This document shows positions 1-64,000 of a stretch of 64,000 nt of DNA, in pieces (positions within the stretch are counted from its first letter, which is position 1; every line of letters begins with the position of its first letter). Location: NCBI GenBank assembly GCA_964016885.1, contig OZ024741.1, positions 215,078,001-215,142,000 on the forward strand. Reading direction: 5' to 3'. This DNA is from Eledone cirrhosa (lineage: Eukaryota). The notes under the pieces were generated by a model. The model was not told the DNA's origin. It was given only the letters and a program-made list of their open reading frames with translations, and did not search any database. The translations under genes were made by a program, and so were the position numbers.

Positions 1-540
1 AGAAATAAAAATAGAATCTACACAGAGAAAAGACGCAATGTTTAGACAAATCACAGAGGCAATAAACATAAATGAACTCCAACCAAAATTAAATAGAAAA
101 CATGAATGAAATAGCAACATCTCAACTTATAATTAAGGACAAAATGAAAACACACACACATAGAACAAACAACCAACCAGTAACATGTAAATAAACAAAT
201 AAATAAACAAATATAAACACACACAGACACACGGATGTAACACATACGCAAACTATGCACACAACACACACACAAACAGGATGGCGTAGGACAGAACAAA
301 GTAGAGGCACAAAAACAAAGAAAAGTATACCGTCACTGAAGAGATCACAGAATGTGTGACGAAAGAAATTTGACAATATATGAATAACCGTCCGGTTGTG
401 GAACCAACCAACCAACCGGAAATTTATAAATTCTTAAATTTATAAATTTAATTTATAATAAATTGGACTGAATGCAATTGGTGCGTGTGTTTCTTATTGG
501 CAAAATGACCCTCCCAAAGCATAAGTTATTCATAAATATA
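1..540 (+). mobile_element. PLE family A 3' fragment (GIY-YIG C-terminus + pLTR)
   Basis: Bases 2-134 translate EIKIESTQRKDAMFRQITEAINI...LNRKHE*NSN, matching ORF 23799-24107. The downstream sequence is homologous to 24107-24500 and 33310-33740, and it ends in (TA)n. Confidence 0.85.
332..374 (+). ncRNA. Minimal type I hammerhead ribozyme (family A, slightly degenerate)
   Basis: GTCA-CTGAAGAG-ATCACA gaatg TGTGAC-GAAA-GAAA-TT-TGAC. Confidence 0.7.
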
Positions 541-613
541 TATATATATGTTTTTACATGTCAGTTGCATTCAAACTTACAATGATATGCATTATATATA
601 TATATATACATAT

Positions 614-805
614 ACAGTTGAAAATTGCAAACTCGACTGTCACCACATATCATGAACCTGAAGATTGCGAAAGCATGAAAGTACTTGTTCAATTAACACT
701 TAGAATTTAATATTCTATCATACTATTTCATTATAATACCATTATATATATTTTAAAGGATTGTAAATAAAACGAGTAAATCAGACAAAGTTGGAATTCC
801 TCTTA

Positions 806-810
<5 letters not shown>
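614..810 (+). mobile_element. Solo PLE pLTR, family C
   Basis: Essentially identical to the arms of the palindrome at 24637-25030; flanked by (TA)n; contains an HHR. Confidence 0.8.
653..691 (+). ncRNA. Minimal type I hammerhead ribozyme (family C)
   Basis: TGAAC-CTGAAGA-T-TGC GAAA GCA-T-GAAA-GTAC-TT-GTTCA; palindromic stem III AGTACT, cleavage triplet CUU. Confidence 0.8.
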
Positions 811-898
<88 letters not shown>

Positions 899-900
<2 letters not shown>

Positions 901-1240
901 CAATGGAATTGTGGTAAGGAACCAGATGGACCATAGCGCACCAGAGTACTCAATACTTAGGGTAGTAGAGTGGGAAATAGGAAAAAGTATGACCCCGACG
1001 GCAGATTTATCCAACAGAATTTAGTGAAATCCAGGGAAAAATCAATAAAGCCTTAACTCATGATAAAATAAAGTTTAAAATACTCATCCTTCAATTTGGA
1101 AAAACTACAAATGGTCTGTATAGTCTTGAAAAGACTATTTCACGAAAACTTTCAGTGGAGATGGTCACGGTTGGAATTCGATCAAGAGCAGAGCTCAATA
1201 CGATAACCAAATTCTCACTGATTAATATGCCAAAAAGGGA
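899..1240 (-). mobile_element. PLE-like pLTR fragment, family B
   Basis: 900-1000 is homologous to 33849-33950 and 50826-50910; the fragment lies between (TA)n tracts. Degenerate HHR-like motif at about 1116-1158 (minus: CTGAAAG..GAAA-TAGTCTT ttc AAGACTA-TA). Confidence 0.55.
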
Positions 1241-1320
<80 letters not shown>

Positions 1321-1368
1321 TATGAAAGTAAAACAAAGAAGCCTTCAATACATCAAAAGTCTTTATTA

Positions 1369-1406
1369 GCCAACAATGTTTCGTCTTATTAAGGACTCAT
1401 CAGGGC
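1369..1406 (-). ncRNA. Type I hammerhead ribozyme in PLE pLTR
   Basis: Minus strand: GCC-CTGATGA-GTC cttaataa GAC-GAAA-CATTG-TT-GGC. Confidence 0.85.
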
Positions 1407-3098
1407 AATTAAAACAACAAGAAGTATTATCGGCCTATACAAGCCGAAAACTCCGAAGAATATGGAGTGTACATACACTAAAGTATTGCAAGATTATGGG
1501 TAAAAATATATAATAAAAATCACTAAGGAGGTGTATAACATTTAGAACCATATTACAAATATAGTCCAAAGCAAAAAAAAATAGAGCTAAACAAAGGTGG
1601 TTATATAGAGCGGGAATTATATATAATACTATATAATATAATATAATATACTTGTAACAATATTAAAATTACAATAAAAATTAAAAGGTACAACATATAT
1701 ATGTATATGTGTACGCACACGTACGCACACATACACATACATCAATACACATATCCATCTTTAACAGCACAAATTAAACCTTATTAATAGTTTAAATATA
1801 AATAAGCATGATAGGAATAAAAATAATAATAATAGTAATAATACATATATCTAATATACATGAGGTAATAATATGATATGATTATAAGTATATAATATAT
1901 AATAAAATATACAATTATATACCATATAATATAATATAATAATAGATAATCTCCGGTTAATTTACACAAACAATATAGAAGTCACAATAATACTATAATA
2001 ATAATATAATAACATATATAATATATAATATATAATGGCATGCAAGTTAACAAATCAATCCATATAGAGTTACAGAGTAGGTGAGGAAAAATATAAATTG
2101 TACAATGCCCAAAATTATGATGGTAGAAAAATATAAACTTCTTACATGATATATAAAATTTAACATATCAAAATGTTATATATAATCAACAGTAAGTAAT
2201 AAGGATCGATAGTACAATAACAAATACAATATAAAATAATTAACATAATATAATATATAATTACTTATAATTACAAGGTTGGTAAACAGACATATATGTG
2301 GATGAGTGAGTAAGGGCCAGACAGTAAATAGAATGCACAGTAGTATTAATAAATAAATAAATAAATAAATAGAATCAACCGGAAATTAAAAAAACAAAAA
2401 CAAAAGTATACATTTAGGTCTCACAAGCAGTTAAGTGAAAACTTAGGAAACAACCCCGGTAAATGACTCGAAAACCCTATTTGATAAATTAATATTAAAA
2501 ATATTTAAAATATCTAATAAGGCAATACAATATTAGCTATGGTTTAACTAATCAAAATATATAGACGTTAATATTTCACTACAAATATATATATAAAGGG
2601 ATGCAATTTTCTACTATCATTTACATAACGATATCTAAAAAACTGACTTAAGCAGAATTATGGTAGGCTAATAGGGACAGAAAAAAAGAAATGTATGGAG
2701 GATAAAAAGGAGCATAAAATTATAGTCAATATACTATATTAAATAATAGAAAAGGAGCGTAAAAGAGGGGGGGATTAAATATAATCATAATCTATGTGAA
2801 GGGGTTGACAATAAGTTTATGTGCGCATGGGGGGGGGGTTATCCAATGAAGAATCCAAATAAAATAAAATAAAATAAAATGAAATAAAATAAAATAATGT
2901 AAAATATATAATCAGATATATACTCATAAGGTGTTAATAGTGAAAATTTAATGTGTAAGAAGATAGATATGGTATAGTAGCCAAAAGATTATGAGAGCTA
3001 GAATAAAGAGTTGTCAAAAACCAATGATAATAATGATGATAATAATGGTGGTAAACAAAAAGAACCTAAACTAAAAAATAAGTAATGGAATATATCAG

Positions 3099-5127
3099 CT
3101 AATGGATACACTTTAAACTACTAGAACCTTTAGGTTTATAATAAAAGTAAGAATTAGAAATAGTGTGGGGGCAAGAAGAGAATATCTCAGACTTTCTATT
3201 AAGTAAGGATTCGCTAGAGAAAATTATAGAGTGTGTCTCGAGGATACAGAGATTACAAAATTTAGTATGTGTAGAAAGGTTATTAGAGCGTGTTACTAAA
3301 CGCCAATTAAGGCTATATGGTATATTAGCCCCCTTAAGATCCCAGATATAGTGTGCTAAAGAAGTAGAATTCTTTAACTTAACATGTTTGAAATTAGATA
3401 TATGAGAATTAAACTTAGTCTTAAAAGTGTTAGATGTAGAGCCTATATAAGTTCTATTAGAGGAATTAGTTATAACTACGCAAGCATAGACGATGTTCTT
3501 AGAGAGGCAGTTACCGTTTAAAGGGCAGTTAGCACTCACTCTACAGTTACACTTCCGGGTGCTATTGGTTGGCTGAAGTGGTGATGCATTACACATAGGA
3601 TTGCTATTAGATAAGGTCTGTTCTGGTGGTAAGGCATTTCCAGATCTGTTCAGACTAGTAGTATGTAGAGAGGAGAATCCATCCCTAATTTTCCTATTGT
3701 TAGTGCTAGCTAAATGAGAACTAATATTAGGGGTGGTAGAGAATGAAAGTTTAATAACATTTTTATTAAAAATACTATGGTATTTATGAGAAGGGGGGAC
3801 ATTTTTCTCTAAGATAGAAAAGAAAGACCTAGGGATATTAGTTAATACTTCCTGATTATATGGCGGGTTAAAATAAGTATTTAGTCTCCTTCTATTTTTA
3901 TCCTTACCGACTCTACCATTATCTAATATCCCACTATCAAGACTAGGGTTACTACAAGGATTAGTTAAAACCGCATTATTAGAATCAGCCAAAATTCCAT
4001 TAAGTCTCCTACTGCTTCTACCTCCAGTAGATCTGCTGTCGTCTGGAATCCCATCAAAAGGATTAGGGCCAATAATAGGATCAGTAGAAGCAACATTATT
4101 AGAATTAGATCTAGCAAAATTATCACCAATGAGTGAGCGCTCAGAGGGTTCGACTTGTTTCCTAGAGGTATTATATTCCCTATTACGAGTCCCGTGGGTT
4201 AACTTATGGATGGGTTCAGATACACCTATGTAATTTTTACGGTTATTATGTTTCCTACACCCATTCATGGCCATGTTATGTGATATTATATTATGTTATT
4301 ATTATTATAAATAAGCGGAGACTTTCTAAGATTACTATTATTATAATGTATTGTACTAGAGTAACCGGAATTTGCTAGGGCATTATTATAGTACTCCGCA
4401 TGTTCATTAAATGTTCCTACGTCCTTAGAGAGTGTGGAAATCCTATTAGATACACCCTTAATTATAGAGCTTATCATAGATTTGGGGTGGTTAGAATTGG
4501 GACTAACATAAGAAAGTATTTCATTAGGCTTATGGAAGGGTTTAAAACTATTAGTGACCAAGTCCAAAGTCACATCTAAAAAGTTAACCGCTCTATCGTT
4601 TCTACCTATCGTGATCGAAAGATTATAGCCTTTAAAAAACTTATAAAGCTTCTTATTATTATGCTCGACATTGTTGGTGCTAGAGTTAATAACAAACAAT
4701 GCATCATCACGATATAGTCCGCCTTTAAGGTGCGGAAAGGTAACATATAGTTCATTTAGGAGGAACAAACCAACAAGATCAGTTACCTGGGCCGAATCAC
4801 TCGAACCCATTGTAACGTCGAAATTGTTGGGCGTGTTTTTACGGGTCCAAAATGTATCCTCAAATTTAATAATAGTTCTACGGGCTGCTAGTATAATATC
4901 TACCTGTGATCGTGTAAGGCTGGACACTCTCATGGCCAACATTAAAGCTTTATTGAGGAGGATGGGTGAAATCGATGTGTAGTAGGCATCAATATCGAAT
5001 TGGATAAACTTATTAGATTCAAGTTTATTAATCCCAGAGAACCAATCTATAACTTCCTTAGTGTTCCCCCATAGGTTAAAATTAACTTTATCCCTAACAT
5101 CTGGTATAATAAGGTCAAGGATTTTTT
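3099..5127 (-). pseudogene. PLE reverse transcriptase + GIY-YIG endonuclease (one frameshift at ~4280)
   Basis: RT motifs FIQFDIDAYY, FDVTMGSSD, GLYRDD, VNFLDVTL; linker CNCRVSANCPLNGNC; EN NIVY..TYIG..CNLCILE..LLNRKSE..CPH. The frame shifts within an (AAT)n-like linker. Confidence 0.92.
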
Positions 5128-5314
5128 TTTATATATATATATATAAGCAATGAGTTATTTAAATAGAACTCACAACATTAACTTCTAGTTTGAATATGTC
5201 ACTATCTGTAAACGAAATTTTGTATTTTATCGTACCAAAATTTTGGTAACCTTGAAATATATATAATAAAATAAATATGGTTTTATAAAGATGACTTCCA
5301 TTTATTAATATTAT

Positions 5315-5363
<49 letters not shown>

Positions 5364-5515
5364 AGTTTCCCGTAAATCGCACGACGTGTGCCCGAGATAC
5401 ACCCTTTTTCCGGATACCTTCACAAACGGAGACAGAGAAAGAGAGAGAGAAATAGATAGTGATTGTGAGAGAATAGTTTGAAAGAGAGACGTATAGACAG
5501 AGAGAGAAGGAGACA

Positions 5516-5927
<412 letters not shown>

Positions 5928-6962
5928 GGGGATACACCGGCCCCACGCCCGAACTGTACGGTCGTTACATTGACGACTGCATCGGAGCCACGACCCTCAC
6001 CCGAGAACAGCTCGACTCCTTTCTCTCCTTCTTCTGCTCCTTCCACCCCTCCCTCCACTTCACCACTTCTATCTCCACCACCCACGTCGCCTTCGACCCC
6101 TCCCACCACTCCCTCGTCACCTCCTCCTTCTTCAAACCCACCAACTCCCACTCTTCCCACGACTTCACCTCTTCCCACCCCACCCACACTAAACACTCCA
6201 TTCCCTACTCCCAACTTCTCAGGATCCGCCGCCTCTGTAGCCGAGATGCTGACTTTGAGTCCCAGGCCCTTTCCCTAGTCAGCCATTTCATCCGCAGAGG
6301 TTACCCCCCCTCTCTCGTCCACACCGCTCTCACCCGCGCCCGCGCTGTCCCCCGCTCCACCACCCCTCCACCTTACCCCTCCACCGCACCATCCGCCGCC
6401 TCTTCCGACGCCTCCAGTCCGACCCCTCCACCTCCCACATCTTCCCAACACCACCACTCCCCCTCCTTCAAACGCGCACGCAATCTCCGCACCCTCCTCG
6501 TCCACAGCTCCCTACCCCCCAACCCACGCTCTGTTCCCCCCCCCCGGTTCCTTTCCCTGTTCTAGGCCCCGCTGCAACACCTGTCCCCACATCACCAACA
6601 CCACCACCTTCCAGGGTCCCAACGGCCACTCTCTCTCTGTCCGGCATGCCTTCCGCTGCACCTCCTCCAACCTAGTCTACGGACTTCGCTGCACGGAGTG
6701 CAGCGCGACTTATGTCGGACAGACGGGACGTCGCCTGGCGGACCGATTCACGGAGTACCTCCGGGATATTCGTCTCGGGGGTAGTTCCCCCATCGCCCGC
6801 CACTTTGGTGGCCCTGGACATTCCGCACGCCATCTCACAGTCTGTGGCCTACTCCAGTGCCACGGAACACCCGCCAATCGCCTTACGGTCGAACAACGAA
6901 CTATCTTCATCTTACAGACCCACACTCCCCCCGGCCTGAACTCCCCACCCTTATTCCTTTAG
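5928..6962 (+). pseudogene. Neptune PLE RT C-half + Cys linker + GIY-YIG (frameshifted/deleted)
   Basis: YGRYIDDCIG, KPTNSH, SSHPTHTKHSIPYSQLLRIRRLCS. After the poly-C frameshift: CSRPRCNTCPHI...CTSSNLVYGLRCTECSATYVGQTGRRLADRF...PPGLN, stop at about 6960. Confidence 0.88.
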
Positions 6963-8518
6963 CCTTCGACCGCCCCCCTCCCCCCACACTTATCCCCCAC
7001 TAACACCACTAACACACCCCTCCTTTTCACCGCCCACCCCACAACTAACAATACTAACACCTCCACTCCACCCCTCATCTGACCACCCTTCCCCAACTAA
7101 CATACTAACATCCCTCCCTTCTTCTCCTCCTCCCCCTCCTTATCACACGCACACACCCACCGGCACATATATACACGCGCTCACACTAAACACACACCCT
7201 ACTACCACCACTAACCCTCACCCCCACACCTCTCACCCCCACACCTCCATCCCACCACCCCGCAACTAACCTCACTAACAGCCCCTAACCCCAAGCACAC
7301 GAACACACGCACCCACTTACACCACCCACCCCACACGCAACTAACATCACTAACACCCCCCAACCCCACGCACACGTACCCACACACCCTCGTACACCAC
7401 CAACTCTACACACCCTACCACCACTAACCCCCACTCACACCTGCATTCAATCCCTCCCCACCTCCCGTATACTAACACCCACTAACACCTCTTCATCAAA
7501 CTACACACACACCAGTACACCACACTCCCTCCATAGAACCACACACACCCTTCTCTCCCCGCTCCACCCACACCCTCGCTCCACACTCACTCATCCCACT
7601 AACACCTCTACCAATACACACACACACACCCTCCTCACTCCAACTTTCACACCTACCCATCCTCACCTCTTTACCATTCCACCGACTGCTGCTATGCCCT
7701 CTGACCACCTCCCAGCACAAACAGACACACAGCACTCCCACTGCTTGACCACTTCCTGTTGCGCGCGCACCCCACATCTCTCCTCTTCCGACCATCGCTT
7801 CATGGAATACCCGCACGCAGAAATTGACCAACACAGAATCCACTAAACACCTTTGGAATTTACCTACTTTTCAACCATCCTCTTACGTAATCACCTATAT
7901 AACTCACCCACACACACACCCCAAAAAAATGTTTTTCTCCACACGCCACCTACACCCACAACACGCTTAAACCCCACACACACGTGCTTTCCACCACATA
8001 TTTACACCCTCAGCCTCCTGATTCCTCTCCCCCCACCCCTCTATCCACACACGCACAGACACTCCGACCCCCCCCCACACACACACACACACACACCTCT
8101 TCCTGAACATGCAACCCCGTTCTTCCCCCAACCCTTACTTTCACATACACACACACACACACACGCACACCTACACACACACACCACCTTCAGCCCTCCC
8201 CGCTCGGACACCCGTCTCCCTCTCCCCACTCCACCCGCCGCCACCCCTACACACCCCACACCCTTCCACCACCTGTTTTACCCCCCTTTTAATTTCAGTT
8301 TATTTTGATCATGCTTTAAATTTAAATTTATTTCATTCCTTGTATTTAAATTTATTTCATTTATATTTAAATTTATTTCATTCCTTGTATTTTGATCATG
8401 CTTTATTTTTATTTTTATCTTTATTTTTTTATTTTTTCATTCGCACCGTTTCCTTTCGCTATATGTCTCTCCACCACTCCCCAACACACCCTTTGAACTC
8501 TGTTCCCACACACTTCTC

Positions 8519-8550
8519 ACTTGAGGAAGGGCTTATGCCCGAAACGTCGT
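8519..8550 (+). ncRNA. Minimal hammerhead ribozyme (UUGA variant)
   Basis: AC-TTGAGGA-A-GGGC ttat GCCC-GAAA-CG-TC-GT. Confidence 0.7.
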
Positions 8551-8638
8551 TCCCCACCAACACCCCACTCTCCAGAGCGTGAAATTAATAAACATTCGTT
8601 GTACTGCCTCTCTGTTTTGTCCCTGTTCAAATTTTTCC

Positions 8639-8674
<36 letters not shown>

Positions 8675-8763
8675 CCTTCCAATTAAATTTTGCATCATAT
8701 ACATCTCTGTATATTTTAATTATTTAATCTTTTTCAGTAACCCAATGGGTCATGGGTGGTCTA

Positions 8764-8809
<46 letters not shown>

Positions 8810-9295
8810 GAATAATCGAGAATCGGAATTTCAGCCCACGAAATCACGATAAACAATAAAACAATATCCGATATGTGTGGCAGAGGACTCAATAATTTGG
8901 TAAAATCAGAGCTATAACTATCGTTAAAATACCAACACATAGAGGTCATGCCTAAAATCACCCATGCAGCCGAAAATAAACGACCAGGAAGATTCGGGTC
9001 ACTCAAATAAAATATCAATAAATTAATAAATTAAATGAATGTAAAACTTACCCGGACCCGCTAGAATGATGTTAAATCTAGCTTCTTGGGTTTCTGCAAT
9101 TCCTTAATCTGAACACGATCAGCCCAATAAAAGATATATAAGGCCTATAGAGAAGAGGGGAACAAGGAAAGCTTTATCAACGAGTCTTTAGTTCCACAGT
9201 ATAGAAGGGCCCCGAAGCCGAATGACGCACATGGTATTCAGCAAGGGAGGGAACCCTTATATTAGCGAAAGAATTCGGCGATGTGTAAATTATGT

Positions 9296-9377
<82 letters not shown>

Positions 9378-9631
9378 GAATGAATAATACTTTCTTTATT
9401 TAATAATAATACTTTCTTTAATAATAACAGGTAGACATCATAAAAAGGTAATTTATTCCGAGTGCTTACAAATGTTTCAACACTAGTTATACAGCCTAGT
9501 CATGCTATTTGCAAATTGATAATTATTTGATTGCAGAAACTTAATTTTCAAATGCTGCTTCTACCGAGCAGAATGGTTAAAATGTAAATACCCTTGTATT
9601 TCTTAAAGGAAGTTATTGGGGACGATAGAGG

Positions 9632-9721
<90 letters not shown>

Positions 9722-9915
9722 TAGGGGTTGGAGAAGTGGGAGAGAGTGGTTTGAAGAATACAAATAGCTTAATCAAAATGTTGTGGTAGGGGTTTTATTA
9801 TACTGTTTACTCTCTAAGTGACAGCCTTGATGTGGTCAAGATTGGGATTATTTATTGCCACAGAGAGCAGGTTCATAAATCTGGAGAGGGAGTGAAGCCG
9901 ACCGAGGGCGAGATA

Positions 9916-9997
<82 letters not shown>

Positions 9998-10235
9998 GAG
10001 AGAGAGAGAGGGGGAGAGAGAGAAAGAAAGAGAAATAGAGAGGAGACAGACGAAGGCTACGAGATGGGTGTACATCGAGTTCATAGTTGTAGTCTCCAAA
10101 TCGCACTCAAGTACCCATTTATAATGAGAAGCAGGGTATTTGCTTGTAGTGTGCGGGTGGGGGATATAGTTAGGAAGTAGTTATTGAGAGAAATTAGTTA
10201 ACGAGAAAGCGATGTTGTAGTCTTGGGTTCAAATG

Positions 10236-11815
10236 TTAAGTTATTTTATAGTGAGAGAATTTAGCCTTCAGTTTGTGGTTGCAGTGTAACGATCGTTCGA
10301 TTCTGTTATTTAGTAATTTGTTTGAGGATTTTAAGAATAAAAAGAGTTCAAGGTTGCACAGTCTGCAGTACTTCAATCCACTCCGATATGTACTAGCGCT
10401 GGATAGTTTATCCCATTTCAAGGTGAACTGCCGGTTGCATTCTCGGAGTTGCCAGGTCTTATTTGCGAGCGTAGTCACAAGACGGTGTTTAGGATGCTTA
10501 ATCGAAAATCGATGACGATACCAGCGATATTTAAAGGAGGTACTGGTAGACCCGATGTAATACCATTTCTGGTCGTTCGATTCTACTGTGCATTGATAAA
10601 CAATGTTGGACTCTAGGCATTTGTTCTTCAATGGGCATCTTTCGGGTAGGTGGCAGTTGCAGTTTTTGTTGTGGGTAGCAGGTATACCATGGATAGGTTG
10701 GAATAACAGTTCAGGTGGGTTGTGCAATACCTGTCTCCCATTTGGTTGTTGGGAGGCCGATATTACGTTATGCTCATCCGTTACTAAATATTTTGTTTTG
10801 TAGTGTTGTTTAATAATTGTTTCTACTTTAGGCACAAGGCCAGCAATTATCCAGTGCATTACTGGTACTTTATTTTATCGACCCCGTAAGGATGAAAGGC
10901 AAAGTCAACCTCGGCGGGATTTGAACTCAGATCGTAAAGGGACGTAACTATGCTGGAAAGTACCGATACTGCCAATCCACCACCCTAGTGTTGTTTAATA
11001 ATAACTTTAAGTTAAGTTTTTTATGTATGCTTCAAGGATTGGTGCAGTGGAGTATGATAGCTTAATAGTCTTAGAGTTTAGAATCTTACTGTATTTATGG
11101 GAACTAGGGAAATGCTTGTTAATTAAAGAGATAGTTTTGTACTAATCGAAGCATTAAAACTGGGATTATACCAGATATACTTTCTACAACGTAATTTATT
11201 TGAGTTTGGTGATGATTTTCTATTATTAGTATGTCTGGTGGTACTGTGTGCGTGCGCTTGTATTTCTGTACCCCGGTTATATATTCTTTGATTGCGTGTG
11301 CAGCTATGTGTGTTATGGAGATTCTTATCAATGTATTCTATTTTATCCCGGTGGTCTGCATTCCTTAATGCGTTATTATAGTATTCAGCATGTTCACTGA
11401 AAATCTCAGAGTTAGACGTTAGGCGAGAGATTCTGAGAGAAATATTACGGGGAATCGATTTGATCACGGAAAGTGGGTGATTCGAATTAAAATTAATATA
11501 GGTAAGGTTCTCATTTATCTTGTGGAAGGGTCGTATCAGTCCAGTATTCAAATTAAGAGTTACGTCAAGAAAATTTACCACTTTCAGATTGTATTCGTAC
11601 GATATTTTTAGACCCAGTTCACTAAAAGGATTTCTAATGTTTTTCCGTAGCCTTTCAAGATTTTGGTTATTTAAGTTATTAACTAATAAAAGCGCGTCAT
11701 CTCTATATATTCCCCCCTGTAGAGTACTAAATGTTCCAAGATCCGTGACCTCCGCTGAGTCGTTAGAGCCCATGGTGATGTCGAAGTTTGTGGGTATGTC
11801 CCTACGTTCCCAGTA
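10236..11815 (-). pseudogene. PLE RT + GIY-YIG, interrupted by a SINE and frameshifts
   Basis: FDITMGSND, GIYRDD, VNFLDVTL, SNHP; CNCHLPERCPLKNKC, NIVY..YYIG, CRLCNLE..LLNN..CNH. Confidence 0.9.
10818..10985 (-). mobile_element. tRNA-derived SINE with Nin/Deu-like core, with TSD
   Basis: A box TGGCAGTATCGG, B box GAGTTCAAATCC, core CTTTGCCTTTCATCC..GTCGATAAAATAAAGTACCAG; direct repeat TAGTGTTGTTTAATAAT at 10801-10817 and 10986-11002. Confidence 0.9.
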
Positions 11816-11894
11816 GCAGTTATCTTCCTTTCTACTCTATCTTCCCCAATAACTTCCTTTAAGAAATACAAGGGTATTTACATTTTAACCATTC

Positions 11895-12011
11895 TGCTCT
11901 GAGGAAACGGTAGTGGCAGCATTTGAAAATTGAGTTTCTGCAATCAAATAATTACCAATTTGCACATAGCATGACTAGGCTGTATAACTACTGTTGAAAC
12001 ATTTGTAAGCA
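11895..12011 (+). ncRNA. Type I hammerhead ribozyme with ~90-nt stem II
   Basis: TGCT-CTGAGGA-AACGGTAGT...ACTACTGTT-GAAA-CATTTG-TA-AGCA. Confidence 0.78.
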
Positions 12012-12467
12012 CTCGGAATAAATAACCTGTTTATGATGTATACCTGTTATTATTCATTCTTTATCTACACTCCGAAATACAGAAGGATCAGAAACTGAGT
12101 TTTCCAACTATTCTTCCATAACTCGTTGAGTAACCCCTAACCGTACATCAACTCTATCTAGTGTAGTAATTAACCATTACTGCATTCGGGATAATCCTAA
12201 GCATTTCTAGCAAAACCTAATAATAATATATATATATATGTATATATATAGTATACTAGGATCGGAATTAAGAGTATTCCGCAGTTCACAGTAATAATAA
12301 TAATATTACCTCAAAGAAGAATAGAGAATTTTCTTCTGAGCTCAGATACAAATATATTACACAAATAGAAGTGTGTTACACAGTGAAATGTGTGTAAAGT
12401 ATTATACAAGTGATTTTTACCGTTACTGTATAGGAGGTTACATGTGTAGTAAACAGAAACCATATTT

Positions 12468-12536
12468 GCTGACTGGTGAACCTGTGGCTGGTAAACTGCA
12501 CATTTCTGTGGGGAAACGAACTTAATTCGTATCAGC
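12468..12536 (+). ncRNA. Type I HHR, copy 1 (core mutated to CTGGTGA)
   Basis: GCTGA-CTGGTGA-...-GAAA-CGAA cttaa TTCG-TA-TCAGC. Confidence 0.7.
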
Positions 12537-13016
12537 AAACATATAGTTATAAGGTTAGTAATTTAAAACTCTACTTCAGAGATTTGATTCTGACTTAGGT
12601 TTTTTTCTATTTAATTGCTAAACCTGTAGATATTGTTTTCTATACAGTAACGGTAAAAACCACTTGTAATAATCCTTTACACACATCTCACTGTGTAACA
12701 CACATCTATTTGTGTAATATATTTGTACCGGAGCTCAGAAGAAAATTATCTATTCTTCTTTGAGCTAATATTATTATTATTATTACTGTGAACTGCGGAA
12801 TACTCTTAATTCCGATCCTAGTATACTTAACGAGCTCCAATTTTTTGAGCTAATAAATTCTAATGTTTTGGCCTGCCCTCTCTAGCATTTTCCCCCATCC
12901 ATGAGAACCGTTATTTGATGCAAATGACACGTGATTTCGACCTACCCTGGGTAGCGTGTATATTAGCTTTCTCTCTATCCATGAGGTTAGATGTGTAGTA
13001 AACATAATCCACATTC

Positions 13017-13085
13017 GCTGACTGATGAACCTGTGGCTGTTAAACTGCATATTTCTGTGGCGAAACGAACTTAATTCGTATCAGC
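13017..13085 (+). ncRNA. Type I HHR, copy 2 (intact core, full stem III)
   Basis: GCTGA-CTGATGA-...-GAAA-CGAA cttaa TTCG-TA-TCAGC; GUA triplet ends at 13080. Confidence 0.85.
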
Positions 13086-13272
13086 AAACTTATAGTTATA
13101 AAGTTAGTAATTTAAAACTTTACTTCAGTGATTTGATTCTGACTTAGGTTTTATTCTATTTAATTGCTAAACCTGTAGATATTGTTTTCTATACAGTAAC
13201 GGTAAAAATCACTTGTAATAATCCTTTACACACATTTCACTGTGTAACACACTTCTATTTGTGTAATATATT

Positions 13273-13397
<125 letters not shown>

Positions 13398-13443
13398 ATA
13401 ATAACAGGAGGCTGGACTGGTGTAAATCCTTGAAAGGTTTATT

Positions 13444-13501
13444 ATACTATGATCATTTCAATGATCGGGTTCCATATGAATCCGGTGATATCATCAGGTA
13501 T
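13444..13501 (-). ncRNA. Type I HHR
   Basis: Minus strand: ATAC-CTGATGA-...-GAAA-TGATCA-TA-GTAT, palindromic stem III ATGATCAT. Confidence 0.78.
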
Positions 13502-15928
13502 TCGAAATATAACAAAGGAATATGTAAAAAACTATGGGTCCGAAAAATCAGAGACAGAGAGGACGACTGACCCGCTTTCACCTCGGCCAGTCGCCCTCAA
13601 AGTGATGGCAACTCAGTCTACTAATGACCATCTGGTAGGGGGCGAAGGCTTATAATGCACTACCACCTCTCCGTCAAAGAATAAAAAAGGGGAAGAAAGA
13701 AAGGAAGAAAGAAGAAAAAAAGAAAGAAGTTAGCGTAAAGGTCACACTACAGTCATGTTAGAAAACGCTGCGAAAACTGTTATTCCAAAGAATCTATATT
13801 TTAACAAAGGCATATATAATGGGTGTCTGTATGGTCTAATGTGTGAACAGAAAATTGGAACGTTAAACTTATGTTACGAGTTATAGGATGAAATTAAATT
13901 AAAAAATAAATTGAAAAATGATAAATGGAAAAAATAAATTTAATAAATTAAAACATTAGAAAATTAAAGGTTAAGTTAGCGAGATTTATTTAATGAACTT
14001 ACAGAGAGAGTCTTATAGGAAAAAGTTAATCTCGATAAGATATCAGGTTGGGATATAGAGTAAGGATTAAAGCCTTCGATTGAGAATCGCAGCCAGCACC
14101 TCCTAACCACGTGTCAGCCAGTTTAGAGTGGTATCGTCCAGCGAAAGAAATGGAAATTAATATTTCCGAGTACTCTAGGAATGTAGCTACCATAGGCCCC
14201 AGGTGTGCTAGCGGGAAGTCTACAATTTCGACAGGCCATCGTCTATACCAAACGAATACTATTAATTCACGCATGAGGGGTTTATTTACGTGCCAGTAGA
14301 AGCATGATACAGCTAACAGTTATGTCTAAGCCTGGAGTTTATAGGTATAAGTATAATATGGCGGTCAAAACAGGCAGCGCGGCGGAGCCGGGGCCAAGCC
14401 ACCCACTCCGAGTAATTTCGTTTACCGAAAGAGGGGAAATTTATTTTTCCAAGCACTCAAGGAAGGCTGAACTTTCCGGGCGCCACGCGCGCAGCCGGGA
14501 AAAGCCCCCACATAATCGTAGGTAGCAAACCCAATGAAAAGTGCAAATATACCATAATTATTTTAAAGTCCCAGTTAGTCCGGGTTATAAGTAGTGTGGT
14601 TCTTTGGTGGGTAGGGGGCTATGAAAGGTGCATAATGACCTGAGTAAGGAAAGTTACAAATAAATAAAAGCACGATACAAACATAAAATACAAAGATAAA
14701 CAATACATTGATAAAAATACATTAATAAACTAATAAAAGTAAAAAGTAAAATACATAAATAAAACGCCTTCATAGCTAGGGTAGTGATGTAGTAAGACGG
14801 AAGTATATAAGAACATATCGGAGGAAACAGAGCAAAGGGGAAATACAGTATAGATCAAGTTGTAGTAAGATAATATAGATTGTACATATAGATATAGAGG
14901 ATGGAAGAGATGTAATGGTAACAGGTGGTACCTAGTGGAAAGTTCGGGTCTCCGAATTCAGTGTGAGTCACAAAAAAGTCCTGAGGTATAGAGTAGAGAG
15001 TTCAGTCAATACAATACATGTTTTAGTATAATACGTAGAATTTTGTCGGAATCCCAATATTCCCGACAAGGAAGGAGCATCGGGTGGGCGGTAGACAAAG
15101 CACAGAGCAGCCAAAATCCGAATGGTAAGTAGATCAGTTAATGTGCTTGGAAAAATAAATTTCCCCTCTTTCGGTAAACGAAATTACTCGGAGCGGGTGG
15201 CTTGGCCCCGGGTCCGCCGCGCCGCCTGTTTTGACCGCCATAGTATACTTATACCGATAAACTCCAGCTGGCACGTAAATAAACCCCTCATGTGTGAATT
15301 AATAGTATTCGTTTGATATAGACGATGGCCTGTCGAAATTGTAGACTTCCCGCTAGCACACTCGGGCCTAAGGTAGCTACGTTCCTAGAGTACTCGGAAA
15401 TCAATTTCCATTTCTTTCGCTGGACGAAATAAATCTCGCTAACTTAACCTTTAATTTTCTAATGTTTTAATTTTTTTAATTTATTTTTCCATTTATCATT
15501 TTTCAATTTGTTTTTTAATTTAATTTCATCTTATAACTCATAACATAAGTTTAACGTTCCAATTTTCTGTTCACACATTAGACCATACAGACACCCATTA
15601 TATATGCCTTTGTTAAAATATAGATTCTTTGGAATAACATTTTTCGCAGCGTTTTCTAGCATGACTGTAGTGTGACCCTTACGCCGACTTCTTTCTTTTT
15701 TTCTTCTTTCTTCCATTTTTTCTTTCTTCCCCTTTTTTTATTCTTTGACGGTGAGGTGGTAGTGCATTATAAGCCTTCGCCCCCTCACCAGTTGGTCATT
15801 AGTAGACTGAGTTGCCATCACTTTGAGGGCGACTGGCCTAGGTGAAAGCGGCTAGTTGGTCAGTCGTCCTCTCTGTCTCTGATTTTTCGGACCCATGGTT
15901 TTTTACATATTCCTTTGTTATATTTCGA

Positions 15929-15986
15929 ATACCTGATGTTATCACCGGATTCATATGGAACCCGGTCATTGAAATGATCATAGTAT
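15929..15986 (+). ncRNA. Type I HHR, inverted partner copy (A9 mutated, CTGATGT)
   Basis: ATAC-CTGATGT-...-GAAA-TGATCA-TA-GTAT. Confidence 0.65.
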
Positions 15987-16384
15987 AATAAACCTTTCAA
16001 GGATTTACACCAGTCCAGCATCCTGTTATTTTATTTATAATTAACTCCGTATTCGCACCACGAACAAGGAAGGTGGCCGGTGTCTAAAATCCATACTAAC
16101 ATCACACGAGTTCCGGATAGTAACACTGAAGCAACATCTTCAGCAGAATAAAAAAGGTCAGCAAACACCTTGCTCAGGTTTATGAGCAAGAAGGACATAA
16201 TATCATTAGGATACCCATTGATCTGGAGGAGAGATATGGAATAAGATCTGATATAAATCTCTCTCTCGGGGACATTGGAAGATCCTATTCAATGCTTGAA
16301 CAAGATAACAAAATGGACAAATTTACAGAGACGGTTGTGCGTGGGTAGCTGAGACGAAATCGCAGACCATAGATAAATCATTCA

Positions 16385-17065
16385 AAAAGCCAGGCATGTT
16401 GTTCCGGCAAGTTTATGAAATCACACATTGAAGGATATCTCGATGCAATACAGGCTCTAGAAATCCCTACCAAATAACTGCTAAACAAAAGAGGAGGGCC
16501 ACCAGGCTTTGTAAAGTAAAGATCGAAGATGTTAGCCACATTGTTGCTAACTGCGAAAGAATGTCGTCGCGCTACTAACTCCCTATGAGACACGATGCGA
16601 TAGCTAGAATCATCTGGAACGCACTTTGGAAAGTAAAATTAAAAACAAATGTGGAGGTATTTGTTGAGATAGATGGCTCTAAGGAATACTGGTAGAACCT
16701 GAAAACAAAAACTGTCATCAAAATGAAGGCACAACCGGCCTGATATTGTTGTTTGGGACCCTGCATTGAAAACGTGCTCTGTTGTAGAGATCAGTTGCCC
16801 ACTTGATGTAAACGTTGTAAGAAAAATACAAGAGGAGGACATCTAGGAGAAAAATACATTGATGAGGAGTTTGCAGATCCAGTATCCAAGATACACCTTC
16901 AGCTTCATACCTATCATTATTGGAGCTACAGGTTATATACCAACACCCTTGGACCAAAGTATAACTGAACTTGGATCTGTGGACAAAGAACGCAGCTCAC
17001 TTATTCATAGACTACAAATGGATGCGATAGCTGGCACCTTCAAAATTTACAAACATTCTTGCGAT
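16385..17065 (+). pseudogene. 3' fragment of an R4/Dong-like RLE non-LTR retrotransposon
   Basis: Fragmented SHIEGYLDAIQ, RHDAIARIIWN, RPDIVVWD..VVEISCPLDVN, PIIIGATG; followed by (TACA)n. Confidence 0.75.
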
Positions 17066-17162
17066 TCAAGGGGTGGGAATTTCTTTTACAGCCTTGCCAC
17101 CAGGAAGGTGGCTGGTCAAAGATGTACGCGAAATGAAAAGAAAGAGAAACATAGATGCATTC

Positions 17163-17260
17163 ACATACATACGTACATACATACATACATACATACATAC
17201 ATACATACATACATACATACATACATACATACATACATACATACATACATACATACATAC
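17163..17260. repeat. (TACA)n microsatellite
   Basis: Direct reading; it separates two RLE elements. Confidence 0.95.
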
Positions 17261-17269
17261 AATACACAG

Positions 17270-20200
17270 TCAACGCGATCAGTCGCATATTTTGGCGTGG
17301 GAGACTATTTATTAAATTTAAGATGAATACTATCTCCGACAGTAATGCCACAGCTACAGTCATATTGAATAACTGGTTATTCTTCTAACTATATCTACTG
17401 AAGACACCTTTTATTCGAATTCGTAGAGATATCCGACTAAATACATAATACATTTTACAAGGATTTGCTACAAACAGCATGACTCAACACATCATCAACA
17501 ACAACATCAAGGAAGTATCGAAGATAAACAACGAGAAAGGTAAACAAAATGTAATCAATTGTAGCTACAGAAGAAACCGAAATTATAAATTGTATTTCTC
17601 TTGGAGTTGCGAACTTAATGATGATTTATTTAATTGTTATAAAATGACAAAAGACAATCCCTCCATTGGCTATATGAACAGAATGAAGCTACACTGTGAT
17701 GAAATGCACCCAGAGCTAAATTATTTCGCAGCGAAACAATTACGCCAACAAGCGACGTTTGTTGAACGTAAAAATAAAATAAATATTATTAATTGTAAGT
17801 CCCTCACAACAAACATGGAATCAACAACACGTGCTACAGATCGCCATGCTACTAGACTTCCTAGCAGCCAGGTCGAACAGCGCCTTGAAACAACTATGCC
17901 TGTAAGAAACTTGACACCACCTGTACCATCTAAATCTACCTCGAATGCTGGTGAAAACACTATCGATAATAATAATAATCGAAGAAATAATAATAATCGA
18001 AGAAATTTGACACCACGTGTACCATCCGAGTATACCTCGACTATTGTGGAAAATACTATCGATAATGATAATAATCAAAAGTATAAACAATTGAAAATTT
18101 CCCTCATCGAAATCTTTCGGAGAGAAATTAATTCATGTATAAATATCTCTCTTGCTGAACGTATTAAAACGAAAATATTTAATAAAAAAACAAATAATGA
18201 AATATTACGTGTTATTAACAAAATAGGGATGAATATTTACGACGGATAAAAACCCCAACATTTTGGCAAATCAACGCCTGTTTATATGCCTTAGCAACGA
18301 CAGTGAAGCATTATCTTGGTGATAGCAGAGATATTAACAAGAACAAAACACCACCAAAATACCATCATATATAACTAAAATAGATAAACAGATTGCTGAC
18401 CTAAAACAACCATAGGATATGTGACAATGCTCCTTACATGCAAACAAACACAAAAAACCTCACTCCTCACCAACAAAGAATGAAAAATAAAATAGAGACG
18501 ATATTTGGTAACAGTAGAACCAGAACTCCTCAATATAAGCTGATCACCCTCAAACAAGAATTGAGAGTTGTTAGCGAAAAGTGTTTAAAAAAAGATTCAG
18601 ACGAAACCAAACATCAGTCTATAGAGATATGAAGGGCAAAATAATAAGTGTCCCAGAAAGACATAGATTCCTTTTGGAGAAAAATATAGGGTGAAAAGAT
18701 GAATTTCAACCAAGATGCAGTATGGCTAAAAGAAATCCGAAAGAACTATTGCTCCTACACTGCAACAAAACCATACGAAATAAGTGAGGGTACCCTTGAG
18801 ACTGTGATAGGATAACTCCAAGATAAGAAAACACCAGGAAGAGACATGATTGTCGGCTACTAGTACAAAAAACTGATATTCTATCGGGGGTATCTTACTG
18901 ACAACTACCAACAAGTTCTTAAGAGAGATACACTTATACCAGAATGGTTGACATTAGCACAAACGTTACTGGTCCCCAAGAACAAAGACACCCACTTGGC
19001 AAAAAACTACCGACCCATTGCATGCCAGAACCTGATGTATAAGATGTATACAGCCTGCCTGAACCTATTCCGCCAAGATAACTGTACAAATAATATCATC
19101 ATCATCACAGATGAACAAGCAGCTGGAAAGAAAGGAGTTTGGGGATGTGCTGAACAACTCCTAATCAACAAAACTGCGATGTCGGAGGTGCGACAACTTA
19201 GGAGGAATATGGCTACAGTCTGGTTGGACTACAGGAAAGCTTTCGATTCTGTTCCCCACTCTTGGATGATAGAGGCCCTCCAAATTGCTAAAGTCCCAGA
19301 CATTATTATCAGAGCCATAGAGAAGCTGTCTTCTTGAGCTACTATCCTAAGGTTAAAGACAGAGAAGGAGGACTCTAATTTCACTGATAAAATAAAATAT
19401 CGCAAGGGTGTATTTCAGGGAGACAGTCTCTCTGTGATATTATTCGTCCTGTCCTTTCTGCTCAGGAAATGTGAAGGATACATCATAGGCTCGCAGGAGG
19501 ACAGAAATACGAACCTAACCCATAATTTCTTTGTTGATGATCTGAAACTCTATGCCAAGAACATGGATGGGATGCAGAAAAATCTTAACCTGGTTACAAC
19601 GTTCTCAAAGGATATAGGAATGGAGTTTGGCCAAGATAAATGCTCATATATGACTGTAAAGCGGGGAAAAACAACAACCCAATCTAGCAACATTGTCGTC
19701 AATGGCCTAACTGTTTCACCGATATCTGATGAGGACTGCTACAGATACCTGGGATATATGAGAACATATCTTGTAATGGTATCTGTAAAAACTCTCTGCG
19801 CAAAACAAAAACAGTGGCTCACAATGTGTTTGCTGTGCCTGTCCTAACACCAACGTTTGGAATACTCAATTGGACGATAGACCAAAGTTGATGTTAGAAC
19901 TCGAAAAATACTAAACAGCTCCGGAAACTTCCACATCAACAGTGATATAGACCGCCTTTACTTGAAACGTAAGCAGGGAGACAGAGGCCTAACATCAGTC
20001 CAGACAGCATTTGAATGTCGTATCATATCCCTCCGACAACATCTACGAACCTCGAAGCGTTGGAGCCCGTCTCTCGAGCAAGTCTATCTGCATGAAACAT
20101 AAGATTATGAGAGTTGGGAAGGGACTCCTCCAGAGATATTCCCTCTGTGATAATCAAAAACTCACACCCAGGGATGTCGCTCAGCAGTATCGCAGTGAAT

Positions 20201-21131
20201 CCATTGATGAAAAGCTGCATGCTTATCAGCAAAAAATCATGCGTGGATATGTTGCCAGGGAGCTCCAGAGTGAGAGTAATATAGACAAGGAAAGTAGTCT
20301 ATCTCGAACCAACAACCGCTATATTGGCTCCCACTTTGAAGGATACGCTTTTGCATTCCAGAAACAGGAGATTAATACGAAATACCTGATTCACAAAAGA
20401 GATAGGGATGCAGGCAAACACCTATATGTGATAACAAGTGCAGACTCTGCAGAACTAACATCGAGGATATCACCCATGTCATCAGCAGCTGTCCAAAGAT
20501 GTCATCGCGGTACTAACTACCTATGAGGCATGATGTAGTGGCCAAACACTGTACAATGCAATCCGTAGAAAAGATATCCCCGATAATATACACATTAAAA
20601 GCTACAGCAATGCAGAAGACATCCATATACATAATATGAAAGAGTACTGGTGGACTGTTCCAGTAAAAAAAACAATAAAATGCAAGCATAACAGACCAGA
20701 TATTATGATATGGGACAGGGAAAAGAAGGCATGCACAGTAGTGGAAGTTAGCTGCCCAGCAGATGTCAATATAATATCAAAGATTAACGAAAAGGAGAAT
20801 ATTTATGCAGAACTGATGAGAAATCTGCAGATACTCCACCCTGATTACACCTTCAGATTTATGCTTGTGATTATTGGGGCACTGAGGTATGTTAGTAACT
20901 GTCGCAATACAAATCTTGAGAAGCTAGGTTTCACAGGAACAGAAAGAACACAACTAGTTAGGAAATTACAAGTATAATCCATTAATGGAACAGTAAAAAT
21001 ATGTAAAACATTCCAAAAATGTTGCATCTAATAACTGCATATACACATGTATTCCAATGAGAGAGTCTTGTGTCTATGTTAGAAACCGACTCTCTATTGG
21101 TAAAACTTTGTGAAATTATAAAACCAGAAGA
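17270..21131 (+). mobile_element. Near full-length decayed R4/Dong-clade RLE non-LTR retrotransposon
   Basis: Single degenerate ORF with N-terminal domain, RT, CCHC knuckle and PD-(D/E)xK nuclease; (TACA)n on both sides. Confidence 0.88.
17479..21030 (+). pseudogene. RT + restriction-like endonuclease, many stops and frameshifts
   Basis: WSCELNDDLFNCY..GYMNRM; NYRPIAC, GCAEQLLIN, WLDYRKAFDSVPH, GVFQGDSLS, FFVDDLKLY; CRLC..EDITHVISSC, RHD, RPDIMIWD..VVEVSCP. Confidence 0.9.
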
Positions 21132-21230
21132 ACATACATGCATACATACATACATACATACATACATACATACATACATACATACATACATACATACACA
21201 CATACATACATACATACATGCATACATATT
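21132..21230. repeat. (TACA)n microsatellite
   Basis: Direct reading; at the 3' end of the RLE element. Confidence 0.95.
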
Positions 21231-21459
21231 TGTGTACATGTGTTAATTTATTTGTTTGTGTGTATATACTAAAACAAATATTAGTTTGACTATTTCACAC
21301 TGAAAAAAGAGAGAGAATTTTTTTCAAATACAAAACTAATTCTGTGATGTTTGAACTTTTAATAGTTTATAATCCTACTTAGTAATTTATCATAGGCTGT
21401 CATTAATAATATACACACCAATACACACAATCACGAACACGGACATGCTCCCACACACA

Positions 21460-23069
<1,610 letters not shown>

Positions 23070-23452
23070 TGAAACTTGATCTCAATAATGCTGACTTGAT
23101 ACTTTAGCACTAACAGCACGGACGTGGATTTTTTGGTCTTGCTAGTGACTTGTCCATTCTTGCACAAATACTTCAACAATGGGGGCCTCTCTCTTTACGT
23201 GTTACGGGACTGTTTTGGTGCACTTTCAAATGATGTTTCTGTCCACCAACTGAAGTACACTCCTTTTGCACACTCCTCACAATCTGAAATGCCATGTAAT
23301 GCACAGTTGACAATGTCCCCGTGTACCTGGTTTCTCAGAAGGCTTCCAAAGGACGACCCTCATGGACATAACCGGCCACAATTTTTACATCCTTCACACA
23401 CACACATACTCCACACACATATATTGCCAATCCACCTTCCTTCTGTTACGAT

Positions 23453-23585
23453 GTGTGAAAAACTACAAACCCTCCATCTCAATTCTACTTTTGAAAAGCA
23501 CAAGAACTGCGAAACCGGTGAAGGAACCAAATAAATATTTTTAAAAAGACTCCAGTTGTATTTTCGATTTCATCTTTTTTCCTTA
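23453..23585 (+). mobile_element. PLE pLTR family D (HHR 23487-23524, cleavage triplet mutated to GUG)
   Basis: Homologous to 32033-32180 and 55152-55290; CTT-TTGAAAA-GCA..TGC-GAAA-CCGG-TG-AAG. Confidence 0.72.
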
Positions 23586-23752
23586 TATATATATATATTG
23601 TTATACTTTGGGAGGGTCATGATGCCAATAAGAAACACACGCACCAGTTGCTTTCACTTCAATTTATTATATATTTATAAATTCATAAATTTATAAATTT
23701 ATAAATTTCTGGTTGGTTGGTTGATTCCACAACCAGATAGTTGTTTATATAT

Positions 23753-23797
23753 AGTCATAGTTCTTTCGTCACACACTCTGTGACCTCTTCAGTGACT
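23753..23797 (-). ncRNA. Minimal type I HHR (family A, inverted copy)
   Basis: Reverse complement of the 24308-24352 motif. Confidence 0.85.
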
Positions 23798-23837
23798 GGT
23801 GATTCCTTTCTTTGTTTCTGTGCCTCTCCTTTGTTCT

Positions 23838-24107
23838 GTGTACATAGGTGAGACAGCTCGTAGTGTAAGGGAACGGATAAATGAACACTGGCGAGACCTT
23901 CAAGATAATAAAGAATCATCTGTACTCTACCAACATGCTAAGATAGAACACAAGGGTAAATTAGAGAACATAGAAATAAAAATAGAATCTACACACAGAA
24001 AAGACGCAATGTTTAGACAAATTACAGAGGCAATAAACATAAAAGAATTACAACCAAAATTAAATAGAAAATTTGAGTGGAACAGCAACATCACAACTTA
24101 CAATTAA
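23838..24107 (+). pseudogene. GIY-YIG endonuclease C-terminal part (Nematis-like PLE)
   Basis: VYIGETARSVRERINEH..SVLYQHAKIEH..RQITEAINI..LNRKFEW. Confidence 0.85.
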
Positions 24108-24307
24108 GGACAAAATGAAAACACACACACACATAGAACAAACAACCAACCAGTAACATGTAAATAAACAAATAAATAAATGAACATAAACGCACACAGA
24201 CACCCGGATGTGGCGCATGCGCAGACTGAGGACACAACACACACACAGAAACAAAATGGCGTAGGACAGAACAAAGGAGAGGCACAGAAACAAAGAAAGG
24301 AATCCCC

Positions 24308-24352
24308 AGTCACTGAAGAGGTCACAGACTGTGTGACGAAAGAACTATGACT
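24308..24352 (+). ncRNA. Minimal type I HHR (family A)
   Basis: AGTCA-CTGAAGAG-GTCACA gactg TGTGAC-GAAA-GAAC-TA-TGACT. Confidence 0.85.
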
Positions 24353-24560
24353 ATATATAAACAACTATCTGGTTGTGGAACCAACCAACCAGAAATTTAT
24401 AAATTTATAAATTTATAAATTTATAAATATATAATAAATTGAAGTGAAAGCAACTGGTGCGTGTGTTTCTTATTGGCAACATGACCCTCCCAAAGTATAA
24501 CAATATCGGTTTCAACACACGATTTCAGATAAAGAATCTTGCTAAACAAATTCAGAAACG

Positions 24561-24601
<41 letters not shown>

Positions 24602-24636
24602 TATATTCATTTAACCTTTAAATATATATATATATA

Positions 24637-25070
24637 TATATTAATAAGAGGAATTCCAACTTTGTCTGATTTACTCGTTTTATTTACAATCCTTTAAAAT
24701 ATATATAATGGTATTATAATGAAATAGTATGATAGAATATTAAATTCTAAGTGTTAATTGAACAAGTACTTTCATGCTTTCGCAATCTTCAGGTTCATGA
24801 TATGTGGTGACAGTCGAGTTTGCAATTTTCAACTGTGAAAATTGCAAACTCGACTGTCACCACATATCATGAACCTGAAGATTGCGAAAGCATGAAAGTA
24901 CTTGTTCAATTAACACTTAGAATTTAATATTCTATCATACTATTTCATTATAATACCATTATATATATTTTAAAGGATTGTAAATAAAACGAGTAAATCA
25001 GACAAAGTTGGTATTCCTCTTATTAATATAATCTTCTATACACAATCATACACACCCGTGTATATTTACC
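24637..25070. mobile_element. Family C head-to-head pLTR palindrome (arms 24637-24831 and 24836-25030, plus tail)
   Basis: About 195-bp arms with one visible mismatch and a 4-bp spacer; HHRs at 24759-24797 (-) and 24870-24908 (+). Confidence 0.9.
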
Positions 25071-25072
25071 TA

Positions 25073-25164
<92 letters not shown>

Positions 25165-25304
25165 TAACAGATTAAAGTTTAAGCAAAGAATCGCTGCTTT
25201 CAACCTTAAAGGGATGTTCTGAAACTAAAAAAGTCAATCGGTGAACGCAGAAGTAAATATTTCAAAAAACGTTGCAACCGGAGTAAGACAGGAAGACGAT
25301 ACTT

Positions 25305-25577
25305 TGGTTCGTGGAAACGTTCCCTGGCAAAGAACGAAAAAAAAACGAAGATAATACGTCATTATTTGGATCGTTGAAAACAATTCCACGCTACGTCACA
25401 ACCACGTAAATAGTATAAATGAAGTCATAGACTAATGTTATATTAGGTGGTTCATGGAAACGTTCTCTGGCAATGAACGGAAGAAACGAAAATAATACAT
25501 CATTATGTGGTGCGATGAGAACAATTGCACGCAAAGACAGAACCGCGTAAATGGTATAACTGAAGTCGTAGACTAAA
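25305..25577 (+). repeat. Diverged tandem duplication, ~143-bp period
   Basis: TGGTTC.TGGAAACGTTC.CTGGCAA...GAAGTC.TAGACTAA occurs at 25306 and 25448. Confidence 0.8.
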
Positions 25578-25990
25578 ATTCTAACTAGGAAACCGAATGA
25601 TTCTCGGCTTCAGAGTTAAGAATAAAGTAAATAAAATACAGAGGTAATTGAAATTAAATAAATACACGCATCCATATACACAAGCATACGCGAAAACACT
25701 CGCCATAGGTATACAAATACAAGCACGTACACAAAAAACCCCACACGCACATACAGAACCCACGCACATATACGAACGTATACACCAAATATACATAAAA
25801 ATATATATAAAAAAATATATATATATGTGTGTGCGTGTATACATATAATTAAATAAACGTATATAAATAAATAAATTCGTACATAACGCTCGCACACATA
25901 TATGTAAAAGGTAAACAGAAATAACAACACCATCGGTGCAGTATATGAAAGGAATATATGAGGTTAATGCTTGAAATAGCAGGAAGAGGG

Positions 25991-26026
25991 TCTTAACGTT
26001 TTGGACGCTAGTCCTTCATCAGAAGA
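25991..26026 (-). ncRNA. Minimal HHR with G12A mutation, in a solo pLTR fragment
   Basis: Minus strand: TCTT-CTGATGA-A-GGAC tagc GTCC-AAAA-CG-TT-AAGA. Confidence 0.65.
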
Positions 26027-26149
26027 AAGAATGAAAAATTAGATTGACTGAAGGGACGGGTGGGGTAGAATATATGCATGTATATGTATATGTCTCCTTT
26101 GATTTATTCATGCACCGTCACAAGAACATATCGGTTCGTAATTTAGGCT

Positions 26150-26305
26150 CCAAACCCAGCAGTTTGTGGGGACGGTAAAATTCTATTAAACCCTTCCCTC
26201 AAATGGAAGGAAGGCAAATGTGACCTCGACGAGATTTGACCGCAAAACGTAAACAAATGCTACATATAACTTGTCCAACATTCTATCGATGTTGCCAATC
26301 CACCT
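26150..26305 (-). mobile_element. Degenerate Nin/Deu-core SINE
   Basis: GAAGGCAAATGTGACCTCGACGAGATTTGA...TTGCCAATCCACC, similar to 10860-10985. Confidence 0.6.
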
Positions 26306-26342
26306 TCCTTCTGTTACGATCTATTATTTTACGACAGACAAC

Positions 26343-26641
26343 TAAAGCCTAAAGTTTGTCTCGGGCTCAGAGGCTCATCAGGCCAGTGGTTATCCTAGTT
26401 CCCATGGCGGTAAGCGACTGAGAGTACAATACACACCCCCACCCCCCGGACAGGACGCCTGTCCATCGCAGGGTTAAACTCGCAGCTATTTCTGGTATTC
26501 ATTTTCAGTTGAGTATACTGGAGCAACATGAAATGAAGTGTTTTGTACAAGAACACAACATAAAATCTATTCCAGGAAGTAAACCCACAACATTATGGTC
26601 GTAATTCCAACACCTTTACCACCAGGCCACGCGCTTCCATC
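26343..26641 (-). mobile_element. tRNA-derived SINE with Meta-like domain, 12-bp TSD
   Basis: tRNA-like head and AACCCTGCGATGGAC..TACTCTCAGTCGCTT..GGCCTGATGAGCC; TSD ACGACAGACAAC at 26331-26342 and 26642-26653. Confidence 0.8.
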
Positions 26642-26889
26642 ACGACAGACAACCCAAATATAAAATTACAACTATAAGGAATCTGAGGTATCTTCGTCAT
26701 AATCCATCGACTGTTTTATCTCCCGGCACTGACCGTTGGTGAACCCATGGTGGAAGGGTCGATACTGTGGTAACCATTTGGACCAGCCCTTTCTTCTACC
26801 CACCACATAGGTAGCTCCAAAACTATGTCGTGGACCAAGTCGAATGTAACACTAAATATGAGGTACTCCGTCAGATACGTCGAGGAGTG

Positions 26890-27170
26890 TTCTAATTGAT
26901 CCGATTAATGGAACAGCCTGCTCGTGAAATTAACGTGCAAGTGGCTGAGCATTCCACAGACACGCGTGCCATTAACGTAGTTCTCAGGAAGATTCAGTGT
27001 GACACAGAATTTGAGAAGGTTGGGAATTCAAACTACAGGTACAACTCATTTTTGCCAGCTGAGGAAATTGGAGCAACGGGAAGTAAAGTGTCTTGCTCAA
27101 GGACACAACTAGTCGCCGGGATTCGAACTCACAAGCTTACGTTTGTGAACTGAATAACATAACCACAAAG
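26890..27170 (-). mobile_element. tRNA-derived CORE-like SINE
   Basis: Minus strand: B box GAGTTCGAATCCC followed by GTGTCCTTGAGCAAGACACTT. Confidence 0.7.
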
Positions 27171-27224
27171 TCACTGAATATAATTGTACAGAAAAACAAG
27201 TTACCGATGTATCTCACAAAGACA

Positions 27225-30200
27225 TACATAGACTGACACACACAGGCAGACACATACACACACACAGGCAGACACATACATACACACACACACAGGCAGA
27301 CACATACACTAATACACAGGCAGACGCATACACACACACAGGCAGACACATACACTAACACACAGGCAGACGCATACACACACACAGGCAGACACATACA
27401 CACACACACAGGCAGACACATACACTCACACACACAGGCAGACACATACACACACACACAGGCAGACACGTACACACACACACAGGCAGACACATACACT
27501 CACACACAGGCAGACACATACACTCACACACACAGGCAGACACATACACTCACACACAGGCAGACACATACACTCACACACACAGGCAGACACATACACT
27601 CACACACAGGCAGACACATACACTCACACACAGGCAGACACATACACTCACACACACAGGCAGACACATACACTCACACACATAGGCAGACACATACACT
27701 CACACACAGGCAGACACATACACTCACACACAGGCAGACACATACACTCACACACAGAGGCAGACACATACACTCACACACACAGGCAGACACATACACT
27801 CACACACAGGCAGACACATACACTCACACACACAGGCAGACACATACACTCACACACACAGGCAGACACATACACTCACACACAGGCAGACACATACACT
27901 CACACACAGGCAGACACATACACTCACACACACAGGCAGACACATACACTCACACACACAGGCAGACACATACACACACACACACAGGCAGACACATACA
28001 CACACACACATAGGCAGACACATACACTCACACACAGGCAGACACATACACTCACACACAGGCAGACACATAGACTCACACACAGGCAGACACATACACT
28101 CACACACAGGCAGACACATACACTCACACACACAGGCAGACACATACACTCACACACACAGGCAGACACATACACACACACACACAGGCAGACACATACA
28201 CTCACACACACAGGCAGACACATACACTCACACACAGGCAGACACATACACTCACACACACAGGCAGACACATACACTCACACACACAGGCAGACACATA
28301 CACACACACAAGCAGACACATACACACACACAGGCAGACACATACACACACACACAGGCAGACACATACACTAACACACAGGCAGACGCATACACACACA
28401 CACACAGGCAGACACATACACTCACACACACTGGCAGACACATACACACACACACAGGCAGACAGATACACTCACACACACAGGCAGACACGTACACACA
28501 CACACAGGCAGACACATACACTCACACACAGGCAGACACATACACTCACACACACAGGCAGACACATACACTCACACACACAGGCAGACACATACACTCA
28601 CACACACAGGCAGACACATACACACACACAGGCAGACACATACACTCACACGCACAGGCAGACACATACACTCACACACAGGCATACACATACACACACA
28701 CACAGGCAGACACATACACTCACACACACAGGCAGAAACATACACTCACACGCACAGGCAGACACATACACTCACACACAGGCAGACACATACACACACA
28801 CACAGGCAGACACATACACGCACACACACAGGCAGAAACATACACTCACACACACAGGCAGACACATACACTCACACACAGGCAGACACATACTCACACA
28901 CACAGGCAGACACATACACTCACACACACAGGCAGACACATACACTCACACACAGGCAGACACATACTCACACACACAGGCAGACACATACACTCACACA
29001 CAGGCAGACACATACACTCACACACACAGGCAGACACATACACTCACACACAGGCAGACACATACACTCACACACAGGCAGACACATACTCACACACACA
29101 GGCAGACACATACACTCACACACACAGGCAGAAACATACACTCACACACAGGCAGACACATACACACACACACACAGGCAGACACATACACACACACACA
29201 CAGGCAGACACATACACACACACAGGCAGACACATACACTCACACACAGGCAGACACATACACGCACACACAGGCAGACACATACACTCACACACACAGG
29301 CAGACACATACGCTCACACACAGGCTGACACATACACTCACACACACAGGCAGACACATACACACACACAAGCAGACACATACACACACACAGGCAGACA
29401 CATACACACACACACAGGCAGACACATACACACACACAGGCAGACACATACACACACACACAGGCAGACACATACACACACACAGGCAGACACATACACT
29501 CACACACAGGCAGACACATACACTCACACACACAGGCAGACGCATACACACACACACAGGCAGACACATACACACACACACAGGCAGACACATACACTCA
29601 CACAGACAGGCAGACACGTACACACACACACAGGCAGACACATACACTCATACACAGGCAGACACATGCACTCACACACACAGGCAGACACATACACTCA
29701 CACACACAGGCAGACACATACACTCACAGACAGGCAGACACATACACACACACACAGGCAGACACATACACTCACACACACAGGCAGACACATACGCTCA
29801 CACGCACAGGCAGACACATACACTCACACACAGGCAGACACATACTCACACACACAGGCAGACACATACACTCACACACACAGGCAGAAACATACACTCA
29901 CACACAGGCAGACACATACACACACACACACAGGCAGACACATACACACACACAGGCAGACACATACACACACACACAGGCAGACACATACACTCACACA
30001 CAGGCAGACACATACACGCACACACAGGCAGACACATACACTCACACACACAGGCAGACACATACACTCACACACAGGCAGACACATACACACACACACA
30101 CAGGAAGACACACACACACACACACACACAGGCAGACACATACACACACACACAGGCAGACACATACACACACACACACAGGCAGACACATACACACACA

Positions 30201-30900
30201 CACAGGCAGACACATACACTCACACACAGGCAGACACATACTCACACACACAGGCAGACACATACACTCACACACAGGCAGACACATACACGCACACACA
30301 CAGGCAGACGCATACACTCACACGCACAGGCAGACACATACACACTCACACACACAGGCAGACACATACACTCACACACACAGGCAGACACATACACTCA
30401 CACACACAGGCAGACACATACACTCACACACAGGCAGACACATACACACACACACAGGCAGACACATACACTCACACACACAGGCAGACACATACACTCA
30501 CACACAGGCAGACACATACTCACACACACAGGCAGACACATACACTCACACACAGGCAGACACATACACACATACACAGACAGAAACATACACTCACACA
30601 CAGGCAGACACATACACACACACACACAGGCAGACACATACACACACACAGGCAGACACATACACACACACACAGGCAGACACATACACTCACACACAGG
30701 CAGACACATACACGCACACACAGGCAGACACATACACTCACACACACAGGCAGACACATACACTCACACACAGGCAGACACACACACACACACACACAGG
30801 CAGACACATACACACACACACACAGGCAGACACATACACACACACACGGGCAGACACATACACTCACACACACAGGCAGACACATACACGCACACACACA
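27225..30900. repeat. Minisatellite, ~20-26-bp unit (CA)n-GGCAGACACATACACT
   Basis: About 3.7 kb of tandem copies with a variable (CA) spacer. Confidence 0.97.
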
Positions 30901-31412
30901 CAGACACACACGTATGCTATATATACCAAGAGATATATATACACAATGACATACACATACAGAGACTACATACACCCACATACATACACACAGAGACACA
31001 TGAACACACACATACAAATACACAGTCACACACGTATAATATATATACCAAAAGATAACACACAAAGACATACACACACGTATAATATATATACCAAGCG
31101 ATAACACACAGAGACATAACACACACACACACACACACATATATGAACACAGACACACATACACACATAGATACACACACATATACTATATATACCAAGA
31201 GACATACAAAGGCATACACACACATACACACACAGACACACACATACATAGACACAAACACACAGTCACACACACAGGTACACACATACACACACACACA
31301 CACACACGTATACTATATATACCAAGAGATAACACACAAAGACACACACACACAGACAAACACACAGACACACACATACATAGACACAAACACACAATCA
31401 CACACACAGGTA

Positions 31413-31447
<35 letters not shown>

Positions 31448-31560
31448 GTATACTATATATACCAAGAGATAACACACACAGACACACACAAACAGACAAA
31501 TACACAGACACACATATACACAAACATACACATACAAACACAATCACACACAAGTATACT
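30900..31560. repeat. Degenerate CA-rich repeat with recurring CGTATACTATATATACCAAGAGAT motif
   Basis: The motif recurs at about 30911, 31034, 31079, 31181, 31307 and 31448. Confidence 0.75.
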
Positions 31561-31776
31561 ATTTGGCTGATGAAGTATGAAATTTGTAGAAATTTCTAAT
31601 AAAACAACAAATTTCTACAAATGCCATACTTGATACGCAAACACCCACACATATCCGTTAAGAGCTAACAGCTGCGTAATCAATATTGTAATATTATTTA
31701 TTACTCATTGAAATTCATCTCATATATTTAGTTGATTAAAGCATTTTCCTCTCATCTATCACTTTGATTACTTGGA

Positions 31777-31823
<47 letters not shown>

Positions 31824-31830
<7 letters not shown>

Positions 31831-32171
31831 GTGAAGTTTTTTTTACAAAATGAAAAATAACCGAGGTGTCCTACACGAGTGAAAGTATAAAGAAAAAGAG
31901 ATGAAATCGAAAATGCAACTGGAGTCTTATTTTTTTTAAAATATATATATTTATTTGGTTCCTTTACCGGTTTCGCAGTTCTTCTGTTTTTCAAAAGGTG
32001 AGTTGAGATGGAGGGTCTGTGGTTTTTCTCGTGAGAAAAACCACAGAGCCTCCATCTCAACTCACCTTTTGAAAAACAGAAGAACTGCGAAACCGGTAAA
32101 GGAACCAAATAAATATATATATTTTTAAAAAAAATAAGACTCCAGTTGCATTTTCGATTTCATCACTTTTT

Positions 32172-32180
<9 letters not shown>
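31824..32180. mobile_element. Family D pLTR palindrome (arms 31886-32030 and 32033-32179, tail 31824-31885)
   Basis: HHRs at 31961-31998 (-) and 32065-32102 (+): CCTT-TTGAAAA-ACAG aagaa CTGC-GAAA-CCGG-TA-AAGG; (TA)n flanks. Confidence 0.88.
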
Positions 32181-32253
<73 letters not shown>

Positions 32254-32356
32254 AGAAATGTAAGCTATCGCCGTATTTTGACAAAAGAAATTAAAGAAAT
32301 TATTTAGCCTGATAGTGGGGTTAAGAACCCTCGGAGAAATGGAAAAAGGTGAGTAT

Positions 32357-32428
32357 TGACGTACATGGGAGTCGAACCCACATCTTTGTTTATCCGGACC
32401 GCTGTACTACCATTTACACCAACACATC
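32357..32428 (-). ncRNA. tRNA-like cloverleaf, inverted copy
   Basis: Minus strand: GATGTGTTGGTGTAAATGGTAGTACAGCGGTCCGGATAAACAAAGATGTGGGTTCGACTCCCATGTACGTCA. Confidence 0.7.
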
Positions 32429-32461
32429 ACCCTGATGTGTTGGTGTAAATGGTAGCACAGT

Positions 32462-32533
32462 GATGTGTTGGTCTAAATGGTATCACAGTGGTCCGGATAA
32501 CCAAAGATGTGGGTTCGACTTCCATGTACGTCA
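32462..32533 (+). ncRNA. tRNA-like cloverleaf (not a canonical tRNA gene)
   Basis: Acceptor GATGTGT/GTACGTC, A box TGGTC/GTAAATGG, anticodon arm TGGT-CCGGATA-ACCA, T arm GTGGG-TTCGACT-TCCAT; lacks U33. Confidence 0.7.
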
Positions 32534-32786
32534 ATACTCATCTTTTTCCATTTCTCCGAGGGTTCTTAACCCCACTATCAGGCTAAATAATTTCATTAAT
32601 TTCTTTAGTCAAAGTACGGCGATAGCTTACATTTCTAATAATTTCAAACCCACTCGCTGTTTCGAAAATATTCTTACTATATATATATATATATATATTA
32701 TGATATATATATACATACATAGACACATACATACATGTATACATACATGCATAGATACATACGTGTATCTATGTATACATGTGTAT

Positions 32787-32829
<43 letters not shown>

Positions 32830-32838
32830 TATATATAG

Positions 32839-33279
32839 CTAAGGCGGGTAACATTCCCGAGATCCATGGACGAGTTCTCTCCAGCGGTCTCTGTCCCTCA
32901 TTATCGCTGCCATGTCCTGCGTCTCCAACAGACCAGTGTCTGTCCTCAGGGCATCAACATACGTTAACCTTGGTCTTCCTCTTCTAGTGTGTCCATGTAG
33001 GGGCTCCCACAGGAGCACTGAGTGCAATGTCAACTCTGGATGTCGGTGCTGTAGTGGAGTCTGTGCTACTGTACGGGTCTGAGACTTGGACACTGACCAA
33101 GAAACTCACTCAGATGGTGGATGGGTGCTACACGAGATTGCTGGGGATGACTCTGAACATTAATCAGTATACACTGAGGTTGAAAAACTCAGAGCTGTAT
33201 GGGAGCATCCCAAAAGTCAGCTCAAAAGTGACACAGAGGAGATTGAGGTTAACTGGACATGCTCACCGACATCCAAAGT

Positions 33280-33282
<3 letters not shown>
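32839..33282. mobile_element. RTE-type LINE 3' fragment with 5' inversion
   Basis: Plus strand 33047-33281: AVVESVLLYGSETWTL..RRLRLTGHAHRHP. Minus strand 33046-32839 continues [32 protein letters not shown]. Confidence 0.85.
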
Positions 33283-33309
<27 letters not shown>

Positions 33310-33315
<6 letters not shown>

Positions 33316-33826
33316 ATGCTTTGGGAGGGTCATGTTGCCAATAAGAAACACACGCACCAGCTGCTTTCACTTCAATTTATTATAAATTAAATTTATAAAT
33401 TTAGGAATTTATAAATTTCCGGTTGGTTGGTTGGTTCTACAACCAGATGATTGTTCATATATTGACAAAGTTCTTTCGTCGCACATTATGTGACCTCTTC
33501 AGTGACTGGGGATTCTTTTCTTTGTTTTTGTGCCTCTCCTTTGTTCTGTCCTACGCCATCTTGTTTTTGTTGTGTCCTTAGTTTGCGCATGTGTTACATC
33601 CGGGTGTCTGTGTGTGTTTATATTTGTTTATTTATTTGTTTATTTACATGGTATTGGTTGGTTGTATATTCTATGTGTGTGTGTGTTTTCATTTTGTCCT
33701 TAATTGTAAGTTGTGATGTTGCTTCTTCCATTCATGTTTTCTATTATACCTCCCAAAGAATAACAATATCGGTTTCAACACACACTTTCAGATAAAGAAT
33801 CTTGCTAAACAAATTCAGAAACGAAA
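33310..33826 (-). mobile_element. PLE family A pLTR (HHR 33463-33507) with short inverted tail segment
   Basis: Homologous to 100-540; 33748-33826 is the plus-strand tail seen at 24486-24565. Confidence 0.85.
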
Positions 33827-33848
33827 TATATATATATATATATATATA

Positions 33849-34042
33849 ACGAAGGAAATGTGGTAAGGAACCAGGTGGACCATAACGCACCAAAGTACTC
33901 AATACTTGAGGTAGTAGAGTGGGTAATAGGAACCAGTAAGACCCCGACAGCTGAGCTCAAGCCGTTTCGACGGCTAATTCTGGACGAGTCCAGAATTAGC
34001 CGTCGAAACGGCTTGAGCTCAGCTGTCGGGGTCTTACTGGTT

Positions 34043-34046
<4 letters not shown>
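33849..34046. mobile_element. Family B short palindrome (arms 33927-33985 and 33988-34046) with tail
   Basis: Perfect ~59-bp inverted repeat between (TA)n tracts. Confidence 0.8.
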
Positions 34047-34093
<47 letters not shown>

Positions 34094-34362
34094 CGTTTCT
34101 GAAAGCACACCATAATTTAACGTGGTGTCCTTGAAATATGTATAATACAATAAATATGGTTTTATAAATATAGTTTCCATTTGATAATATCGTATGTTTA
34201 CTCCAAATACTTGTTGAGTGCTTTATACAGTTATAAAAATATTTGCTTGTTGTATCCCAACAATTTAAATAGAACTTTTGCATATATATATATATATATA
34301 TATATCTGGTATGTATTGAGTACCTTACTTACTGTGGTTATCCCCGATTTAACCCGGGATCT

Positions 34363-34402
<40 letters not shown>

Positions 34403-34403
<1 letters not shown>

Positions 34404-34607
34404 GTTTTAATATAGATGAGATTCTACAGGACTAGAACTGTTTCATTCATTTGAAATCATCAGGAATCTCCTGAGATTCCTGATGATTTCAAATGAATGA
34501 AACAGTTCTAGTCCTGTAGAATCTCATCTATATTAAAACTGTTATACTCTGCTATGTATTGAGTACCTTACTTACTGTGGTTACCTCCGATTCAACCCGG
34601 AATAACG
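34403..34607. mobile_element. Family E pLTR palindrome (arms 34403-34470 and 34473-34540, tail 34541-34607)
   Basis: HHRs at 34418-34470 (-) and 34473-34525 (+): GAGATTC-CTGATGA-T-TTC aaat GAA-T-GAAA-CAG ttctagtc CTG-TA-GAATCTC; solo tail copy at 34310-34362. Confidence 0.88.
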
Positions 34608-34657
<50 letters not shown>

Positions 34658-34709
34658 AGAGATAGACAGATAGATAGATAGATAGATAGGTAAATAGATA
34701 GATAGATAT

Positions 34710-37516
34710 GTTTCTTTATTAGCCACAGGGGCACAAAAGAAGGGGACAAATACAAAGGGGGAAGTTTACATACAATAAAAATGTATAAAATACTATCACA
34801 AATGCAATTTGAAAATTAATCGATTTTATATGGGTAACACATACCCCCGAAAAAAGTGTGCAACCCTCATCTCCAGGAGTACGAAGAGTGAGTACCCCTT
34901 TCCTCTCTTCGTCTTTTTCCTCAACCTACAGGCTGTTATAGAGAGAAGGCCCATCACTCGGGCCAATCTCGCCACTTTCACCCACCTTTCATAAAACTTG
35001 CTGGGGTACAGCACATCTCTCTCCATCCTGATTCTTCTTCCAAAGTGGTATTTGAAAAAAAGAACCAGTTGTTGGCCGGAGAGAAAGGTGTCTGACCTCA
35101 GCCCTTTTAACCTCGTCCACCATACAATCTCTTTCGCCATAGCTATCACAGAAAGGAAAACCGACTCTCCTTCGTTTTTGAAGGAGAGTGGTGGTTTGAT
35201 CATGACAATGGACTCGGTGGTCAACCGGATTGGTCCCACTCGCGCAATAGTCGTTCTACATAGCCCCTCAGGTCGGTAACGCCCAGGCAATGTAAGAATG
35301 CGTGCGCAACGGTTTCTTCGTCTCGCACGCATCTCGGACAGATCTTTTTCAAAGGGTCTCTGCCCGGGCGCCCGTGTCTGTAGAGTTTGTCTCGAACTGA
35401 TAGAGCTCCTCGGTAGAACTGCGAGGCAGGGACTTTTGGAAGTTGTCCATCGGTCCCGGGCAGGAGGTCCTACAGAACAGACTGGCCAGTTCGTCTTCCT
35501 CTACGCCTATAGTTTCTCCGAGTGCGTCGTCGCACTTGCTGTAGACCAACCCTCTATAGAATGACGATGTGGAGTCTCCACTGATCGCCCGGTCCACCTG
35601 CCAGAGGGCTGTGAACTCCTGAGCACATTCGATGTGCCAGTCGCCTATTTTCCTCGGTCTTTTCTTGACCCAGGACTGCAGCTCGGTCAGCGAGACGAGT
35701 CGTGGGAAGGCTCGCCTCACGAACGGGGCCCACACCGGTTGTCCGGTGAGGAATACGTGGAGGTGCCGCAGCCTGAGCGCGTGTTTGCGAATCGTCAGCC
35801 ACGGCAACCCCAACCCTCTGTTGGAAGGGTGTTGGCAGTAGATAGATCTTCTCACCAAAGGAGCCTGCTTCTTACAAAGGAATTGGAAGAGCGCGCGCTC
35901 CATTTTCGTGAGCGTTTTGGCTGCACAAGGCACGACGGTCAAGCGGTAGTAGATGACGGACGCTATAAAAGTGTTCGCCACCTCCGCTCGACCTTTCAAG
36001 GATAGTTTGCACTCGGCCCACTTCTGGGTGAGAGCAAACACCTTGGCCGTAACCTCGTTCCAGTTCTTCTTCACCTGGAGGTCCGGACCAAACCAGACCC
36101 CGAGCAGCTTCACTGGTCCTTCTGTCCAGCGTTCGACGACGCCATCGGAAGGGATCGGTTTGCCTCTCCACGATCCGAGTTGCAAACCGATGGACTTGTC
36201 CCGGTTCAGCTTCGCTCCTGTGAATCTTTCGTATTCCTCCAGTAAGGTGCCGACTTCCTCGATTTGTGAGGTGCCCGACACCATTACTGTCACTCTTTCC
36301 GCAGTCCCGGTTCCAGAGGGATGCCCTGCAATAGCTCCAACTTCCGCAGTAGTGGCTCGAGAATCAGTACGTACAGAAGGATGGATCGCGTGATATGGAA
36401 CGGCTCCGAGAGGTAGCCGTTCACCTTGACCCTTGAGCAGATGTTGCTGCTGTGCATTGCAGCAATCCATTCCTTGAACATGGGTCCGAAGCCTGCCGCC
36501 TCGAGCACCGCATCCAGGTAACGATGGTTAACCCTATCGAAAGCCTTAGACTGATCCAAGTTGATCAGGGCCCCACTGAAGCTGGGTTTACACGCAACCC
36601 TCTCTACGATGTATCGCATGAGGTGGAGGTGATCGTGTATGGACCTGGTCAGGATTGCGCATGTCTGCGCTTCTCCCACCAGGTTTTCGACGATAAGCGC
36701 CAGCCTCTTTGCCAACACCTTGGCCAAGATCTGTAACTCTGTGTTTAGCAGAGTTATGGGCCGGAAGTTGCCTATGTTATCCCCCTTATTCTCGTCCTTC
36801 CTGACTAGCGTGACATCGCCCCTGGTCACAGAACTGGGAATTCTCCCGTTCTGCTGCCAGTTGCAGTAGACCGCTTCAAGGAGAACAGAGAACAAGTCTA
36901 GCATTGCTACGTAAAATTCGTAGGGTAGACCGTCGACACCTGGAGATTTGCGTTTGCTGCATTGGCTCAGCGCGTCCCCTATCTCAGCGACTGAAATCGG
37001 CCTTTCGCATAACTTCGCCGCGCTGTCCGAGAGTCGCGGTAGGCCGTCGAGGTTTGGACCGAAATCCATAACCCCTCCCGGCGCGTTGCCCTGCCCGAAC
37101 ACGTGAGCAAAGTGCCGCTAAAAGGCCGCGCACATCTGCTTCGGCTCACGTTTCATTCATCCTTCTTGTTCCTTCAAAGACCGAAGCGTGGACTTGTTGT
37201 CACTTTTCGCCTCCGTCACCCGGGCCCAGCTAATAGCTTTGGCTCCCTCGTTACCCAGAGCACGTATTTTGCTTCTGACAACGCAGCCCTCGTGCTTTGC
37301 GTCAAAGAACTGGTCCAAGGCCGTTCTCGTTGCTAGCACGCTGGCTACGTTGCCACTTCTAATTGCCTCTTCTACTTTATCTACCAGTTCCTTCTCGGTC
37401 CTATTTCTATTTAACGGTAATTCTTTACTAAAAACTAACGAGTCTAATCTAACTGCCCTCTTGAGAGAGTACTGTTTAACTAAAGTGCTAATCCGTCTAC
37501 TGTAGGCTTTGCATGT
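34710..37516 (-). mobile_element. 5'-truncated Tx1/L1-clade LINE (decayed ORF2)
   Basis: KSPGVDGLPYEFY, NFRPITLLN, LINLDQSKAFDRVNH, GAKLNRDKS, KLLGVWFG, LSLKGRAEVAN, GLGLP; AATAAA at the 3' end; (GATA)n on both sides; QG and YADD motifs deleted. Confidence 0.9.
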
Positions 37517-37543
37517 CGATAGATAGATAGATACATTCATTTA

Positions 37544-37609
<66 letters not shown>

Positions 37610-37740
37610 GATAAATCTACCAAGAGTTTACGGTAGTGTCCAATCCGTATGAAGAACTCAATGTATTCCGGATATCATGGAAAGAAGAGATGTAATGAAA
37701 AATCACTTTCGGTGAAAGATAAACGGTATACAGAGTCAAG

Positions 37741-38214
37741 ATAAAATATTAAACAAATAATGAATAAACAATTCCTTATATTAAACAAAAAAAGTTCATT
37801 ATTTAACGATCGTTTCTAGGATATATATGTGTTAGAATTGGTATGCATATTCAACAGATCTATGTACAAAATTATACAAAATTATACAAATTATCAAGAT
37901 TAAATATACATACCAACACATATATACGCCGTCTTCAGAAATAATGAAGTATATTTATTGATAATAACAACAATTCAAAATTTCAGGTCCGTTTGGGAAC
38001 AAAATTGACCAATGAAAACACAAAGGGTTAAATGCAGTTCGGTGTGTGTATATACATGTAAAACCCTTACACATATTTTACAAAAATGTATGTATAATTT
38101 GTATACGCATACTAAAAGGATGGATGCAAATACAAAATTTCAAGGTTAATGTCTCTGTAAGTTTATAATGCACAGATAAGATGCGTATTGACACAAGTAT
38201 GAAATTAAGTATAT

Positions 38215-38246
<32 letters not shown>

Positions 38247-38612
38247 TTTCATACTCACACATATCCGTACAATCACACATACACGCGCGTATATGCATAA
38301 ATATACACATAACCACGAACATACAAACACACACACACCCCCACTCACATTTATATATGTGGATATAAAATCATAAGCACATGGATATTAATTCACTCAC
38401 ATAAAACACTGGCACACACATTTTTAGATCAAGATACAGAAATTAGGTGGGAGGGGGGGGAGAGGTCAGTATTCAACGGTCTGAGCAGACTGCCTAATAT
38501 AGATGTATCTATAAACTAAGAAAATAAAAATAAAAAATAATAAATAAACATTAAAGAGGAAAGAATAGAAAGAAAAAAGAAAAAAGAAAAAAGAAAAAAG
38601 AAATATATCAAG

Positions 38613-38656
<44 letters not shown>

Positions 38657-38865
38657 CACATATATATATATATATATATACACACACATATATATATAAT
38701 ATACATATATATACACATAGACACACACACACATATATAAATATACACACATATACAAACACATACATACATATACACACATCCACACTAAGAACATACA
38801 TACACACACATATATAAACATATACATATACACACATACATACATACACACATATACATACAAAT

Positions 38866-38916
<51 letters not shown>

Positions 38917-39544
38917 TATGTATATACACGTACATATACACACACATATACATATAATCACACATACTATATAGACACACATATATATAACCACACACAT
39001 ACATGCACATATACAACACTTACATACTAATATACATACAGATATACACATACATAGCTATATATACACACAAATATATACAGACTTACATATATACATA
39101 CAGACAAATACTTACGCATCTATATATCGGTATATACATACAAACACCACTACACTATCACACAACTTAGAAATACAAAGAGAAAGGTATATACCTATAC
39201 ACACATACATATACAAATAGAAAAACATATAGATATATATATATATATATATACACACACATATATATATACATATATATATATAACATATATATATACA
39301 TATATATACACATACATATACACATACACACACATACACATACACACACATACATACATGTACACACACATAGAAATATATACGCATACACACATACACA
39401 CATACATATAAAGTCATACACACACAAACACCTACACGAACATACACATACACATATATAAAGATATATATACACACACACACACACACAACACATACAC
39501 ACATACACATATATATAAAAAAAATAAATAATAAAGATATATAC

Positions 39545-39599
<55 letters not shown>

Positions 39600-39946
39600 C
39601 ACATATATATACATACACATACACACACACATACATAGACATACATGTACATACATACACGTACATCGATATACATACATATATATATACACACATAGAC
39701 ATATACATACATACACACACAACTTACATACACACATATATATACATGTATATTCATACATAGAATTAGATATATAATCATACATACATATGCACTTACT
39801 TATACTCATATATACAAATACATACGCATCCATATATGCGTATATACATAAAAACACAACTACAACCTCACCTAACTCAGACATACAAATAAAAATAAAA
39901 AGGCATATGTATATACATACATACACGCATTAATAGAGACATATAT

Positions 39947-40018
<72 letters not shown>

Positions 40019-40261
40019 ATTCATATATATATATATATATAGATACCCACACACACATACCACCATAAATACACATACAAACACCCACATATACATATAT
40101 ATACACACGTATATATATATATATATATACACACACATAAAAAACAGACATGCACATATATATATATTTTTTTACACTTATATATACACATATTATATAC
40201 ACATACACAACCTCACATATACACATATACACATAAGTTATATTATAATAATAAAAAAAAA

Positions 40262-40316
<55 letters not shown>

Positions 40317-40403
40317 CATATATATATATATATATAGATATAAACATATACATACATATATACACACATACGAATATAGACATATAATCACACATAGACA
40401 CCC

Positions 40404-40438
<35 letters not shown>

Positions 40439-40685
40439 TACATATACACAGACACATATACACACTCACATATATATGTGTGTGCACACACACATATATA
40501 CACACATACACATATATACACATAAACACATATATGTGCATACATGCACACACACACACATATATCACATAGATACGAAGATAGACATATAAATAGAGAG
40601 ACATACATATATATACAACACACATACACACACATACATACACACACATATACACATACATATATATATATATATATTTCTATAT

Positions 40686-40716
<31 letters not shown>

Positions 40717-41851
40717 TACACATATATATACATACACATATACATACACACATTCACATACACATACATATATACATGCATATATACACATATATACATA
40801 CATACACACACTCATATATACACACACAATCTTACATTCATATTTGCATGCGCATATATGTATTTTTATATTCAGATATAAATACCCAAACCTATATAGA
40901 CACCTACCTACATATATATTCATACATACACGCTTACAAATACAGATGATAATAGTATGGGGGAAAGGGGGGGGTTTGGAGAAGGGGATCATAGTAAATA
41001 TATGTTTCAAGAAACATAGAATATTTTCCGTATCTTGATCCAATGTATGTTTTTACATAGTTTCAGTGTTAGGAAATACAATAAACAAGAACTAAGGCAA
41101 AATCTATGCATCTCAAAATAAACAAGTATACCATTAATTATATGTTAACTAAACCAAAGATAGTTAACATATTGATTTCTAAGGTGTAAATTAGTTAGGT
41201 TTATAATATTTGAAGCAGAATTTTGAAGTTAAATAGTAGTAGAGTATTAATTATAGTATAACTAAATTAAAGTTAATAACGTTATGGTATCAATATTAGG
41301 AAATGAATTTAGTAATAGGGAAAAAACAAATAAAATAAAGTATTACATCGGTAGTAGAATATAAATTATAGGTTAACTAAATTAAAAATTATATATTTAT
41401 TTCTATAGTATATGTTAATTAGGTATATAATACATAAAACAGATATTGTATTTTATCAATAGCATAATATAATTATATGCAAATAGACATCAAAATTAAT
41501 ACATATACATATACATATACATACACATACATATATACATATATATACACATATATATATATATACATATATACACATATACATACACACACACATACAC
41601 ATACACATATACATATACATATCTTTTTCAAAAAATTGCATAGAATATATTAACTAGGTATATATCCAAAACACATCCCATTCTATGATTACATGACTTT
41701 CTGCAATTCGTCTGTATAAGGATACTAATTTTAAGCAAATTAAAATTAAATTTTTAGGTTGATTAAAATTAAAACCAAATTATAAATATATTTCTAAAAT
41801 GTATATTAATTAGGTCTATAATACTAAAAATTATTTCTCTGTCATTGGATA
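37741..41851 (-). repeat. Left inverted arm (pLTR copy)
   Basis: Mirror of 43780-47937; the ORF track shows identical peptides on opposite strands. Confidence 0.95.
37795..37948 (-). ncRNA. Type I HHR with long stem II, inverted copy
   Basis: Reverse complement of 47730-47883. Confidence 0.82.
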
Positions 41852-41852
41852 A

Positions 41853-43547
41853 CAATTTGATATAGATAATTACTATTCTTCTATATCACCTATACTCCTG
41901 AACAAAGCATTGATATTTGCTAAAAATAGATCTAACTTAACTTTGGATGACATTAATATTATTACACATGCTAGACTAACACTTATTGAATTTCAGAATG
42001 AATACTGGACCAGAAACACATATAGTAATCTTTTTGATATTACTATGGGTTCAAGCGATTCCGCCCAAATTACTGATCTTGTGGGCCTCTTTCTCCTTTT
42101 CAACATAAATGCCTCTTTTCCCCACCTCAAAGGTGGTTTATATCGTGATGACTGTCTTCTTCTTTCTAACAACCTTAGCCTTTCAGAAATTGAAAAAAAC
42201 AAAAAACATATTAGAACTTTCCTTAAAGACTATTATAATCTTAATATTACTTTTGAAAAAACAAGTAAAGTAGTAAATTTCCTAGATATAACTTTAGATT
42301 TAGCTACGGGTATCTACCAACCTTACCATAAACCTAACCAAAACTTACATTACATACACTCACAATCTAATCACCCTAAATCTATCCTTAAAAACCTTGC
42401 ATATAATATATCACTTAGAATTTCTAACCTTTCTTCTAACCAAGATGTATTTGATAAAAATGCGACCTTCTATAACGAAGCTCTAGATAGAAGTGGCCAC
42501 AAAAATAGATTAGAGTATATACCTTCTACTAAAAATACTGAAAGCATACAACATAATATTACCAACAAACACCAAATGAAAAGTACACACCTAAATGCCA
42601 CCCACACTATACCCCAAAATACCAAATCTTCTAATATAAAGTATAGTAACTCTCAAAAAACTACTCATCATACAACTCTAATAAATATTAATAATAAAAC
42701 TCCTAATAAAAAGGATAAAACACCTAAATCTACAAATATAACTAAAAATAGTTGTGGTGAGATCATTAACATTAATCCTCCTAGTAAAAATCACGATACA
42801 ACCTATAAAAATAATAAAAATAATAAACAACATAGAAACCGTAATAGACGGGTTACTTGGTATAATGCTCCTTTTAATTTACAAGTTAAGGATAATATTG
42901 CTAAAAAATTTTTTTATATCCTTGGGAAAAACTTCCCGCCAAACCACAAATACCATCAAATCTTAAATAGGTCTACAGTTAAATTCTCATACTCTACAAC
43001 AAATAACATAAAACAAAATATAAGTGCTTATAATGCATATAAATGTAAGAAAACCATAAGTATACCACCAGTACATCAAATTAACCATAATATCTCCTCA
43101 AATACAGAATTAACGAAAGGATGTAACTGTAGAAACAAAGCAAACTGCCCATTAAAAGGGAATTGTCTTGTTAACAACATAGTCTATAAATGTAATGTTA
43201 AAACTAAAGATTCTATTTGCTCATATATAGGAGCTACCTCTAACAATTTTAAGACAAAGTTTAATACCCACAAGCATAGTTTTAAAAATGCCGCACTGGC
43301 TAATACAACATCTCTAGCAGAAAAAATCAATAGTTATAAAAATAAGAATATAGAATATGATTTGACCTGGAGTGTGCTCAAAAGAGCCACCCCTTATCAA
43401 AATAATAGAAATGAATGTAGATTATGTTCCCAAGAACTATTTGAAATAATGAAGTCTAAGGATATCTTATTAAATAAACGACAGGAATTAATTATATCGT
43501 GTAATCATAAATTAAAAAAAACATTTAAATATTATAAACCTAATTAA
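41853..43547 (+). CDS. 5'-truncated but uninterrupted PLE RT + GIY-YIG reading frame
   Basis: Open from QFDIDNYY through FDITMGSSD, GLYRDD, VNFLDITL, WYNAPF, CNCRNKANCPLKGNC, NIVY..SYIG, CRLCSQE, LLNKRQE..CNH to the stop; no native start codon. Confidence 0.93.
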   Translation, partial: QFDIDNYYSSISPILLNKALIFAKNRSNLTLDDINIITHARLTLIEFQNEYWTRNTYSNLFDITMGSSDSAQITDLVGLFLLFNINASFPHLKGGLYRDDCLLLSNNLSLSEIEKNKKHIRTFLKDYYNLNITFEKTSKVVNFLDITLDLATGIYQPYHKPNQNLHYIHSQSNHPKSILKNLAYNISLRISNLSSNQDVFDKNATFYNEALDRSGHKNRLEYIPSTKNTESIQHNITNKHQMKSTHLNATHTIPQNTKSSNIKYSNSQKTTHHTTLININNKTPNKKDKTPKSTNITKNSCGEIININPPSKNHDTTYKNNKNNKQHRNRNRRVTWYNAPFNLQVKDNIAKKFFYILGKNFPPNHKYHQILNRSTVKFSYSTTNNIKQNISAYNAYKCKKTISIPPVHQINHNISSNTELTKGCNCRNKANCPLKGNCLVNNIVYKCNVKTKDSICSYIGATSNNFKTKFNTHKHSFKNAALANTTSLAEKINSYKNKNIEYDLTWSVLKRATPYQNNRNECRLCSQELFEIMKSKDILLNKRQELIISCNHKLKKTFKYYKPN

Positions 43548-43779
43548 TAACATTATTTTAGAAATTAATTTAATTTAAATGTTATTTAACCTATAAATTT
43601 AATTTAATTAAAATTTTATTACAGATGAGAATATAAAATATTATGTAATCATAAATTGTGAAAAACCTTTAAATATTACTAATATATACTTAGTAATTTA
43701 ATTTATAGATTAATTTTAATTTATTTAAACCTTTTATTATAATTCTTTTACAGATAAAATATAACAAAATAACATCGTG

Positions 43780-48098
<4,319 letters not shown>

Positions 48099-48129
48099 CA
48101 TTTATATATATATATGTATATATAATATA

Positions 48130-49250
48130 AGATAAAAAGATGGTTAAAAGAGTTCCAAGTATTTTATTACGCGCATTTCAAAAACAAATATCATCATGGG
48201 ATGATATTTGCGTTCTCATCAGATAAAATAAGGAGACATAATATGAAGCTTAAAAAACACTTGCGAGCAGTGAAGTGTTAAATCAACATATGAAAAATAA
48301 AGTAAGATGGATATATGAGATTGGGGAAAAAAAAAAGGAGGGGGGTGGGGCTAGGAAAAGGTAAGGAAGAGGAAGAAAGAAAATAAAGGATGACGGGGGA
48401 GGAGTATAAGAAGGAAGGATGAGAGAGGGGGAGAAATGAGTGATAGAGAGAGAGATAGCCTTTACAACTGAGAAAACATTGTCTTACAGAGAGAAATTAA
48501 AAAACCGTTGAAAGATAATAGATAATTTTAAAAGATTTTGAAATTAAAAGTTAATGAGGTTTATGAATGGTGGTGTTTATGATTGGAGAAAAAGGAATTA
48601 AGAATAGTATTTATTTAAGGTTTATAAATTGAAGGGTTTAGTAATATGTGCGAAAACAAAAATGTATTAATATGTATTATTAAAATAAAAATATTAAGGA
48701 TATTAAGGATATAATGTGAAAGAAGGAGAGATTGAATGAATTATGAGCTTAGAGGAATTAGTTAGGGTTTAAGTTTGTTTTTATGTATTGTAATATGTAA
48801 AAGTAAATAATAGGTTTAATACGAGCACGGAAGGAGAGAGGAAAGAAGAAAATTTAAGGAAGAAAAAATATCTAACGTCAAAAAGTATATATGTTTATAA
48901 AATTTACTAATGGTAATATTATTATATATTTAAAAAATATAGTTTCTATATATAAGGAAAAATGGAAAAATGGAAAATGCTATAGTGCTATATGAATTAA
49001 GAAGTAATTGGGAAGTAAAAGTTACAGATTAAAGATTAGAAATTAAAAAAGAAAAAAAGGAAGAAAGGAAAAAGGATAAAAAGAAGAAAGATAGGGGACC
49101 TCTAACGACATAGAATGAGTAAATTGTATAATATAATATACTGAAATAAGGTAGAAAGATGGATATATTTGTAAAAGATATAAAAGCCTTTGAGAAAAGA
49201 TTTAAAACTAATTAGGTATTGAGATATTTTAAACTAATTAGGTATTGAGA
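48130..49250 (-). mobile_element. Non-coding PLE 3' UTR/pLTR remnant
   Basis: HHR near the (TA)n junction; pyrimidine-rich sense strand like the other PLE UTRs here. Confidence 0.65.
48160..48230 (-). ncRNA. Type I HHR
   Basis: Minus strand: TATTTTAT-CTGATGA-GAACG CAAATATCATC ccat GATGATATTTG TTTTT-GAAA-TGCGCG-TA-ATAAAATA. Confidence 0.82.
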
Positions 49251-49320
49251 TACTTTATGGAATGTTCTATGGGATCCGATATTTGCATTGCTTTATTGTG
49301 CTACAATAAAACTCACCTCC

Positions 49321-49402
<82 letters not shown>

Positions 49403-49567
49403 TAGTCTATCGTTCCTTTGGTATATATTGTGTGTTAGTTTCGCCTACCACAATGTTCGATTTGTCAAGCTATTTAAACGTATGTTATAACTCTGAGACC
49501 TATCTTATCGAGTGCTTTGCTAACTCATCACTTCATATAAGTAGACCGAATTTACTTGCAAACCGCC

Positions 49568-49664
<97 letters not shown>

Positions 49665-49695
49665 TAGATAGATATATAGATAGATAGATAGATAT

Positions 49696-49750
<55 letters not shown>

Positions 49751-49789
49751 CATAACATATATATGTGTATGTATGTATATGTACATATA

Positions 49790-49930
49790 ATAATTGTTTC
49801 TACTTTTGGCAGAAGGCCAGCAAATACCCAGTACATTACTGGTACTTTATTTTATCGACTCTGTAAGGATGAAAGGCAAAGTTAACCTCGGCAGGATTTG
49901 AACTCAGAACGTAAAGGACCATAACTCCAT
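49790..49930 (-). mobile_element. Nin/Deu-core SINE, partial
   Basis: Same sequence as 10818-10940. Confidence 0.8.
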
Positions 49931-50003
49931 GGTGTTTGATGCTCTACCCATATTGCCCAATAATAAAGGACGATTTGTTATGTCTTCATTACGTTTATTG
50001 AAT

Positions 50004-50040
50004 AGTGACGCGCGTTTCGCTATTGATCAGCTCACAGTTC
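50004..50040 (-). ncRNA. Degenerate minimal HHR
   Basis: Minus strand: CTGTGA-GCT gatcaat AGC-GAAA-CGCGCG-TC, followed by AATAAA; one core base missing. Confidence 0.5.
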
Positions 50041-50069
50041 GATCTGTATCGATCTAACCCGACTCTGGA

Positions 50070-50143
<74 letters not shown>

Positions 50144-50147
<4 letters not shown>

Positions 50148-50340
50148 AATTCGGGCCCGCGACAGCTGAGCTCCTGCTCCGCGACAGCTGAGCTCCTGCT
50201 GCTTCAGCAGCTAGATCTGTTGGGATCTAACTATTGAAACGGCAGGAACTATGACGACGGGGGCCCGAATTTTTCATATTACCCACTCTACTACTACCCC
50301 AAGTATCGAGTACTCTAGTGAGTAATGGTCTAACTGATTT
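50144..50340. mobile_element. Family B-related short palindrome with tail
   Basis: GAAAAATTCGGGCCC...GGGCCCGAATTTTTC, tail ATTACCCACTCTACTAC. Confidence 0.7.
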
Positions 50341-50629
50341 ATATATATATATAAACACCGACCCTCTCACTCACATAAACACAACTCAACACATATTCCC
50401 ACATACATATTGATAATAGGACGAGGAGAGAAGCAATTCAAATGAAGATAGTTGGCAAGGTGAGTCTAGTTTTTTACCGTATCATGCCAGGGTTTGGATA
50501 GATTGGCGCAAATATTTGTTACTAATTATGCATTGTAAATGAGCGTATTGCCAAACTGAGATTTATTCGGTCTCACATAGATTATGAAGCAACTGAAGAG
50601 TGTAGTGTTGGCTCTGAGACAATTCATAG

Positions 50630-50697
<68 letters not shown>

Positions 50698-50698
50698 G

Positions 50699-50751
<53 letters not shown>

Positions 50752-50825
50752 TTGTGTGTGTGTATGTGTGTGTGTGTCTATGTTTGCGTGTGTATGTGTG
50801 TGAGTCTATCAGAATGGAGTCGGTA

Positions 50826-51010
50826 AAAACCAGTTAGACTATTACTCACAACAGTACTCGATACTTGGCGTAGTAGAGTGGGTAATATGAAAAATTCGGG
50901 ACCCCGACGGCTGAGCTCCGGCCATTTCAACAGCTAGATCCGAAATCCGAGTTCGAATCTAGCTGTTGAAACGGCCGGAGCTCACCCGTCGGGGTCCAGA
51001 AATTTTCATA
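50826..51010. mobile_element. Family B-related short palindrome with tail
   Basis: Arms at about 50887-50944 and 50953-51010; tail homologous to 50278-50340. Confidence 0.75.
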
Positions 51011-51568
51011 TATATATATATAGTAATAAGAAAAGCTTAGATGATCTGGATAGCAGGCTTTCAGAGAAGAATCTTCTCTCAAGCGAATATTTCAGCCCTC
51101 TATACATATATATATTCGACACAGACAAACACACGCGCACACACACACACACGCACGCACACAAACACAGAGACACAGCATGAGTGTGTGCAGCAATATC
51201 CGTAGGTGTGGAAAATGAAAAAGAAAACATTGTTTAATAGGGAAGAGAGCAGAAATATATTATTTATTTAAGTTTATAGACGGAACAGTTTTTCATATAT
51301 ATAAAGCTTCATAAACTGGCGTTTCAAGATCACAATTAAGACCCCCCTTTAGACGCTTATACGAGTTTATAACATTAAATATTACCATCACTATACTACA
51401 TTCCAACACTTAATAATATACTTTTGATTTAGCCTATGAACACTCACACGTCTACGATCGCGGTCTTCAAATTTACATCTTGGATTTATTTCCCTTTGAT
51501 ATAATACTACCTTCATAAACTAGCGTCGATCTCATAAAGAATTATTCGTTACAACGAATTTTTTTATA

Positions 51569-52846
51569 CCGGGTGTAACAGCAACATTGTCACACTCACA
51601 CATTTTTTAAACTTCTTAAATCCAAATAACTAATAGATTTGCAATTTTCCATGTTTACAGACACACCGTTTGGCCATACTGACACCAGAGTTTGCAAGAA
51701 TCAGTGAAATACCTATTGAGATATTTAACTAGAAAGAGAACAGATTGAAATCGTGTTGTGCCCGCCTCACAATGTCTTGCCAACTACGCAATGTTGAGCG
51801 GGCTAAGATCATCCAGGCTTTCAGTAATGGTACCAACATTTATTCTATGGCTTCCGTCTTGAAAGTCCTTTCAAGAACCATCAAGAGAATTCTGAATAAG
51901 TTTGAGAAAGAGAGAATAATGGAGAGGAAAACTGGATCAGGAGGTCATTACCACAAGAGGGATCATCATTTCAATTTGGAGCTGTGAGGCAGGAGTTTCA
52001 GCTATGACAGTTCAAAGAGCCGTGACAGAAGACTTGGAAATGAAATCATATGTGAGACCAGTGAGGCACCTTGTTACTCGAGGACAAAAGTTTAGAAGGT
52101 TGGAGAATGCGAAGATCATCTTGAACAAAGTGAAACATAATCCTGGTGTAATCTTTTACACAGATGAGAAGAATGTCACCCAAAATACGCACAGAAACAG
52201 ACGCAACAGCCGCGTTCTGGTTTCAGATCCTTAAGAGAGAGATGAAAATACCATTTTTAGATGCAAAAACCCTGCCAAATTGGTGGTTTTTGCCGGCGTG
52301 GCCTCTGATGGAAAGAAGATGCCATTGATCCTGTTTGAGATGGTTGGCAGTCTGAAAGTAGTTTGTTATGTTCAGCTTTTGAAAGATGTAAAGACCTGGA
52401 TACTTTCTGAATATCCTGAGGCAGGAGTCGAGGGAAATCCCAACAAGATCGCTAAGGTCTTCAAGTTTACATTCCAGCAAGACATAGCTACGTTCCACAT
52501 AAGTGCAGTAGCTCAAAAATTTCTCAGAGATGAATTTGGGAACAGGTTTTGGGATAAGGACACTTGGCCCACTTCATCACTTGATTTGAACCCATTATAG
52601 CTCAGCATCAAGAATTAACTGGTCAGAAAAGCTTGTTAGAAGTGCCAGAGTAACCTGAAAGCCCTCAAAATCCCCATTCGTAGGACATGGGAGGAGGACA
52701 TTCATTAGGAAAGCTTGTATTGCAGTTAGAAAAAGGGTTGAGGAAGTCATTGCCAAAAGAGGAGCAACTCTTGATGCCTAACAGGTAGGATTTCGGACAG
52801 AAGTTCGAAGTTTAATCTAAAATTTAGACAATTTTGCTGGTACACC

Positions 52847-52849
<3 letters not shown>
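51569..52849 (+). mobile_element. Tc1/mariner DNA transposon, maT (DD37D)-like, decayed
   Basis: TIR (C/T)CGGGTGTA.CAGCAA.ATTGTC with TA flanks; transposase fragments RKTGSGG, EDLEMKSY, FYTDEK, FAGVASDG, FQQD, WPTSSLDLNPL. Confidence 0.88.
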
Positions 52850-52899
<50 letters not shown>

Positions 52900-52903
<4 letters not shown>

Positions 52904-52961
52904 GTGTACCAGCAAAATTATATATATATATATATATATATAATTTTGCTGGTACACCCGA
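52900..52961. mobile_element. Minimal TIR-(TA)n-TIR unit of the maT-like element
   Basis: TCAGGTGTACCAGCAAAATT (TA)n AATTTTGCTGGTACACCCGA. Confidence 0.75.
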
Positions 52962-52984
52962 TATATATATATATATATATATAT

Positions 52985-53274
52985 ATTGTTATATTTGGGG
53001 AGGGTCATATTTGCGTAATATTGCCAGAATTAATAACAGAACACACTCACTGTTTGGTTGGTTTTCGCTTCTCGCTGTCTTTTATATATATATATCTGAG
53101 ATCGCAGATATATATATATAAAAGACAGCGAGAAGCGAAAACCAACCAAACAGTGAGTGTGTTCTGTTATTAATTCTGGCAATATTACGCAAATATGACC
53201 CTCCCCAAATATAACAATATCTGTTTCGACACACGATTTCATATAAAAAACCTCGCAAAACTAATTCATCGCCG

Positions 53275-53278
<4 letters not shown>
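52985..53278. mobile_element. Family A-related pLTR palindrome (arms 52985-53098 and 53105-53220) with coding tail
   Basis: Perfect inverted arms; 53195-53278 encodes MTLPKYNNICFDTRFHIKNLAKLIHRRY. Confidence 0.82.
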
Positions 53279-53311
<33 letters not shown>

Positions 53312-53314
<3 letters not shown>

Positions 53315-53416
53315 GGTGTACCAGCAAAATTGTCTAAATTTTAGATTAAACTTCGAACTTCTGGCCGAAATCCTACCTGTTAGGCATCAAGAGTTGCTCC
53401 TCTTTTGGCAATGACT
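53312..53416 (-). repeat. Inverted copy of the maT-like element right end (52745-52849)
   Basis: 105-bp reverse complement. Confidence 0.9.
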
Positions 53417-53961
53417 GAAGGTTATATATATATATCAGAAGGTTCTTTTCACTCGGAGAATATAAAATTCCCGAGTTCAAATTACGAACTGGCGCTATTC
53501 AAAATTGTTCCCGAGATGAGAATGAATGATGTGGAAGCAATTCTATCCAGTGCCGTGTGCAAAGATAGTAGGCAGAGACAGGGAGGTCAATCTACCACCT
53601 CTATAAATAGCAGTAGTCAAAACGACCAAATTTTATCTCCACCAAGAGGAGACTAATAATAATAAAGTATATATCCCTACACGCAAAAGCGTATAGGGAC
53701 ACATGTATTGTCCAACCATATACCAATGTGGTTCAATGGCAGGTTAATAAATTAACGAGCCAGAACATATATAATCAACGTTTAGCAAATAAGATATATA
53801 TATATATGCATTCACATATTTATATTACTGAACAAATGGCGGACGGAGACAAATTAGTATTTGTAGGTAAGAATTAACGGACCTTATCTTTGAAGGCAGG
53901 TAATCGAATGTCATATGTTGTTCAATGTGAGGTGAGAATTATTGAACTATGATAGGTGATG

Positions 53962-54229
53962 GTGGAGGCACGTGTCCTAGTGGTAAGGGTGTCGTGGGTT
54001 CGATTCCTGAGTTGCGTGTTGTGTTCTTGAACAAAAACACTTCATGTCACGTTTCTCCAGCATACTCAACTGAAAATGAGTACCGGCAATAACTGGCGGT
54101 TTAACCCTGGATGGACTGGTGTCCTGTTCAGGGGGGAGTCTTTTACTCTCAGTCGATTCACGCTATGAAACCGGGATAGGCACCGGCCAAATGAGCCTTC
54201 TGGCTTAAGACAGACTTTAGACATTAGAT
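53962..54229 (+). mobile_element. tRNA-derived SINE with Meta-like domain, 10-bp TSD
   Basis: Homologous to 26343-26641; TSD ATAGGTGATG at 53952-53961 and 54230-54239. Confidence 0.8.
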
Positions 54230-55035
54230 ATAGGTGATGTGATTGACTTCCAGCGGTTTCGATGAGGAGTGTTCCAATTGTAAGAACAACGAAACTGCCT
54301 GCTTCTAAAATGTACATGGAAGTGACCGAACAGTCCACAAACTATTGTTCCCTTAATATAGTTGTCAGACAGATACATAGTGATACATTGTTTAACAATG
54401 CTGTCGCCTTTCTGTTATTTTATCCTGTAGGTTTCAGTGGAGTAACGTAAAATAAAATGTCTTACACAAGAACACAATACCCTAGCGGTTATCGACCAAA
54501 CGTCTTTGCCAACGTGAGTCGATCGCTTTAACCACTAACCCATGTGCCTTCACTATAAGGCACATATATTACAATGAAACTCCACCTCAGGAGTTGGTTG
54601 TATCATTGAAGGTGGTTTTATCTAAAGATTCCCCCATATGCTCATAGAAATTACATTCAGAGTTGAAATATTGTTTTCCCGTTTCTTGTCTAGCTTCATG
54701 CTGAGCTTGAAGCAGTATTGGTAGATGTAATAATTATGAATATATTGTTTATGGGATAGATATAAATTGGTATTTATATTTATCCAGCAGTGAAGATATC
54801 CCACGTTGGGACACCATTACAGATCTCGAAGAGATTACAATAGAATATCAAAATATATTGAATTTTTTACCGTTTCATTTGCAGGTCGTTAAACATAAGT
54901 TTATGATTTATTTATTTATATTTATTAAAAGTTATTTCTTATGTAGATATTTCTCATATATACAGATGGATAGAGTGACACAGACAGAAACTGGCTGAGG
55001 AAAAGCAGATGCATACTCTCACACACACACACACA

Positions 55036-55112
<77 letters not shown>

Positions 55113-55113
55113 T

Positions 55114-55151
<38 letters not shown>

Positions 55152-55153
<2 letters not shown>

Positions 55154-55290
55154 AAAGGGAAAAAGATGAAATCGAAAATGCAACTGGAGTCTTTTTAAGA
55201 ATATTTATTTGTTTCTTTTACCGGTTTCACAGTTCTTATGCTTTTCAAAAGTAGAGTTGAGATGGAGAGTTTGTGGCTCTTCTCGCATCT
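55152..55290 (-). mobile_element. PLE pLTR family D (HHR 55215-55252)
   Basis: Homologous to 31886-32030; TTGAAAA core. Confidence 0.75.
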
Positions 55291-55387
<97 letters not shown>

Positions 55388-55640
55388 GGGGGGGGGGTCT
55401 TTCGTTTGTATCTTTATTTTCAAAAAATTATTTTTTTAAGCTTTCCTTTAAAAAATAATGTTTTTTCTTTTGCCTTGTTATCATCCGTTATCTTGTCCTC
55501 TCTGTTAATTTTCCCAGGTTTATTTTTAGTAATCTGTGACGAGCCCATTTTTCTTACAACTGTAACCGTATACACACACACACACACACACACACATACA
55601 AACACATACACACATACACACACACACACATATTTATATA

Positions 55641-56535
55641 CGAGGTGTGTCAGAAAAGTTCCAGGACTCATGTCACAAAAGATTTATTTCAAACCTAAAT
55701 TTCACACTAAGTGTTTTCTCCTTCAAAGTAATCCCCCTGGAGTATGTTGCTGTAATCTTAGCTCTCTGCAGCGATCAAACTTTTTTCTTCATAATTTTAT
55801 ATACATGTCCTCTGTTTCAGGTCGTCAAGCAATGAGCACAGTGCAACGATCGAATTTGAAAACTCCGTCAGAAGCACTGGGATTGTTGCAGCAAGTGTAT
55901 GGAGATGAGACGATGTCACGCTCACGTGTTTTTGAGTTGTGCAAGAGGTTTAGGGAAGGACGCGAGGAAGTGGAAGATGACCCCAGGAGCGAAAGGCCCT
56001 CAACAACCAGGACTGAGGTCAACGTTGAGCGCGTCAGGTAGATGGTGCGTAGCGATCGTCGGCTGACTGTTCGACTGATGGCTAATGAGCCGGGCATGAA
56101 TCGGGACAGCGTCTGGAAGATTCTCACCGAAGATTTGGACATGCGGAAAGTCTGCGCGAAGATGGTGCCAAAACTGCTGAACAATGACCAGAAGGGTCGA
56201 CGCATGCAAGTGTGCCAGGACATCCTCGAGCGTCTTGAAACCGAACAATAATTGCTACGGACAGTCATCACCGGTGATGAGGCATGGATTTTCGAGTACA
56301 ACCCGGAGGGGACCCGTTTTGAAGACGTGGACGACATCAAAAAGGCCGTGACGACGGAACTGCGGAGGATCCCGGAAGAATCCTCCCAGGAGTGAATGAA
56401 AGCGTGGCAGAAAAGGATGGAAAAGTGCATTAGACTCCAGGGGATTACTTTGAAGGAGAAAACTCTTAGTGTGAAGTTTGTGTTTGAAATAAATCTTTTG
56501 TGACATCAGTCCTGGAACTTTTCTGACCCACCTCG
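55641..56535 (+). mobile_element. Mariner-like transposon, internally deleted
   Basis: TIRs of about 50 bp, CGAGGTG.GTCAGAAAAGTTCCAGGACT.., with TA TSD. Transposase VYGDETMSRSRVF, KVCAKMVPKLL, ITGDEAWIFEYNPE is fused directly to GTRF..GDYFEG, so the catalytic centre is deleted. Confidence 0.92.
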
Positions 56536-56545
56536 TATATATAAT

Positions 56546-56737
56546 AATAATTGTTTCTACTTTTGGCACAAGGCCAGCAATTAACCAGTGTATTACTGGT
56601 ACTTTATTTTATCGACCCCGTAAGGATGAAAGGCAAAGTTAACCTCGGCAGGATTTGAACTCAGAATGGCAAGGGCCGTAACTCTATGCGTCAAAGCATG
56701 GCGTCCGACCCACTACCGATACTGCCAGTTCACCGCC
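56546..56737 (-). mobile_element. Nin/Deu-core SINE
   Basis: Same family as 10818-10985. Confidence 0.85.
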
Positions 56738-56742
56738 AATAA

Positions 56743-56990
56743 TATTTGGGAAAAGTAAGCAAGATAAGAGAAAATCTTTACCTACTTACTTTGATGTCCC
56801 GACTGCAGTTTCGCTGAATAATTACAATATTATTCTCATAATATTGTAATTACTCAGCGAAACTGCAGTCGGAACATCAAAGTAAGTAGGTAAAGTTTTT
56901 TTCTCATCTTGTTTACTTTTCCCAAATATAATTTTATTAAGCTCTGAATAAATTGATCTCTGTTACTTCTTTCATAGTGCAGACCCTCTT
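56743..56990. mobile_element. pLTR palindrome (arms 56743-56833 and 56838-56929) retaining only the 3' half of an HHR
   Basis: GC-GAAA-CTGCAG-TC in each arm; tail after 56930. Confidence 0.7.
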
Positions 56991-57601
56991 AAATTTCGGT
57001 TGAATGCTATAAACCATTGAGCTAAACAGCTCCTGACAACGATTTCCCCTTTAAATAGAAAGCTAAATAGAAAGCTAAACTAACAGCTTGAATGTAACAA
57101 CATTACGAAAATAAACTCTCCGAGCTTCGGGTAGAGTGGATATGTTTAGAAAATGCAGAAATCTCAAACAGAAAATAACTGCAACTACGGTCGAATGCTT
57201 TAAATAATAGCTGAGAAAATTGGGTAAAATACCCCTATAGATTGATTGAATGATTTCATATTCCCCATATCTACCCCCACTTCCCCCAACTCCTCCCACC
57301 GTTTTCGAATAATTCTGTGTGATATGATGAGAATTGATATTTACTTGGTTACAACTAAGAAATATTTTTGAGGTCTTGCTCGCGGGTCACAGCCTCTTGC
57401 AACCCCCCAAGAGCCCAGCCCCCCTCCCCAGTCTTCTGTGACACTAGAGTCCTTGCCATTCCATCCCTTTTCCGTTTTGTTCTCTTTTCTTTATATTTTC
57501 CTATTTTACATTGCATTCTTTCTTCTCAATCTCAAGTTTCTTTTTTTACTTTTCTATTAAACTGTATTTATAATAATATATCAACAACAAATATATCGCG
57601 A

Positions 57602-57745
57602 AGGCGCATTGCTTAGTGGTTAGAGCATGGGGCTTGCAATCGAAAGGTTGTGAGTTCAATTCTCGAACCGAGTGATGTGTTGTTTCCTTGAGCAAGATAC
57701 TTTATTTCATGTTGCTCCTGTTTACTCAGCTGTAGAAACGAGATG
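57602..57745 (+). mobile_element. tRNA-derived CORE-like SINE, partial
   Basis: TGCTTAGTGGTTAG (A box), GAGTTCAATTC (B box), CCTTGAGCAAGATACTT. Confidence 0.7.
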
Positions 57746-57879
57746 GTAGGACATTAAATTACCCAAGACACCTCCAACGGGATATACCTTGGAGAAAGCC
57801 AGCTAAACCTGCATAGGTGTGAGTTGTCACACACAAATATATTTAATTTAAAAAAAAAGATTATATTTTATTTTCCAAA

Positions 57880-58240
57880 GTTCAAAGTTGTATAAACAAC
57901 ATTACAAATAAACATACAGAAAAAAGAGAACAGTATTGGAAAGGACTATAAATGCCATAAATGAGGGGAAAAGGAGGAGAAGAGCAAGGACTACTAGAGA
58001 AAGAAAGAGGGAAGGGAGACTATGTCAGACACTACACATATGTCTGAGCGATCTTTCGGCTGTGCCCCGCGGAAAGAATGGCTAAGGCATTTCTGTGGAC
58101 AATGGCCAGTGACACACGCTGCAACAGCCACCCCACCGCGCGGGATGTCTTCCACAGACGGGCTGCCATCGAGCCGATTTTCCGGAAGAGCTCAACTGTC
58201 CGTGGTCCAAGGACGCCTGATGTCTTGACGGTGACCGGTG
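57880..58240 (-). mobile_element. 3' end of a CRE-like RLE non-LTR retrotransposon
   Basis: FAPVTVKTSGVLG..LLQRVSLAIVHRNALAIL is the typical CRE-type C-terminus. Confidence 0.7.
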
Positions 58241-58389
58241 CAAATATTGTTGTTGTTGCTGTTAATATGTTGGTTATTGTCATTTCTTTTTTATTGTTGT
58301 TGTCTTAACATAGTCGGTGTCTGATTCATAACAGCTATGAGTATAAGTGTTATGTTTGTTATGGTGGTTGTAATTTTTGTGTGGAAGGT

Positions 58390-58675
58390 CTGTGATAGTA
58401 TATCAGGACGACTTCACCGTAATGGTGTCTAACACCTCGGAAATCGAGGTGGATGGCAACTTCTTAGGGGAATACGAAACGTTGACGGGAGCAAAAATCA
58501 ACTCGGATAAGTCAGTTGGTTTGCAGGTCGGTACCCGGAGAGATAAATCCATGTCGTTCAACAGTGTCGTGGGACGACGGGTGGACTGACCTGTCAAGTT
58601 TCTCGGAGTCTGTTTCCAACCGGACCTCCAGGTGAATAGTAACTGAGACGAGATTACGAGTAGTGTGGTCACTCC
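58390..58675 (+). pseudogene. Tx1-like RT fragment
   Basis: YQDDFTVMVS..EYETLTGAKINSDKSVGL, homologous to 36050-36290. Confidence 0.8.
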
Positions 58676-58734
58676 GGGAGGAAGCTATATGGAGCAGTGT
58701 ACTTCCAGGATTACATTATCTATCGCGTTCTTCT

Positions 58735-59734
58735 CGTTGTAAGAGAGATTAGACTGTGAGATTTGACGAGTGAGAGGTTGTTATTTTTAGCAGGTTGAGC
58801 TGGCTCGTTAGCACGTGAGGAAACTATTAATGGAGAGTGGGTGTAATATATATATATGGTCACTGCGGCCCTTCTATCGGTCGCTGTCTTCATTTTGCAA
58901 AGCTGTCTAAACGTAATGTTATAACTCTAGGGTAATATACCTTATTGAGTGCTTAGCTGTACACAGAAACTGCATTCGTTAGCTTAGCTGCAACCATGGC
59001 TTCGTTGATGCTGGACTAAATTGTGTATTATTATCTCCTAGAATTAACCATTAATTGATTAATTTAATTAGACAATTCTATTGATCGATTAATTGTTTAT
59101 GTTTGTTTGATAACTTCTAGTTGAGTGCTTAATTCAGTTTGTGTAAGGGAATGTCTATTCCTTTGTTCCAAATTTTGAACTGACCGCAAAAATCGGGGGT
59201 TACCTCCCTTTCGGAAAACCATGTGTTTGCTAGCAGCGCTTACTCTAGCGTCATTACCCGAGCGGACCAGAACGAAAAACTTGTTGACGAAGTAAAACTC
59301 CATTGTTCTATCTTCAAAGACCATTAACTTGCAGACCCTGCAAGTGGATTTTGTTGATTTCGGATTTACAGAAACCTAGAGAAGATATTATGGATTATAT
59401 GTGATGTATATTATATGGTACATATTATATGGTATATATTATAGGCTATGTATTATGTGTTATGTATAATGTCGAAGTGATGGTCCAGGTTAGTCAAATT
59501 TTTCCTGAGTTCAGTGTTTTTCGTCGCTATGGTCACTGCGGCCCTTCTATCGGTCGCTGTCTTCATTTTGCAAAGCTGTCTAAACGTAATGTTATAACTC
59601 TAGGCATTCGTTAGCTTGGCTGCAACCATGGCTTCGTTGATGCTGTACTAAATTATATATATATATATATTACACCCACTCTCCATTAATATTTTCCTCA
59701 CGTGCCAACGAGCCAGCTCAACCTGCTAGAAATA
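58735..59734. mobile_element. Composite: inverted repeat (58782-58850 and 59665-59734) enclosing a direct-repeat unit (58855-59022 and 59528-59654)
   Basis: Read directly; short (TA)n at each junction. Confidence 0.7.
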
Positions 59735-59735
59735 C

Positions 59736-59880
<145 letters not shown>

Positions 59881-60055
59881 AAAAAACAGCGAACAAGTCT
59901 TAAAATAAGATGTTAAGTTTTCAGGTTTGGGTTACGACCCTTCTTTTGGGTGACATGACAGAACTCATTTCACGGTGTACGAACTTACAAAGTTAACAGT
60001 CCGAAAACAAAGGAAGAAAAATCACATTTCCCCATCATTATATCTACCATATCTT

Positions 60056-60138
60056 AGGGCGGTGGATTGCCAGTATCGCTAGAGGGACGGACGCCATGCT
60101 TTGCAGCAAAGAGTTAAGGCCTTTTATGATCTGAGTTC
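60056..60138 (+). mobile_element. SINE head truncated by (CAT)n
   Basis: GGTGGATTGCCAGTATCG...GATCTGAGTTCA. Confidence 0.7.
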
Positions 60139-60290
60139 ATCATCATCATCATCACCATCACCATTGTTGACGCCATTATCAACGATATCATCATCATCAT
60201 CATCATCAATATAATCATCATCATCATCATCATCATCATTTGCCATCATCATCATCATCATCATCATCATCAGCATCATTACCATCATCG
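60139..60290. repeat. (CAT)n microsatellite
   Basis: Direct reading. Confidence 0.9.
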
Positions 60291-60414
60291 TATGAAATAC
60301 AACACTTCATACAGACATGTCCTACGAAACTAGGTATTTTGATGAACGAAACAAATGAGAAAAAAATAATCCGATATCCATGTTTCAAAGATTAGAATAT
60401 CAATTGTTTGTTTT

Positions 60415-60625
60415 AGTGGATTGGCAGTATCGGTAGCGAGCCGGACATCATGCTTTGCAGCATAGAGTTACGGCCCTTTATGATCTGAGTTCGAATCCTA
60501 CCAAGGTTAACTTTGCCTTTCATCCTTACGGTCGATAAAATAAAGTACCAGTCACGCACTGGGGTCAATTTAATCGACTTTCCCCTCCCCCAAAATTGCT
60601 GGCCTTGTGCCTATATAAGAAACCT
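60415..60625 (+). mobile_element. Nin/Deu-core SINE
   Basis: A/B boxes and core as above. Confidence 0.88.
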
Positions 60626-60774
60626 TTATCTCTAGCATATCTTCCGTTTTATTTTATTTTCTAACCTGCTACTTAGTGAATAAACTAATGGAATAATAAC
60701 TAAGACGGGTAAAATAGGGAATGGAGGGTAAATATTGTGGGTAAATTCGTAGGTGAAATAATGGATTGAAGGTA

Positions 60775-60987
60775 ATAATTGTTTCTACTTTTGGCGCAAG
60801 GCCAGCAATTTTGGGGCAGGGGGATGTCGATTAAATCGATCCCAGTGCGTGACTGCTACTTTATTTTATCGACCCCGTAAGGATGAAAGGCAAAGTTAAC
60901 CTTGGCAGGATTCGAACTCAGACCGTAAAGGGCCACAACTCTATGTTGCCAAGCATGGCGTCCGACCCTCTACCGATACTGCCAATC
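60775..60987 (-). mobile_element. Nin/Deu-core SINE
   Basis: Inverted relative to 60415-60625. Confidence 0.88.
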
Positions 60988-61169
60988 TGATGGATCGTTC
61001 TGCAACTCCCGAGGGATTCGCTGGGCTGGCCCCTTGAAATATGGCGTTTCTAGAGCATTTTAAACCCTGGCGGAACCCATACCCTCTCCGGGTCTGAATA
61101 CAGTAGATTTCTTCCAGAGAAGGATAGATCGTGCGAGAATGGAAACGAAAAAGAGATATAGAGGAAGAA

Positions 61170-61425
61170 TGGACCCCAGTACTAGACTGGTACATGTTTA
61201 TCGACCTAGAAAGGATAAAAGGCAAAACTGACTTCGGTGGGATTCGAATTTATAGGGGAGAGAGCCGGAACGACCCCAGTACTAGACTGGTACATTTTTA
61301 TCGAACTAGAATAGATAAAAGGCAAAACTGACCTCGGTGAGATTCGAACTCATAGAGCAGTGAGCGGAAACGAATACCGCAAAGCATTCTATCTGACGTT
61401 CTAACGACTCTGACAATTCGCCGCT
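61170..61425 (-). mobile_element. Diverged Nin/Deu-core SINE with internal ~100-bp duplication
   Basis: GACCCCAGTACTAGACTGGTACAT..AAAAGGCAAAACTGAC occurs twice (61172 and 61272). Confidence 0.75.
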
Positions 61426-61489
61426 GTCAATATATGAATACTATCATAGGGGAAATACAGGGTTGAGAGTAAATTTTACGTTAAAATAG

Positions 61490-62520
61490 TTGGTAAATTG
61501 GGAGGTAAAATAATGGCCAGAGGGTAAACAAGTGGGAATAATTGTCAGCCAAATAATAGTTGGTGTGTTATATGAGAATAACAGAATGGGTAAAATATAT
61601 GGTAGTAAGTAAATGGTCGGTCAGAATCGCGGGAAAATTTGGGAAGTAAATTATCGGTGAGAAAGGTGGGTAAATTGGGGAGTATATGGTCGGTGAGAAT
61701 CGTGGGTAAATTGGGGAGTATATGGATGGTGAGCATAGTGGGTTAATTGGGAAGCATATGGTTGTTGAGACAGGTGGATAAATTGGTGAGAATGGTTGGT
61801 AAATTAGGGAGAATGGTGGGTAAATTAGTGATAATGGTGGGTAACTTGGTGAGAAATGTGGGCAAATTGTGGAGCATATGGTGGATAAATTGGTGAGAAT
61901 GGTGGGTAAATTGGGGCGTATATGGTTGGTGAGGATGGTGGGTAAATTGTAGAGCATATGGTGGATAAATTGGTGAGAATGGTGGGTAAATTGGGGCGTA
62001 TATGGTTGGTGAGGATGGTGGGTAAATCGTCGAATATATGGTCTGTGAAAATGGTGGGTAAACTGTAGAGAATGGTGGGTAAATTGGTGAAAGGTGGGTA
62101 AATTGGTGAGATGGTGGGTAAATTGGGGCGTATATGGTTGGTGAGGATGGTGGGTAAATTGTCGAATATATGGTCGGTGAAAATGGTGGGTAAACTGGAG
62201 AGAATGGTGGGTAAATTGGTGAAAGGTGGGTAAATTGGTGAGATGGTGGGTAAATGGTGAGAAGAGATGGGTAAATTGGTGAGAATGGTGGGTAAATCGA
62301 AGAGAATCCTGGGTAAATTGGTGAAAATGGTGGGTAATTGGTGAGAATGTTGTGTAAATTGGGTAGATAGGTGGGTAAATTGGTGAGATTGGTGAGAATG
62401 TTGTGTAAATTGGGTAGAATGGTGGGTAAATTGGTGAGATGGTGGGTAAATTGTAGAGCAAATTAGTTGAATCCTGGATAAAAATTGTGGATGAAATAGC
62501 AGGTAAAATAGAAGGTAAAT
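61490..62520. repeat. G-rich minisatellite, ~21-bp unit GGTAAATTGGTGAGAATGGTG
   Basis: Direct reading; includes higher-order ~66-bp and ~120-bp duplications. Confidence 0.9.
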
Positions 62521-62649
62521 AGTAGATTATGTTGAGGTGTGTGTGGGGGGGTTAGTTAAGAAGGTAAGTAATATGTAAGGTTTCAATCATGACCTTTTCT
62601 TGGTAAATGACAGAATTCATTTCACGGTACATGGAGTTAAAAAAACAAC

Positions 62650-62716
62650 ATTTCTAAAGAAAGAAAAAAGGAAGAAAGTAAGACAGGAAAAAAAGCAAGC
62701 AAGCAAGCACGAAGGA

Positions 62717-62780
<64 letters not shown>

Positions 62781-63034
62781 AGAAAGAAGAAGGAAAGAAG
62801 AAATAAATAAAGAAAGAAAGAAAAAAGCAAGGACGAAAGAAAAAAAGAAAGAATGAAAGGGAAAAAAGAAAGAAAGAAAAAAAGGAAGAATGTAAGTAAC
62901 AAAGAAAGAAAGACAGAAAAAAGCAAGCAACCACGAAAGAAAGAAGAAAAGAAAGAAGGAAAGAAAGAAAAACGAAAGAAAGAAGAAAAGAAAGAAAGAA
63001 AAAAAGAAAGGAAGAAAGAAGAAATAAATAAATA

Positions 63035-63090
<56 letters not shown>

Positions 63091-63231
63091 ATATATTTTC
63101 CCATCATTTTTACCAGTTTAAAATCTAATTTATCTTCTATAATAATTCTTGAAATGGAAATAATTCATAAAATAAAAAGAGAAGAAAATGTCCTTGGTTG
63201 GATGTCACATTTTTCTATACTTCCGTTATTT

Positions 63232-63294
<63 letters not shown>

Positions 63295-63457
63295 TTATTA
63301 CAGCTCCGATACTATGGGCATGTTGTTAGAATGTCACAGGATGGAATCGCTGGACAGATTTTACGGGCAAGAAGAAGAAGAAGAAGAAGGAAGAAGAAGA
63401 AGAAGAAGAAGAAGAAGAAGAAGAAGAAGAAGAAGAAGAAGAAGAAGAAGAAGAAGA

Positions 63458-63510
<53 letters not shown>
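62650..63510. repeat. (GAAA)n, (ATTT)n, (GAA)n and (TA)n microsatellites with a tiny RTE-like scrap at 63300-63368
   Basis: Direct reading; the scrap translates QLRYYGHVVRM. Confidence 0.85.
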
Positions 63511-63519
<9 letters not shown>

Positions 63520-64000
63520 CTTTATTATGTCAAAACTGTTGCATATTTTTGCTTGAAATGTTCACAACCGCTTCTCCTACAGTAAATACATGTAAGTGCT
63601 TAGCTAATTTTAAAGGGTTTTCATGTGCTGTGGTATATATATAAATTATTAATCTATATAGATATTTATATACATATAACCTATTGTAATGTAATAAGAT
63701 AAAAATACTTGCAACCATAATTCTTCATATAACCTAATTGATTATATATACAATATTATAACTCATAATATAGGTAAATAAATTTAAATTTAAACTCTGG
63801 AATCATATTCCACCTTTTCCCCCAAATTAACGTAAATAAAAGTTCTTCTTCCTTTTTCTTCTTTCCTACTCATGCATACATATCCTAATGATTTAAATTC
63901 TCCATAGCGTCTAAAATAATCTTTTTTTTTCATCCCTTTACCTCAATCTCATTTGCACACTCATCTTAATAATTTGAAATATCTGACTTTTCTTCTCTTA

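Follow-up and report, generated by a model that had tools for sequence, protein, structure and literature searches.

A palindromic repeat in the genome of Eledone cirrhosa resembles an insertion of a Penelope-like element (PLE) and carries a tRNA-like cloverleaf at the position where neighbouring palindromes have hammerhead-like cores (for example at 24875, 34480 and 33502 of the window, the whole 64,000-nt stretch of DNA that was analysed). Which machinery moves this repeat, and what is the cloverleaf doing in it?

The window copy consists of two inverted arms of 183 nt (32248–32430 and 32460–32642; 95% complementarity) that stand head to head. In the coordinates of the repeating unit, numbered from the first base of the cloverleaf, the left arm comprises nt −4 to 181 (32248–32432, reverse strand) and ends at a short 3′ start site, and the right arm comprises nt 1–217 (32462–32678, forward strand) and ends at a long one, with nt 218–271 missing. 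The left arm is shorter than the right by 36–38 nt, and the stretch separating the two preferred 3′ ends (32643–32678, forward strand) is equivalent to a PLE-type tail. Both sides are occupied by the putative (TA)n target (32175–32249 and 32678–32699), in which a target site duplication (TSD) is not distinguishable, and the copy has no poly-A. A T5 run lies at 32543–32547, about 10 nt past the right-arm cloverleaf. The head-to-head arms, the tail of the longer arm, the (TA)n flanks, the lack of poly-A and the T5 run were noted in a preliminary description of the locus and stand, as does a third, abortive head in the centre, a direct duplicate of 28 nt (nt −1 to 28; 32433–32461, forward strand). 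The same description had all heads starting at one base; their starts differ, at −4, −1 and −2 counted from cloverleaf nt 1. The final GT of the third head is leader nt −2/−1, as could result from slippage across a microhomology of 2 nt. Copies like that of the window are in the minority: both arms end at the head in just 2/63 and 0/38 loci of two ordered samples.

A first look at the 3.0-Gb genome gave 1,539 candidates for the window arm. Exact matches to three internal motifs number 1,566, 4,326 and 5,148 genome-wide (0 for reversed controls), and correction for divergence, based on 99 of 180 arms matching the motif exactly, leads to about 9,400 arms, or roughly 9,000. The family is non-coding and is arranged in tandem and inverted arrays of up to about 28 units, which adjoin directly with no internal part between them. 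Three subfamilies have monomers of 271, 290 and 259 nt, and copies are on average 94% identical to their own subfamily. The cloverleaf is internal to the monomer: the unit extends 54 nt upstream of the head beyond the window arm, and these nucleotides link nt 217 to the next head. A metagenome scan for the element returned 0 matches.

Is the cloverleaf real? In the window, both copies score narrowly below the Rfam gathering score of 29 for RF00005 (right arm, 32462–32533, forward strand, 26.5 bits; left arm, 32357–32428, reverse strand, 25.6 bits). ARAGORN calls no tRNA in the window, and folding of its heads in isolation does not surpass that of shuffled sequences (z of +0.19 and +1.49), so the window copies by themselves are weak evidence for the fold. 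The family settles the matter in favour of the 72-nt tRNA-like fold originally proposed: ARAGORN calls a tRNA in 48/60 family loci, and Rfam gives 30 matches above the cut-off, reaching 47.6 bits, across 7 loci. The A and B boxes (nt 8–19 and 51–61 of the right-arm cloverleaf) are kept in all subfamilies. Between subfamilies the cloverleaf is the most conserved part of the unit, and its changes fall mostly in loops or preserve pairing. A working tRNA gene is ruled out by the variable anticodon (gga, cga or tga in the ARAGORN calls); the anticodon stem is also incomplete, with pair 27–43 open in 14/16 aligned copies and restored in a further variant.

The hammerhead core motif CTGAnGA..GAAA is absent from both strands of doubled monomers, and no ribozyme family is among the Rfam matches to the window or the family loci, in agreement with the initial failure to see a hammerhead. 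A genome search for a parent tRNA gave 16 matches only, which comprise tRNA-Thr genes and a second tRNA-like repeat; none resembles the element (pairwise scores were not used in this judgement). The Thr matches include genes and pseudogenes that are closely packed in tandem (L248 and L250; C1:243.65–243.68 Mb). The other repeat (L249, L251–L258) is dispersed, is called as Ala, Val, Thr or Asp with varying anticodons, reaches 60–71 bits in Rfam and is probably a SINE head.

Outside the cloverleaf, leader nt −1 to −18 of the preceding unit are predicted to pair with trailer nt 75–92, including the T5 run (32536–32553, forward strand), in an 18-bp helix that leaves a 3-nt bulge at the discriminator. 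All three subfamilies have the helix in their predicted folds, where it varies mainly by A-to-G changes opposite U (46 copies). It would clamp the cloverleaf, and can only close where the end of one unit meets the next head, as in a multimer or a circle. A further predicted stem, nt 155–161/193–199 (32616–32660, forward strand), has one compensatory C-G/T-A change between subfamilies and holds the short 3′ start site (nt 179–181) in its loop. Across 16 aligned copies, 92.5% of cells pair in the predicted fold. Most of the support for the pairing comes from invariance and G-U pairs, and covariation is thin: 3/57 pairs change on both sides, none of them convincingly within the cloverleaf. Two circular monomers fold little better than shuffled sequences (z of −1.6 and −0.6). 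ADAR editing as the source of the A-to-G changes was rejected, as the changes do not favour one strand (A>G 0.80%, T>C 0.98%).

Two motifs served to sample insertions in their order along the chromosomes (74 + 60), and 7 loci that repeat an insertion and 3 apparent segmental duplicates were dropped before counting; one long array (L074) was excluded from base-level walks. Head-to-head inversion is found in 92/134 insertions, and tandem read-through is common. The 3′ ends cluster at nt 171–187 and 211–227. When ends are classed as long (nt 205–230) or short (nt 160–187), the 91 insertions with outward-facing ends comprise 73 long/short pairs, 2 short/short and 0 long/long. A (TA)4 lies within 24 nt of 182 of the 225 outer 3′ ends, against a background of 10%, and the family has neither poly-A nor a simple-repeat tail of its own. 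Most copies are (TA)n-embedded inverted pairs with tails, as anticipated from the single locus, and not the ordinary single-orientation SINEs with LINE-type tails that would have spoken against it. Craig et al. list a tail, tandem or inverted copies and (TA)n targets as PLE signatures (PMC8557442), and Frangieh et al. explain the tail, in vitro, as the stretch lying between two internal sites from which the reverse transcriptase (RT) starts, on both strands of the DNA (PMC11167929). The insertion statistics match both, so that mobilisation by Penelope-type rather than LINE machinery, one of the two original proposals, is well supported.

The 5′ ends give a different picture from that expected. 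If the element began at the cloverleaf, either as a SINE or as an RNA bounded by RNase P/Z, its ends would pile up there; instead the unit continues upstream of the head, and most arms that reach the head run through it. In a downstream-anchored sample of 93 arms, 40/73 stop at nt 58–73, mostly at 62–63, in the 3′ strands of the T-stem and the acceptor stem (32519–32534 of the right arm, forward strand). Stops at nt 58–65 account for 25/58, compared with 3% for each 8 nt at positions more upstream (p about 1e-22). The T-arm stops arise equally from both start sites (21 short, 19 long), indicating that the stop is set by position on the RNA and not by distance. About two thirds of arms lack most of the cloverleaf. 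At the head itself, 4/24 head-reaching arms of the same sample, which was not selected on the tRNA, stop at −6 to +9, and in a tRNA-anchored sample 15/75 arms stop there versus 12% in equal upstream windows (p=0.03). These stops make up a weak pile-up that is spread over −6 to +10 with no sharp +1 peak, and about 80% of head-reaching arms read on into the previous unit. The template thus usually continues past the head and is multimeric or circular.

Genome-wide counts of 21-mers agree, falling 2.8-fold across the T-arm (5,148 at nt 66–86, 1,842 at nt 40–60) and scarcely at all across the head (1,891 at nt 15–37, 1,792 in the leader). The corresponding forward-strand counts (2,551, 772, 791 and 502) allow a modest excess of stops at the head. 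An apparent pile-up at the head in the first 30 loci (22/37 arms at −6 to +9) was discarded: those loci had been ranked by similarity to the window arm and were biased, the position-ordered samples disagreed, and they are left out of the end counts.

The T-arm stop could be caused by the tertiary fold (the tRNA elbow), by m1A58 modification or by cleavage in the T-loop. The zone contains three overlapping 4-nt palindromes that favour joining there and probably fix the exact junction. Misincorporation expected of m1A58 finds no support, with 4/100 rows differing at A58 and 1/100 at a control A, and 3/151 differences at A58 within loci that were partly selected on that base. Excision by RNase P and Z with re-ligation was also rejected, as a genome-wide search with one exact pattern found 0 tRNA-less junctions.

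Rare variants are shared by 19.5% between tandem units of one arm and by 19.1% between the two arms of one insertion, compared with 1.9% between different insertions. This is expected if one unit is copied repeatedly, and a young tandem source would also give it.

Long arrays are also present. Those at L074 (C1:131.459–131.466 Mb) and L243–L246 (C3:191.35 and C3:271.50 Mb) hold about 17–28 monomers, which are only 85–87% alike and radiate star-like from the consensus; at L074, (TA)n ends and an inversion of the left arm give the array the form of a single insertion. Such arrays are hard to reconcile with the strong T-arm stop. The leader motif is counted 1,290 times on the reverse strand and 502 times on the forward strand, and the T-arm and D-arm motifs have a reverse-strand surplus of about 300, which suggests a large, unlocated array of a variant unit. 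Fragments of other SINE-like repeats lie at junctions inside the element at L059 and L080, and stem from template switching or from insertions that came later.

PLEs abound in the genome (10,595 GIY-YIG candidates). At 50 GIY-YIG loci, all of the C-terminal-endonuclease type where an ORF was readable, we found no tRNA and no significant similarity to the monomer. A PLE ORF joined to the element occurs in 0/184 loci (RT-like matches are present in 34, none abutting). Naiads have no hammerhead, use (TA)n targets and are present in Octopus (PMC8557442), and the supplements of that paper hold Naiad consensus sequences from Octopus, which may help to identify an autonomous partner.

The window contains further PLE sequence. 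The palindrome at 24563–25125 carries a hammerhead and represents the pLTR of an autonomous PLE family with C-terminal GIY-YIG; at L218 this sequence lies downstream of the ORF, and its tail measures about 60 nt. An adjacent palindrome family (31886–32178, 23457–23587 and 55141–55289) has a core like that of a degenerate hammerhead; its tail measures about 60 nt, and its short end resembles nt 77–92 of the tRNA-like element (15/16 matches, E about 0.6, possibly by chance). A 4.3-kb inverted repeat with 96% identity (37527–48123) encloses a 564-aa PLE RT-endonuclease frame (41853–43547). More broken PLE-type RT/GIY-YIG frames lie at 3099–5128, 5903–6962 and 10236–11836, the last enclosed by inverted repeats at 9420–9630 and 11835–12054. 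Pfam identified no family in the PLE RT frames of the window. A CA-rich minisatellite with a 24-nt unit occupies 4.3 kb at 27215–31552.

The closest known systems include the metazoan non-LTR retrozymes (Cervera and de la Pena 2020), for which a type I hammerhead, RtcB-type ligation and mobilisation by PLEs via circular RNA have been described or proposed (PMC7229834, PMC7761336). Those are low-GC non-coding monomers of 170–400 nt, found as dimers to long multimers, a range that includes the 259, 271 and 290 nt seen here; unlike them, the element has a tRNA-like fold and no hammerhead. It shares with non-autonomous PLEs (Chlamys MRC1, PMC8557442; PAc, PMC11167929) head-to-tail multimers, an inverted 5′ copy, an optional 30–40-nt tail from two RT start sites and AT-rich or (TA)n targets. 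It differs from them in its tRNA module, of which the available portions of those papers describe no counterpart, and in a 3′ end that matched no autonomous family among the 50 GIY-YIG loci. The hammerhead is found in the pLTR of canonical PLE clades and is absent from Naiad and Chlamys elements, as it is here.

Two other groups combine small-RNA-derived sequence with a retroelement. Helenus, Ajax and Cassandra (TRIMp3; Kojima 2024, PMC10886601) carry it within the terminal repeat of a non-autonomous element, but are LTR elements with PBS, PPT and 4–5-bp TSDs moved by Gypsy or Copia; in place of two LTRs around a PBS and PPT, our element has abutting units and ends in (TA)n. The word Penelope is absent from Kojima 2024. 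tRNA SINEs such as octopus OK, OR1 and OR2 (Ohshima and Okada 1994) likewise have an A/B-box tRNA region, an unrelated body and thousands of copies; they begin at the tRNA, however, and are single-orientation monomers with LINE-type tails. OR1 and OR2, CORE-SINEs in the citing literature, are set apart from the element by description only. The element thus works like a non-LTR retrozyme or non-autonomous PLE, with no hammerhead to make it a retrozyme and an internal tRNA and inverted or tandem copies that separate it from SINEs.

Our best reading, which we hold at about an even chance, is a non-autonomous, retrozyme-like passenger of PLEs that has a circular or multimeric RNA template and in which a tRNA mimic replaces the ribozyme. 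Its first part is very probable: mobilisation in trans by a PLE RT/endonuclease, with two primers, stalling at the T-arm and microhomology joining. A PLE RT/GIY-YIG protein would nick both (TA)n strands, and cDNA synthesis would begin at two positions inside the unit, nt ~181 and ~217–223, which are separated by about 38 nt and comparable to those of Anolis PAc in vitro. Both cDNAs would be extended toward the cloverleaf, over half would halt on reaching the T-arm or shortly within it, and their ends would be joined into head-to-head arms.

The second part falls a little short of probable. Here the cloverleaf would take the place of the hammerhead as a processing module recognised and cut by the host: occasional RNase P cuts of read-through transcripts would yield unit-length RNA, and the 18-bp leader–trailer helix would keep the two unit ends in place, forming a nicked or ligated circle for the RT to copy around. 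RNase P cutting survives only as a means of defining or circularising the RNA unit, and not as the usual insertion end. A role for RNase P is weakened by the inhibition of this enzyme through extensive leader–trailer pairing (PMC9705548), in which nt −1 of the element takes part, although cutting at a low rate would suit the frequent read-through. The pattern expected of circles is equally expected of multimeric RNA transcribed from a young tandem, and for PAc the main substrate is unprocessed multimeric RNA (PMC11167929). The complete scheme, in which the tRNA mimic and host RNase P produce unit RNAs, the clamp closes them into a circle and the PLE RT copies that circle, is doubtful.

The main rival keeps PLE mobilisation and makes the tRNA part an internal Pol III promoter and nothing more, with transcripts that start at about −4 and read through the T5 run into following units. 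Such an element would be the PLE counterpart of SINEs and of Helenus and Cassandra, with a precedent in the tRNA-like sequence in the LTRs of Helenus (PMC10886601). The intact A and B boxes of all subfamilies favour it, as does the minority of 5′ ends at −4 to −1, a plausible start, which includes all three window heads. T5 only ten nt past the cloverleaf should halt most Pol III transcripts, and this weakens the rival: with about 80% of head-reaching arms continuing upstream, the run would have to be read through repeatedly. A promoter alone also leaves the kept stems and the 18-bp clamp unexplained, and we consider this reading unlikely.

It is less likely again that the head is a functionless passenger, captured from a tRNA or SINE by a non-autonomous PLE repeat of the ordinary kind, and that folding produces the T-arm stop as no more than a by-product. 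That most arms lack most of the cloverleaf would then be unsurprising, short non-autonomous PLEs are already known, PAc insertion in vitro is independent of ribozyme cutting (PMC11167929) and covariation is thin. Against this, every full monomer seen has the cloverleaf, so that only cloverleaf-bearing units can be sources, and the cloverleaf is the part most conserved across subfamilies, its pairing kept via G-U with no decay. In the last reading the element is a common tRNA SINE moved by LINEs, or a satellite, whose inversions arose later at the DNA level; in its favour are the tRNA SINEs that form the main repeats of octopus genomes (PMC8967140) and the arrays of about 17–28 units. This reading is very improbable and is largely refuted by the insertion geometry, namely the frequent inversion with its strict long/short end rule, together with the absence of a poly-A or own simple-repeat tail and a tRNA internal to the repeating unit.

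We conclude that the element is a real variant of non-autonomous PLE that looks previously unrecognised. The full-text literature that we searched contains no tRNA-derived element on PLE machinery; Repbase, Dfam and subscription papers lay outside that search, and the element may be catalogued in Repbase or Dfam as a SINE or unknown repeat. Its roughly 9,000 arms inflate tRNA gene calls, as the ARAGORN results illustrate, and make it liable to misfiling as a SINE. It also offers a natural substrate of 270 nt for questions about PLEs: the purpose of the hammerhead, the circularity of the template and the cis signals that are read in trans. If the element does prove to be a retrozyme without a ribozyme, it would form a third arm of small-RNA-derived parasites (SINEs on LINEs, TRIMp3 on LTR elements and this element on PLEs) and would reveal a route to circular RNA independent of both ribozymes and splicing. 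Its thousands of T-arm stops would then be a genomic record of the tRNA elbow, or of m1A58, on the template.
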